The notes beneath the pieces are model-generated. The model had not been told where the DNA came from. It saw only the letters and a program-made list of their open reading frames with translations, and did not search any database. From positions 61,318,001 to 61,382,000 of the forward strand of contig OX597819.1 in NCBI GenBank assembly GCA_951406725.2: a stretch of DNA of 64,000 bases, in the 5' to 3' direction. Each line of letters opens with the position of its first letter. Within the stretch, counting starts at the first letter, position 1. The stretch comes from Octopus vulgaris (lineage: Eukaryota). The translations under genes were made by a program, and so were the position numbers. This document shows, in pieces, positions 1-64,000 of this stretch.

Positions 1-61
1 AACTGAAAACAACAACAAAAGCATATGCTCACATGGCAACATGCTGAAGATCAATAGTTTT

Positions 62-958
62 GAATTTTGGCACAAGGCTAGCAATTTTTGAGAAGGGGTT
101 GAGTCGATTACTTCGCTCCCAGTCCTCAACTGGCACTTATTTTATCGACTCCGAATGGATTAGGCACAAGACCCGAAATTTTGGGGAGGGAGCTAGTCGA
201 TTAGATCGACCCCAGTATGCAATTGGTACTTTATTTATCGATCCTGAAAGTCGACCTCGGCAGAATTTGAACTCAGAACGTAACACAGAAGAATTACCGC
301 TCGCCTTTCGTTCGGCGTGCTAGCGATTCTGCCAGCTCGCTGCCTTCCTGCAGAAAATTAATCTTTTCTATTTTATGCACAAGGCCTGAAATTTGGAGAA
401 AGATTACTCGATTAGACCGACCATAATGCGTAACTGGTACTTATTTCATCGCCCTTGAAACGATGAAAGACAAAAGTTGATCTCGACGGAATTTGAATTC
501 AGCATTTTGTCCTGTGCACTAACGGTTCTGTCATTTCGCAGCTCCAGTCTTTTCTCTATATTGTTTTCAAATTTTGGTACCAGGCAAGCAATATTGAGGG
601 GTGGGGTAAGTCGGTTACATCGACCCCAGTAATCAACTGGTACTTATTTTAACGACTCTGAAAGGATGAAAAGCAAAGTCGACATCGGTGTAATTTGAAC
701 TCAGAACGTAAAGACGGACGAAATACCTATTTCTTTATTACCCACAAGGGGCTAAACACAGAACGGACAAACAAGGACAGACAAAGGTAGTAAGTCGATT
801 ACATCGACCCCAGTGCGTAACTGGTACTTAATTTATCGACCCCGAAAGGATGAAAGGCAAAGTCGACCTCGGCGGAATTTGAACTCACAACGTAACGCAG
901 ACAAAATACCGCTAAGCATTTCGCCCGGCGTGCTAACGTTTCTGCCAGCTCGCCGCCT
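62..958 (-). mobile_element. Cluster of SINE family A copies (tRNA-headed; core gtcgactttgcctttcatcctttcggggtcgataaa)
   Basis: Several reverse-strand copies or fragments with B-box-like gagttcaaattcc and the shared core; dimeric copy at ~566-958. Confidence 0.85.
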
Positions 959-2131
959 TTCGACGGACGAAATACCACCATACGTTTTTGTCTGGCGTAC
1001 TTACGGTTCTGCCACCCCACAAACTATACTTGTATCTATATGAAAAGCAATTATTGCAAAAGTAAGCAAATCAGCAAGTAGAAGACATACGGAATATTCC
1101 GATAAGATGAGTTCATGTAGTGATTTAGATAAATTACTTCACTGAATTCACCTCGGCTCCTGGGTCAGTTGAGAGAATCATGATTTCTCATTTTCCTTTA
1201 AACTAAATCGCAGACTTCATTTAAAAGAAAAAGGAGAAAAAATGATTGGAACAACTTATAAATGTAGCTGTATTTAACATACATCGTAATTACCATTGTG
1301 TGGTTAAGAGAGTGAAATCTCCTTTAGTAATTACATACTGAGTAATCTTTTGTACATTGCAAACACTAACGATAAAAACAGAAATTTAATGAGAAAAGCA
1401 TAAGGACAGATGAATACATATATGTTTTTATATATATATATATATATGATGTGTGTGTGTTAATAATTGGATTTTAACAGCAGTTATATAGTAAGAATCC
1501 ATAATATTTGGAGGTTTCCCTTGAGGAAAGTAAGAAGCATGAGCTTATAGTTTGGGTTATTTAGGTACAATTAATTATTTCTTTTAAATTTCTGAACCAA
1601 AGCAATGTGTGTGTTACTATACAGCAAAACTATAAAAACATGGACGTTTTCTTATATGAAGTTAAGAAGGAAAAAACATCTATACCAAACATACATAGAA
1701 TATATGCCCTAATAACCACATGCACATACATGCATATATGCATACATGCATATATACATACACACATACATATATATATGCATACAGACAGACAGGCAAG
1801 CAGACAGACAAGCAGAGAAACAGATACACTCGCGGACACACGCACGCATAGACACACAAACACACACACACGTTGAAACAATTTGGACTCTCCTGTCGTA
1901 CCAGTGATCGTGAGTTCCAGTCTCGGATCGATCAGCACGTTGTGACCCTGAGCAAAACACATCATTTCACGTGGCACCAGTCCACTCGGTTGTAAATGGG
2001 AAACCCTGAGACAGACCAACCTTCCGATGCGAAGGAGTGCTGGTCTTGTAGGAAAGTCAGCGGGCTGGCATAATTCAAAACCTAAAACAATGTTAAGCTC
2101 ATTGTAATCAGAGATGTATATGTATGTGAGC

Positions 2132-2214
<83 letters not shown>

Positions 2215-2242
2215 TATACAGACAGACAGACAAGCAGACAGA

Positions 2243-2680
2243 GTTTTCTACTCTAGACACAAGGCCCAAAATTTTGGAAAAGGGTCTAGTCCATTAGATC
2301 GACCCCAGTATGCATCAAGTACTTAATTTATCGAAGCCGAAAGGATGAAAGGCAAAGTCGACCTCGGCAGAATTCAAACTCAGAATGTAAAGACAGACGA
2401 AATACTGCTAAGCATTTCTCCCGGAGTGCTAACGTTTCTCCCAGCTTGCCGCCTGTGCGCTAAATACATACTTTTCTACTCTATGCACAAGGTCCGAAAT
2501 TTTGGGGAAGGGTCCAGTCGATTAGATCAACCCCAGTATGCAACTGGTACTTAATTTATCGACCCCGAAAGGAGAAAGGCAAAGTCGACCTAGGCGGAAT
2601 TTGAACTCACAACGTAACGGCAGACGAAATACCGCTAAGCATTTCGCCTGGCGTGCTAACGATTCTGCTAGCTTGCCGTC
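2243..2680 (-). mobile_element. Two tandem SINE family A copies
   Basis: Matches the family A head, core and aggccttgtgcctagagtagaaa-type tail. Confidence 0.85.
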
Positions 2681-2739
2681 TTACCGATATATATATAGCT
2701 ACTTCCAATAGTTCGGTCGATACCGATACAGTAATACTT

Positions 2740-2970
2740 TTTTATTCCTTTACCTTTAGTCGAACAAAACGACCCCAGGACTTATTCTTTGCAAGACTAG
2801 TACTTATTCCATCGGTTCTTTTGCCGAACCGCTAAGTTATGGGGACGTAAACACACTAACTTCAGTTGTCAAGCGATGGTGGGGGACAAACACAGACACA
2901 CAAACATATACACACACGCACATATATGTACGATGAGCTTCTTTCAGTTTCCGTTTACCAAATCCACTCA
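2740..2970 (-). mobile_element. SINE family B fragment
   Basis: ccgaaccgctaagttatggggacgtaaacac...gttgtcaagcgatg block shared with full copies. Confidence 0.8.
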
Positions 2971-3449
2971 CTGGGCTATCTAACACACTGTAAATACCAA
3001 TCTTGGGCAATTAGGTTTCTCAAAATCAGAGAGCAAATAGGTGATTCAAAGACTACAGATCCAAGCTATCTTGAAATAAAGCTGAATAATGTCATACATA
3101 CAGTCTAAATTCCAACAAAAAGCATTGTTTCTGAATAAGAAACCAATTCTTTCTCTGTTGGTAAGAGACTGTCGAACAAAATAGAAAACATGACTCCACG
3201 AATATGTCAACGGACATACATAGATATGTGTACACTACTGATTAGTTTTTGCCCACGATTTGTTAAAACAATTAACACCTCTCACTCGCAATAGTCTTCG
3301 ACAGCAAAATAATGCTTTTATCCGATCAACGAGTTTTAGTTACAACTATGAAAGCCATCGGGGAAAATAACAAAATCTGTCAGAAATGTGTCAAGCACTC
3401 CAAACAACTCGACAGCGTTAAAATCAAAAAGTGATTATACATAGACACA

Positions 3450-3670
3450 TGCAGGACCGTGTGTGATTAAGAATTTCTCTCCACAATCAAGTGGTTCCGG
3501 GTTCGGTCCCACTGCAAGACACCTCGGACAAGTGCCTACTACAATAGCCCCGGGCCGATAAATGCTTTGTGAGTGAATACGGTTGACGGAAACTAAGCCC
3601 GTCTTGTATACGTATGTGTGTGTGCGCGCGCGCGTGTGTGCCTGTGCATATGCGTGTGTCTTTGTGTTGG
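3450..3670 (+). mobile_element. SINE family B, 5' half, diverged
   Basis: ggttccgggttcggtcccactgc head and gacggaaact motif. Confidence 0.7.
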
Positions 3671-4379
3671 TACTTGACTTCCACATCTTGAAAACCAGTG
3701 CAAAAAATTCAAATCGATCATTAGAATCGAAATAGTTCTGAGTTCGATTTTTCCCTCTAACGTGTCCCAACAGCCGTCACTCTGGGGGTGCTAAAAGCGG
3801 GGCTCCAAGATAGCCGTCACCCCATGACTGAGACAAGAAAAAGAATGAAAGAAGACATTTACAATTTTCTCTCCTCTCAAAGGGATCTATCTTGATAATT
3901 CTGCCTCTCATGAACAAAGAGTGAGAGACAGAGAGAGGGAGAGAGAGAGAGAGAAAGAGAGAGAAAGAGGGTGGATGAGAAACAAACTGACAGACAGTTA
4001 TATTAATTAATTTATGATAAATTTTATTGATCTGACGAAAGAGGAGCAGAAGTTGTGATGTTGATACCTTTCCTAAGGCGTTAACTGCGACAACTGAATA
4101 AAAAAAATAGCTACAGAAGCCCATCTAAACTTCATCCCTGACCCTATTTTTCTCTCACTGTTTTTCGCTTTTTTTTTCTCTATGGTGTTTAAATTTATAC
4201 GTGCAGAGCTAAAAGTATTGGCTTATAAATATTTCATAAAAAATACTTATTTACATATAATCTACGCACGTATAAAGACGATACGCTCAGGCTTTCCCCC
4301 TTTCAAGCAGACATATTTACACGTACCTCCCCCACACATACATGCATAAGCATACACACGTGCGCGCACATATATATGT

Positions 4380-4750
4380 GTGTATAAAAATGTATATATA
4401 TATATATATACGTATATATATTATATGTATATATACATATATATGTATATATATATATTATATGTATAGATATATGTGTATATATGTATATATATATGTA
4501 TATGTATATATACATATGTATATATATATTATATGTGTATATATGTATATGTATATATACACATATATGTTTATATGTATATATATATATATATGTTTAT
4601 ATATATATTATATGTATATATATATGTGTGTATATGTTTATATGTGTATATATATATACACATATATGTTTATATGTATATATATATATATTATATATAT
4701 TATATGTATATATATATGTGTGTATATGTTTATATGTGTATGTATATATT

Positions 4751-4797
<47 letters not shown>

Positions 4798-4800
4798 ATG
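4380..4800. repeat. (TA)n/(TATG)n compound microsatellite
   Basis: Directly visible. Confidence 0.95.
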
Positions 4801-5310
4801 CACACACACTTGCAGACATGGCATGCAATTAGCACCCCTCCCCCACATACACATGGTGAATGCATTTCCTAATTACACATGTACGACCGTTGATAGCAAT
4901 CATTAGAAGCAAAGTTGACAAGGCATACATACACATGTACAAATTCACACATGCACATGCATACACATACCACATACACATTCACGCACTCGCATATAAA
5001 TACATACAATGAATTACTTTTAGACCTACCACACACATCCATAATTTTCATTCACAGATATGAAGCACAAAATACACTGAATTGTATGTATGTATGTATG
5101 TATGTGTATGTGTATATGTATAAATATATATAGAGAGAAGTATAAATATATACATATATGTATGTGTGTATATGCATGTATATACATGTGTTTGTGTGTG
5201 CATACATACATGTATGTGTATACACGTGTGTGTGTGTGTGGATTTATATATATGTATATGTAAGTATATAAATATATACACAACATATTTACACACACAC
5301 AAGCATATGT

Positions 5311-5357
<47 letters not shown>

Positions 5358-6135
5358 GCGCATACGAACACACACAAACATACATATGTATATGATAGTC
5401 TGTATGCACACACACATATCCATGCTTATATACTTACAACCACACTCATACACAAGCGCACACACGCACACGCACACACACACACACACACACACAAGTA
5501 TTCAAAGGAAGGTGAATAATTGGAGGTGTAAGGCAAAAGCGAAGTGGTGTAGCTGAAATCCGGTGGAAGCGAATTGGACACAGCTCAAATAAGGAACTTC
5601 CGGATGCGAGCTTATCTAAAAATCGATCTTATGATAAAGCTAGCTTATCTGGCTTTTCTGACGTCACGTTTCCTAAGTGGTCAGTCCGAGACTTAATAAG
5701 CATCATCACGGTCGAAATTATGTTTGACCACTTTAAAAATTGATAAGTGTCCACATACCAACACGCTAACAAAACATACTGCAACACGTAGGCCCCAAAC
5801 AGAGTATATACGCATGCTGAAGGCATGCGTACATGCATACATATGTACGAACATGCATATACATAATACACACATCTATATATGCATACTGATATATTAT
5901 ATATATATATATATATATACATATATACATATATATATCGTATGTATGTGTGTCAAATGTACATGTACGCATACAGACACAAATGTATTCACACATGCGA
6001 ACAGACATGTACTACGTATATAAATGTATGTATGTATGTGCGTGTATGAAAGACATGTATGCACATTGTGATGTATATATGTGTGTGTGTGTATGTATGT
6101 ATATCTATCTATCTGTCTGTCTGTCTATCTATCGA

Positions 6136-6169
<34 letters not shown>

Positions 6170-6650
6170 CATATACATATAGATAGATAGAAAGAAAGAT
6201 AGAAAGATAGTCAGATATTTATATATATATGCACGTATACACACACACATACATATATATACGTGTATGTGTGTGTGTGCACATTCGCTTTTACTGACGT
6301 GGTTTTATGCACGTAAGCCAAACATGAACTAGTTCACTTACATAACATGTACACATAAAATCACGCACAAACACAACCTCGCAGATAATCATATACATAT
6401 ATTTACGCATACATGCACATACACATATATAGCGGCAAACATTACACAACATATATGAAAACATTAGCCTTCTCAGACATTATACATGCAAACACACAAA
6501 TACACATGAATGCATAAATATAAGCTTTTTTAATTAGGTTGAACTTAAAATTACAAGGCCGAGCCTTTGTGATAGAACCAGACAAACGTGTATGAGTGTA
6601 CGTATGAGTGTATGTATGTATGTATGTATGTATGTATGTATGTATGTATG

Positions 6651-6750
6651 TTCATTATTCAGTTTTATTTCAAGATTTCTTGCCAATAGAGAAAGAGCCG
6701 GTTTCTAACCTAGATCCAAGGCTCTTTCATTGGAATTTCAACATCAACAG
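6651..6750 (-). mobile_element. Retroelement 3' end with (CATA)n tail; near-identical copy at 7088-7190, related end at ~3060-3101 (+)
   Basis: tcttgaaataaaactgaataatga followed by (CATA)n in three places. Confidence 0.6.
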
Positions 6751-6789
6751 GATATTTTTGTATGTATGTATATATGTACTAATGCTATA

Positions 6790-7085
6790 CTATACATACC
6801 ATACTAATCAAATCTGTCGGGCATGTGGAAGAGAGTGTAATTCGGCAGGAGGACTTAAACGACATGCAAAGGTACATGAAGCCCAGTTACAACTACAGCC
6901 AGCTATAACCAGTAAAGGTTTTAGTTGCCAATTTTGTACAAGACATTGTAGATCTTTAGCTGGGCTAAAAAGTCACATTCGATCACAGCACTAGTAACAG
7001 TTAAGCTTCGTGCAATGGCCATACTCGATAACGAGGTGGCAGCCATAATGTATGTATGTATGTATGTATGTATGTATGTATGTAT
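6790..7085 (+). mobile_element. 5'-truncated RTE-clade LINE 3' end (two C-terminal C2H2-type fingers, short 3' UTR, (TGTA)n tail)
   Basis: CRACGRECNSAGGLKRHAKVH and CQFCTRHCRSLAGLKSHIRSQH* resemble the CxxCxRxCxSxxGLxSH end of RTE ORFs; stop at 6994, then ~55 nt UTR and a tandem tail. Confidence 0.7.
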
Positions 7086-7669
7086 GTCATTATTCAGTTT
7101 TATTTCAAGATTTTTTGCCAATAGAGAAAGAGCCGCTTTCTAACCTAGATTTGAAGCTCCTTCATTGGAATTTTAACATCCACAACAAGGTAGTTTTGTT
7201 TGTTTGTATGTATGTATGTATGTATGTATGTATGTATGTATGTATGCATGTACGTACGTACGTACATATGTATGTATGTATGTATGTATGTACATATGTA
7301 TGTATGTATGTGTGCAGATTTGTATATTTTGCTTAATCTAAGTGTTCTCATGCATATAAGGCAGAATCTTTCGTTTTAATTTTCTCTGGACTCTTGGTGG
7401 CGTTGAACGAGATACCATTATAATTCACTCAGTCGTATATGACATCCACGTCTCACTGAAAAACATGTATATTGTATACGTTTTTCATTGACCTGGTTTC
7501 CCGCATCCCACAAGTAGTGTCAGCGTAACAGCCAAACATAGTCGACTGGTTAATATATAACAACATAAAGACATCGTTCAAGGCATTTTTAAGTATCGTC
7601 TGCATAACTGTCGAATATGGGCGATAAGTTATTTTTGTCTATATATGACAACATTATTAAAGACAACAT

Positions 7670-8205
7670 AAGTACTAGTCTTGTACTGGTGTTAATGTAA
7701 TCGACCAACATCCGCTCCCCCACCAAATTTCAGGCCTCGTGCCTATAGTAGAAAGAATTATTAGGAACAAAAACGCAACGTGCCGGCAGAATCATTAGAA
7801 CGACGGGCGAAATTCTCAGCAGGGTTTCGTCTGCCTTCACGTTCTGAGTTCAAATTCTGCCGAGGTCGACTTTGCCTTTCATCCTTTCGGGGTCGATAAA
7901 TTAAGTACCAGTGAAGCACTGGGGTCGATGCAATCGACTTCTGTCTTTGGCCCTTTGTGGGTAGTAAGAAATAGGTATTTCGTCCGACCCCTCCAACCTC
8001 AAACTTCAGGCCTTGTGCCTATAGAAGAAATGATTCGTAAGCACATCAGGCAAAATGTTTAGCGACATTTCTTCCTAGTACAAATTTCGCCGCGGTCAAT
8101 TTTGCCTTTCATCCTTTCGAAGTCGATAAAATGATAAATAATGGGGTACATATAATCGATTACATTCACAAAATTTCATGTCTTGTGCCAAAATTAGAAA
8201 GGAAT
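7670..8205 (+). mobile_element. SINE family A cluster
   Basis: Repeated core and tails. Confidence 0.8.
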
Positions 8206-8299
8206 ATTAGTTACAAAGGAGACACAGAATGGTGAATTGCGGTACTACGCTTAATATTGTATACATTTCCAACAGAGCTCACCTACCACTATTTCGGTC

Positions 8300-8590
8300 T
8301 TATGAAAAATCAAAAACCAAATACTCAACGTTTCTGTCAGTTTGTAACACAGGATCGTAAGGTCGACACTGTCAAAAGATTTCCTGAAGTCAAGGTATTC
8401 ATAGTGAACTCTTGATCCAGATATGATAATCATCAGACGCTGCTTATGTTGTAGAAACAGTGTCAGGCAGTTACTTCCGGGCGGAAACCATGTTGGGTTT
8501 TCTTAAAAAAGATTTGTTTGCCTAAATGCTCTGCACGTAATTCTCTCTCAGTACTTTTGAAGAGAGTGACACAGATTTATTGTTGTTTGT
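8300..8590 (-). pseudogene. CR1/L2-type LINE reverse transcriptase fragment
   Basis: Minus-strand QHGFRP, then a frameshift, GSNCLTL...YLDFRKSFDSVDLTILCYKL, matching the QHGFRxGRSCLT and YLDFxKAFDxV motifs. Confidence 0.75.
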
Positions 8591-8760
8591 TTACCAGTGC
8601 TTCATTCTTACCTTCGTGACATTATAGTATAGAATATAATAAATTATGATACGATATAACATACTTATAAAGGTGACGTATATATATCTAGACACACACA
8701 CACAATGAGCAATACGAGTATATATATGTACATATACAGACAGATATGTGTGTGTGCGTG

Positions 8761-8804
<44 letters not shown>

Positions 8805-9340
8805 CACATATATGTGTGTATGTATAGTTGTACGTTAATAAGTAAATTCAAAAAGAGGCTGGCATTACTTATATAAAACACATGTACGATAGAATCCGTG
8901 TATGCATGCAGGCGTGCTTGTAAAGAAGCCATAGTCTTTTTTTTTTAAATGTTTTGTTACTTTTTTTTATTATTTAAGATTCTATATTCCGAAACATAAC
9001 CTTCTATTCTATTATACTTATTTGTTTTTCTGTTGTCCTCTTCCCCTCCTCTCCTTCCATTCATTTTTTTTTTACTCCTACCATATTACTGTTTCATCTT
9101 CCCTTTCGCATTCCATCCTACATAGATACATAGGTTTTACTTCAACCCGTCGGCATATCTGACTACATGATGCCTGTCTTTCAGTCACACCAATGGCGCT
9201 TTTGGTTTTTACAAATGCATACGTACATACATACATGCATACATACATACGTATCACTTCCTTTCTCTCTCTCTCTTTATATATATATGGGGGGTATACT
9301 AATATATATAAACTTATAGATACATGTGTACATATACGTA

Positions 9341-9447
9341 CCTATCTATCTATCTATCTAGCCATCCATCTATCTATCTAGCCATCCATCTATCTATCTA
9401 GCCATCTATCTACCTATCTATCTATCTAGCCATCTATCTATCTAGCC

Positions 9448-9504
<57 letters not shown>

Positions 9505-9573
9505 CCTATCTATCTATCCATCTATCTACCTATCTATCTATCTAGCCATCTATCTACCTATCTATCTATCTAC

Positions 9574-9632
<59 letters not shown>

Positions 9633-9673
9633 CCTACCTACCTACCTACCTACCTACCTACCTACCTACCTAC

Positions 9674-9740
<67 letters not shown>

Positions 9741-9810
9741 GCCATCTATCTATCTGTCTATCTATATATATATATCCATCTATCTATCCATCCATCTATC
9801 TACCTATCTA
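9341..9810. repeat. (TATC)n/(TACC)n microsatellite
   Basis: Directly visible. Confidence 0.95.
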
Positions 9811-9829
9811 TCAATATCTATATATCGTA

Positions 9830-10048
9830 GCACTCCGTCGTTTACGATGACACGGGTTCCAGTTGATGCGTTCAACGGAAATTAACGTGCAAGTTGTTGA
9901 GCACTCTACAGACCGGTGTACCCTTAACGTAGTTCTCGGGGAGATTCATGGTGACACAGAGCGTGACAAGGCTGGCCCTTTGTAAAACAGGTACAACAGA
10001 AACAGGAAGAAAGAGTGAGAGAAAGTTGTGGTGAAAGAGTACAGCAGG
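9830..10048 (-). mobile_element. SINE family C, 3' part
   Basis: Reverse complement of the body at 23560-23717 plus its 3' tail. Confidence 0.8.
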
Positions 10049-11576
10049 CTTTGAAAAAAGTCCTGGGATCGATTTGTTCGACTAAAACCCCTCAAGGCAA
10101 TGCTCCAGCATGGTCGAAGTTAAATGATTGAAACAAGTAAAAAAAAAATAAAAAAGAATATATATATGTATGTATGTGTGTATAAATATATATATATATA
10201 TTTATAGACATATATATAAAGATATATATATATATGTGCATATATCTATTTATATATGTTTATATATAAATAAATATATATATATATGCTTTTTATATTT
10301 TACTTCTTTCAATCATTATATATATATATATATATATATATAAACATATGCACAAGCACACACACACGCACACATATACACACATCTATATAAACATATA
10401 TGCCTCCGCACTCTCACATATGCGCACGCAAAGAGAAATATTATGCCTTGTATGTCAAACATACATAGCTAAACCGCATATATCTCTCTGTATTGGCATA
10501 CAGTTGCCGATATTTCGAAGCACACCGTTTTGATCTGATCAGTGGTGATATATATATATTTAAAAATAGACCGTTCACACATTAAGGTGTTGATTTACAT
10601 AGTTTTTCGCACCTGTACTGCAATAATCAGCAGGCAGGTGTGCAAAACAGGTAGAAGAGTGGGACGTAGGAGAAGATATTATTCCCAAAGTTTATGAGTG
10701 AGTGAACCAGAGTCCTGTAAAGTAGCCAACATTAACAAAGGCCTTAGCTATAAACATCAAGCTGCTATGAAATAGTAACGAAGATGGCTGTTTCGGTAGC
10801 AACGGCAGCCATAATGTCAACAGGGCAGGTGAAATAAATATTAGAAAATGGTTGAAGAAATACAATAGTCGTACAGGAAGGGATTACGCGTAGATTCAGT
10901 AATGCCCTGTTTGATGATGCATGAATGTGCAGTGTCTTTATTTATTAATGTTAAGATGATTTATTGATAACATCTTAGTAGCCACTGATCAGTCTTGTCT
11001 TTAATATCTATTGTTAATTGCTGTAATTAAGCTTTAGCAATCCTGAAATCGCAGTCAATACTTCTTTACACGAACGATGCCACACACGCACATGCACGCA
11101 CACACACACACACGTATGCACGCACACGCACATACGCACGCACGCATACACACACGTACATTCACACACACCCGCACGTATACACACGCGCGCACATACA
11201 CATGCATACACGCGCGCGGCGCGCACACATGCACGCACACACAAACACATGCATACATACACACACAGACACACGCACACACGCACGCACACACACATAT
11301 GCACACACACTCACACACACGCGTGCATGAACACACACACGCACACAAACACAGGTACGTATACACACACACTCACAGATACAGACATACACACACAGAG
11401 GCACACGCACACACACAAGCCTGCGCGCACACACATACCCATTAAAGCCTGTTCAGAAAAGCAATCGAACGCTGCAAACATCCCACCAACCACCTGCGCT
11501 ATGCACTGTATACGTCATCCATGCATGGCGTCTGCAGCCTTCCGCATGAACGAACCTGACCATAGTCTTAATAATC

Positions 11577-12104
11577 CTTTCCACAATAGGCACAAAGCCT
11601 GAGCTTTTAGAGGAAGGGGTAAGTCGGAAACATCGACCCCAGTGCTCGACTGATACTTTATTTTATCGATCTCGAAAGGATGTAAAGTCCACTTCGGCGG
11701 GATTTGAACTGGGAGCGTAAAGACAGATGAAATACCGCCGAGTATTTTTGCCAAGTGCGTTAACGATTCTGCCAGTTTTAATAACAACTTCTTATTTCGG
11801 CACAAGGCCAGCAACTTTGATGGGGAGGTTTAAGTCGATGATATAGAGTACCGGATCTTAATTGGCACCAATTTTAACGAAGCCGAAGGGATGAAAGGCA
11901 AAGTTGAACTCAGCGTGGTTTGTATTCAGAACGTAAAGAATCGGAAGAAATAGCACAAGATATTTTCGCCGACGCTCTAACGATTCTGCCAGTTCGCCCA
12001 TCTTAAATGTACAAGGCTAACGACTTTGAGAGGTGGGCTTAGTTGATACTATCGGTCTCAGTACTTGACTTGTACTTTATGTTACCGATCCCGAAAGAAT
12101 GAAA
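11577..12104 (-). mobile_element. Diverged SINE family A copies
   Basis: Core and head motifs present. Confidence 0.7.
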
Positions 12105-12526
12105 GGCATGGCTGTGTGGTAAGTAGCTTGCTTACCAACAACATGGTTCCGGGTTCAGTCCCACTGCGTGGCACCTTAAGTGTCTTCTACTATAGCCTCG
12201 GGCCAACCAAAGCCTTGTGAGTGAATTTTGTAGACGGAAACTGAAAGAGGCCCGTCGTGTATGTGTGTATGTATGTATGTATGTATGTATGTATGTATGT
12301 ATGTGTGTGTATATGTTTGTGTGTCTGTGTTTGTCACCCCCAACATCGCTTGACAGCCGATGCTGGTGTGTTTATGTCTCCGTAACTTAGCGGTTCGGCA
12401 AAAGAGACCGATAGAATAAGTACTAGGCTTACAAAGAATAAGTCCTGGGGTCGATTTTCTCGACTAAAAGCGGTGCTCCAGCATGGCCGCAATCAAATGA
12501 CTGAAACAAGTAGAAGAGTAAAGAGA
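12105..12526 (+). mobile_element. SINE family B, near full length (tRNA head, CORE-like block, internal microsatellite, (TAAAAGAG)-type tail)
   Basis: A-box tggctgtgtggt, B-box-like ggttcagtcc; ~20 related copies in the window. Confidence 0.9.
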
Positions 12527-12569
12527 GTCAGAACAGAGCCTTCGGTTTCGTAAAACAGGTGTCTATTAA

Positions 12570-12792
12570 CCCATTCGTGCCGAAATTTTTCTAGTAAATG
12601 AAATTGCCTGAAAAATTTACAGATACTATTATTTTGACCTAAATAACTGAAAAAATTTTCATTGAAACACGCGTTAAGAACATGTTTCATTCTTTGATAA
12701 ACATCATACACAAATAACAATTTATATCAAGTATTTGTTTTATACCCTTATAAATTAAGTATCAGTTTAAGTGGACGATCGGCGTGAATGGG
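12570..12792. mobile_element. piggyBac-type MITE
   Basis: TTAA on both sides (12566-12569, 12793-12796); TIRs cccattcgtgccga / tcggcgtgaatggg (12 of 14 match). Confidence 0.8.
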
Positions 12793-13129
12793 TTAAGATC
12801 TGGTACTCTATAACATCGACTTAGACTTCCCATCAAAGTTGCTGGTCTTATGCCTAAATAATTAGCCGTTAGCAAGTCTAGCAGACTCGTTAACGCACTG
12901 GGCAAAAGTACTTAGCGGTATTTCATCTGTCTTTATGTTCCCATTCAAATCCCGCCGAAGTGGACTTTGCTTTACATCCTTTCGGGATCGATAAAATAAA
13001 GTGTCAGAAGTACAAAGCGTTCTCTGTATGCTTTAACAATTCAACCAGCTCTCCACCATAGACTGCAGTTTTAATATCAGCACGCGGTGTCACGCCACTT
13101 CAGTGAGTCATCTATCTACACGTTCTAGA

Positions 13130-13480
13130 GTGAATATATGTTTAGTGCACGGAACGATCTATCGCAAGTTTAACAAGGAAGTATTCTGAGAGACAACTTC
13201 ATTTTCAAATAGGGGAAAAAATAAAATGTTCCGAGCCTTTCGCAATGTCACAAGTTTGAGTCGTACCAGCGTTTCAACTTGAGTATAATATCTACCGAAA
13301 ATTATTCTAAATCTCGACAACCTTCGACGAAAACAAATGACAATCACATTGAGAAGTGTGTGACATCAAGATTTGTAAAAAAAATAAACTGGTTGAAATT
13401 CTGTGAAGTTTCTGAACAAATACACACTTACGAAAGCACGTGGTGTCACATGATTTTAAAAAATGTTTGTGCCGATTGAT
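13130..13480 (+). pseudogene. Decayed mariner transposase N-terminal (HTH) fragment
   Basis: KMFRAFRNVTSLSRTSV...SRQPSTKTNDNHIEK...EVSEQI...CHMIL resembles mariner LSR..V / SGRPST...IEKV / E....S...CH.IL. Confidence 0.5.
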
Positions 13481-13834
13481 AAGATAAATACACTTTCGCT
13501 GGTTACTCTACATGACTGCTAAGTTATATTTGAATAGGTACAGCATATGTCCTGCAATGAAGGAATTCACCGAATAATTAACGAATCTTCTGTTAAGCCA
13601 ATTTTAGCGATAGCCAAATCGGCTTCTCTAATTACACGCATATAAAGTAGCCCTCTTGGTGATTCGCACACCTTGTACTCCTCATGCTACGCTTCTGAGT
13701 ACTGCGAACCAGAAAGATTAAAGATGAAGGGCGGTTAATACATCCGTATATATTTTTTAAGTCTTTGTGTCCTCTTCATATACTGAGTTAAAAAGAAATT
13801 TAAATATTTCTTTTTTAATATAAAACAGTTTATG

Positions 13835-14332
13835 AGGCGGCGAGCTGGCAGAATCGTTAGCACGCCGGGCGAAATGCTTAGCAGGATTTCGTCTGCCGCT
13901 ACGTTCTGAGTTCAAATTCCGCCGAGGTCGACTTTGCCTTTCATCCTTTCGGGATCGATTAAATAAGTACCAGTTACGCACTGGGGTCGATGTAATCAAC
14001 TTAATCCGTTTGTCTGTCCTTGTTTGTTCTCTCCTTGTGGATAGTAAAGAAACAGGTATTTCGTCTGCCGTTACGTTCTGAATTCAAATTCCACCGAAGT
14101 CGACTTTGCCTTTCATCCTTTCGGGGTCGATAAATAAAGTACCAGTTACGCACTGGGGTCGATATAATCGACTTAATCTCTTTGTCTGTCCTTGTTTGTC
14201 CTTTCTGTGTTTAGCCCCTTGTAGGTAGTAAAGAAATGGGGTCGATAAATTAAGTACCAGTTACGTACTGGGGTCGAACTAATCGACTGGCTCGCTTCCC
14301 CCAAAATTTCAGGCCGTGTGCCTAGAGTAGAA
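13835..14332 (+). mobile_element. SINE family A with internal head-to-tail repeats
   Basis: Head ggcggcgagctggcagaatcgttagc, then the body repeated through the aagaaacaggtatttcgtc junction at ~14050. Confidence 0.9.
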
Positions 14333-16255
14333 TATTTTATTTTAAAAATTTGATAAACTGCTTGTTAGCTTCAATCATAATAGCAACAGCAGTAACAATA
14401 AAGACGGCAAGTATAAATCAGAATATAAAATAAATATCAAACGGTTGATACGCATTATATCCAAAGCTCAGAGTATGTGCCTCAGTTTCATCGAAGCCAT
14501 ATGCTAAAGGTAGAGGTACGAATAATAAAGTTTGTACGAAATCATATACTAAAGGCTGGATCAGGCGGTAATGGAAATTAAACCAGCAAAAGTATATTTG
14601 CTTTAGCTATCAGCATACAGCAACACCATGAAAAGAACACGAACCCTCAGTTTCACAACTAAGACGGTGGAGGACACTACCGATTGAACCAATTGTAATT
14701 CTGAACCGTCGCCTGATTGTCTGCTTATTTATTTTTAATGTTGGTTAGTTATTGATTTTTAAATGCTCAAAGACGAAAAGAAAATCTCTCTATATTTACA
14801 TTTAGATGCATGTAACATCGTTATCAATGTACCCCCAATATACCACAGTCATAGTCATCATAATGTATTGTTGAAGAGAAACAAGGACAAGAAAATTAAG
14901 AATAATATAAAACAACAACAGCAGCAGCAGCAGCAGCTGCAGCATAAATTTGAGAGTACGGATGTTGAAAAGCATCTTTCGTGTTTAAAGTTAGCAATAC
15001 TGGAGCAGTATTACTTTCTTTGTGGTCATCAATAATCGAACGATGCCTTTATAGCGTGATCAATATTCTGTAGCCATGTCTAAAGTAGTCTTTATCAGCT
15101 CTAGTCCAGACGTATGCACGCCATCAATCATAATCGGTACCGTACTAAAGACGTCAGAAATATCTCTGGCTTGGGTTTTAATCTAGGCTACCGGACTAAA
15201 CCTACGCCTCATCTCTTTAGGGAAGAAGTAGGACACAGCAGTGGGCGGTAACATATTTAATGCCACAATAAACTAGAATATGGGGAGACACCCCCCACCG
15301 CCCAGATATTAAATTATGAAAATTAATTCAAAATAGAATACTGTTATGAAGTCTGTTTGATCTTTGGTAGTATGGTGACAACTCTGGACATGTTTCGGTC
15401 TTATTAAACTTCTTCAGCAAAACTGCGAGATCAATGGAAGGTCTTTTTGGTCTTTGGAAGAATGAAAGCAACACCGGACATATTCCGGTCCAGAAGTTAT
15501 CCTCAAACTGGAGAGCTGGCTTGAATGTCTGCAAAAGAGTAAGGTCTAAGAATCCACCCCCGTCCAGGTTCATGATGGCAGGATTTGAATGCGGAACGCA
15601 ATGAGATATCCGGATCGAACTTCTCAGTTACCTCCACTGATCGGTTTTCATTTTTCTTTGTTTTCTCCGATAAAATCGTCCATTAGCTGAGATATGGTAC
15701 ACACACACACACACATACACACACACTCGCGCACATACGCCGATCAGCTAGGCTACAAATCATTGTGGAAGTTTGAGAGAAAGCCCAAGACCTACCAAGT
15801 GGTATGTATGCGTGTGTGTGTGTGTGTGTGTGTGTGCGTGTGTGTGTGCGTGTATATGTGTGCAATGACCTTGAGCTAAACTGTATCAGCTCCAAATCCC
15901 GCTCAGTGAATCACATCTCTCTTCATACCCAAACAAAGGAATCTATACATGGTCGTTCAATCTGCTAAAAATCTGTTTGTTTTATTTTGTTTGTTTTTTT
16001 TTTTTAAATATCAATCTTTACTTACACTTATATCGAAAAACAAAAATAAGAAAACGGGGAAAAAAATCTATCAATCGTTGCCAGATTCAGGTAAGCGACC
16101 TAATTATCTAAGCTGTTTGTCAGCTTCAACTTCACTGTTTGATGATGATGGTGATGATGATGACGTTGATAGTTGGGGTCAGGGTCATGATGATAATGCT
16201 GATGATAATGTTTGCTTTGGTGGTATTGTTGTTGGTGGTGATGATGATGATAATG

Positions 16256-16295
<40 letters not shown>

Positions 16296-16427
16296 ATGCT
16301 GCTGCTGCTGCTACTATAATACTACTAATAATGGTGTTATTTCTGTGTATAATAGTAGGTTCGGTCGTTATTTTCCAGATTTCTCCTCCAATATCATATA
16401 TATATATATATACCTAGATATACATAC

Positions 16428-16531
<104 letters not shown>

Positions 16532-17562
16532 GTATATATATGTACGTATGTATGTATGTTATACATGCATAAGATAATAACCAATAACAACAGGGCAACG
16601 TACTTACTTCATGAGATCGACCATTTGCTAATATTGAATTTGATCTTCAAAGTCGCCTGCTTGAAAGAGAAATCTTTAAATATGAGGCGTTCGGATTAGA
16701 AAGGACAAATGTGAGTGGTGATGGTGCTGGTGGTGCTGGTGGAGGGGAGCACTTAGATGTTGTGTATTCCGCAGAAAACCTATGCATTATTTAGTCTGTT
16801 TATCTTCTTGTCTTTTATCTTTTACTTGTTCCAGTTGTTAGGCCGCGGCCATGCTGGTCCACCGCAAGGTGGGACTGGATCAAGAAGGTCTAACTTTGAA
16901 AGACCCGAAACCTCCTAAGACCCTAGAAGCATCACCGATGAAGTATCCCAGGACAAAACACAGTCGTGACAATATATCTTAGAACTACCTTTAAAACTAC
17001 GTTGTTACTCGTTTCCATTCTCTCTCTTAACAACTGATAAAACGCTTGCTAAGTTTTTTGGTACAGTCACTGTTGACCAAATGGATTGTAAAGATTTGAC
17101 AGCCAAAACATTAATGGTTTGTTCCTTATCTCCAACGTTTAATAATAAGTAAGTACGAGCAGCCGTATAGATCACCTCAGTACTGTAGTTAGTAAAAGGA
17201 ACTACATAATTGAAAGATGTTTCGTTTTAGTTCGGAACTTGAACCTTCCCATCGATCTCAGTGGTTATCACCCTTACAATAAATAACTAGCCACCAGAGA
17301 ACGCCACGTGTTTGAATTTTCATGTAAGTTCCTCCTAGAAGTACTACAACATGAAGCTGAAATATTAAGGGGTGCTTCAGCAACGCAGTTACTGAGAATA
17401 AACTATATAAAATTAAGTAGATTCTCCGAATCTCGTTAAGTTCTTAGATCAGGATGCCGAATTTTTTAGAGATCAGGATGCCGACTTTTCAAAACGAATG
17501 TCACTGTATCACCTCTAAAGATCTAATTTTTACAATTGCCTTAGCTTTAGCTCAATCTAGAG

Positions 17563-17722
17563 CAGTGCTCAGCAGCCTTTTTCCACTTGTATTCTTTTCA
17601 GAATTCAGCGGCACACCTGAACTAGAAGTATAGGGGAAAAATTATATTCAGGTTACTGCGGCACATCTAGCATTGTCTCGTGACACACCAGTGTGCTACG
17701 GCATACCAATTTCGGAGCATTG
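17563..17722. mobile_element. Old hAT (Charlie-like) MITE
   Basis: cagtgctc...gagcattg ends, gcggcacacc subterminal repeats, atctagag target on the left. Confidence 0.55.
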
Positions 17723-18324
17723 TCGTGTGGCAAGTGAAACCTGCAAATATTCATCGCTGCGTTAGAGTATATCCGTTCGGAAGTGCTAAAACGTCAGCTT
17801 TGCAAGATTCATTCGACATACATCAATTCTGTAGCTGATGTCGCTGCAACTACTTAAAACGGATAAACATTCGTCTAATTAACAAGTACACATTTACAAC
17901 CAACCAAATTAGGGTGTTGAATGTATTCGTGAGTGACAACCCACGCAGTGTCATGCGAAGCGTTTAACCCTTCTTCTGATAATTCCGGCAGAGATATCAA
18001 CTGTTTTCCGTGACCCATTTAAAACAAAGTGTTAATTACCTTAGTTATTCGGGTAGGAGAGCGAGGATGAGAAAGGGGTATGTTTGAAGGAAATACTGTT
18101 TTGAAATGGAAGTGGTTTCTAACGAAAATTTTAGACATTTTCTCAATTCGTATCTTAATCCTCTCAGTATGGAATTACCTCTGTTTGTGGAAATGGAAAA
18201 CATCTGTAATATACGTCAGTGTCTCCGGCATCATATTGTCGGGTTTTAGGATGCATTGTGTGAGTCTATCTATTTAAATGCCTATCTATTTGTCTGTCTG
18301 TCTCTCCGTCCATCCATCCATCCG

Positions 18325-18395
<71 letters not shown>

Positions 18396-19489
18396 GTTTG
18401 TTTGTCTGTATGTGTGTATATGCATAGATACACACACATATATATACATACACATACATGCATATATGTATAAATATATATGCATACACACACACACATC
18501 ATTATAGATATTACACACGCATAAATACATGAATATATCTGTGTGTGTATGTATCTGAATCTACGTACAGATACATACACATACATACATACGTATGCAT
18601 ATATATATATATATATGTATATGTGTGTGTGTGTGTACATACATGTATGCATACGTATATACATGTTTGTATCTATGCGTATACAGTATTCATCTCTCTA
18701 CGTATCTGTCTATTTACCTATCCGCATACACGCGCGCGCGCACACACACACGCACACGCGCGCGAATACACACACGCACGCACACACACACACACACTCA
18801 AACACACATATATGTATATCAAACCCAGAGAGAGAAGTGGGGAGTGAAATACATGGATAGATGTTTAAATAAATACATATTCTGATTGATTGATTTCCTA
18901 TCTACACCTATCGTACCTGGAATATCAATCAACCGAAATGCTTTCTCTTCGAGTGGTAAAGTTACATTAACCCCAAATTTCACTGACGTCCCGTGTAACA
19001 CCATAAACTGAAAACATTTCGTACGTTAAAATATTTCTAATTGACCAAGCGTGTAGTTGTACCTTCCTTTACGATGTGTGTGTATATATATGTGTTCGAA
19101 TGCGTGCGTGCAAGAACGTGTGTGGCCTATGTGTTTGCATGGAGAAGAAGATGAGAGAGAGAAAGAGAAGGAGAAAATTCGGGTATGTTTTAGTTGTTGG
19201 TGTTATCTAGCCCCTTCTTTCGTAATGTCGAAATGGTTTTACCAAACGTTGGATCTATTGTGGAAGAAGACACGGAGAATGGTTTAGTGTTTGCTTTTCT
19301 ATTCACTCCATTTCCAACTTGAACATTTTAACACGGGCACGATGTAGGTGAAGTTTTACTGTTAGTTGAGCAACGAACGTGAATACGAATTATGTTGCTG
19401 TTTCACCTTACCGAGAAATCTTCCTTCATCTTACAGTTCCCAATATCCATTTTGACTAAGCTTCCTGGGCTGTTAATAGTTTTGTAAAT

Positions 19490-19730
19490 TTAACGCTTGC
19501 AATGGCCGTACAATACAAGCGGTCGAAATGAGGCTCCTTCGAAGGATCTCTGGGGTAACATTACTCGACAGAGTGCGTTGCTCGTAAGAGGCCAGGGGAT
19601 CTCTCCAGATCAAGTCACTGCTTCGCCACATTCGCAGCTCACATCTCCAGTACTACGGAAATGGAAATGTGATTAGAACATCACAGGAAAGAATCGCAAG
19701 ACAGATTTTTCAAGCCGAACCAACAGGCAG
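19490..19730 (+). pseudogene. RTE (Rex3/Expander-like) LINE ORF fragment
   Basis: IQAVEMRLLRRISGVTLLDRVRCS...SLQIKSLLRHIRSSHLQYYG...RTSQERIARQIFQAEPTG. Confidence 0.8.
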
Positions 19731-19758
19731 TAAACACACACACACACACACACACACG

Positions 19759-19790
<32 letters not shown>

Positions 19791-19890
19791 CATACATACA
19801 TGCATATATATACATACATACATGCATATATATACATACATACATGCATATACATACATACTCACATACATACATACATACATACATACA

Positions 19891-19939
<49 letters not shown>

Positions 19940-19940
<1 letters not shown>

Positions 19941-20143
19941 AAGTTAATCCAAACAAGAAAACACAAAAAAACACAACAACGCGAGGACGTGGAACAAATA
20001 TAGTATTATTGGACGCTCAGGAAAGAAGGAGGGTTTAACGTTTCGAGCGGAGCTCTTCGTCGGAAACATAAGAGAAGGAAAGATCCAGAGAAGAGAAGAC
20101 AGAGGAAAAAAATCGCCAACGGTACACACGAGGTCACATTTTG
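19940..20143 (-). mobile_element. Penelope pLTR-like non-coding element with hammerhead; may extend to ~20600
   Basis: Near-identical inverted copy at 36721-36906; abuts (TA)n; contains an HHR. Confidence 0.75.
20033..20067 (-). ncRNA. Minimal type I hammerhead ribozyme motif
   Basis: RNA guuu CCGACGA a gagc ucc gcuc GAAAC GUU aaac: stem I guuu/aaac, stem II gagc/gcuc, palindromic ACGU stem III. Confidence 0.75.
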
Positions 20144-20626
20144 AAAGACCGGAAGGAAAAGGGTGAAGAAAGATGTTTTCAAAGACAGAAGAGTAGTATA
20201 GTCAAAGACAGCGGAATATTAGGAGGAGGAATGTGTGTGTAAGTGTGGATGTGTGCGTGCGCGGTGGCCTGCGTGTGCGTGTGTATGTGTGCAATGATGA
20301 CACGTGTGTGTGTGTGTGTGCGTGGTTGTAGCTGTAAACAACAGGCTAGTAGTAAGGCTGGCTAGTTTGTAAGAATAAGGAGTGGTGTTTTTGTCCCTGC
20401 CACAGCTCAGTATTTTGAAGTATGTGTGCGTGCGTGTATGTATATGTATCGTGTGTGTGTTTTGTCTGTAGTGTGTATGTGTGTGTTCGTGTGTGTATGC
20501 ATAGAGTTTGGGTGTGTGGCGAATAACTGTGCTTTACTTAGTGTATGTGTGCGTGTGTGCTTGTACGTGCGTGTGTGTATATATGTATGTATAATTGTGT
20601 GACGTATGTATGGATGTGCGTGCATG

Positions 20627-20700
<74 letters not shown>

Positions 20701-21054
20701 GTCTGAAATCCATCAAGAGAGTGCAATGATGGTTGCTTCTACTAGGACGCTATGGATGAGGTTCCTGGGGTCTCTATCCCCACGACCTTCCCTGGAATAA
20801 TAGGCAGATAAAATAAATGGATGGATGGGTGGGTAGATGGATGGATGGATAGTAGCCGCAATAGCAGAGGTAAAAAGGCCGAGTGGATAAAAGCTTTATT
20901 CAATGAGATATTCATTATAACCATTATAAAACGAAGCTTTTCGCTCATAGACGGTTCAACTGGATGTTGAGTCTTAGTTTTTCTCAATACGTTTCTGAAT
21001 TAATTCTTCATCAATGTAACTTTGAGAAGAATCAAACTTTTGCTTAAACTCTTT

Positions 21055-21420
21055 ACTATCTTTTAATTGTTTCAGTCATTAGACAGCGGCCATGCTGCAG
21101 CACCGTTTTGAAGAATTTTTAGTCGAATGAATCAAACCCAGTACCTATTTTTTCTTTCTTTTCAAATCCTGGCATTTATTCTCTCGATGTCTTTTGCCGA
21201 ACCGCTAAGTTGCGGAGATGTAAACACACCAACACTGGTTACCAAATGCACACGTTACGCGCTTACATATGTGTATACGACGAGCTTTTTACCGCTTTCC
21301 GTTCACTAAATCCATTCACAAGCTTTTAGTAGAAGACACTTGCCCAAGCCCCACGCAGTGTGACTAAACCCAGATCCATGTGGTTAGAAAGCAACCTTCT
21401 TACCACAGTCTCGCCCCGTG
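21055..21420 (-). mobile_element. SINE family B, diverged
   Basis: Family B body and tail. Confidence 0.8.
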
Positions 21421-21516
21421 CGTGTGAGAAGGCAACTCCATCAAATTTTGATATATAAATATTTTTCGATTATTTTCGAATATTTTTTGTTAACATATTG
21501 TGCTGCCGCTTGGAAA

Positions 21517-21710
21517 GCGGCGAGCTAGCAGAATCGCTAGCATGCAGGGCAAAATGCTTAAGTTGTATTTTGCCTGTCTTTACATTCAATGCCGCCGGGG
21601 TCGATTTTGCCTTTCATACTTTCGGGGTCGATAAATTAAGTACCAGTGAAACACTGGAGTCGATGTAATCGATTAGACCCCACCCCGATAATTTCAGGCC
21701 TTGTGCTTAT
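21517..21710 (+). mobile_element. SINE family A
   Basis: Head, core and tail. Confidence 0.8.
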
Positions 21711-21932
21711 TACTCTTTACTTTTTTACTTGTTTCAGTCATTTGACTGCGGCCATGCTGGAGCACCGCCTTTTAGTCGAGCAAGTCAACCCCAGGACTTA
21801 TTCTTTGTAAGCGTAGTACTTATTCTATCGGTCTCTTTTGCCGAACCGCTAAGTTGCGGTGACGTAAACACACCATCATCGGTTGTCAAGCGATGTTGGG
21901 CTGGGGTGGGGGGCAAACACAGACACACAAAT

Positions 21933-21970
<38 letters not shown>

Positions 21971-22138
21971 ATTTACGACGGGCTTCTTTCAGTTTCCGTC
22001 TACCAAATCCACCGACAAGGCTTTGGTCGGCCCGAGGCTATAGTAGAAGACACTTGCCCAAGATGCTACGCAGTGGGACTGAACCCGGAACCATGTGGTT
22101 GGTAAGCAAGCTACTTGCCACACAGCCACTCCTGCACC
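21711..22138 (-). mobile_element. SINE family B, full length
   Basis: High identity to the 12105, 29031 and 38812 copies. Confidence 0.9.
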
Positions 22139-22483
22139 TATTAGAAAAAAACTAATGATGTGCTGCCGCTTCCCTTCTTCAACTGTTTGAATACTCAGCA
22201 ACGTGAAACTTACAGTAATGATTCACGAGACATTAATGTCTAATATAACAAGGCTCTACCTTATGGAATGAGTACCTCATTTGAAAATCAAGCATTTACC
22301 ATTCTATAACATGTATGTGCGCGAGCGCGCGTTTAAACCTCTGAAAAAGGTATTAAAACAGATTGTGTACCGTCATTTAACTCTGTGTTGCGTTCAATAT
22401 CTTGTTGGCACGGGCATGCGCACACACATACATCCATAGATATCCATTTGCGTATATGTCTATACAATCACATATATTTATTT

Positions 22484-22516
<33 letters not shown>

Positions 22517-23415
22517 GTATCCATCCAGATACAATGCATGCATGTACATACAGACACACAAATACATGCATACATACATACGTATATTTAGGGAGAAATT
22601 TAATAGCCACTAAATAAGTGAATGATTGTGACACGATTTGATAAAAAAAAAGAAAAGAAAACCAGTTGACTTGATGTTATCAGTGATCGATCGAGTTTGC
22701 TAAAGAACCCCTAACATAAGTTGAAACTTCCATATTTTTTTTTTTTTAGACATCGACTGTCTATTGTATTGTGTAGGATTTATTTTCCATCAACAGATCG
22801 CATTGATAGGAACAATAGCAAACAACCAAAATGGATCACTTCTGGTCTCCCTAAAAAAATTTTTTTTTTTTTAAATGAAAGAAACTTTGACAGTTGACGG
22901 GAGGAAAAAATGGCAGGACAATTGAATGCTAAGTGAATAATGAAGTCATGAACCATTAGCCACGACCTGATAGCTTATCCAATATCTAAGTGAATCCTCG
23001 TTAGGAGATACTTACAGGTAAACTATTTGTCCTCAAGCATGAATAAAGAGTGGTAAGTCAAAACTAACATATTCAGAATGATCACTATAGAATATATCTT
23101 TACATTCTGGACAATTTGCAACGACAACCCAGTATATTTTGACACTGGTTGAAAACTATTAAGGTAAATTAACGATAGATAAAATACAAGAATTTCTGAA
23201 GTCTTATCTATATATGTTACCGATCCTTAATAATAGTACTTAACGGTTCTAAAATTGTGTTTTGGTTTTGTTTTCTGTGTTTTGCTGGTGTAATAGATAT
23301 GTTTGGTACAGAGTTCAAATATATCACTGTAACATAACTAGATCTTAGTTTATACGAACATTATTTTTCATAATAAGAGAATTAGTATCTGAGAAACAAT
23401 ATTTATGATAGATAT

Positions 23416-23717
23416 GTGGAGGCACAATGGTCCCATGGTTAGGGCAGCGGACTCGTGGACGGAGGATCACGGTTTCGATTCCCAGACCGGGCTTTGTGAG
23501 TGTTTATTGAGCGAAAACACCTAAAGCTCCACGATGCCCCGGCAGTGGGGGCGGGGCGAACCCTGTTGTACTCTTTCACCACAATTTTTTCTCACTCTTT
23601 CTTCCTGTTTCTGTTGTACCTGTATTTCACAGGGTCAGCCTTATCACACTCTGTGTCACACTGAACCTCCCCAAGAACTACGTTAAAGTTACACGTGTCT
23701 GTGGAGTGCTCAGCCAC
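23416..23717 (+). mobile_element. SINE family C (tRNA-derived head; possibly the octopus OR type)
   Basis: A-box tggtcccatggtt, B-box gtttcgattcc; shares its body with 9830-10048 and its head with 55851-56155. Confidence 0.8.
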
Positions 23718-24361
23718 CGCCACTATATAAGATAAATTTTAATTTTCTTAGAGATTTTACATGTTTCGGTTCTTCTTGAAAAAACGGACCTTATCAAAAA
23801 TATTTCTAAAAGTTAAGTGTAATAAAAAAGTTCATAATTGTTTCTTACTAGTCTCAAGAGAGTCCGCGTGGTGGCGTTTTTTTGGGGAGGGGGCGCATAA
23901 TGGCTGTCTTGTGCGTTGACTAGGTTTGTTGGCTGTAATCTTGAAAATGACCGTTGGCCGTAATACATACATACATACATACATACATACATACATACAT
24001 ACATACATACATACATACATACATACATACATACATACATACATACATACATACATACATAAGCAACCGTCCAATCGTATTACTTACGTATGGCGTGAAG
24101 CATTGCCAGAAAACAAGAATGTTCAAAACAAAATAATAACATTTATGATATAAGCGCCATCTTTATATACCTCTGCATTGGTTGCCGATAGGTAAGCCAG
24201 ATTAATCGACCTGTGTGCGTGTGGTGTGGTGTGTGTGTCTGTATGTGTGTGCTTGTGTGCATGTGTGTGCGCGCGTGTGTGTGTGTTCTGTTTCCACCCA
24301 CTATGCTATGGTGCGTAGTCATGGCGTCCTGATTCTGTACACTCCCTTCTGCAATATATTA

Positions 24362-24413
<52 letters not shown>

Positions 24414-24588
24414 CTCTGAGAGAAGCATCAACAGATGTCTGAGATATGGTAATTGATATTTGATAAAGTAGGGATTTAATTAAAATTTGGTTTTAAAAAA
24501 TGCAATGAATTTCCTATGTGCTGTGATACTTTTAAAGACAAAGGTCTACACACGCATACGCGTCTATACACACATACCTAAGTACGTG

Positions 24589-24622
<34 letters not shown>

Positions 24623-24716
24623 TATACATACATACATACATACATATATATATATACATACATATACATACACATGCATACATACATACACATGCATACA
24701 TACATACATACATGCA

Positions 24717-24783
<67 letters not shown>

Positions 24784-24954
24784 GTAGGTGTGTGTATATA
24801 TATCTATATATGTATTAATATAGGTGTGAATTAATGTACATATGTTTGTATGTAGGGGTATATGCATGTATATATATGTATATGTGTGCATGTGTGTTCG
24901 TGAATCTTTATCGATCTATATAGATGTACATGTACACCAGTATATACATATATA

Positions 24955-25516
24955 TTCGGTTGTCCGGAAAGTTCGTGCCGATTTATAGTAGCTTGTCTTT
25001 CGACTTATTTTAGAACATGGTTGAGTCCAAAAAATAGGCTTTGACTACACCTCCATTTAGAGCACAGTTTAAGCTACCTTTTCGTCGAAGAAGGTTTATG
25101 TTCCTATAACCTGTGTTAATTCTGTAACCCTTTAAAATAGAAGATAAGAAAGTTCATTGGCGGCACTAGATGCTCTGGGAACCAGGCAAAAATTGCTGCA
25201 GCTCGGCTGGAATGTGTTACCCCACCTTTCATATTCACCAGATATTGCTCCTTCGGATTTCCACTTATTCAGGTCTCTGCAGAATAGTCTTAATGGTAAA
25301 AATTTCAATTCCTTGAATGACGTAAAAATATACCTTGTTGAATTCTTTGCCATGTAACCACTTCAATTCTGAGAAGTGGGTATTTTCAAGTTAAAGGAAA
25401 GATGGAGACGCATTGTGCAACAAAATGGTTCATATCTGGTTGATTAAAAATGTAATGCCAAGTATTTATTGACCTTTTTCTTTCCTTTAAAAATCGGCTC
25501 GAACTTTCCGGACAAC

Positions 25517-25520
<4 letters not shown>
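24955..25520 (+). mobile_element. Internally deleted mariner element
   Basis: TIRs ttcggttgtccggaaagttcgtgccgattt / aaatcggctcgaactttccggacaacccaa, TA flanks; transposase C-terminus LGWNVLPHLSYSPDIAPSDFHLFRSLQN. Confidence 0.92.
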
Positions 25521-25566
<46 letters not shown>

Positions 25567-26489
25567 CATACATACATACATACATACATACATACATACA
25601 TACATACATAAACACATACGTTATGGGTGTACACGTGTCTGTATATATATGAGTCCACGTGTCTGTATATAAATCTGGGTACGGATGTGTTTGTGTTTGT
25701 TGCATATGCCCGTGTAAGAAGAAAACCCCACGAAAACCACAGTACGAAGCAAAGTTCTCGGGGCATAAAATCGATTGGAGATATTTATTTATTTACATAA
25801 TGACTCTTACAAGACTCGTCCTATTTCGTTCATTTTGAAACTCGTAAGAGAATATTAGAATAAAGAAAAAGGTTTGTGTAAATACATAAACGTACGATAA
25901 AATAGGGTTTGGATGAGAAGGAATAGAGCTTAATTGTAGTTAGCTAGCTGCTTGCTGATAGTTGAATTACAGGAGGTGAGATCTAATGAAGGTTATGGAG
26001 CAAAAGGTGTTGCATTAGTCGTGATGGATAGAGGGCAGTCTGATAATACTAAAGAACTGCTCATTCTTTTATCTGTATATTTTTCTACGTATCTACTTCC
26101 GCGTGTTTGTTAATTTGTTTAGATAAATATGTAAATAAAGTGGTTTTCTCAACGTGTCTAAAGTTGGTTTAACTCGTCATCTCTTTATATGCCGAGATCC
26201 AGCGAGTTAAACTTCTAGATTAATACATCTAGAATACAGCATCATACAATGTCACTTATTTCTGCGCTACCGCAAGTCTCCCATACTTATGTCAAAGTGA
26301 CTAGCAAGACCTGATTCCTTTTTTTTTTCTTGTTCCGGACAGATTTTTTGCCAAAACATATTGCTTTTCTAAAGATTTACTTAACCTTTGTAGCATTCAA
26401 AGCATCAGTAAAATCTACGACACTACGGACAACGAAGACTAGAATGCGACATTGATATATAGGATGAATCTAGTATCATGTTTTTCTTT

Positions 26490-26850
26490 TTTATCTTATA
26501 TCGTTTACTTTCAGTTATTTGGCTGCAGCCATTCTGGGGTACTACCTTGAAGCATTTTTGCCGGACGTATCGACCCCCAGTACTGATTTTAAAGTCTGGT
26601 GTTTATTCTATCGATCTCCTTTAATTTACAGGGACGTAAACACTCCAACACAGGATGTCAACGGTGACGCGGGACAAACGAAGACACACACACACACACA
26701 TGTATATATATACATATACAACAGGCTTCTTTCGGTTGCCGTCTACCAAATCCACTCACAAGGCTTAGGTCGACCCGAGGCTATAGATGAAGACGTTTGC
26801 CCAAGATGCCACGCAGTGGAACTGGACCCGAAATCTTGTGATTGGGGAGA
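26490..26850 (-). mobile_element. SINE family B, diverged
   Basis: Family B motifs. Confidence 0.75.
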
Positions 26851-27119
26851 AAACATATGTATATAACGTTGGCGCATTTTTAATATTGCTCTGAAGTTAA
26901 TTATGTTTTTTGCCCTGACTAATGCAGACTCAAATTAAATGGGTTAATTAAAGAAAATTTAGCGCTAATAATTTGTAATGATAACGTTGCATTAATAATT
27001 TAAGTCTTATGACAATCTGCTTAACTATTAATTAAAACATGAAATTTGCAGTTAGTAACATTTCGCTTTTCTTTTTCCTTATTTGCATACAACTTTAAGT
27101 ATGGCAATCGTCAATCTTT

Positions 27120-27133
27120 CATACATACATACA

Positions 27134-27164
<31 letters not shown>

Positions 27165-27234
27165 GTACACTCAACCTAAAAGCAATGGCCAATGTGTTTG
27201 TACATACGTATATCTATCTATCTATATCTATCTA

Positions 27235-27323
<89 letters not shown>

Positions 27324-27400
27324 GTGTGCGTATATATATATATATATATATATGTGCGTATATATATATATATGTGTGCGTATATATATATATGTGTACG

Positions 27401-27440
<40 letters not shown>

Positions 27441-27609
27441 CGTATATATATATATATATATATGTGTGTGCGTATATATATATATATATATATATATATG
27501 CGTATATATATATATATGTCTGTGCGTATATATATATATATATATGTGCGTATATATATATGTGTGCGTATATATAAATATGTGTGCGTATATATATATA
27601 TATGTGTGC

Positions 27610-27651
<42 letters not shown>
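27120..27651. repeat. (CATA)n / (TA)n(TG)n compound satellite with a tatgtgtgcg(ta)n higher-order unit
   Basis: Directly visible. Confidence 0.95.
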
Positions 27652-27654
<3 letters not shown>

Positions 27655-27830
27655 GGCGCATGACTCAGTGGTTAGACCGTCGAGCTTACGATCGTAAGGT
27701 TATGAGTTCGATTCCCGGACCCGGGCTGTGTGTTGTGTTCTTGAGCAAGACACTTTATTTCACGTTGCTCCAGTTAACTCAGCTGTAGAAATGAGTTACG
27801 ACATCACTGTTGCCAAACTATATCAGCCTT
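27652..27830 (+). mobile_element. SINE family D (tRNA head + CORE-like domain); related fragment at ~1900-2005
   Basis: tgactcagtggttag A-box, gagttcgattcc B-box, gtgttcttgagcaagacacttta...cagctgtagaaatgag. Confidence 0.8.
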
Positions 27831-28109
27831 TAAATAATGCATAATGCATTAAGTTACTTTAATTACTGCATTAAATAATGATATATGTAACTCCTACAAA
27901 ATGTGCCAAGCAGAAGCTACAGGAGTTACTTAAAGACGTTGCCAGCTCTTTTCATGATGGCGACTCATGCTGTTGCATTGTTTGAAACTCTTCTGTGTCT
28001 TTAGCGGGTAACTCAGTGTCGCATGAAGTTCGTTCCTTCGCCTGTACGCTTCGTCTGAGTTGGGCAACTAGAACTGAACTAGTCTTCGCCTACAGAAAGA
28101 TTCCATCTG

Positions 28110-28745
28110 CCGTCACTGGTCAACCATTGCTGGTTTCCGCTATTATGGCTTTTTTTTTTAGTTGTTTTATTTCCAGTCCAATCTTCAGTAGGAAAAAGCA
28201 CGCTGAGTTTACTGGGAAACCTCGACAGTCGATTTCGATGCGCAATAAGGTTTTGTGCCCTCTTTTGACAAGAGCTTCATCAACCAAGACCTTGTATTTG
28301 GCTGTCACCCGTTGGGGGAAGTATTTGGTCTGTCTTCCCAGATTACTTTGAATTCAGCCTCGATTATCGTTTTTCTGTCTGGTTGGAGTGATTTTACAGG
28401 CAACTCTTTGAAAAGATGAATCTTTTGCATTAGGTCCACTTGCATCTCCAAGTGAGATGCTTGATGCAAAACAGAAAACGGATCCCACCGTCCCTACAGC
28501 TTTTTTCGCAGGGGGCTTATCATAATTTCTTTAGGAATTTCATACCTTTGGATGATGATACTCATTTCTTACTGGCCTTAATTCTCTGGGGGTCCGTCCG
28601 CTTACTAATTTCTGCAAGAACACTGTGCTTGTGCTTGTAGTGGCCTTCTCTCAGTGTTCCAGGTTTTCCGGTCAAAATTTGGTTCAGATTGCGAAGAATT
28701 GCTTCACACTGCTGGCAAGTAATCTTTGCTCCTATTAGAGACATT
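28110..28745 (-). pseudogene. RLE-type non-LTR retrotransposon C-terminal fragment (Hero-like)
   Basis: CQQCEAILRNLNQILT...GHYKHKHSVLAEI; MQVDL...SLQPDRKTIIEAEFKVIWED; KYKVLVDE...IEIDCRGF (zinc knuckle + PD-E-K nuclease pattern). Confidence 0.65.
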
Positions 28746-29030
28746 GATTGAAAAATACGTCAACACCAACAATGAGAGTATATAGAAGTGTCTATTATAT
28801 CAAAAGTTGACAGTCTCTTTACAGTTTTTTTCCCTCAAACTGGGCTGTTCACAATTGTTGTGAACAACCCACACTGAGGCGAAACTCAAAGCAGCCTGTT
28901 AAGTTCTGATAATCAAAATATATCTTTACATATACATATACCTACCTATTTACCTACCAACCTACCTAGATGCCTTCCTGCCTGCCTGCATACATACATA
29001 CCTCTCTACATACATACAAGCGTAAATACA

Positions 29031-29419
29031 TACTCTCTTACTCTCTTTTACCTGTTTCAGTCATTTGACTGTGGTTATGCGGGAGCACCGCGTTTAGTCG
29101 AGCAAATCGACCCCGGGGCTTATTCTTCAGAATACTAGTACTTATTCTATCGGTCTCTTTTGCCAAACTGCTAAGTTACGGGTACGTAAACACACCATCA
29201 TCGGTTGTCAAGCGACGTTGGGTGGACAAACATATACATATATATATATATATACACGACGGGCTTCTTTCAGTTTTTGTCTACCAAATCCACTCACAAG
29301 GCTTTGGTCGGCCCGAGGCAATAGTAGAAGACACTTGCCCAAGGTGCCACGCAGTGGGACTGAACCCGGAACCATGTGGTTCGTAAGTAAGCTACTTACC
29401 AAACAGCCACTCCTGCGCC
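29031..29419 (-). mobile_element. SINE family B, full length
   Basis: High identity to other copies. Confidence 0.9.
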
Positions 29420-30718
29420 TAAAAAAATATCTTAAAAATACGCTATAACATTGACATCACTGCATTAATCTGCAGATTCTAAGTCAACAGATTTCATGGT
29501 TAGGAAATGACCTGCAAGAAACACGATGATCCCTAATTTTGGTTGATCCACTATACGTGAACCTCAACAGAGCTCAAAGAAATTATATTAACTCAGGTTA
29601 GAAATAAGATATGGAAAATATAAATGGTCTAAATGTTTGAGACATTAAGTCTGAGAAGGAGATATTAAATTCAAATTTGAAATAACGCACAAGTGTTGAA
29701 GAATTTTCTGTAAAGTGGTAATTTAACGCCGAATGACATGTGGGTTGATCCAAACATATTTCACATAATAGCGAAGTTCAGGAAAGGAATTTTGTATGAT
29801 ATTGCTTCAGGATTTTATAGAATAGAGACTAAAATTATATAAATTAGAAAGTTCAGAAATAATATTATCTTGATAAAAATTAACTATCATCTCAGAAAGA
29901 TTAAAAGACTGGACAACGAACTAGTGGCAGTAAGTGCTTATTTTGTGAAAAATACCAAAATAATCATAGGATGTTTTGGAAAATGAAAACACTACAACGG
30001 AAGGGTAGTGCAAATGTTAGCTGTTTTTTCGTGATATATCCCGTCTATTAGAGTTGCTATTACTGTACGACTTAAAGACAATTTAAACAATTAAGAATTA
30101 TTTGGCATTCATTTATAATTGGAAATAACTCTTTCAATTGCCAAGGTGACAACGCCACTTCCCTCTCATCTTGACAGGCAGCTCGGTGGAGGCGTGATTA
30201 TGAAATTGCCCATGGAAATAGGAAAACATTGCTTGACAACACAGAATTAACCCTAAATTACTACAAGTTTGGTCAGTGAAACTGTTCTAGTTGTGAAATC
30301 CCAAATAAAATTTAACGCAGCGTAATATCAAGCAAAGGACAGCCACCACCACGAAACTATTTTGTAGTGAAAGCTGACATTAATAGTAAACAATTTCAAA
30401 TCTGTTGGTAACGACAGTATAATTAAAGACAACGTCATTTCCATGATTCTCGTTAATAATAAAACGACAATAATAAACGTTAAGGTCACTAACGACCACT
30501 TCATCCAGATAATGATGCTGAGAAAGTCTAGATATACAGATGCACGCTGAAACGCTATTGTTCCAAACAAAGCATAAATTAGTAATAGACAAATGGGAAC
30601 TTCAATAAATAAATAAAATATCTTTCATAATAGACACACCAACTCAAACACAGTTTAAGTACACATATACAGAAAAAAAACTATACGCAAATACACGCAT
30701 GCACACGCGCGCGCGCGC

Positions 30719-30754
<36 letters not shown>

Positions 30755-32979
30755 TCCCTTACTTAGCATTTGTATAATTTCCTTTTAGAATTTTCCTAAC
30801 GATATTTGTTTGATTTGAGATTGTAATCTTTCAGAGAAACAATTGCCTGTTAGTTATGGCAATTGATCAAATAGTTGATGATATTAACGTCAACGTATTT
30901 GCGTGCGTCCACGCACGCGCACACACACTATCACACATTCATACACATGTGCGCAGCAACGTTATCTGCATTCAATTACAGTTACCTTATCACATCTAGT
31001 CACCAATAAACCTTAAAAGCTGTTATCACTTAACACATTTATTTGCTTACAGCTAGTACGAACTTCGACATGGCGATAATACTGAAAAGGGGAAATCGTC
31101 AGCACAGAGTGTGGCTTTAGTATGTCTGTAAATAAAGGCAAAAGGTAGCATCCAACGAAGATAAAGCAATTAAATATAGATAAGAATAACAGATCAAATA
31201 TATATCAACTTAAGTTGCCCTGAATCTTATGCTTAAACAATTCAGACACACTTAACATTGCAATCTGTGCACTGTTTTGAAATATCTATTTAAAACAATG
31301 AAACGGCAATACGATGTTACGTTAAAAATCGAAGAACTCCAAATTCTTGCAGAATTCTTAAAAGTCGTAATATGCACTGAATCAAAAGTCTATTCCAATT
31401 GAATGGATTACGAAAAGGACTCGTAAGAGACCATCGGTAAATAACTGAACGTAACACTTTCAAAATGAAAGATTGGATGAAAAGAGAAGTCTACTTTTAT
31501 AATATATTTTGTAATTCTTTAATAATTCTTTAAACTTAAGATGCGAACTAAATCAAGATAGTTTTACTGACATTTCATCCATCTCTTTACATTCGGCCGA
31601 GGTCGACTTTGAAATTTGAAATTCGGCCGAGATCGACTTTGCCTGTCATCCCTTTCGCGGTCGATAAAATAAGTACCAGTTAAGCCCTGATGTCGATGTA
31701 ATCAACTAGTTCCCTCCTTGTGCCTATAGTAGAAAAGATTTTATGTTACATTATTTACACAAAACGAAACTACTTCAAAATTTAATAACTTGAGCAAAAT
31801 ATTATGACAATCATCTGATAATTATGTAATTCAACAAGTGAATATAATTCTTTAAGTAAACTGAATTGTTTTCGACTTCTTACGTTCTCAGTTCAGTTCC
31901 GGCTGGTTTCAACTATATCGGGGGTCAGTAAAATAAATAACCAGTCAAGTACTGGGGTTGATGACATCGGTTAACCCCCTCTCTTCAATTGCTGGCATTA
32001 TTCAGAAACCATTATTGTCACGATTAGTTTTTCTGTTCATCGAATAAAGATGGCGATATTTCCTGCCATAAGAGTTTCAAAAATCTTTATACCAATAAAC
32101 ATTAAGTTTTGGCTACAAATGAAACATTTTCAAATATTTAACACAGATAAATACGCAGAGGAATGAGGAGCTTATTTCTGGTGGAAAATCAACCAATTAG
32201 GAAAGAAATGTTTCCCTTCTAATCCAACACCTCTTCTTATTCAGTAATGCCCTTCAGCTCCCCTCTCACCTCAATTTTTCTCTCCACCTCACCCGCTTAT
32301 CTCCCTTCTTTATTTCCTTTTTTTTTTTTTCTCTTCCCTAGTCTCTCTTTGCTACAACTTCCCGTCTACGTATGAAGCTCGCGTTGCCTTGCATACCTCA
32401 TCTACTGCAGCCAATTTCTCAGACATAGAGTATGTAAAGTTCTACTGTCTTTCTTTTTCTTCCCGTCTGTCACCTTTCTCCGAAGAGGGAATCTGTCCGC
32501 AACGTTGGGCAATATTTTACTCTCCTAGACAATTTCACTGAACCCTTTCTGTCGTTTTAATGAAACATTATTGAGTCAATACTGTCGTTGTACAGAAGTA
32601 TCCGAATGGAAACTAACTAAACTATCTAACAAAAATTAGGATTATGGGTATGTGATAATACAAACACATACAAAAAGGTTAAAACACATTCTGAACACTA
32701 TTAAATACACACGTAAGCTTAAAAAAAACGTTTAGACAAATGCATACACACATATACACATATACACAGACGAACACACACATGCATGTGCGCATGCGTG
32801 TATATAGTAAACTGTAAAGCAATTTTTTGCTGACGAGAAATAACAAGATCGAAACGTCCGTTGTTTTCACGAATTCGTTACAAAGTGAAGGGTTGAGTAA
32901 TCCTTCACTTCAATGTAAATTTATTATTATTACAACTCGACTTAAAAACAAACATTAAATATGTCTATACTATGGTCAG

Positions 32980-33190
32980 AAAGATGAGAGAATTGTTAGC
33001 ACACTGGGAAAAATGCTTATCGGCATTTCATCCGTCTACACATTCCGAGTTCAAATTCTGCAGAGGTCGACTTTGCTTTCCATCCTTTCGGGGTCGATAA
33101 TATTAAGTATCAGCTGAACTCTGGAGTCAATGTAATCGACTTAGCCCCTTCCCCGAAATTGCTGGCCTTGTGCTAAAATTTGAAGTCAAT
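32980..33190 (+). mobile_element. SINE family A (further fragments at 31560-31740 and 31870-32010)
   Basis: Core motif. Confidence 0.8.
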
Positions 33191-33837
33191 ACATATGTCT
33201 ATACATACATACATACAAACATACATACATACATACATACATACATACATACATACAGTTGTTCAGTATCCCAGCCGTGACGAGTCGATGTTAAATGGGT
33301 TGAAACAATCGTAGTGATCAATAAACACTCTCGTACCTTCCACCTTCCGTCACTGTCATTAATCAGATACCCAACGAAGACTGTGAAAGTGGACGTGCTT
33401 TACCGGTATATTACCAGGCGTATACTTTATGATTTAGTACCTAATATATATATATATATATATATAAATTACCAGTTATTGTCTTAAATACAAACGCTAC
33501 TAAGGAATAAGTTGAAAGAACTTCCGACAAAGAAGACGAGACAAGTGTATGAAGAATAATAAACAACGATGTTGGTCCCCTGTTACTGATATGTAGAGTC
33601 CCCCGGGTGGGATTACTGTCACGTGTTCAGCTTTAAATCATTGCTTATAATATTTCATATATTTATTTATTTATTTACGTATTTATGTATGTATATGCGT
33701 ATGTTTGGTTGTATGTGTAAGTTAGTGTGTGTGTATGCGTGAGAGAGAGGTACAACAAATAATGTGTTATATATACATGCATACATACATGCACACATAT
33801 ATATACGTACATACATTCATACATGCATTCGTGCATA

Positions 33838-33874
<37 letters not shown>

Positions 33875-34025
33875 ACAAACACACACGCATGCATGCATGC
33901 ATACGTACAGCTTCTGGGAGAGTGAGAGAAACGAGCAAGCTGATAACAGAAAATGAAAGCAGATGATATTCTAGATTGACAGAGCAGGTAGGTGGGGGTA
34001 AAGAGGGAGAGAGGGTTAGAGGGTT

Positions 34026-34104
<79 letters not shown>

Positions 34105-34227
34105 AGAGAATTTCCATGATCACTTTACTCCCACGTTTTCATCTAGCGGAATCCCTTCTGACGGGGGTCTGTAAATTTATTAGCTTCAACAGTTTTCCGC
34201 CCCCCATGTCATGCATTTAAGCTGTTA

Positions 34228-34296
<69 letters not shown>

Positions 34297-35149
34297 CCAT
34301 TGTATTAGACTTTCTACTCTTTTCTATTTCAATCTTTCGAAGACAACAGTGCTTCTCGTTCTCGAAATAGCATGACAACTATCGGCAAAGACAGCTGTAA
34401 TAAATCCCCGCTTTTCCTAGTCTCCTTTCTATGTCTATATAAATATCTATATCTGTCTATGTGAATGTGTGTGTTTGTGTGTGTGTGTGCGCATGCGTGT
34501 GTTTGTGAAATATGTATATAATTCAGCCATGTAAATGTCTTGCAGTTTGTGTCTAGCTTGCTGTCTGTCTGTCTCCATTATTTCTTTCAGTTCCCCAATC
34601 TTTCTCTCTCTCCTCTCTCCCCCTCCCCCTTTCTCTCTCTTTCCTTTTTGCCTCTCCATCTCCGTCTCCCTCTATCTTCTTTGTCTCTTATTTCTTGTTC
34701 GTTCTGTCAAAATTATTTATTTATAAATAAACATAAGTCGCAGCCACGCCACGATGTGTGACAGCCTCTTAGACGACGGACCCTCGATACGTGACTCGTC
34801 ACCCCGCACTACGTATTCTGCCTACGTACGTATGAGGCAAAGACACCCAACAATAATAATTGGTTATGTCTTCGTACCATGATAGTTCTCTTTCAATTGT
34901 AAATAACGAGGATAAAAAGGCGGTGTACTGACAAATTCACAACGAATCCATCAGTAAATTATGTGAAAGCTAAACTGGCTGAATCCTTTGATTGGGTGAA
35001 TAAAAGTGCTTTGGGTTTTTTTCCAGTTCTTTGCGTTCTGGGTTCAAATTCCATCAAAGTAAACTTTGTTTTTTGTTCTTCAGTGGTTGACAAAATAAAA
35101 GTACTAACCAAAAGCTAAATCGATAGCATCAATTTCACTCCTACCCTAA

Positions 35150-35910
35150 TAATGGTTTCAAATTTTGCCACAAGTGGAGGGGATAAGTCGATTACATCAA
35201 CCCCAGTGTTTCACTGGTACTTAATTTATTGACTCCGAAAGGATGAAAGGCAAAGTTGACCTTGGCGGAATTTGAATACATAACGTGAAGACAGATGAAA
35301 TACCTATTTCTTTACTACCAACAAAGGGCTAAACACAGAGAGGACAAACAAGGACACACAAACGAATTAAGTCGATTATTTCGACCCCAGTGCGTAACTG
35401 GTACTTATTTAGTCGACCCCGAAAGAATGAAAGGCAAAGTCGACCTAGGCGGAATTTGAACTCAGAACGTAGCGGCAGACGAAATACCTATTTCTTAACT
35501 ACTCACAAAGGGCTAAACACAGAGGACAAACAAGGACAGACAAAGGGATTAAGTCGATTATATCGACCCCAAGTGCGTAACTGGTACTTATTTAATCGAC
35601 CCCGAAAGGATGAAAGGCAAAGCCGACCTCGGCGGAATTTGAACTCAGAACGTAGCGGCAGATGAAATACCGCTAAGCATACTAACGATGTTGCCAGCTC
35701 GCCGCCCTTAATAATAATTTTGCCACAAGGACAGCAATTCTGTGGGGGGGGGGGGGGATGAGTCAATTTAACAGTTACTTATTTTATCGATCCCGACAGG
35801 ATGCAAGGCAAAGTCAGCCTCAGAGGAATTTGAACTCAGAACGTAGAGACGGACGAAATGTTGCTAAGTATTTTCCCCACCGTGCTAACGATCCTGCTAG
35901 CTCACCGCCT
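35150..35910 (-). mobile_element. SINE family A trimer plus an extra copy
   Basis: Repeated body joined at gaaatacctatttc (~35297 and ~35481). Confidence 0.88.
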
Positions 35911-35913
35911 TCT

Positions 35914-35914
<1 letters not shown>

Positions 35915-35952
<38 letters not shown>

Positions 35953-36041
35953 GGAGGAGGAGGAGGAGGAGGAGGAGGAGGAGGAGAAGAAGAAGAAGAA
36001 GAAGAAGAAGAAGAAGAAGAAGAAGAAGAAGAAGAAGAAGA
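35915..36041. repeat. (GAT)n(GAG)n(AAG)n compound triplet repeat
   Basis: Directly visible. Confidence 0.95.
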
Positions 36042-36620
36042 AAAGAGAGTACCTGCGGCGTGTGAGAAAAATACTGGTTTCAAAGCTGAATGCCAGCAAC
36101 ATAATTTCGGCAATAAACTATTGCGCGCAGTCGCAATAGTTCAGAATGGCGCTGGAACCCTGAGGCAGACAGAGAAGGAGCCAAAGGAGATGGACAAGAA
36201 GTCAAAAGAGCTCCCAACGATGCATGGAGCCAATCATCCATGTGCAGACACTGATCGCTTATACATGAAGAGAGCAACTGGAGGAAGAGGACTGATGAGT
36301 GTGGAAAACCGTGTACATGTCGAACTCGAGAGCTTAATGAGATAGATACCTAGCCCTAAGTAAGGAAACCTTAGCAACGAGGAAGGATTGAAAGCAGGGG
36401 GGAAAAAAACAGGAAAAATGAAGGAAGAAGGACACGAAGTACAAAAAAGACATGAAGAAGAAGAATGCAATAAGGGACTACCAGAATCAATTCCATATAG
36501 CTAGAACAGAAGTTGCTGGAAGAAACTAGGTGGGACTGGCTGAAGAAAGAAAAGCTAAAAAAAAAAAAGAGACCGATAGCACTATACTGGTAGCGCCGGA
36601 CCTAGTTTTGGCCGCGAACT
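36042..36620 (+). pseudogene. R4/Dong-like non-LTR retrotransposon ORF fragment
   Basis: EYLRRVRKILVSKLNASNIISAIN; MHGANHPCADTDRLYMKRATGGRGLMSVE; WDWLKKEKLK..ETDSTILVAPD; frameshifts and stops. Confidence 0.8.
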
Positions 36621-36720
36621 AGTGTCTTCTACTATAGCCACGGGCTGACCAAAGCCTTGTGAGTGGATCTGTTTGACAGAAGCTGTAAGAAGCCCGTCGT
36701 ATATATATATATATATATAT

Positions 36721-36906
36721 CAAAATGTGACCTCGTGTGTACCGTTGGCGATTTTTTTTCCTCTGTCTTCCCTTCTCCTATGTTTCCGACGAAGAGCTCC
36801 GCTCGAAACATTAAACCCTCCTTCTTTCCTGAGCGTCCAATAATACTATATTTGTTCCACGTCCTCGCGTTGTTGTGTTTTTTGTGCTTTCTTGTTTGGA
36901 TTAACT
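36721..36906 (+). mobile_element. Second copy of the HHR/pLTR-like element, nested in the (TA)n of a family B SINE (36620-37135)
   Basis: HHR at 36782-36816: gttt ccgacga agagctccgctc gaaac att aaac (GUU changed to AUU); (TA)n on both sides. Confidence 0.75.
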
Positions 36907-37162
36907 ATATATATACGTATGTATTTATGTGTGCTTTTGTGTTTGTTTCCCCCACCATCGCTTGACAACCGATGTCGGTGTGTTTATGTCCCCGTAACTT
37001 AACGGTTCGGCAAAAGTGACCGATAAAATAAGTACTAGGCTTATAAGGAATAAGTTCTGGGAGTCGGTTCCTACGACTAAAGAGCCTTTAAGGCGGTGCT
37101 CCAGCATGGCCACGGCCAAGTGACTAAAATGAATAAGTATATATATATATATATATATATAT

Positions 37163-37356
37163 CTTTTACTCTTTTACTTGTTTCAGTCATTTGACTGTCG
37201 CCATGTTGGAGCACCGCCTTTTGTCGAGCAAATCGACCCCAGGACTTATTCTTTGTAAAGCCTAGTACTTATTCTATCGGTCTCTTTAGCCGAACCGCTA
37301 AATTACGGGGACGTAAACACACCAGCATCAGTTGTCAAGCGATGTTGGTGGGACAA

Positions 37357-37410
<54 letters not shown>

Positions 37411-37544
37411 GACAGGCTTCTTTCAGTTTCCGTCAACCAAATCCACTCACAAGGCTTTGGTTGGCCCGAAGATATAGTAGAAAACACTTGTCCAAGGTGC
37501 CACGCACTGGGACTGAACTCAGAACCATGTGGTTCGTAAGCAAG
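37163..37544 (-). mobile_element. SINE family B
   Basis: Family B motifs. Confidence 0.88.
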
Positions 37545-38811
37545 CTAGAACCACGATGTAAGGTTAAATGCTAAATAACATGGTAGAGTGGAGACATACA
37601 TTTGTTCATGTACGTGGCGTTTTCTTCGAGTTCAGAACCCATCAGAATGCACTCTGATGATTTTGAAATTCGAATGAAACACGACTGGTCTTGGCAATGC
37701 CCGTCATCTGAACAAATATGCTCGTGTGTGGATGTGTGCGTATTCAAAATATATATAATGAGAAGTATTAACGTTTTTGACAGCTTAAAAGGCGCACGTG
37801 CCTGAGACACATTTCAATTTTGACAGATCCTTTCTTGAACTGCCAATTGTCAGAATCCTGACCCTTGACATTCACAAAACGTCAGCTTGTTTTCTGGGAC
37901 ATTTTTTTAAGGATGGGTTGAAAATTGTGCGTCTCACGAGCCTCCAAATTCGCTAGATATTATAAGTACTGATATCTATATGATCAATTTAGTGTATCTC
38001 CAAGTCTTCTGAGTATTTTTTACAACTATCAATGTAATAGTAACACATTTAGTCAAGTTAACAAAGGGATGTGGGTTCGAATCCCACGTGGATGGGAAAG
38101 TTTTTTTTTTTTCTGTCGAGAACTTATCTATATGCACCATTATTTGACTATTTTCCTTAGTCATTGCACGGTGATCGCTATAAGCTTTAAGCTTATACAA
38201 ACACCATTATTATTATTTACAGGATTGTAGAACTCAGCATCGTATAACAAAACCATTCGCAACTATTAATATGTATTTCTACTTAGAATATTTGTGGCTA
38301 ATAGACTTTGTTAAGCAACTTGCTTACATTCTGGCATTCATATCTACAACACACCCATGCACAGTAAGGGCAGAAAGATACACCTACATTTTTTTTTACT
38401 GACTCCAGCCATTGTCATGTGGATACTCTAGGTCATCATATAACATATACATAACACATAGGCACATAATACTCACACACACGCACAAACCTAAGCACAC
38501 ACACACACACACACTTTTCCTTGAGTCCTCGACTCCACAGTAGAGTCGTAGAGGCGCTGACGTAATATATGGTATCTCTTAGTAAAATTTTAGGTGTAGC
38601 AGAGCCCATCCCTCTCTAGGTTTGAGCACAGATGAAATTCCTCTCGAAAGAAAAACAGAGAGAAAGTGTTAAAGAAATGGAACAGTTAAACCAGTAAGGG
38701 ATCGGTACTTTATTCATCGATCCCAAAACAATGAAGTAGTAGGTTTGTCCCATTACTTCTCTCAATATTTAAGTCATGCAGTTGCATGGGTTCAGTTTTC
38801 AAATGCGCATA

Positions 38812-39648
38812 TACTCTTTACTCTTTTTACTCTTTTTACTTGTTTCAGTCATTTGACTGCGGCCATGCTGGAGCACCGCCTTTAGTCGAGCAAATCGACC
38901 CCGGGACTTATTCTTTGTAAGCCCAGTACTTATTCTATCGGTCTCTTTTGCCGAACCGCTAAGTGACGGGGGCGTAAACACACCAGCATCGGTTGTCAAG
39001 CAATGCTAGGGGGACAAACACAGACACACAAACACATACACACACACTTATATATATATACATATATACGACAGGCTTTTTTCAGTTTCCATCTACAAAA
39101 TCCACTCACAAGGCTTTGTTTAGCCCAAGGCTATAGTAGAAGACACTTGCCCAAGATGCCACGCAGTGGGACTGAACCCGAAACCATGTGGTTGGTTAGC
39201 AAGCTACTTACCACACAGCCACTCCTGCGCCTATGAAGTGCTTTTTCTTCTTTTTTTTTAACTGTGAAGAGTTGTCCTTGTTTAAAACGGATCTTCGATT
39301 CTTTTGACAGAATTAAACATTTACAACTACAGCTTCTGCTACTTCTCTTCCTGCTACTATTTTATTTCTTTATTGCTCACAGGGGGCGCTAAAATAGGAC
39401 GTAAACACACCAGCATCGGTTGTCAAGCGATGTTGGGGGGACAAACACAGACACACAAACATACACATATATATATATATATATATACGATAGGCTTTTT
39501 TCAGTTTCCATCTACAAAATCCACTCACAAGGCTTTGTTTAGCCCAAGGCTATAGTAGAAGACACTTGCCCAAGGTGCCACGCAGTGGGACTGAACTCGG
39601 AACCATGTCGTTCATAAGCAAGCTACTTATCACACAGCCACTCTGCCC
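38812..39648 (-). mobile_element. SINE family B full copy (38812-39231) and partial duplicate (39397-39648)
   Basis: Both share private variants (tccatctacaaaat, ctttgtttagcccaagg). Confidence 0.88.
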
Positions 39649-39649
39649 A

Positions 39650-40050
39650 TAGGGGGCTAAACATAGAGGGGACAAACAAGGACAAACAAATGGATTAAGT
39701 CGACTACATCGACCCCAGTGCGTAACTGGTACTTAATTTATCGACCTCGAAAGGATGAAAGGCAAAGTCGACGTCGGCGGAATTTGAACTCAGAACGTAG
39801 CCGCAGACGAAATACCTATTTCTTTACTACTCACAAGGGGCTAAACACAGAGGGAACAAACAAGGACAGACAAACGGATTAAGTCGATTACATCGACCCC
39901 AGTGCGTAACTGGTACTTAATTTATCGACCCCGAAAGGATGAAAGGCAAAGTCGACCTCGGCGGAATTTTGAACTCAGAACGTAACAGCAGACGAAATAC
40001 GGCTACGCATTTCACCCAGCGTGCTAACGTTTCTGCCAGCTCGCCGCCTT
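39650..40050 (-). mobile_element. SINE family A dimer
   Basis: Junction gaaatacctatttc at ~39809. Confidence 0.88.
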
Positions 40051-40788
40051 TACTAGTAATTCCTGCTACTATTGCCACTAAAGTCGTTACGGTCACTAGC
40101 CCCTGTTTTATTGCTGAAGGAGGATAAACAACTCCCACTATATTTACGTCTTCTCCCATTTCCACTACCACCACCACTGCCGCCACCACCACCACAGCCG
40201 TCGCCATCACCACCACTTCTGCTAGTGACACTGATACAGCCACTACTTATCACTACCATTGTTACTACTACTACTCCTACTACTGCTGCCCATCAGCTAT
40301 CAGAAGGAAACCAATTACCAGTACCATATGAATTTTGTAAGGAAAACGTGAGCATCTAGAACTTATGAAAGATTAATTTCATTTATTTCTCCCTCTCTTA
40401 CAGCATGACTAAATCGTCTTATAAACAATTGAAACCGGTAGCTTATTTTCATAAAAATGTAAATATTCTATTTCTCTTGTCCATGATAAACTTCTCAAAG
40501 CAGTTTCTTCTTTTTTGCTCTATATTGTACACACACACACGTGACACTTTTAACTCGTTTTCGAGTAATGCAGTAATGCTATCGCTTGATTGTTCTCTTA
40601 GATTTGGGCAGCTAGAGAATACAGGGAATTATACACTTTTATACAGATGTGGAAACGATGGGCATCTGACGCAGTAGGTGTTGCAGTATTGTTTTGGCGA
40701 ACCTTCATATGACGATTCAGTCTGCCTCTCACCGTGCATTCTTCAGTGCACTCCTTTCATGTAGCGATAGCGTATAATGAATAGTTAA

Positions 40789-40823
<35 letters not shown>

Positions 40824-40824
40824 A

Positions 40825-40985
40825 TCTTTCTCCCTGGCTTCTCTGGTGACTCCTAAGGCCTACATCAGTTAGACGGGTACATGTACACGTTACATTAAAA
40901 AAACTGGGCTGTGAGCCAACGTATTCAACCAAATTCACATTATGATTCTTACGGACACCTCTCTTGAGTTGTTCATGCTCGATCA
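40825..40985 (-). pseudogene. Decayed RTE LINE 3' end
   Basis: EHEQLKRGVRK...TCTCTRLTDVGLRSHQRS resembles the RTE C-terminal finger. Confidence 0.5.
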
Positions 40986-41256
40986 TGCATGCATGCATAC
41001 ATACATACGTACGTACGTACATACATGCATGCAAGCATATATGACAGAAGAATGACAAAGTACATGATAATTGGACAACGAAACAGGAAACATGTCAATT
41101 CGTTCTCCTTTACTTTTCTGTGTGCAAAAAGGATAAGGTGTATATACATGTGTTCGCATCCATTTGATATATTTACACGTATCCATAGATATCAAAACAT
41201 ATGCATACACACACACACATACATACATATATACATACATACATACATACATACAT

Positions 41257-41590
41257 AATTGTTAAGAGATTTCTTTTCACATGAAACCATTGGTAGCCTT
41301 GTCGGCCCACAAATAAAGAACATTTATCTATCAATGTGGTGTTGAGTACTCATTATCCCTGTTCAATATTAGTTCATACACACACATAAACGTGTACGTA
41401 CATACATACATACATACATGCATACATAATTGTTAAGAGATTTCTTTTCACATGAAACCATTGGTAGCCTTGTCGGCCCCAAATAAAGAACATTAATCTA
41501 TCAATGCGGTGTTGAGTACTCATTGTCCCTGTTCGATATTAGCTCACACACACACACACACACAAACACACACGTGTACGTATGTACGTG
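41257..41590. repeat. Tandem duplication, period 171 bp
   Basis: aattgttaagagatttc begins at 41257 and 41428. Confidence 0.9.
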
Positions 41591-42164
41591 CATACATACG
41601 TACATGTGATACTCAAAGTTGTATTTTCTTTATAATTTTTTAAAGTATATATAATTTATGAGCTGCTGAAAGTTAGCCACCCGAAAAATGATTACAGCTC
41701 TATTAAGTTCGATGTTGTAAACGAGTTGAGGTGAGTTGGTATTTGTTATTGAATTCAGGGGAAATACGACACCCCCTTTGGGATTCAGTGCTCAACTGCT
41801 GATAACCTTCATCTCTTGTGAGAGACTGACACCGGCTCTGTCGATGGGTGGTGACGACGGGTGGGTGAAATGTGCAGATATGTAGGAAGTGGTATAGAAA
41901 GAGAGGAGGAGAAATGGGTAACCGAGAAAGAGAGGGAGATAGGAGAGAGAGAGAGAGGTGGCGAGAAGGAGAGAGATACAGGAATTGGAAGTGAGAAATT
42001 AAAAACAAACAATGTAACTAATATATGTATAATATATACAATCATGCGTACAAACTCAATTTAGAAACGACATATGTACGTACGTATGTATATATGTATG
42101 TATGTATCTATATATATCTGTATACGTCCATACATATATAGATATGTGTATGTGTGTGTGTGCG

Positions 42165-42165
42165 C

Positions 42166-42248
<83 letters not shown>

Positions 42249-42250
42249 TG
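42165..42250. repeat. (GCGT)n microsatellite
   Basis: Directly visible. Confidence 0.95.
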
Positions 42251-42945
42251 TGTGTGTGTGTACATTATATGTCCCTGTTCACACACGCGCATACGCTGGG
42301 GACTCAAAAGTTTAATATACTGAGTCAAAGCACTTCGATTAACAGAGATTATTAGTTCAGTTATTAAGCAAATCTCCCTCCACCGGGCTTTAACTTTGAA
42401 AAAAGATTTTAAAAATCAGTATACATGGCACACATACATATATATGCATATATTTATACATATGCGCACACACACACACACACACATTTGAAGGTTTTAG
42501 GTTACATCACCCGATCTTAAGGTTTTAAGTTACGCCGGTGAACACTTATAATGCTGGATCACTGAGGTGAAATATTATTATCATTACTGTTATTAATATT
42601 GTTATTATTATCATTATTATTATTATTATTATTGCTGTTGTTGTTGTTGTTTACGTCGTCGCCGTTGTTTCTTAATATATTTGTTAAATTTTTCGGTCCA
42701 GATCTATTACTGATAGTTTCACCGACCAGTTTTTTTTTCTCCAGTGACGCTCATCAGGCTGTAATCCTGTGGATTATATTTAAAATAAAATAAAAAAAAA
42801 ATCGACCGTCACATTCAGAAGTTTACCTCCATCTCCACCTGGGTATGTCTGCACTATGAACTGTTTCTACCTGTGCTTGTGCCCAGTTTGTTGTAGAATC
42901 GATGATAACTTTTGGACATGACTAACCACTACGCCATATGCCCAC

Positions 42946-43198
42946 GGGCATATGGCGTAGGGGTTAAGAGCGCAGGCTACTAACCCCAAGATTCCGAGTT
43001 CGATTCCAAGCAGTCACCTGAACAAAAACAACAATAATAATAATAATAATAATAACCTTAGGAAAATACCTTAGGAATGAGAATCCAGGTTCGAAATTTT
43101 CCCAAGACACCAGAAGAAGGCTGGAGGGTATATCTGCCGAAACGTTGTGTTAACAACAAATAAGATGAGGACAAATATCCGTCGAATGTAAATAATGT
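42946..43198 (+). mobile_element. tRNA-headed SINE-like element carrying a hammerhead motif
   Basis: A-box tggcgtagggg (42953), B-box gttcgattcc (42998), (AAT)n spacer, HHR at 43106-43151; inverted 21-bp duplicate of its 5' end at 42923-42943. Confidence 0.75.
43106..43151 (+). ncRNA. Minimal type I hammerhead motif (one core substitution)
   Basis: gacac CAGAAGA a ggcug gaggguauau cugcc GAAAC GUU guguu: stem I gacac/guguu, stem II 4 of 5 pairs, ACGU stem III. Confidence 0.65.
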
Positions 43199-43404
43199 CA
43201 ATAATGACTATTGTTTGTTTTGCGCAGACCAATGTGATGGGCGTCCAGTTTTCTCACACACCATAGAAAAGCTGAACGGAAAATTAAACATAGGCATTAC
43301 GAAGCAATAATACAGACACACACAGACACAGACGCACACGCACACACGTACGCACGCACGCACACATATACATGTGCGCTCCCGCACATATCTTTTAACC
43401 ATTT

Positions 43405-44101
43405 TTTTCTTTCATTTGTTTCTATCATTAAACTACGGCCATGCTGGGGCATCGCCTTGTAGAACTTCTAGTTAGATGAATCGGTCCCAGTACTTATATT
43501 TTCTTCTAAGTCTGCTATTTATTCTATCGGTCGCTTTTGTTGAACCGCTAAGTTACGGGGACGTAAACACACCAACACCGATTGTCAAGCGGTGGTGGGG
43601 GAAAAGTGCAGGCACAATGACACACACACACACCTACACACACACAAACTCTCTTTCTCTCTCTCTCTCTCTCTCTTACACACACACATATATATATATA
43701 CGACGGGCTTCTTTCAGTTTCCGTCAACCAAATCCAGTCACGAGACTATAGTAGAACTCGGAGCTATGCAGCCACAAAGCAAGCTTTGTGAGAGAGAGAG
43801 GAAGAGCAAAGGAGAGAGAGAGAAAGAGAGAGAAATATACCTATTGACGGGATGCGAACTATACACCTCTTATTCTTCTCTTTTAAATTATATATACAAG
43901 TACAAAAACGGTTATTTCTGGACACTGCTGAGCCGGACCCAGCGCCAATTTATTCCTTTATTGCCCACAGGGGAGCTAAACATAGAGGGGACAAACAAGG
44001 ATAGGCATAGGGCTTAAGTCAATTACATCGACCCCAGTGCGTAATTGGTACTTACTTAATCGACCCCGAAAGGATGAAAAGCAAAGTCGATCTCGGCGGA
44101 A
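43405..44101 (-). mobile_element. SINE family B (43405-43760) and family A (43950-44101) fragments
   Basis: Family motifs. Confidence 0.8.
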
Positions 44102-45310
44102 TCCAGCGCCAATTTACAAGCAAGAACTTCAAATTACAGCAGCTGCCAGAATAGTTTACCGAGTGGACCTGTTTCAAAGTACATATTTCAAATATGAATA
44201 AACTTACATTATTTATACTAATGTATAGGTACCTGTTCGTTTAGTTATTTAAATAAATTTAATATTTGTCTAATTTCGAGTTGACCGCTCTTGGTTAGGA
44301 AAAATCAGTAATTCGGAAAGGCCTTGATACCAACGGTTCCGGGAAATCGATACTGTATCTAATGGCCGTTGCCTGTATTGTCTTCCAACTCAATTTATGC
44401 CTAAATTGTGTCTTGCTGCTCAACATAGGAAATTCCTCTGAAAACTGTTGGCCTTGTTCCAAAATTAGAAAGAATTATCCATCATTATTTTTATTTTCTT
44501 ATTTCAGGACAATTTACTTCCAGGTTGTTTTTGAAAAGAACTCGTAAGGAAATGTAAATATAAAACTAGAACGTAGTCGTGTTTCCGATACATGTCTGAA
44601 AGAAAAGCTGTTTCACATATGCGCGTTGGTGTGTACGTGTATGTGTGTATCTATGTGCGTGTGTGTGCATGTAGGTTTGTGCGTGTGTGCTTGTGAGTGT
44701 ACATTTCTGACAGCGCACGTATGTGTGTGTGTATGTGGAGCATATTTGCGTACGTGTATGTATGCAGAAGTATACTTGCGTGCGTGTGAGCCTATGTATG
44801 CGCGCATGTGCGTGCATGTATGTATGCATATATGTATGTAGATATAAGCATATACAGACACGCATTATAATGAAAAACATGTTTCGTTCGCTCAGACATA
44901 TTATATTCAAAAGTTCAACATTTAATCCCGTTTGTTGTACAATAACAATTTATACTTTATTTTTAAATTTCTCTTACTTCCTTATTAATTTCTTTGATGT
45001 TATTCAAATCTCTTAGGTAGGTTTCCCCTCTCCCACTGTCATTTTATCGATATTTCAAGGTCGTGTAATCCTATCATGGAGGACATCAATAAAAAAAAAT
45101 GACGGATGCTGGTGTGTTCTAAATATTATGCTTTATAACATGCTATTTCTGAATCTTGGCTGTGTGGTGAAGAAGCTTGTTTTGCAACCATGTCGTTTCG
45201 GGTTTAGTCATACTACGCGGCAAATTTGAGCAAGTATCTTCCATCTGTAGTCTCGGACCGACCAATGCCTTGTGAATAATTTGGTAGACGGAAACTATGG
45301 AAATCCTCAC

Positions 45311-45423
<113 letters not shown>

Positions 45424-45424
45424 G

Positions 45425-47507
45425 ACATACAAGAACTAAAGGAGGATATCCAAAAATTCTGTCGTAAGTTACGAATCGTAGAATTCTTCACAAATAGAAG
45501 TAATAAGATTGATGAATCCCTAGTAAAGAATAAATCAAATTTCACCCCACCAAAAAGAAGAAATAGTTATTTTGACCAATACATTGCTATCCTGTCAAAT
45601 TTCCCCTTTAGACGCAAGACTAAAGACTAATGTTAGGCCAAACATTAACAAATCCGAAATGTCTGCACTTAAACGTATAAAAAAAGATCAAACAATAATA
45701 ATTAAATAAGCAGATAAAGGGGATGCAATTGTTATTATGGATGCAGAATACTACAAGGATTTGGTTGAGGACCAACTGAAGGACACAACCTTCTATTGTG
45801 AAATTCCTACAAATATAGACCACTACATCATGAAGAAGATCAACAACCTTGTTTTAAAACACAACTCACCTACTGATAATGAAATAGACTACATCACCAA
45901 TGTCGAGCCTAAATCCAGCAATTTCTACGGCTTACCGAGACTACATAAATCAAAAGATACTTAGCATGCAGTAAAAAAAAAAAAAAGTGAGTCTATAAAA
46001 TTACTGCATCCAAAAGACTTAAAACTCAGACCTATTATAGCTGGCCCTGCATGCCCTACCCACCGTCTATGCAATTTTATTGATATTCTTTTGAAACCAC
46101 TATGTACCTACATAACCGGTTTCATCCGTGATGACATCGACTTACTGTTCTATCTTCCCAAAACAACTGAAACAAATTCACGTCTACCTACTTTTGATGT
46201 GGTAAGCCTTTACACGAATATTCCGCATGATTTAGGAATAAAGGCGGTTAAATACTGGGTAGAAAAACATAGAGAAATGATTCCCAATATTAGACACAGA
46301 CTTATTCTGGAAAACAACACATTTTTCTTCAATGGAATGAATTACATCCAAATTAAAAGCACGACGATGGGAAAGAGGTTTGCTCCCGTTTGCGCAAACT
46401 CTCTAACGGGATATCTAGAAAAATAACTCTACCAAGAAGTATAGGAAAACTATAGCACTGGATTTTGAAATTATATTGAAAAGGCATGGAAGAGATACCT
46501 TGACGATTGCTTCATAATCTGGACAAGATATCTAAATACTCTGGAAGAGTTTAATATTCTCCTGAACAACCTACGCCCATCTCTCCAATTTACAAAGGAG
46601 ATGAGTTGTACCAAATTACCATTCCTAGATATGATGGTAATTAAAGAGGACACCACCATTACCCCCAGATATATACTACAAACATACGGAGATGCATCAA
46701 TACCTGTATTTTAAGTCGTGCCATTCATGACATACAAAACGCAGAAGAATTTGTACTATTGTAGAAGATGCAAATATCAGGAACAATCGCCTAACAGAAT
46801 TAAGTGAATTTTTGCTCAAACAAAAATACCCATCTCTACTTATAGAAAATGGTATACATCGGGCAATAAAAATACCCAAACAACTGAGGACAACCCAAAG
46901 AAGAGGAAAACAAGAACAGGTCATACCATTTATAGTAACACACAACCCATGTCAATAGAATATCTTCAACATTGCCAAAGCAAATCTACCAATCATTGCT
47001 CAAAGTAATGAATTAAAAGATATAATCACAGATCAAGCTATAGTGCTTAGTAAGACAGCCTAAAAACTTGAAAAAATTATTAACAAAAGTAAAGTTTGAC
47101 CTTAGCAACAAAGACCAATCATTCACTGTATCTAAAGGCAATGAAATCTGGTGTGGCACATGCCAATTCATACATAGCGGCCGATATATGAACACAAAAT
47201 CTGGAAAAATATTCACAAACGCAAATATGAACTGCAAAGTTTAATTTACTACATCAAATTCCCAAATTGTGAAGAACTATATGTAGGTCAGACTGGAAAT
47301 GCACTATCAGAACGTTCACATGTGCACCGACAGCAAATTAGAGAGTCAGATGCCTGTCAGATACCTTTGAGTAACCATCTAGCAATATGCAGTCGGAAAA
47401 TATTAATATTTTCCATTCTACAAACTATACAGTCCAAGTGAAATTGAGAGAAAAATCAGAGAAAAGAACTTTATTAATGAATTCCAACTCAAGCTAAATA
47501 AACGATA
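45425..47507 (+). pseudogene. Penelope-like retroelement (RT + GIY-YIG endonuclease), disrupted; Cys-rich linker suggests a Neptune-like clade
   Basis: ADKGDAIVIMD, FYGLPRLHK, LRPIIAG, FDVVSLYTNIP, STTMGKRFAP, WKRYLDDCF (46496), LPFLD, WCGTC linker, IYYIKFPNCEELYVGQTG (47245); multiple stops and frameshifts. Confidence 0.93.
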
Positions 47508-48374
47508 ATACTAATACTTAGAGGTACCATTTCTACTGCTAGAGGTACTATTTCTATAATCTTATTTTGCCACAGCTACTCCTACCACCACCATTTATTC
47601 TTGCTGCCGGGAGCTGGCGCACTGATCGTTGTAAAGTTGATCGGTCGTAGGTCGACGACGACCTCTAAATCCAAAGGAGAACTTGATTTCAGCAAACAAA
47701 CTAACGAAGCTAGTGTTCTGTCTCGTTACATAGAACGGATTTTAATGGCGATTGGGTTCCAGGCAATTAGCTGAAGGTCACTGGCTTATATCCGCTCACC
47801 AGTATTGCATCGTATTCGCGTTCAAGACACTTAACCTCCTAATAATCTAGTCCATCTAGTTCTGAGTGGCTTCTGCGACAAAATAGTCGCTGTATGCACG
47901 CATAGTACTTTGTAACTGACGAGTAACTTATTGCCTAACAGTATCGTGTTTAGATTTCCGCTCCGGAAAAAGCTATTTACGGTAGCGACCCGCCCTAGAT
48001 TAGCATTCAATCCAGAAAGAGACTTACTTCTCCACCGATTAACGCAACTGCAGTCTGAGATGAGTAATAAATGGATTTTATGCATTTTAGTTATTTCGAG
48101 AGGGATTAACTTAGTTTTTGTTCCTTAGAATGGTAAACGGTATATATACCATGTTACTTAATTCAGTTAGCTTAACTGAGTTAACGTCTATTAAAAGCCC
48201 TGTTCGTAGACGCAGCGAAGCACCAACGGTAGATAAGAACTGCTCAATGCTTGGCCCGTAGTCTAACATTCTATAACCGACACCCTACTGTTTTCGGTCG
48301 AGAAGATATAGGGCTAGGTCTCTTGCTGAAATGATAATTCTGTTATTGTGAGTGTGTATGCGTGAACATGCATA

Positions 48375-49678
48375 CAAGGTGGTATCAAAAAGTTCCCAGA
48401 CTAGTAATGTTTAATAAAAAATAATCTATTTACCTAAGTTTTAACATCAGCGCCTTCGAAATAGTCCCCTTGCGCAGCAACAGACTGGTCCTAGCGTTCC
48501 TACCATTTTGGAAATCCGGCCTGGAAGTCGTTCTCCGTAAACGAGTCGAGAACCTTTTGCGATTCGCCCCGGATCTCGACAACGGTATTAAAGACGGTGT
48601 TAAAAGCTGCATTTTCATTTGGGGGAAGAGATAGAAGAGATGGAAGTACGCAGGCGCTAAATTTAGTGAATAGGGCGGGTGCGGAAGCGATACCACGAGT
48701 GAACAGAGCTCACTCGTGATGAGAAACTCACGAGTGAGGGGAGATCGGTGACAGGGTGCATTACCTTCGTGAATAATCTAATTCTTCGCGCCCCTCAGAT
48801 CTGGTCGCTTTCGTGCCGAATGTCTTCCCTTAATGCTTCAGAACGTCGCAGTAGAACTCTTGACAGTCTGACCCTGGATAATGGGGGGGGGTGTAGATGC
48901 AAAATACAACGGATGTCGAAAAAAGACGAACAGAAACAAACGATGAGCATACTCTTGATTGAGCTACGGCTCTGTCGTGCCTTTTTCGGTCGTGGAGATA
49001 AAGGGCTCTTCCATTTCGACAACTGCTGCTTCGTCTCAAGGTCGAACCCATAGATCCAACTCTCGTCACCGGTGATGATCCTCGACATGAAGGATGGGTC
49101 ATTAGCGGCACGCTGACGGAGATCTTGACAGACTTCTGAGCAATGTTCTTCCTACTCAGTAGTCAGCAGGTGGGGAACAACTTGGCAAGGAGACGCCGCA
49201 TGTTCAATCCAGACGTTAGAATTGCCTGCACGGACCAATACAACAGATCAACAACATCAGCAATGTCGTAGCTTGTTCTTCAACGATTCTCATGTACAAG
49301 CTGATGAATTTCCTTCACATTTCCAGGGATGACGCTCGTGGTAGGTCTTCCAGATTGCTCATCGTCTCCCAGGGACGTTCTTCTACTTTTGAAGCTCCTG
49401 TGCTACTCGAAACATTGTTTCGTCGCTGTAAGCTTGCCGAAGCATGCTTAATATATCTGTAGCAGACTTCCCAAGTTTAACGCAAAATTTCTCATTGACT
49501 CTTTGTTTCTCTCCATGACAACATCGCAAACCACAGCATACACACGATCATGAAAACACAAATTTCAGAACTTGGGAAGTAAACACAGCGATGTCACTCA
49601 GCACATTGCGTCATGAAAGTCACTGCTAGATCTCAATGCGCCAGCAACCGTGTGCTACCATCTGTTGATACTACCTCA
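48375..49678 (-). mobile_element. Full-length-size (~1.3 kb) decayed mariner element
   Basis: IITGDESWIYGFDLETKQQLSKWKSPLSPRPKKARQSRSSIKSML and LPHPPYSLNLAPAYFHLF; TA-flanked imperfect TIRs caaggtggtatcaa / ttgatactacctca. Confidence 0.9.
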
Positions 49679-49796
49679 TACATACATACATACATACACA
49701 CACACATGTATGTATTGGAATAAAACAACTTTTATTTTTTAATATAGCAATTAAATGTTTCTGTTACATATGTGTGTGTGTGTATATATATGTATG

Positions 49797-50047
<251 letters not shown>

Positions 50048-50057
50048 TATATATATA

Positions 50058-50274
50058 TTGTCCTGTACCGAAGAAGAGAAATAACCCAGAAACCATTGGT
50101 CTACAGATATCGCTAAGGCTAGAAAGGGAGCAATAAACTCCCTTGGTCATGGTATACAGACACAGACCATGTGTCGGTAGCCAGCTGGAAAAGATGTTTT
50201 CTTGGGGCTTAAAAAGTAGTAACGTCGTCCTGTGTAGGACAGCCACATTGTGTTGGCAAATAGATTTTACTGCT

Positions 50275-50277
<3 letters not shown>
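50058..50277 (+). mobile_element. Retrozyme-like HHR element, family 2, (TA)n-flanked
   Basis: HHR at 50063-50106, several hairpins, and conserved blocks shared with 55264-55537. Confidence 0.7.
50063..50106 (+). ncRNA. Type I hammerhead motif
   Basis: cugua CCGAAGA a gag aaauaa ccc a GAAAC cauug GUC uacag: stem I cugua/uacag is perfect, stem III acc/ggu, GUC site at 50099-50101, stem II weakened. Confidence 0.7.
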
Positions 50278-50330
<53 letters not shown>

Positions 50331-50740
50331 ATAAAAATACAAAATTGTTTTCACATAACAAATGTTCTGAATAACAGTTATATGTATTAGAGTAAGTTTT
50401 TAAAGGGTGTGTTTTACAAACACATACAGAAAGAGAGAATCACATACCAATGAATTTTGTATACGGTTGTATCTATACATGAAAACACGAACACGAACAC
50501 ATGCACCTGCGTGTGTGCGTACGTATAGACATGTATGGCAAACAGCATGAAGAGGTTACGTTCTGTAAATGGCAACTGTGACATTGTTTTAGACTTCCTG
50601 GCCATAGCACTTTCATTTCCTTGCCGCTGTTAATATTACTGGGCAAAGCACAAACGTCATGGTTCACATTGCTCCTGTTTTGAGGACGTTAAGACTGCCT
50701 ACTCCTTCTCAGTTACGAACCAACGAAAGATCGTCTACAT

Positions 50741-50918
50741 TAGTGGTTCCCAACCTGTTGTCCGCTGACCCCTAGTGGTCCACAAAAGTAGTGATAGGGT
50801 TCCGTGAACTAAATTTAAAATTTCATATATATATAAGGATAAGCATATTAAAATGGGTCCGTGGGAAAACTCATTTAAATAAAGGAGTCTGCGGTAGTGA
50901 AAAGGTTGGGAATCATTG
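50741..50918. mobile_element. hAT (Charlie-like) MITE
   Basis: TIRs tagtggttcccaacct / aggttgggaatcattg; 8-bp TSD gtctacat / gtctactt. Confidence 0.85.
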
Positions 50919-50994
50919 GTCTACTTAGTGCCTCGGCTAGTTAGAAACAGCAGCCAACTCTCCCTCAAATATACCTTCCTTTGCTGTTTTTCCT

Positions 50995-51380
50995 TCATTT
51001 CTTTACTTATTTCAGTCATTTGACTGTGGCCATGTTGGAGCACCACCTTGAAGGGTTTTAGTGAAACAAATCGACACAAGGACTTATTTTTTATAAAGCC
51101 TAGTGCTTATTCTATTGGTTTCTTTTGCTAAGTTACGGGGATGTAAACACACCAACGCCGGTAGTCAAGCGGTGATGAGGAGAGCCAAACATAGACACAG
51201 ACACACACACACACACACGTATGTATATATATATATATATACGCCGGGCTTCTTTCAGTTTCCGTTTCTAAAATCTACTCACAAGGCTTTGGTCGGCCCG
51301 AGATTATAGTGGAAAACTCTTGCTCAAGGTGCCACGCACTGGGATTGAAGCTGGAACCATAGGGTTGAGAAGTAAGCTTC
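50995..51380 (-). mobile_element. SINE family B
   Basis: Family motifs. Confidence 0.8.
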
Positions 51381-51589
51381 TTTTTTCGTTTTTTAACCAG
51401 GATATTATATAATGAATAATGTAGTCTAAAAACCATACAAAACAGGTTGGTCGTAGCTGGAACACCTCTGAACATAGGCATAGTGAATTAAGGTTAACCT
51501 TGAGCTAGCTAAACACAAACAATCACTAACTTTGTTTAGGAATACAAAGGAAGCAGACACTTTCTCAGAATTGCCTTGTTAAATATGTA

Positions 51590-51896
51590 TACCTCCTCGA
51601 CTTACGACCTATGGCGACTTACGACCACAAAAAATAAGAAAATAAAAAAAATAAAAAATCGATTTTCGGACGTTGGACAGCTGTGCGTACGATAACTATA
51701 GCAGCATCTGGCAATGCAGGCCTCCCGCAGACCCCCAGGCATCCACTGCTTGCCACTGTTTCTCACTCAGTCGCTTTCAAGCATCAGTTGCGTTTGAATG
51801 AAAATAGTGTTGAAAAATATAAACCCGACAAACGACAAGATCGACTTACGACCTGTCAGTCGGTTCGGAACTCGGTCGGAAGTCGAAGAGTAGGTA
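51590..51896. mobile_element. pogo/Tigger-like MITE
   Basis: Imperfect TIRs tacctcctcgacttacgacc / ggtcggaagtcgaagagtaggta; internal cgacttacgacc repeats; TA flanks. Confidence 0.7.
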
Positions 51897-52792
51897 TATT
51901 CTTAAAGTCGCACTGAAATGCAAACACATGTTCACAAAGATCGATTTTAATCTTTTGTTATATCGATTCGGCAATGCAGGTTCGATTCCCAGATGCATCA
52001 TTATACTTTTCACTAAGTCTTTGTATGTATACCTACCTTTTTTTGACTGCTATCTCTTATGAGCCTTACATTTTAGCCCTAAAAGGGAAATTAACAAAAG
52101 ATTTGAATAAGTACTGTGGGAGCGTTCGGATGTTAAATATGCGCGAGTTTTATAGCTTTATTAAGGAACATTTCTCAAAGCCCAAGCAGACAGAATGGAA
52201 AAGGCGTTGTCCCGGAGGCCTCGTATCTATAATCCGTAGAGCAGGACAGGTTCCATCTGGGCTGTGAGGCTTTTGAGAAAGTCCGTAGGGCAGAACTGAA
52301 GGTAACTCGAGTGGGTAACTGTTAAAAATCAGTGCCGCTTATATTCATACCATACACATGTACATACGCACGAACACACACACACGCAGGCACACACTCA
52401 CGCGCACACACACACACTCCAGCACGCACGCACACATACACACAGGCACGCACACACGCATACACACGCACACATACACATACAGTAGTCTATAAGAGTG
52501 TGCCTGTCCTTTACCCCTTTCCCTCATCGCCAAGCAAGAGCCGTGCTTTAAATGTATCTCGTTTATATATATATTTACAAATCAGTCCAACCTATCAAAC
52601 AAGTAAAGTTTTAATGACACACAAACTGATATCGTGTAGTGTCTTTCAGAATTACAGGACGAAAGGATGCTGTCCTGGTTTGGCTTGTCTAAAGCTCTAA
52701 GCTGTACTGCATACAATCATACACTCACCCATAAATACATACGTATATACATATATGAGTGTATATGTATATCTAACTATATCTGTATAAAT

Positions 52793-53583
52793 AATCCTTT
52801 CTACTATAGGCACAAGGTCTGAAATTTTTTGGTGGGGGAGACCAGTCGATTAGATCGATCCCAGTGTTTCACTGGTACATAATTTATCAAATACCTATTT
52901 CTTTACTACCCACAAGTGGCTAAACACAGAGGGGACAAACGAGGACAGACAAACGGATTAAGTCGATTATATCGATCCCAGTGCGTAACTGGTACTTAAT
53001 TTATCGACTCCGAGAGGATGAAAGGCAAAGTCGACCTAGGCGGAATTTGAACTCAGAACGCATTTCGTCCGACGTGCTAACGTTTCTGCCAGCTCGCCGC
53101 CTTTAAGAAAAATATTTATTTCTTTATTGCCCACAAGGGGCTAAACACAGAGTGGACAAACAAGGAGAGACAAACGGATTAAGTCGATTATATCGACCCA
53201 GTGCGTAACTGGTACTTAGTTAATCGACCCCGAAAGGATGAAAGGCAAAGTCGACCTCTGCGGAATTTGAACTCAGAACATGGCGGCTGACGAAATACCA
53301 CTAAGCATTTCGCCCGGTGTGCTAACGTTTCTTCCAATTCGCCGCCTTTAAGAAAAATATTTATTTCTTTATTGCCCGCGAGGGGCTAAACATAGAGGGA
53401 ACAAACAAGGACAGACAAAGGGATTAAGTCGATTACATCGACCCCTGTACGTAACTGGTACTTAGTTAATCGACCCCGAAAGGATGAAAGGCAAGTCGAC
53501 CTCGGCGGAATTTGAACTCAGAACGTAGCTCTCAGATGAAATACTGCTCAGCATTTCGCTCGGCGTGCTAACATTCTGCCCGC
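52793..53583 (-). mobile_element. Array of ~3 SINE family A copies
   Basis: Repeats joined by cgccgcctttaagaaaaatatttatttc. Confidence 0.9.
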
Positions 53584-54039
53584 TGGATTTGAACATAAAC
53601 GCTCAAAGTTTATAAAGTTCTAAATACCCTTCGGAGATGGAAAAATAAAAATTAACCCGTTGATAGGAAGTGAACTAGTCCCATCTGCTGTTTACCAGAT
53701 AAACTTTTTACTCTTCTATTTTACACCGTAGCTTCTGTCCGATATGAAGCGATAGATCAGGGTTCGCTTACTCGACTGTGCAGCGTTCGTTTATGTTACA
53801 TTTCACTACTTTAAAAAGAAATTTATTTTCATTTCAAGTTATTGTTTACACACACTCACACACCTAGTCATACATACACATATGCACATATACATACACA
53901 TATACATAGACACTCGAATGCATATGGACACATGCACGAGGACATTCATACGCATACAAATATGCATATATACACATGCATATATACACATTCTCAACAA
54001 CAACATATATAACTTTTACTATTATTTTTAGCATCACTA

Positions 54040-54560
54040 AAGCGGAAAACTGACAGAATCGTTAGCAACGCTGGACGAAATACTTAGCGATGTTTCGTCC
54101 GTCGCTACGTTCTGAGTTCGAGTTCCGCCGAGGTCGACTTTGCCTTTCATACTTTCGGGGTCGATAGATTAAATACCAGTTGCGTACTGGGGTCGATCTA
54201 ATCGACTGGTCCCCTCCCCAAAAGTTCCGGGACTTGTGCCTAGAGTAGAAAAGGATAAATTATGTACCAGTGAAACACTGGGGACGATGTAATCGACTAA
54301 ATTCCCTCCCCACAAATTTCAGGCCTTGTGCCCAAAGCAGAAAGGATTATTTTTAGCATCACTAAAGAGGCGAACTAGCAGAACCGTTAGCACGTCGAAC
54401 AAAATGCTTAGTAGAATTTCGTCCACTTTACGTTTTGAGTTCAAATTCCACTTGGGTCGACTTGGCTTTTCATCCTTTCAGGGTCATTAAAATAAGTACT
54501 GGGGTCGATATAATCGACCAGCCCCTTCCTCAGATTTCAGGCCTTCTGCCTATAGTAGGT
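54040..54560 (+). mobile_element. SINE family A copies
   Basis: Head, core and tail. Confidence 0.85.
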
Positions 54561-55020
54561 CTCTTTTACATGTTTCTGTCATTTGACTGTGGACATGCTG
54601 GAGCACCGCCTTTATTCGAGCAAAGCGATCCCAGGACTTATTCTTTGTAAGCCTAGTACTTATTCTATCGGTCTCTTTTGCGAACCGCTAAGTTACGGGG
54701 ACGTAAACACACCAGCATCGGTTGTCAAGCGATGTTGGGGAGACAAACACGAACACACATACATACATATATGCATACATATATGTATATATATATATAT
54801 ATATAGCAATAATAATTCTCTAAAAGGGATATAGACAGTAACTGCTCGATAACATAAGGGACTAAAGCCATCTGAATATGGCTAGGGACAGGGCAGGGTG
54901 GTGGGGGTGTTACTGTTGCATTTAGCCCCAGGCGAACATCGACGTCACCAGAAAGGCTCGACACCGTCACGGTGCCCTAAACCTGCAAAGGGAGGTAATT
55001 CCCCGATGAAGCGGAAACCA

Positions 55021-55066
55021 CACACGGACCATGGTTTCAAGGTGTATTGCCTATCATCGGCGTGTG
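55021..55066 (-). ncRNA. Type I hammerhead ribozyme motif (copy 1)
   Basis: Reverse complement of 55322-55367. Confidence 0.82.
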
Positions 55067-55321
55067 GTAGGCCTCCGCTTCCTCGACGAATTCTCACCAT
55101 GCAGGATTTTCTTATATAGATTTTCAAGCAAAATACATTTGCTGATTTCGAAAATCTGTTCGAAAGCAATAATAATTCTCTAAAAGGGATATAGACAGTA
55201 ACTGCTCGATAACATAAGGGACTAAAGCCATCTGAATATGGCTAGGGACAGGGCAGGGTGGTGAAAATCTATATAAGAAAATCCTGCATGGTGAGAATTC
55301 GTCGAGGAAGCGGAGGCCTAC

Positions 55322-55367
55322 CACACGCCGATGATAGGCAATACACCTTGAAACCATGGTCCGTGTG
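55322..55367 (+). ncRNA. Type I hammerhead ribozyme motif (copy 2)
   Basis: cacacg CCGAUGA u agg caauaca ccu u GAAAC caug GUC cgugug: 6-bp stem I, stem II agg/ccu, palindromic ACCAUGGU stem III, GUC site at 55359-55361. Confidence 0.82.
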
Positions 55368-55533
55368 TGGTTTCCGCTTCATCGGGGAATTACCTCCCTT
55401 TGCAGGTTTAGGGCACCGTGACGGTGTCGAGCCTTTCTGGTGACGTCGATGTTCGCCTGGGGCTAAATGCAACAGTAACACCCCACCACCCTGCCCTGTC
55501 CCTAGCCATATTCAGATGGTTTAGTCCCTTATG

Positions 55534-55572
<39 letters not shown>

Positions 55573-55850
55573 TATATGTATACAGGATGAGCTTCTTTCA
55601 GTTTTCGTCAACCAAATCCACTCATAAGGCTTTGGTCGGTCCAAGGCTATAGTAGAAGACACTTGCCCAAGTAGAGGGAATTATTATTATTATTATTATT
55701 ATCACTGAGGGTGATAGATTGACAGAATTCGTTAAAGGATCGAAAAAAAAAATGCTTTGCGGTATTTGTTTCGGTTATTTACATTCTGAATTCAAATCCT
55801 GTCGTTGTCAATCCAATTTGGTAGACAGAAACTAAAAGAAGCCCGTCATA

Positions 55851-56151
55851 TTGTTGTTTGTTCCTTCTCGAGCCATGCCTAGCTCATAAGGGCCGGTTTC
55901 CCGGTTTCCTTGGCGTATAGGTTCCCCGCCTGGACGGGACGCCGGTCCGTCGCAGGTGAGCTGCAAGATGCAGGAGGAAAGAGTGAGAGAAAGTTGTGGC
56001 GAAAAAGTCAGCAGAAGTTCGCCATTACCTTCTGCCGGAGCCGCGTGGAACTTGGGTGTTTTACTCATAAACGCACACATCGCCCAGTCTGAGATTCGAA
56101 CCCGCGATCCTTCGACCGCGAGTCTGCTGCTCTAACCACTAGGCCATCTGC

Positions 56152-56155
<4 letters not shown>
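55851..56155 (-). mobile_element. SINE family C variant with a different 3' tail
   Basis: A-box tggcctagtggtt, B-box ggttcgaatct; head and body as 23416; tail gcgacggaccggcgtcccgtccagg...(AAC)n. Confidence 0.85.
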
Positions 56156-56239
<84 letters not shown>

Positions 56240-56359
56240 GTACAGGACGTCATCAACTGTGCAAACAACATGAAATACGTAAAAACAGGGCAAGTAAACT
56301 CAGAGGAAGGACCCTTTATCAGTTGTCAGCAGTTTATCTACTCTTCATTTCGAGCATTT

Positions 56360-56788
56360 GCGCGCGTGCGGTGTGTGGTATGTGTGCATCTTTATGTCTG
56401 TGTGTTCTCCTACCACCACATGACAACCGGTGTTGGTGTGTTTACGTTTCTGTAACGTAGCGGTTCAGCGAAAGAGAGCGATAATAATTAGTACCAGGCT
56501 TAGAAAAATAATAATTTGTGAGGTCCGATTCGTTCGACTAAAATTCTTCATACTTACATACATAGAGATATGGCCGCAGTCTATTGGCTAAAACAAGTAA
56601 AAGATAAAAGATAAAGGATAACCGATATGGTTGCGTGGTCAAGAAGTTCGCTTCGTAGCCTCATAGTTTTGGGTTCGGTCCCACTGCGCGGCATGTCAGG
56701 CAAGCTTTTTTTTTATATATTAAAGCCCCGAACCGAGCCATGCCTTCCAAAAGTGAATTTGGCAGACGGAAACTGTGTAGAAGCATGT

Positions 56789-56829
<41 letters not shown>

Positions 56830-57190
56830 CGGCGGTGCATCAGCATGGCCGCAGCTCTGAGCTGAAACAAGGAAAAAATATATAGATGTAATATATATGT
56901 GTGTATGTGTGTACGCGTGCACATGTGCATGTGAGTGTGTGTCTTTGAGTCTGCGCTTGTCCCCACGCCATCGCTTGACAACCGGTAGTGGTTTGTCTAC
57001 GTCCCCGTAACTTAGCAGCTTGGCAAAACAGTCCGGTAGAACAAATACCAGATTTGAAAAGAAAGTAACTGAGGTCGATCTATTCAAGCAAAAAAAAAAA
57101 AAAAAGAGAAAGAAAAAGAAAAAAAAGAAACTTCCAAGGTGTTGCCCCAGCATGGCCGCTGTCCAGTGACTGAAGCACGTAAAAGATAAG
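56360..57190 (+). mobile_element. Diverged SINE family B copies
   Basis: tgacaaccgg...cgtaacttagc...catggccgc motifs. Confidence 0.75.
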
Positions 57191-58216
57191 ACTTAAGTTG
57201 AAAGACAAAAATCAACAGATAAAGAAATAGACAACTTACCTGTGTGAGACGAGTGGTTTCCTTCTGACCGGGATGCTATTACTGCCACCTACCGGCCTAG
57301 TTCACTGGTCACCAGCTGTCTTTCCGTGTCTATTCTATGGTACAAAAGCTAATCCAACTTCCGGAAGGTGTAGACAGTAGTTTCCATGTCATATACACGC
57401 ATGAATTCATTTATATATATAGGTGTATATATATATATATGTTTGAGAATAGCAATATAAACATATGAACGTGCATGTGCGCGCGCATCTGTATGTGTGT
57501 GTGTGTAAGTGTGTGTGTGTGTGTGTGTGTGTTACGCTGAGGTGATGGTATTGTAATGTTGTGTGGGTGGGTTAGTTTCGGTACTGTAATTATGTATATG
57601 TATGTATATCTGTATGTATGTATGTATGCGTGTATGCGTGTGCGTAGGTGTGTGTGTGTACGCGCGTGTGTGTGTGTGTGTGCGTCAGTGGATTTCCAGT
57701 TAGTGGGCTATGACTCTAAAAGTGTAGACAGACAAGAGTGTGTGTGTGTATGTGTGTGTGTGTGGGGGGGGTATTTGTTTGTATAGGTATGTATATGTGT
57801 CGGGTGTGTGAATGTGTGTGCGCGTGTACAGAGCTTGTGGTGCAACGATGTGCAAGTGCCCGTGCAGTTTTTGAACATAAAATGCAATCAGGGTCCATGT
57901 AGCATCAATGCATGCATAGAATTTTGCATGTATTGTATGTAGTGTATTATTCTCCTCTTAGATATCGGGGACTGGAGTTGAGAAAGAAGCACAGATAGAG
58001 AGAGGAAGAGAGAAAGGCTGACAGACAGAGAGAGTGTCAGAGAGAGAGAGAGAGAGAGTGTGTGTGACAGACAGAGAGAGAGTGACAGACAGAGAGAGCG
58101 GCAGAGAGGGAGAGAGTGACAGAGAGAGAGTGGCAGACAGAGATTAACTGCTTGACAGATAGATGGATAAATAGATAGATAGTTAAATAGATCTCTCGAT
58201 TGTTCGAGGAATAGAC

Positions 58217-58325
<109 letters not shown>

Positions 58326-59269
58326 TAGATAGATAGATAGAAAGTATTATAAATTAAAAAGTATGTTCTATGCAGGTTATGTGTAAAAATGTACGCAGTG
58401 GTAACTTTATTTTCTAATGTTTACATACGGTTCGTTTTGTGTTTACGAATGCATCTGTAGGTGTGGCTAAAACTTATGCAGACTACTTGCGTTTGTGCGT
58501 GTGTGGGGGTGTGTTTGTGCGTGTATGTATGTGTGTGTTTCATGCCGACCGGACATGTTCATGTATAAATATATGTGTACTTACATGTATCTGTGTGTAT
58601 GTGTGTGTGTGTGTGTGTTGGAGTAAAGTGTAAACGCGATAGGTATATGTACGTATGCAAAATTTACATCCGTTAATATTCGCGTGCATGCATGTACGTG
58701 TATGTGTGTGTGTGTTTGCGTTTGTGTATGTTGGGGCGCGCACGAATGAGATGAAATTGAATTTGTGAAAATCCGATAACTGGGTCCAAACTAAGAAATT
58801 CGTACAATCCACAGGTTTAGCACTGTTTCAACTGGTTTGTATTTAGTCCGTCCTCTTAACCAAATGATATATAACGGCGAATCCCGAGCGCTTCGACAAT
58901 TCTGTGTTATCTGCCAAGTCTAGGGTACATTCATATCTTTTATATCATTATTATTATCATCATTATTATTATTATTACTATTATTATTATTATTATTATT
59001 ACTACTATTATTATTATTATTATTTAATTGTTAATTATTACCAATTGCTAGATGCAAAGTAGGATATTGTAGGGTTGAGAAGTGATGGTGCAGCTTTTAT
59101 TTTTTATTCTGATTCCGGACAGATATTTTGCATGTATATATTCATATATATATATATTTATTCATATTTGTACCAACTACCTGTGGCCGTTTGTTTGTTC
59201 TTCTCACCGTTCTTTACGTCCGCTCACTTATTCCTAGCAGTTTTTTTTTGTTTTTTGTTTTTTTTTGAC

Positions 59270-59327
59270 AGATAGATGGATGGATAAATAGATAGATAGT
59301 TAAATAGATCTCTCGATTGATCGAGGA

Positions 59328-59380
<53 letters not shown>

Positions 59381-59497
59381 AAGAAATAAAGATAGATAGA
59401 TAGATAGATAGAAAGAAATAAAGATAGATAAATAGATAGATAGATAGATAGATAGATAGAAACAAAGAAAGATAGATAGATAGATAGAAATAAATAA

Positions 59498-59546
<49 letters not shown>

Positions 59547-59581
59547 AATAAAGATAGATAGATAGATAGATAGAAATAAAT

Positions 59582-59634
<53 letters not shown>

Positions 59635-59673
59635 AACAAAGATAGATAGATAGATAGATAGATAGAAATAAAT

Positions 59674-59743
<70 letters not shown>
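59270..59743. repeat. (GATA)n microsatellite with gaaataaa variants
   Basis: Directly visible. Confidence 0.95.
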
Positions 59744-60599
59744 GAACACTACTATTGTTAGATGTGTGAAATTGTTATGATTTTGGAGCGATAACCGATG
59801 ACGGAAGCCGATGTCCTGCGTGTGAATTTAGCTGGTGTTCATTTGGTGTCCTGTGTAATTTTTGAATATGTATGTGTGTGTGTGCGTGTGAGTGTTTGTA
59901 TTGTTGTGTTTGGCGAGAGCGTATATATATACAGATTGTTTTTCCTTTACTGGTTTCAGTTATAATGCTGTGGTTACGAAGAGGCACCGTCCTCAAGGAT
60001 CTAATCACTTGTATTGATAACAGGGCTTATTTTATCTTTCTCTCTTTATCGGACCGCTGGAATACGGGACGTACGGAAGAATACAGAAGACAATCGTGTC
60101 TGGGGGGAAGCGTGTGTTCGTGTGTGCGTGTGCGTGCGTAATACCTTTGTCTGTTTATGCATGGGTTGGTGCGTACGAACGAGGTGGAATCAAAGTTTCT
60201 AAACCGAATGCCACACTGCCTCCCTCTCCTCTCTGTCTCTCTCTCCCTCCCTCACTCTCTTTCTCAATACTATAAAGCAATATTGATCGGAAGGTTGATA
60301 GGGCCAGTGAAATAAACAACACAAATAGGTATCTATCAGCAAATGATTACTAGATATTGATAGTAGTAATCGATCAAAAGCTAGCCTCGATTTAATCAAT
60401 TAAAGATGAGGAACCGGACACCTTAAAACAGTCCGACGTTGTCCTCAACTTCGTTCTGGCAACTTCTACAACATTCGTCTCGAGCTGGATAAACCCTTTC
60501 ATTTTACTCCGACAGACAACATCAAATATCTTAGAAGAGAGATGCTTACTGTGTGGGCAACTCCATTGTTACCTCACCCTGTTCTGTCAACGCTGCTAT

Positions 60600-60803
60600 T
60601 CTTTTCTTTTCTACTCTATGCACAAGGCCCGAATTTTTTTGGAGAGGTGGGGGGCCAGTTGAATAGTTCGACTCCAGTACACAACTGGTACTTAATTTAT
60701 CGACCCCTAAACGAGGAAAAGCAAAGTCGATTCCGGTAGAATATGAACTTAGAACGTGAACATATACGCCGGGCATGCTAACGTTTCTGCCAGCTCGCCG
60801 CCT
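60600..60803 (-). mobile_element. SINE family A, diverged
   Basis: Head and tail. Confidence 0.75.
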
Positions 60804-61930
60804 TTCTGTCAAAGCTGATATTGAAGGAGTTTTCTGGGTTTAGATCAATTGTCTGATGAGACATACGGTGCTAAAGAAGCTACATAAAACATTAAAAAAA
60901 AAAAAAAAGAAAAAGGAAAGGGAAAAATTCCTATTCTTTCACCGAAAACAAAACTTAATAACCATCGCTAGCTCCGTCCGTACCTACGTTTCAATATTTT
61001 TAAGTGTAACCTGTTCTGTTATTGTCGGCGCGTGCCTCTCTCCGTTTTGTTTTGTTTTTCTCACTGTGATTATTGAATAAACTAGGAAATATAAACGGTG
61101 TGTATGTATAATCCGCGTGGTTGTATAAACAATGAACAGCAAGGACTATAAGCAATGGAAAACATCGGCAGGAAATGTCAACACCCGCCGAAAAAAAAAA
61201 AAGCAACAATGCTTTCAGAAATGTCGTTCTGTGTAGCTAGCTGTGTGACACTTAACGTCCTCAGGTAGATAGGATGGGAAGAGCTAAATTCTATGCAGAT
61301 AGACTTGAGTGTAAGGAAAAGTGTTTTATCCGCCGGGCTTGAACGAAGTATGAATGTTGAAGAAGGAAGAGAGAAGAGAGAAAAGAGAGGGAAAAGAAGA
61401 GAAAAGGAGAGACGTGGTGTGTGCTTGCGTGTGTGTGTGAAGGGGAAGATGCTGATGTTGGGAGGAGAGATTTTATAAAAGTTACACACACACACACAAG
61501 GAAGAGAGGCGAACCGCTCACACACAAGAAAGATGAATCGCTCGCACACACGAACATAGAGAGAAACACAAATAAACTTTAAAATGAGCCGAGACGGGGA
61601 AATAACAGACACATGCGCATTCATTCAATAAACGTTTTGCGTACTACAGAAGTGTGCAGGAACGTGTGTGTATGCGAGTGTGTGCGTGTGTATCTTTGTA
61701 TGTGTGTGTGTGTATAGCATGTTTATGTGAGCGTGTGTGCGCTTGTATGTGTCGCACATGTGTGCTGTTTGGCATGTGGTGTGTGTTTGTAGGGTATATA
61801 CATATACATACATACACACACACATACATACATACATACATACATACATACATACATACATACATACATACATACATACATACATACAAACATACATATA
61901 TATATACATAAAATATATATATATATATAT

Positions 61931-62232
61931 ATAATACAAAATGGGACAAGAACGCAAAACACTCAAATAGACGACACAAAAAAACGGACGGGTCATTCGA
62001 AGCCTCTAATCTTCAGTCAAGAACCGGATCATCCTCGCAATTTCGGCTGATTAATCTTGAGATCGCTCCGATCCGGCCAGCCCCAAGGAAAAACTAAGCT
62101 ACGAGCATTAGATTTCTTGGAAAAAGGATCGAATGTATACGAAACAAGGACAGAAAAACGGACGATGCCACACGAATATAAATACAAAAAACAATAATAG
62201 TAATAACAGGACAAAAACAGCGGGTGTCTTAC

Positions 62233-62235
<3 letters not shown>
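61931..62235. mobile_element. (TA)n-flanked repeat, related to 49900-50047
   Basis: Sequence similarity between the two copies; (TA)n on both sides. Confidence 0.7.
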
Positions 62236-62277
<42 letters not shown>

Positions 62278-62547
62278 TGTGTACGATATGTAGTGTGTGT
62301 GTGTGTGTAGATGCTCACGGGCTTATACGAGCGCTTTCTTGCATCGATGTATAATTATAAGGGCCTATTGTATTGCTTGTGCGCTTGTATACACACAAAC
62401 ATATGCCCAAGCACATGCGTGGATATATATGTGTGTGTGTGTGTTTGTGTGCGAGAGTATGTGTGTTTATGAGTGTGTTACACGTATGTGTCCGTGAGCT
62501 TATGTGGGGCAGTGTTTGTGTCAATCAATGAATGTGATGGTATTTAT

Positions 62548-62785
62548 GGCGAGCTGGCAGAATCGTTAGCACGCCGGGCGAAATGCTTTGCGGTATTTCG
62601 TCTGCCGTTACGTTCTGAGTTCAAATTCCGCCGAGGTCGACTTTGCCTTTCATCCTTTCGGGGTCGATAAATTAAAGTACCAGTTACGCACTGGGGGTCG
62701 ATGTAATCGACTTAATACCTATGCCTGTCCTTGTTTGTCCCTTCTATGTTTAGCTCCTTGTGGGTAATAAAGAAATAGGTATTTA
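62548..62785 (+). mobile_element. SINE family A, young monomer
   Basis: Near-consensus; ends aagaaataggtattt. Confidence 0.9.
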
Positions 62786-62875
62786 TGCGTGTGTGACCGT
62801 GTGTTGCTTCAAAGGATTACGAATTGACTTAACGCGTAGTTAAAAGTTTTCGATACGCTGTGATCATGTGATCTG

Positions 62876-62920
<45 letters not shown>

Positions 62921-63125
62921 TTGTGTGTTTGTCTGTCCGTCCGTCCGTCCGTCCATCCGTCCGTACGTCTGTCTGTCCGTCTGTCCATCTGCCAGTCTGT
63001 TTGTCTGTCTGTCCGTCCGTCTCTCTGTCTAGTTGTCTGTTTCTCTCTCTCTATGTATATACGTATATATATGTATATTTATATGTGTATATTATATATA
63101 TACACCTATCTATCTATCTATCTAA

Positions 63126-63162
<37 letters not shown>

Positions 63163-63277
63163 CGCGTATGTATATGTGGATTGAAAGAGCCTGAAGTTAC
63201 TATCTCAACTTTGTTTCATCAAACGGCCCACACACACACACGTTTATGAACGCCCACTTTCACATACACACATATCA

Positions 63278-63338
<61 letters not shown>

Positions 63339-63449
63339 TTCCTACAAAACACTCGCACACACTTACATAAACACATACATTAAGCAATGAAGATGTGTTT
63401 GTCGCAGAATTTGTCACTACAAGCAAAACATAAATACTCCCACATTTAA

Positions 63450-63511
<62 letters not shown>

Positions 63512-63764
63512 CATACACGCAAGCGCGTACATACACTCGAACCTCTCTCCTTATCTCTTTCTCTCTGTCTCTTTCTCTCTCTCTCTCTCACACACACACA
63601 TACATATAAACACACACAGGCACACACAACCGCACACACAAATGTATACACAAGTGCTATACACTTGCACTTCTCTCTCTCTTACCCCTCCCTCTATCTC
63701 ACACATACATTCACACACACATACATACACTCACACACACACAATCTCCCTCATTCTCCATCTT

Positions 63765-64000
63765 TGTGGTTAAAACGTTTGTTTCACAACCACATGGTTT
63801 CAGGTTCAGCCCCACTGAAAGCCGACACTTCGAAGTTACTGTCACTTCTCTTTAAAAAAAATTATTAAACATATATGCATGTATATATGCATTTATGTAT
63901 GTATGTATATGTGTGTGTGGGCGTTTATGTCTGTATTTATCTTTCATCTTTTGACAACCGGTGTAGGTTTGTTGACGTCATCGTAATTTAATAGCCCGTC
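63765..64000 (+). mobile_element. SINE family B, diverged and cut by the window edge
   Basis: caaccacatggtttcaggttcagcccactg; tgacaaccggtg. Confidence 0.7.

Follow-up and report, generated by a model that had tools for sequence, protein, structure and literature searches.

The piece of octopus DNA at positions 50058-50277 belonged to a superfamily of hammerhead-bearing repeats in which a folded RNA domain outside the ribozyme covaries and is tied to two fixed insertion ends. It was found in a window of 64,000 nucleotides from Octopus vulgaris (the whole stretch analysed; assembly GCA_951406725.2, contig OX597819.1), and positions without a locus name are those of the window. The superfamily had a defined family structure, copies in tandem and inverted arrangement, (TA)n targets, two 3' ends and compensated helices. 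By anatomy the element was filed as a non-LTR retrozyme that would work like a non-autonomous Penelope-like element (PLE), and we consider it fairly probable that its domain marks where a Penelope-like reverse transcriptase (RT), supplied in trans, docks and begins its copying. The repeats themselves may already be catalogued; the novelty lies in a domain that covaries and is linked to these two ends. No published description of such a domain was found in a search that had most subscription papers and Repbase outside its reach, and the accessible part of PMC13282606 contained no mention of these elements.

The copy at 50058-50277 was examined together with its relatives in the genome. In a DNA search, the 40 scored of 2,111 candidates gave relatives 84-90% identical over the full query. 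These subfamily F relatives carried about 130 bp more upstream and occurred as partial tandems and inverted pairs, so the piece is a 5'-truncated part of a monomer of approximately 350 bp, which has decayed by about 10% and lacks the first ~130 bp as well as the tail. A previous reading made from the sequence alone had described a 220-bp element; that stretch is present, but as a truncated part of a 345-364-bp monomer. It was flanked by a short (TA)n at 50047-50058 and by (TA)25. A repeat of about 150 bp (49900-50048 on the minus strand, and 61933-62069) abutted the copy on the other strand and ended at a microsatellite; it was present in 7 of the 282 sequences compared.

The deep homology proposed between this copy and family 1, here subfamily A1, was borne out by local alignment. 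The score of 50058-50277 against 55315-55535 was 116, compared with 62.8 ± 6.8 for dinucleotide shuffles (0/2000, z 7.8), and the part downstream of stem I, without the ribozyme, scored 83 against 48.8 ± 5.9 (0/2000, z 5.8). The blocks stood in the same order in both pieces, as had been read, and GATGTT started at 50193 (+92 from the cut) and 55448 (+87 from 55361), reproducing the offsets of 92 and 87 nt. Three hairpins had also been named, and all of them exist, but gtcct/aggac is without a counterpart in family 1 (region identity 0.12). Similarly, the AGCCA block is present, but its A is a T in most relatives of the copy, where it pairs with A.

Features of the window, with strand and supporting evidence
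Feature	Position	Strand	Evidence or remark
Decayed RT and GIY-YIG Penelope-like element	45430-47541	+	~86% identical to young family
Subfamily F copy, 5'-truncated, single	50058-50272	+	Relatives 84-90% identical reach further upstream; profile match 50058-50276
Type I hammerhead	50063-50106	+	Core CCGAAGA...GAAA...GUC; predicted cut after 50101
Hairpin H1	50124-50144	+	3' part can alternatively pair with the upstream spacer (rod arm) in full monomers
Hairpin H2, 6 bp, 5-nt loop	50159-50175	+	Alone in tree test 499/5000, not significant
Stem P3/H4, internal loop and U.U pair	50178-50210	+	Most conserved block; tree test 19/5000
H5 5' strand, long-range helix	50216-50223	+	Two-sided changes in 7/8 pairs; tree test 18/5000
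Variable hairpin H5b	50227-50240	+	Absent in subfamilies A and B
Hairpin H6	50241-50258	+	12-16 nt before first fixed 3' end; alone not significant in tree test
First of two fixed 3' ends (+169 to +171 from cut, approximately) and 5 extra bases, then microsatellite	50265-50277	+	
(TA)25 target microsatellite	50277-50326	.	Sequence
Inverted 5'-truncated A1 stretch, ~1.3 monomers	54806-55263	-	Carries tail, ends at second fixed end (+222)
Young subfamily A1 copy (family 1)	55264-55535	+	Ends at first fixed end (+176 to +178)

The hammerhead that had been proposed for the copy was found in its place, with stem I at 50063-67/50102-06, CCGAAGA at 50068-74, stem II at 50075-88 and GAAA at 50089. Stem III was short and near-palindromic. 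Stem II contained an A.C mismatch and there was no second ribozyme, so the copy is probably inactive as a source despite its retained core. The core and stems I-II were intact in 4 of 29 F copies versus 12 of 13 A1 copies. An unpaired foot of stem II, thought to be shared by the two families, is A.A here and U.U in family 1, but G-C or G.U in other subfamilies, and is therefore not a trait of the superfamily. Covariation of stem I was strong, with canonical pairs in 95 of 101 cells and with 29 two-sided changes (0/5000 shuffles), and RNAalifold recovered the extended stem I unaided. The core pair occurred as C3-G8, U3.G8 and U3-A8, the last variant being described in PMC4209133. The whole window gave no Rfam match at gathering score. 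The best match was a weak HH9 on a relative (28.5 bits, E 6e-4), below that score, and at four loci searched with E-values everything besides the weak HH9 was microRNA-type noise. A separate small hammerhead family with a CAUUG-type loop 3 was seen around position 1500 of loci L098, L102, L103 and L105; it ended at (TA)n about 30 nt after the cut and was without the domain.

A block-based pattern, which makes its own letters look invariant, had at least 6,107 matches in the genome and none in the reversed control; 30 plus 20 more copies were sampled among the matches listed. A second pattern gave 105. Diagnostic motifs divided the copies into 17 bins, each holding 2-34 rows (10 rows unbinned, 4 misbinned and dropped), at least 18 subfamily bins were recognised in the superfamily, and further single types were encountered beyond them. 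The copies formed a graded series of 55-90% identity. The two window families were far apart (0.58) with intermediates bridging them, and they are the ends of one graded superfamily. Two young subfamilies, G (364 bp, 97-100% identity) and H (363 bp, 96-98%), were met by chance in flanks, outside the pattern; they were more distant than the pattern-found groups and had the same helix order. The blocks called conserved were kept in many further subfamilies, but GATGTT and AGTAAC were replaced in G and H with their pairing retained. Monomers measured 345-364 bp with tandem periods of 350-364 bp, and the whole monomer was homologous and self-paired. A shortened unit of ~119 bp, holding only H5b, H6 and the tail, was repeated about six times at L132 740-1558. 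In the window, 54806-55535 was one A1 insertion with an inverted 5' part. Elsewhere in the genome A1 formed arrays of 360-bp units, up to nine or more, at 99% identity, and the distance from the column majority was 1.6% for A1 and ~10% for F. Words of A1 occurred in 20 public runs from 8 studies under five organism labels. The public runs examined were contigs throughout; cyclic ones of 390 nt fitted tandem DNA and circles equally, and no run was recorded as RNA. Scans of metagenomes (2 bacterial matches) and of viruses (4 matches) were at chance level, none of the matches passing the covariance model (CM).

Each repeat unit carried a type I hammerhead, and the unit was a short non-coding tandem repeat within the 150-400 bp of non-LTR retrozymes. 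An optional 3' tail, 5' truncation, and tandem and inverted copies were found, as in a non-autonomous PLE. The (TA)n target was common to the retrozymes and the autonomous PLEs of the genome, often in one array. Other classes were considered and rejected. Coding constraint did not fit, with stops in most frames and no shared ORF. A tRNA-derived SINE would carry a tRNA-like head with the A and B boxes of pol III, and neither box was shared among 8 natural monomers. The LTR retrozyme of plants, with its type III hammerhead, PBS and PPT, did not match the type I topology, the tandem units and the absence of an LTR layout here.

The shared blocks were found to be helix strands, namely those of H2, of P3/H4 with its U.U pair, of the long-range H5, and of hairpins H5b, H6 and H8. 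The partner strand of H5 lies in the tail and is absent from the 50058 copy. Between distant groups, identity was 0.83 at H4, 0.70 at H2 and 0.68 at H6, compared with 0.83 for the ribozyme from GAAA to the cut. In the rod arms it fell to 0.34-0.44 with pairing retained. The helices were picked by eye from groups A-F, and 27 natural copies were chosen and aligned with plain MAFFT for their assessment. In that set, 90.2% of 887 cells were paired, and 18 of 33 pairs showed two-sided changes (0/500 shuffles; 4-12 pairs in slid controls). On a tree built from unpaired columns, co-changes on the same branch numbered 14, 13 of them canonical, against 4.7 ± 1.9 with partners permuted (0/10,000). P3/H4 and H5 were significant singly, and H2, H6 and H8 were not. 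H5 had been proposed from A1 and F before G and H were read; it was not significant on groups A-F, and G and H gave four of its five co-changes. Among one-sided changes on internal branches, 15 of 40 broke a pair. The expectation of an old superfamily with an undescribed conserved RNA domain was thereby upheld within this genome and close relatives, with many more subfamilies, covarying pairs, and an H4 as conserved as the ribozyme part.

Folding of natural monomers gave results that depended on the subfamily. Unconstrained circular folds of D1 and G contained the same junction, and the energy model supported H2 and H5 in both (0.96-1.00). In A1, B1 and B2 these helices were not favoured, with pair probabilities of 0.00-0.20 for H5 and 0.01-0.39 for H2. 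RNAalifold alone found only P3/H4 and H6, and it gave no useful structure on decayed F copies. In the rod helix formed by the spacer with the segment after H1 (for instance L117 1500-1854 and L220 1473-1836), pairing was kept through almost full replacement of the sequence. According to the folding models this helix competes with H1 and could have a switch role. RNAalifold also paired alignment columns 103-105 with 175-177, joining the conserved CCC after H1 to the conserved GGG of the H4 block as an alternative to P3.

The insertions had two fixed points of termination, each adjoining (TA)n or (CA)n; counted from the cut, they lay at about +167-179 and +222-238. The two ends together accounted for 15 of 16 A1 termini (+175-178 in 9, +222 in 6), 26 of 39 F termini (+167-171 in 20, +231-232 in 6), 21 of 22 G termini (+179 in 9, +232-235 in 12) and 23 of 27 H termini (+177-178 in 6, +234-238 in 17). 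Since the queries reached only to the first end for A1 and F but took in the tail for G and H, the ratios between ends are skewed and the positions are not. H6 preceded the first end by 12-16 nt, and this end was inside the H5-closed loop. The second end came after H8 at a distance of about 11 to 26 nt, and the tail between the two ends was 44-62 nt long. Because H5 has its 3' strand in the tail, it matters in the template RNA; H5 and H8, lying partly or wholly beyond the first end, would be selected in that template rather than in the inserted product. Both ends coincided with short TA-like motifs, so microhomology with the target could help to fix them. An optional 3' extension is known as the PLE tail (PMC8557442), and in vitro work has shown that this tail spans the interval from one internal RT start site to another, both downstream of the hammerhead, and that the surrounding RNA region is required (PMC11167929). 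By analogy, the stretch between the two ends of the octopus insertions corresponds to a Penelope-like tail. At L224 840-2100, and at L116, L148, L151, L206, L221 and L222, one (TA)n array held several retrozyme subfamilies and PLE ends tail to tail. With several elements in single arrays, the microsatellites appear to act as shared landing sites.

Together, the tail, the inversions and the microsatellite target point to PLE machinery for these insertions. The domain frames both fixed ends, and Penelope-like tails are tied to internal RT starts; the domain is thus likely to be an RT docking and start signal. An RT recognition signal, an internal promoter and a ligation aid had been the first suggestions for it, and the two fixed 3' ends support the first of these, although three autonomous PLE families gave no match to the domain. 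From genomic anatomy and covariation we infer the following steps. Tandem copies would be transcribed and cut to monomers by the hammerhead, and the monomers probably circularised, as published for other retrozymes. The RT-endonuclease of a PLE would bind the H2/H4/H5/H6 junction and nick a (TA)n array. cDNA synthesis would start internally, either 12-16 nt 3' of H6 in the loop closed by H5 or just after H8, and rolling copying round the circle would leave tandem copies numbering from one to at least nine, in many cases with a 5' piece in inverted orientation.

Three autonomous PLE families of the genome were sampled, with intact frames of 775 aa, 781 aa and 884 aa. They were named Neptune/Nematis-type from the domain order (RT, Cys-rich linker, C-terminal GIY-YIG). 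They also ended at (TA)n with fixed 3' ends, in one family two ends 46 nt apart, and carried minimal hammerheads with C3-G8 or U3-A8 cores. Downstream of the ribozyme they were rich in AT or pyrimidines, with weak folding and no relation to the domain. In the 781-aa family (L192-L217, downstream of the GIY-YIG match) the minimal hammerhead had a U3-A8 core and about 39 nt separated two 3' ends; the UTR of this family contained repeated motifs of CCAAT/TGACGTC-like type. The 884-aa family (L270 3300-6400) had a UTR of about 3 kb consisting largely of degenerate CA repeats and a tandem period of 6.2 kb. The young relatives of the decayed element at 45430-47541 carried a 454-aa frame upstream of the intact 775-aa one and had a tandem period of 4,271 bp; the decayed element was rejected as a parent of the retrozyme on the different pLTR of these relatives.

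The suggestion that the blocks be compared with the UTR or pLTR of autonomous PLEs led to no match in the three families. A profile HMM over 93 PLE and other loci and the CM over 12 loci returned separate insertions only, and pairwise comparison of the domain with PLE pLTRs was at the chance level of shuffles (1 of 36 tests at p 0.038). A pLTR sequence shared with an autonomous partner was therefore not found among the three families and the GIY-YIG-selected loci; the shared end expected of a SINE-like pair is missing from these three pLTRs. As candidate carriers, the 30 GIY-YIG-selected loci and the third PLE family were rejected on the ground that their domain matches were separate insertions beyond a (TA)n array. 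A G copy next to an RT fragment was likewise a separate neighbour, and the resemblance of one PLE tail to H8 was not significant. In the Naiad consensus sequences of the PMC8557442 supplement, where line breaks could mask matches, a squid element contained one matching 9-mer but not the order around it, and the octopus entries gave no match. One junction of a different kind was present at L277 6956-9432 (C1:131.17 Mb), where 1.66 kb of the UTR of the 884-aa family, without its own 3' end, was joined gapless and on the same strand to a 2.3-unit A1 array. It was the only such junction among the element loci screened. This chimera suggests a template switch, possibly naming the partner enzyme; as a single case, it could be an insertion with target deletion.

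The absence of the domain from the autonomous pLTRs sampled would also be expected if the domain bound a host protein that ligates, stabilises or exports the circle or silences the ribozyme, the ends then arising from microhomology and local RT preference. It is argued in PMC7229834 that circle closure is the work of host ligases and that the ribozyme is blocked by something besides self-pairing, and PMC2837043 refers to a protein that binds newt satellite 2 RNA. However, in four subfamilies both 3' ends are framed by the domain, whose distance from the ligation junction is 55-235 nt, and we regard a host factor as unlikely. Recent common descent with general selection for a compact self-paired circle, and no specific domain, is quite unlikely. 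The whole monomer is indeed homologous and self-paired, and pattern searches favoured copies retaining the central block; but H4, H2 and H6 keep 0.68-0.83 identity where the rod arms pair at 0.34-0.44. Moreover, A1 and F, a pair found by whole-element BLAST and not by pattern, are 0.81 identical at H4, and the chance finds G and H keep the helix order.

Two further roles would place the function of the blocks elsewhere. Tandem arrays require a promoter, and a conserved functional domain in salamander satellite 2 is reportedly a snRNA-type promoter, which would favour an internal DNA promoter, a role also raised by the sequence-only reading. Against it, pairing is conserved where the sequence is swapped, and no A box, B box or octamer is shared by 8 natural monomers, all of which have internal T runs of at least 4. 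A DNA promoter is for these reasons disfavoured and highly improbable. That the domain is itself catalytic or an auxiliary ribozyme part, such as a ligase or second cleavage motif, would suit its compact multi-helix fold, its conserved unpaired bases and the lack of an Rfam match, but no known ribozyme core was matched and the hammerhead has its own extended stem I, making this extremely unlikely. A docking and start signal for a Penelope-like RT remains the reading we prefer. In a bolder and rather doubtful form of it, the domain would not be a leftover pLTR but an independent RNA module that recruits RTs, a junction similar to telomerase RNA in which one helix fixes the start. If this were true, a parasitic RNA circle would have kept the module through many waves of spread, borrowing RTs with dissimilar RNAs of their own. 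It would serve as a portable cis-signal of 350 nt that directs insertion into microsatellites, and as a model for the reading of structured RNA by a TERT-related PLE enzyme.

The recognition and insertion of animal retrozymes are still a proposal (PMC7229834; bioRxiv 10.64898/2026.07.22.740005). The superfamily offers a PLE tail together with a covariation-backed fold around two predicted start sites, and one genome holds both young members of 97-100% identity and intact candidate enzymes. With a defined fold, young members and candidate enzymes at hand, the recognition step is directly testable by the published in vitro assay. The metazoan non-LTR retrozymes of PMC7229834 are alike in their type I hammerhead, short non-coding tandem repeat (350-390 bp in mussel), occurrence from monomers to multimers, self-paired predicted circle and coexistence with PLEs. 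They differ in that the accessible part of that paper described no conserved non-ribozyme domain or fixed 3' ends and called the sequences species-specific. For Xenopus retrozymes PLE mobilisation has likewise been argued, but 24 of 57 families there match known TEs, nearly all at PLE termini, whereas 0 of 3 sampled autonomous octopus families share the domain (bioRxiv 10.64898/2026.07.22.740005). Cricket pDo500 and newt satellite 2 are likewise satellite-like repeats that carry a hammerhead and show compensatory changes, and conservation in pDo500 is higher in the ribozyme than outside it (PMC2837043), whereas here a non-ribozyme block equals the ribozyme core in conservation. In the Anolis PLE Poseidon, as proposed for the octopus elements, two internal RT starts downstream of the hammerhead bound the tail, the target is AT-rich and an RNA region is required. 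Poseidon, an autonomous element, has this signal within its ORF, and its first start is 85-92 nt from the cut (PMC11167929); the octopus RNA is non-coding, its ends are at 167-238 nt from the cut, its junction covaries and its tail measures 44-62 nt.

Follow-up and report, generated by a model that had tools for sequence, protein, structure and literature searches.

Background

Non-LTR retrozymes described by Cervera and de la Pena (2020; PMC7229834) have units of 220-240 nt in coral, 350-390 nt in mussel and 330/350 nt in axolotl, and highly self-paired retrozyme circles were already published there. Self-paired circles and branched folds are likewise recorded for this class in PMC7761336. 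According to the discussion of PMC7229834, predictions leave the ribozyme of animal circles free to fold, and some unknown means must restrain it. Both that paper and a 2026 preprint (bioRxiv 10.64898/2026.07.22.740005) propose Penelope-like elements as the movers of retrozymes. Insertions of Penelope-like elements, as described by Craig et al. (2021; PMC8557442), consist of a partial tandem, an adjacent inverted 5'-truncated copy and a one-ended tail of 30-40 bp, and their targets are biased towards (TA)n. Concerning the ribozyme itself, palindromic stem III and action as a dimer have been published for metazoan type I hammerheads (PMC4209133). A natural U4C core change reportedly lowers in vitro activity considerably, yet the viroid carrying it stays infectious (Perreault et al. 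2011; PMC3088659). A U-U at the base of stem II has precedents in the same article and in the axolotl HHR_Amex2 (PMC7229834).

The locus described here lies in a 64-kb stretch of Octopus vulgaris DNA (64,000 nt of contig OX597819.1, from position 61,318,001). This whole stretch is called the window and all coordinates refer to it.

Anatomy of the locus and of the insertion

The locus carries a 360-nt non-coding repeat unit, arranged as a partial tandem and an inverted copy inside a TA microsatellite. Its parts are as follows.

54759..54804, no strand: left half of the (TA)n-rich target microsatellite, within a host repeat
54805..54848, minus strand: tail of 44 nt, at one end only, equivalent to the beginning of the following unit; the inverted copy terminates where it matches 54849
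54849..55208, minus strand: a complete unit of 360 nt (54805-55164 if permuted differently), with 47% GC (0.469) and stop codons in each of the six circle frames
55209..55263, minus strand: 5'-truncated upstream copy that completes the partial tandem
55262..55537, plus strand: inverted copy of the unit, truncated on its 5' side to 276 nt and ending in (TA)n; its identity to the direct copy is 99.3%
55538..55582, no strand: right half of the target microsatellite, again (TA)n, after which the host repeat resumes at about 55583

Segments 55209-55263 and 55165-55208 together form a 99-nt exact direct repeat of 54805-54903 at a spacing of 360 nt. The minus-strand direct copy as a whole runs from 55263 to 54805 (459 nt) and is a 1.27-mer, longer than one unit. 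(TA)n adjoins both ends of the insertion, and a single host repeat supplies both flanks, one half each. The flanks are co-linear in 10 of 14 non-self pairings with other copies of this repeat, across a gap of 23-107 nt that is mostly CA/TA repeat. A target duplication is unreadable within the microsatellite. The locus thus carries the whole insertion signature of Penelope-like elements (partial tandem, inverted truncated copy, one-ended tail and microsatellite target), the movers proposed for retrozymes. The unit also lies within the size and GC range of retrozymes (about 150-450 nt, GC under 50%) and occurs in head-to-tail repeats and in many copies. An endless ORF on the 360-nt circle was considered and is ruled out by the 2-8 stops in each frame, and ARAGORN, used in the search for a tRNA head, returned 0 tRNA genes in the window.

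Both genomic copies cross the predicted ribozyme cut site unbroken. Since both copies span this site and the direct copy exceeds one unit, the template of the insertion was not a cut linear monomer. It was a circle or an uncut multimer, and the data fit either. The genomic end of the unit (54849) sits 178 nt 3' of the predicted cut (55026/55027), almost opposite on the 360-nt circle. There is one hammerhead motif per strand at the locus, and the tandem of two ribozymes by which the 2026 preprint recognizes an active element is absent here. Because each strand has a single ribozyme, the present locus would not release a monomer and is likely a dead-end, inert product. If transcription read through the locus, the RNA would fold back upon its inverted repeat of 276 nt and would not form the rod described below.

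Partial tandem repeats with units of 172-245 nt, all of one common host repeat, also occur at 13882-14199, 35180-35671, 39653-40000 and 53060-53580; the motif scan found no hammerhead in them.

A type I hammerhead motif with a U4C core

The elements of the motif in the inverted copy are listed here.

55319..55368, plus strand: type I hammerhead motif
55319-21, plus strand: UAC bulge
55328-34, plus strand: core CCGAUGA, with U4C at 55329
55336-38/55346-48, plus strand: stem II of 3 bp with the loop CAAUACA and a U-U at its base
55350-53, plus strand: GAAA

The palindrome ACCAUGGU occupies 55353-55360 on the plus strand, and the predicted cut follows C55361. Stem III consists of two pairs closed by a palindromic tetraloop. 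The three-way junction, the open stem I, and GAAA and NUH in register are those of a type I hammerhead. The canonical core CUGANGA is replaced by CCGAUGA in both copies, a change left unmentioned in the earlier note that had reported the hammerhead. Apart from this change the core, stem I and the palindrome are unaltered in a family that varies at many other places, and the U4C core is the single unusual point of an otherwise known class. The UAC/U bulge and the CAAUACA loop presumably resemble the Schistosoma-type loop 1-loop 2 contact.

With a relaxed descriptor the window gave 3 hits, and 60 shuffled windows gave 0. Rfam returned 0 matches at the gathering score and no hammerhead family at E up to 10; among its other families, at the same E limit, it returned no other ribozyme and only miRNA-type hairpins far below their gathering scores. 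Folding programs, which ignore tertiary contacts, place stem I at 0.2-0.5, stem II at 0.08 and stem III at 0.00 in the predicted ensemble, and forcing the ribozyme fold costs a predicted 7.4 kcal/mol. The self-complementary stem III had been taken for the kind used by hammerheads that cleave as dimers. This agrees with the published metazoan cases (PMC4209133) and with the prediction that two copies co-fold through the 8-bp palindrome at -71.6 kcal/mol, 7 lower than the -64.6 kcal/mol of two monomers.

A second, weak hammerhead-like motif lies at about 15375-15427 on the minus strand, with a canonical core, a short stem III palindrome and a G-U-rich stem I. It folds worse than shuffles (z +1.69) and is either due to chance or decayed. 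PMC6908138, a literature match to the core motif, was set aside as irrelevant.

The rod and the predicted fold of the whole unit

Stem I of the motif is continued by a long imperfect stem, the rod, which is present in both copies. The rods and two neighbouring hairpins are given below.

55283..55406, plus strand: rod in the inverted copy, a predicted extended helix I of 32 bp capped by the hammerhead motif
54982..55105, minus strand: the second rod with its hammerhead motif, no different in sequence from the plus-strand one; the cut is predicted between 55027 and 55026
55413..55427, plus strand: possible 6-bp hairpin just 3' of the rod, absent from MFE structures; its sequence recurs in diverged sister contigs
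54866..54883, minus strand: 6-bp hairpin in the 3' part of the unit, included in the predicted circle MFE; its sequence recurs in diverged sister contigs

The earlier note had placed the hammerhead at the tip of a long viroid-like rod, and every rod helix that it named is present in the sequence at 55283-55406. These are stem I (55322-27/55362-67), a 12-bp helix with two G-U (55307-18/55369-80), and the helices 55302-05/55382-85, 55296-300/55387-91 and 55283-88/55401-06, to which two short helices that it did not name are added. The rod totals 38 predicted bp including stem I and 32 outside it; 3 are G-U. Over the 129-nt stretch 55282..55410 the MFE is -59.6 kcal/mol, with z -5.79 (-5.93 in a repeat run) and 0 of 200 dinucleotide shuffles as good. 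Pair probability is 0.9-1.0 for most pairs outside stem I. A competing register lowers it to 0.2-0.7 in stem I and in the innermost two pairs of the 12-bp helix.

As a control, 4260 windows of 129 nt from both strands of the 64-kb window were folded. Among the 3218 of higher complexity, the rod energy is 4.37 SD below the GC trend as against 4.53 for the best grid window, the rod frame being hand-picked and off the control grid. Among the 22 best control windows, each compared with 30 shuffles, the strongest z values were -7.1 and -6.7 (one locus), -5.75, -5.69, -5.57 and -5.31, and TA tracts occur in three of the five strong-folding control loci listed. The rod exceeds the shuffle expectation, but its z alone is not unique within the window. 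Its arms alone are more stable on the ribozyme strand (-46.3 kcal/mol) than on the antisense (-35.5 kcal/mol), and the description of a hammerhead motif at the tip of a long imperfect stem is supported.

The description as a viroid-like rod is not supported for the whole RNA: the rod covers 124 of the 360 nt, and the motif is on one polarity. The predicted 360-nt circle (-113.9 kcal/mol, z -4.22, 67% of bases paired) consists of one long arm and a multibranched remainder. Its antisense reaches z -2.39, with 4 of 200 shuffles as good. Fixing the rod and shuffling the rest leaves the circle at z -2.28 (1/100 as good), while with the rest fixed and the rod shuffled it is at z -4.07 (0/100 as good). 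The 3' 176 nt of the unit are no better than shuffles (z -0.26). The linear monomer starting from the predicted cut reaches -120.5 kcal/mol (z -5.17, 0/200), and its first 45 nt are predicted to pair with the 3' end region. Since both ends of this monomer would be paired together through the rod, the rod likely acts as a clamp. The rod itself is ordinary for the retrozyme class.

The two additional hairpins reported in the earlier note both lie outside 55282..55410. The one at 54866-54883 belongs to the predicted circle structure and the one at 55413-55427 does not. The plus copy of the former (55504-55521) is short of one C, and the spelling quoted for it occurs in minus-strand copies only.

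Copies of the family in other sequencing runs

Half or more of the words of the unit were found in 20 of the 24 listed runs (8 studies). Contigs of 4 runs from 4 studies, including X1, X7, X18 and X20, were aligned; one of these runs may be the source of the window itself. The family data are contigs, from which strand, ends and circularity are not readable, and none of the 24 runs is on record as RNA, X1 being RNA at most by guess. The head-to-tail joint (55164 to 54805) is crossed by contigs in all four runs, and a single contig wraps the whole unit in X1 (368 nt), X18 (407 nt) and X20 (390 nt). A wrapped contig has the same appearance whether it comes from a circle or from a DNA tandem array, and these contigs would imply that arrays or circles exist elsewhere. 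In these data no locus bearing two tandem ribozymes was observed directly.

Run X7 contains 1489 contigs, 718 of them at 99% or more identity and 51 under 90%. From this number and identity the family appears to be young and of high copy number. Summed depth in X7, which is not a copy number, is greater over the 3' part than over the hammerhead part and would fit 5' truncation or shared 3' ends. Position 55059, the mirror of core position 4, is covered in the four runs and no other letter is found there at 3% of depth or more, so that U4C is the dominant state of the family and not decay of this copy. Rfam did not see this core here, and descriptors that require CUGANGA would miss it.

Six substitutions and one deletion pass 3% in the four runs. 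At 55098/55099 the locus departs from the family majority; with the majority letters the outer helix would grow from 6 to 9 bp (by eye, unfolded). The substitutions at 55092 and 54899 change A-U to G-U, that at 55092 coming mainly from one contig (depth 3.4). The substitution at 54979 accounts for about half the depth in X7 and disrupts a terminal U-G predicted with probability 0.49, and 54981 is an unpaired position. Divergence is low, and none of the six represents a two-sided compensatory change. The G-U pairs and internal loops of the rod had been interpreted as a sign of selection on one RNA strand. The 3 G-U against 0 A-C oppositions suggest selection on the ribozyme strand, but this part of the claim stands on a one-sided p of 0.125, the antisense of the 129-nt stretch also beats shuffles (z -4.27), and the substitutions add no paired changes to it.

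Runs X1 and X7 also contain diverged sister families that share both small 3' hairpin sequences, and one of them apparently shares the region of the head-to-tail joint. Judged by eye in single contigs, some of the hairpin changes preserve the pairing of the ribozyme strand, and one costs the second hairpin its closing pair. Some diverged contigs share parts of the unit and then continue into other sequence.

Pattern scans for relatives yielded 13 metagenome and 42 viral loci, whose likeness to the unit goes no further than the pattern itself or a short and weak match; 4 further viral loci are without stem I, and two scans of GTDB genomes gave 0 and 0 loci. One marine metagenome scaffold carries, at 1518-1545 on the minus strand and just before an ORF start, a canonical type I hammerhead with the same U-U and AGG/CCU stem II. 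This locus (L003) is otherwise unrelated to the unit.

A decayed Penelope-like element in the window

A decayed Penelope-like retrotransposon lies at 45430-47505 on the plus strand. It begins at a TA/GATA tract and comprises an RT, a remnant of the cysteine linker and, at the C terminus, a GIY-YIG region, with stops and frameshifts. It is 45-70% identical to mollusc-type proteins. Among the matches listed for its RT, the highest identity is that of a protein from Octopus sinensis (70% across 83% of the query), and most of the named matches are from bivalves. This element indicates that enzymes combining RT and GIY-YIG once existed in this genome. The unit has no significant DNA similarity to it, and an autonomous partner homologous to the unit was not found in the window. 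No ORF adjoins the unit, and 120 RT-family proteins compared with the window gave no match near it, all matches falling at 45-47 kb.

An open frame at 6608-6994 on the plus strand has two C2H2 zinc-finger-like motifs at its end; it may be an exon, or else the 3' end of a retrotransposon ORF.

Proposed cycle and alternative explanations

We consider that the unit is probably a non-LTR retrozyme moved by Penelope-like enzymes, and that its rod is an extended helix I which would clamp the cut ends for circle ligation. Head-to-tail arrays elsewhere in the genome would be transcribed, and two ribozymes would cut the transcript slowly, aided by pairing of their palindromic stems III. The rod would keep the monomer's 5'-OH end next to its cyclic-phosphate end while a host ligase seals the circle. 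The weak core (U4C, the U-U at stem II and a two-pair stem III) would stop the lone circle from reopening. A Penelope-like RT/GIY-YIG enzyme would then nick a (TA)n tract and copy more than one turn, and copying beyond one turn would leave the partial tandem, the inverted copy and the tail. Weighing against this reading are the lowered in vitro activity reported for U4C, the low predicted occupancy and energetic cost of the active fold, the missing Rfam match, the lack of two-sided substitutions and the pair broken at 54979.

We advance with greater reserve, as a possible but doubtful extension of this cycle, that the family is a spreading retrozyme in which a fixed slow hammerhead, a dimer-only stem III and a 38-bp clamp act together, so that only multimers are cut, the circle stays closed and Penelope-like copying proceeds on the opposite side. 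If so, it would answer how animal retrozyme circles avoid reopening, the locus would be a clean footprint of Penelope-driven retrozyme insertion, and standard CUGANGA searches would overlook whole families. A fixed weakened core would in any case be a natural test of the question of ribozyme restraint raised in PMC7229834.

The same element might instead carry a crippled or dispensable ribozyme, with uncut multimers as templates of the Penelope-like RT and a rod that serves recognition or stability or is a relic. A U4C share of at least 97% of depth, the low predicted occupancy of the active fold and the unbroken cut site in the genomic copies are compatible with this. So are the Naiad elements, which spread without canonical hammerheads according to PMC8557442, and the results of the 2026 preprint, in which 1 of 9 predicted retrozyme dimers of Xenopus was cleaved in vitro and 8 were not. 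Against it stand the unaltered remaining core, stem I and palindrome in a family so variable elsewhere, and the activity, reportedly sufficient in vivo, of the U4C viroid (PMC3088659). We regard this reading as unlikely, if worth keeping in mind.

Two other origins can be considered. The unit might be only the truncated pseudo-LTR of an autonomous Penelope-like element, with the rod as the decayed trace of an old DNA-level inverted duplication. Penelope-like elements do routinely produce short truncated copies and inverted repeats (PMC8557442), motifs paired on opposite strands at distances of 100-700 bp are known (PMC4209133), the antisense of the rod folds well, and diverged contigs run from parts of the unit into other sequence. 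Its 5' end, however, joins its own 3' end both here and in the four runs, with wrapped contigs in three of them. This joint, the missing adjoining ORF and RT match, and a motif that departs from the minimal Penelope type of PMC4209133 in its short stem II and bulged stem I make this origin improbable. A viroid-like replicon is defined by ribozymes on both polarities. The hammerhead motif of the unit is on one polarity only and its predicted fold is branched; its copies are very many, near-identical and made of DNA, and the insertion anatomy is of retrotransposon type. No relative came from the viral or metagenome contigs of the pattern scans. The DNA footprint of a viroid-like RNA that replicates from RNA to RNA (a retroviroid-like element) is for these reasons very improbable, even though the size of the unit, the extensive pairing of the predicted circle and the better-than-shuffled antisense circle would suit it.

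Comparison with known systems

The retrozyme moved by Penelope-like enzymes, which we favour, is close to several described systems. Like the metazoan non-LTR retrozymes of PMC7229834, the octopus unit is non-coding and of 360 nt, with GC under 50%, one type I motif per unit, a head-to-tail joint and a self-paired predicted circle. It differs from them, as described, in its family-wide U4C and in the structure of the locus, a 1.27-mer with an inverted copy and a tail but no array, and it is known here from sequence alone. It shares with the axolotl HHR_Amex2 the two-pair stem III with a tetraloop and the U-U at the base of stem II.

The partial tandem, inverted copy, tail, (TA)n and hammerhead within the repeat are those of non-autonomous Penelope-like derivatives (Li, Clavereau and Pollet 2026; PMC8557442). 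Li, Clavereau and Pollet argue from co-occurrence and pLTR homology in vertebrates, while the present case is one of insertion anatomy in an invertebrate. The hammerheads of PMC4209133 have in common with ours the palindromic positions around loop 3, the predicted use of dimers and the opposite-strand copies a few hundred bases apart. In their description stem II is long (6-8 bp) and rests on a G-C pair, and stem I is short, whereas in the present motif stem II has 3 bp and stands on a U-U mismatch, and stem I has 6 bp and is extended by 32 bp.

We found no description of this family in the open literature on cephalopod hammerheads, retrozymes or Penelope, or on U4C; repeat databases and subscription journals lie outside this scope, and the supplement of PMC7229834 may show mollusc families. 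The same core change is known from the natural U4C viroid hammerhead (Ambros and Flores 1998, cited in PMC3088659), which is weak in vitro and sufficient in vivo. There it is a variant of an infectious plant RNA, whereas here it is the dominant state of a high-copy animal genomic family. The class of the element is known; its family-wide U4C variant appears to be new.
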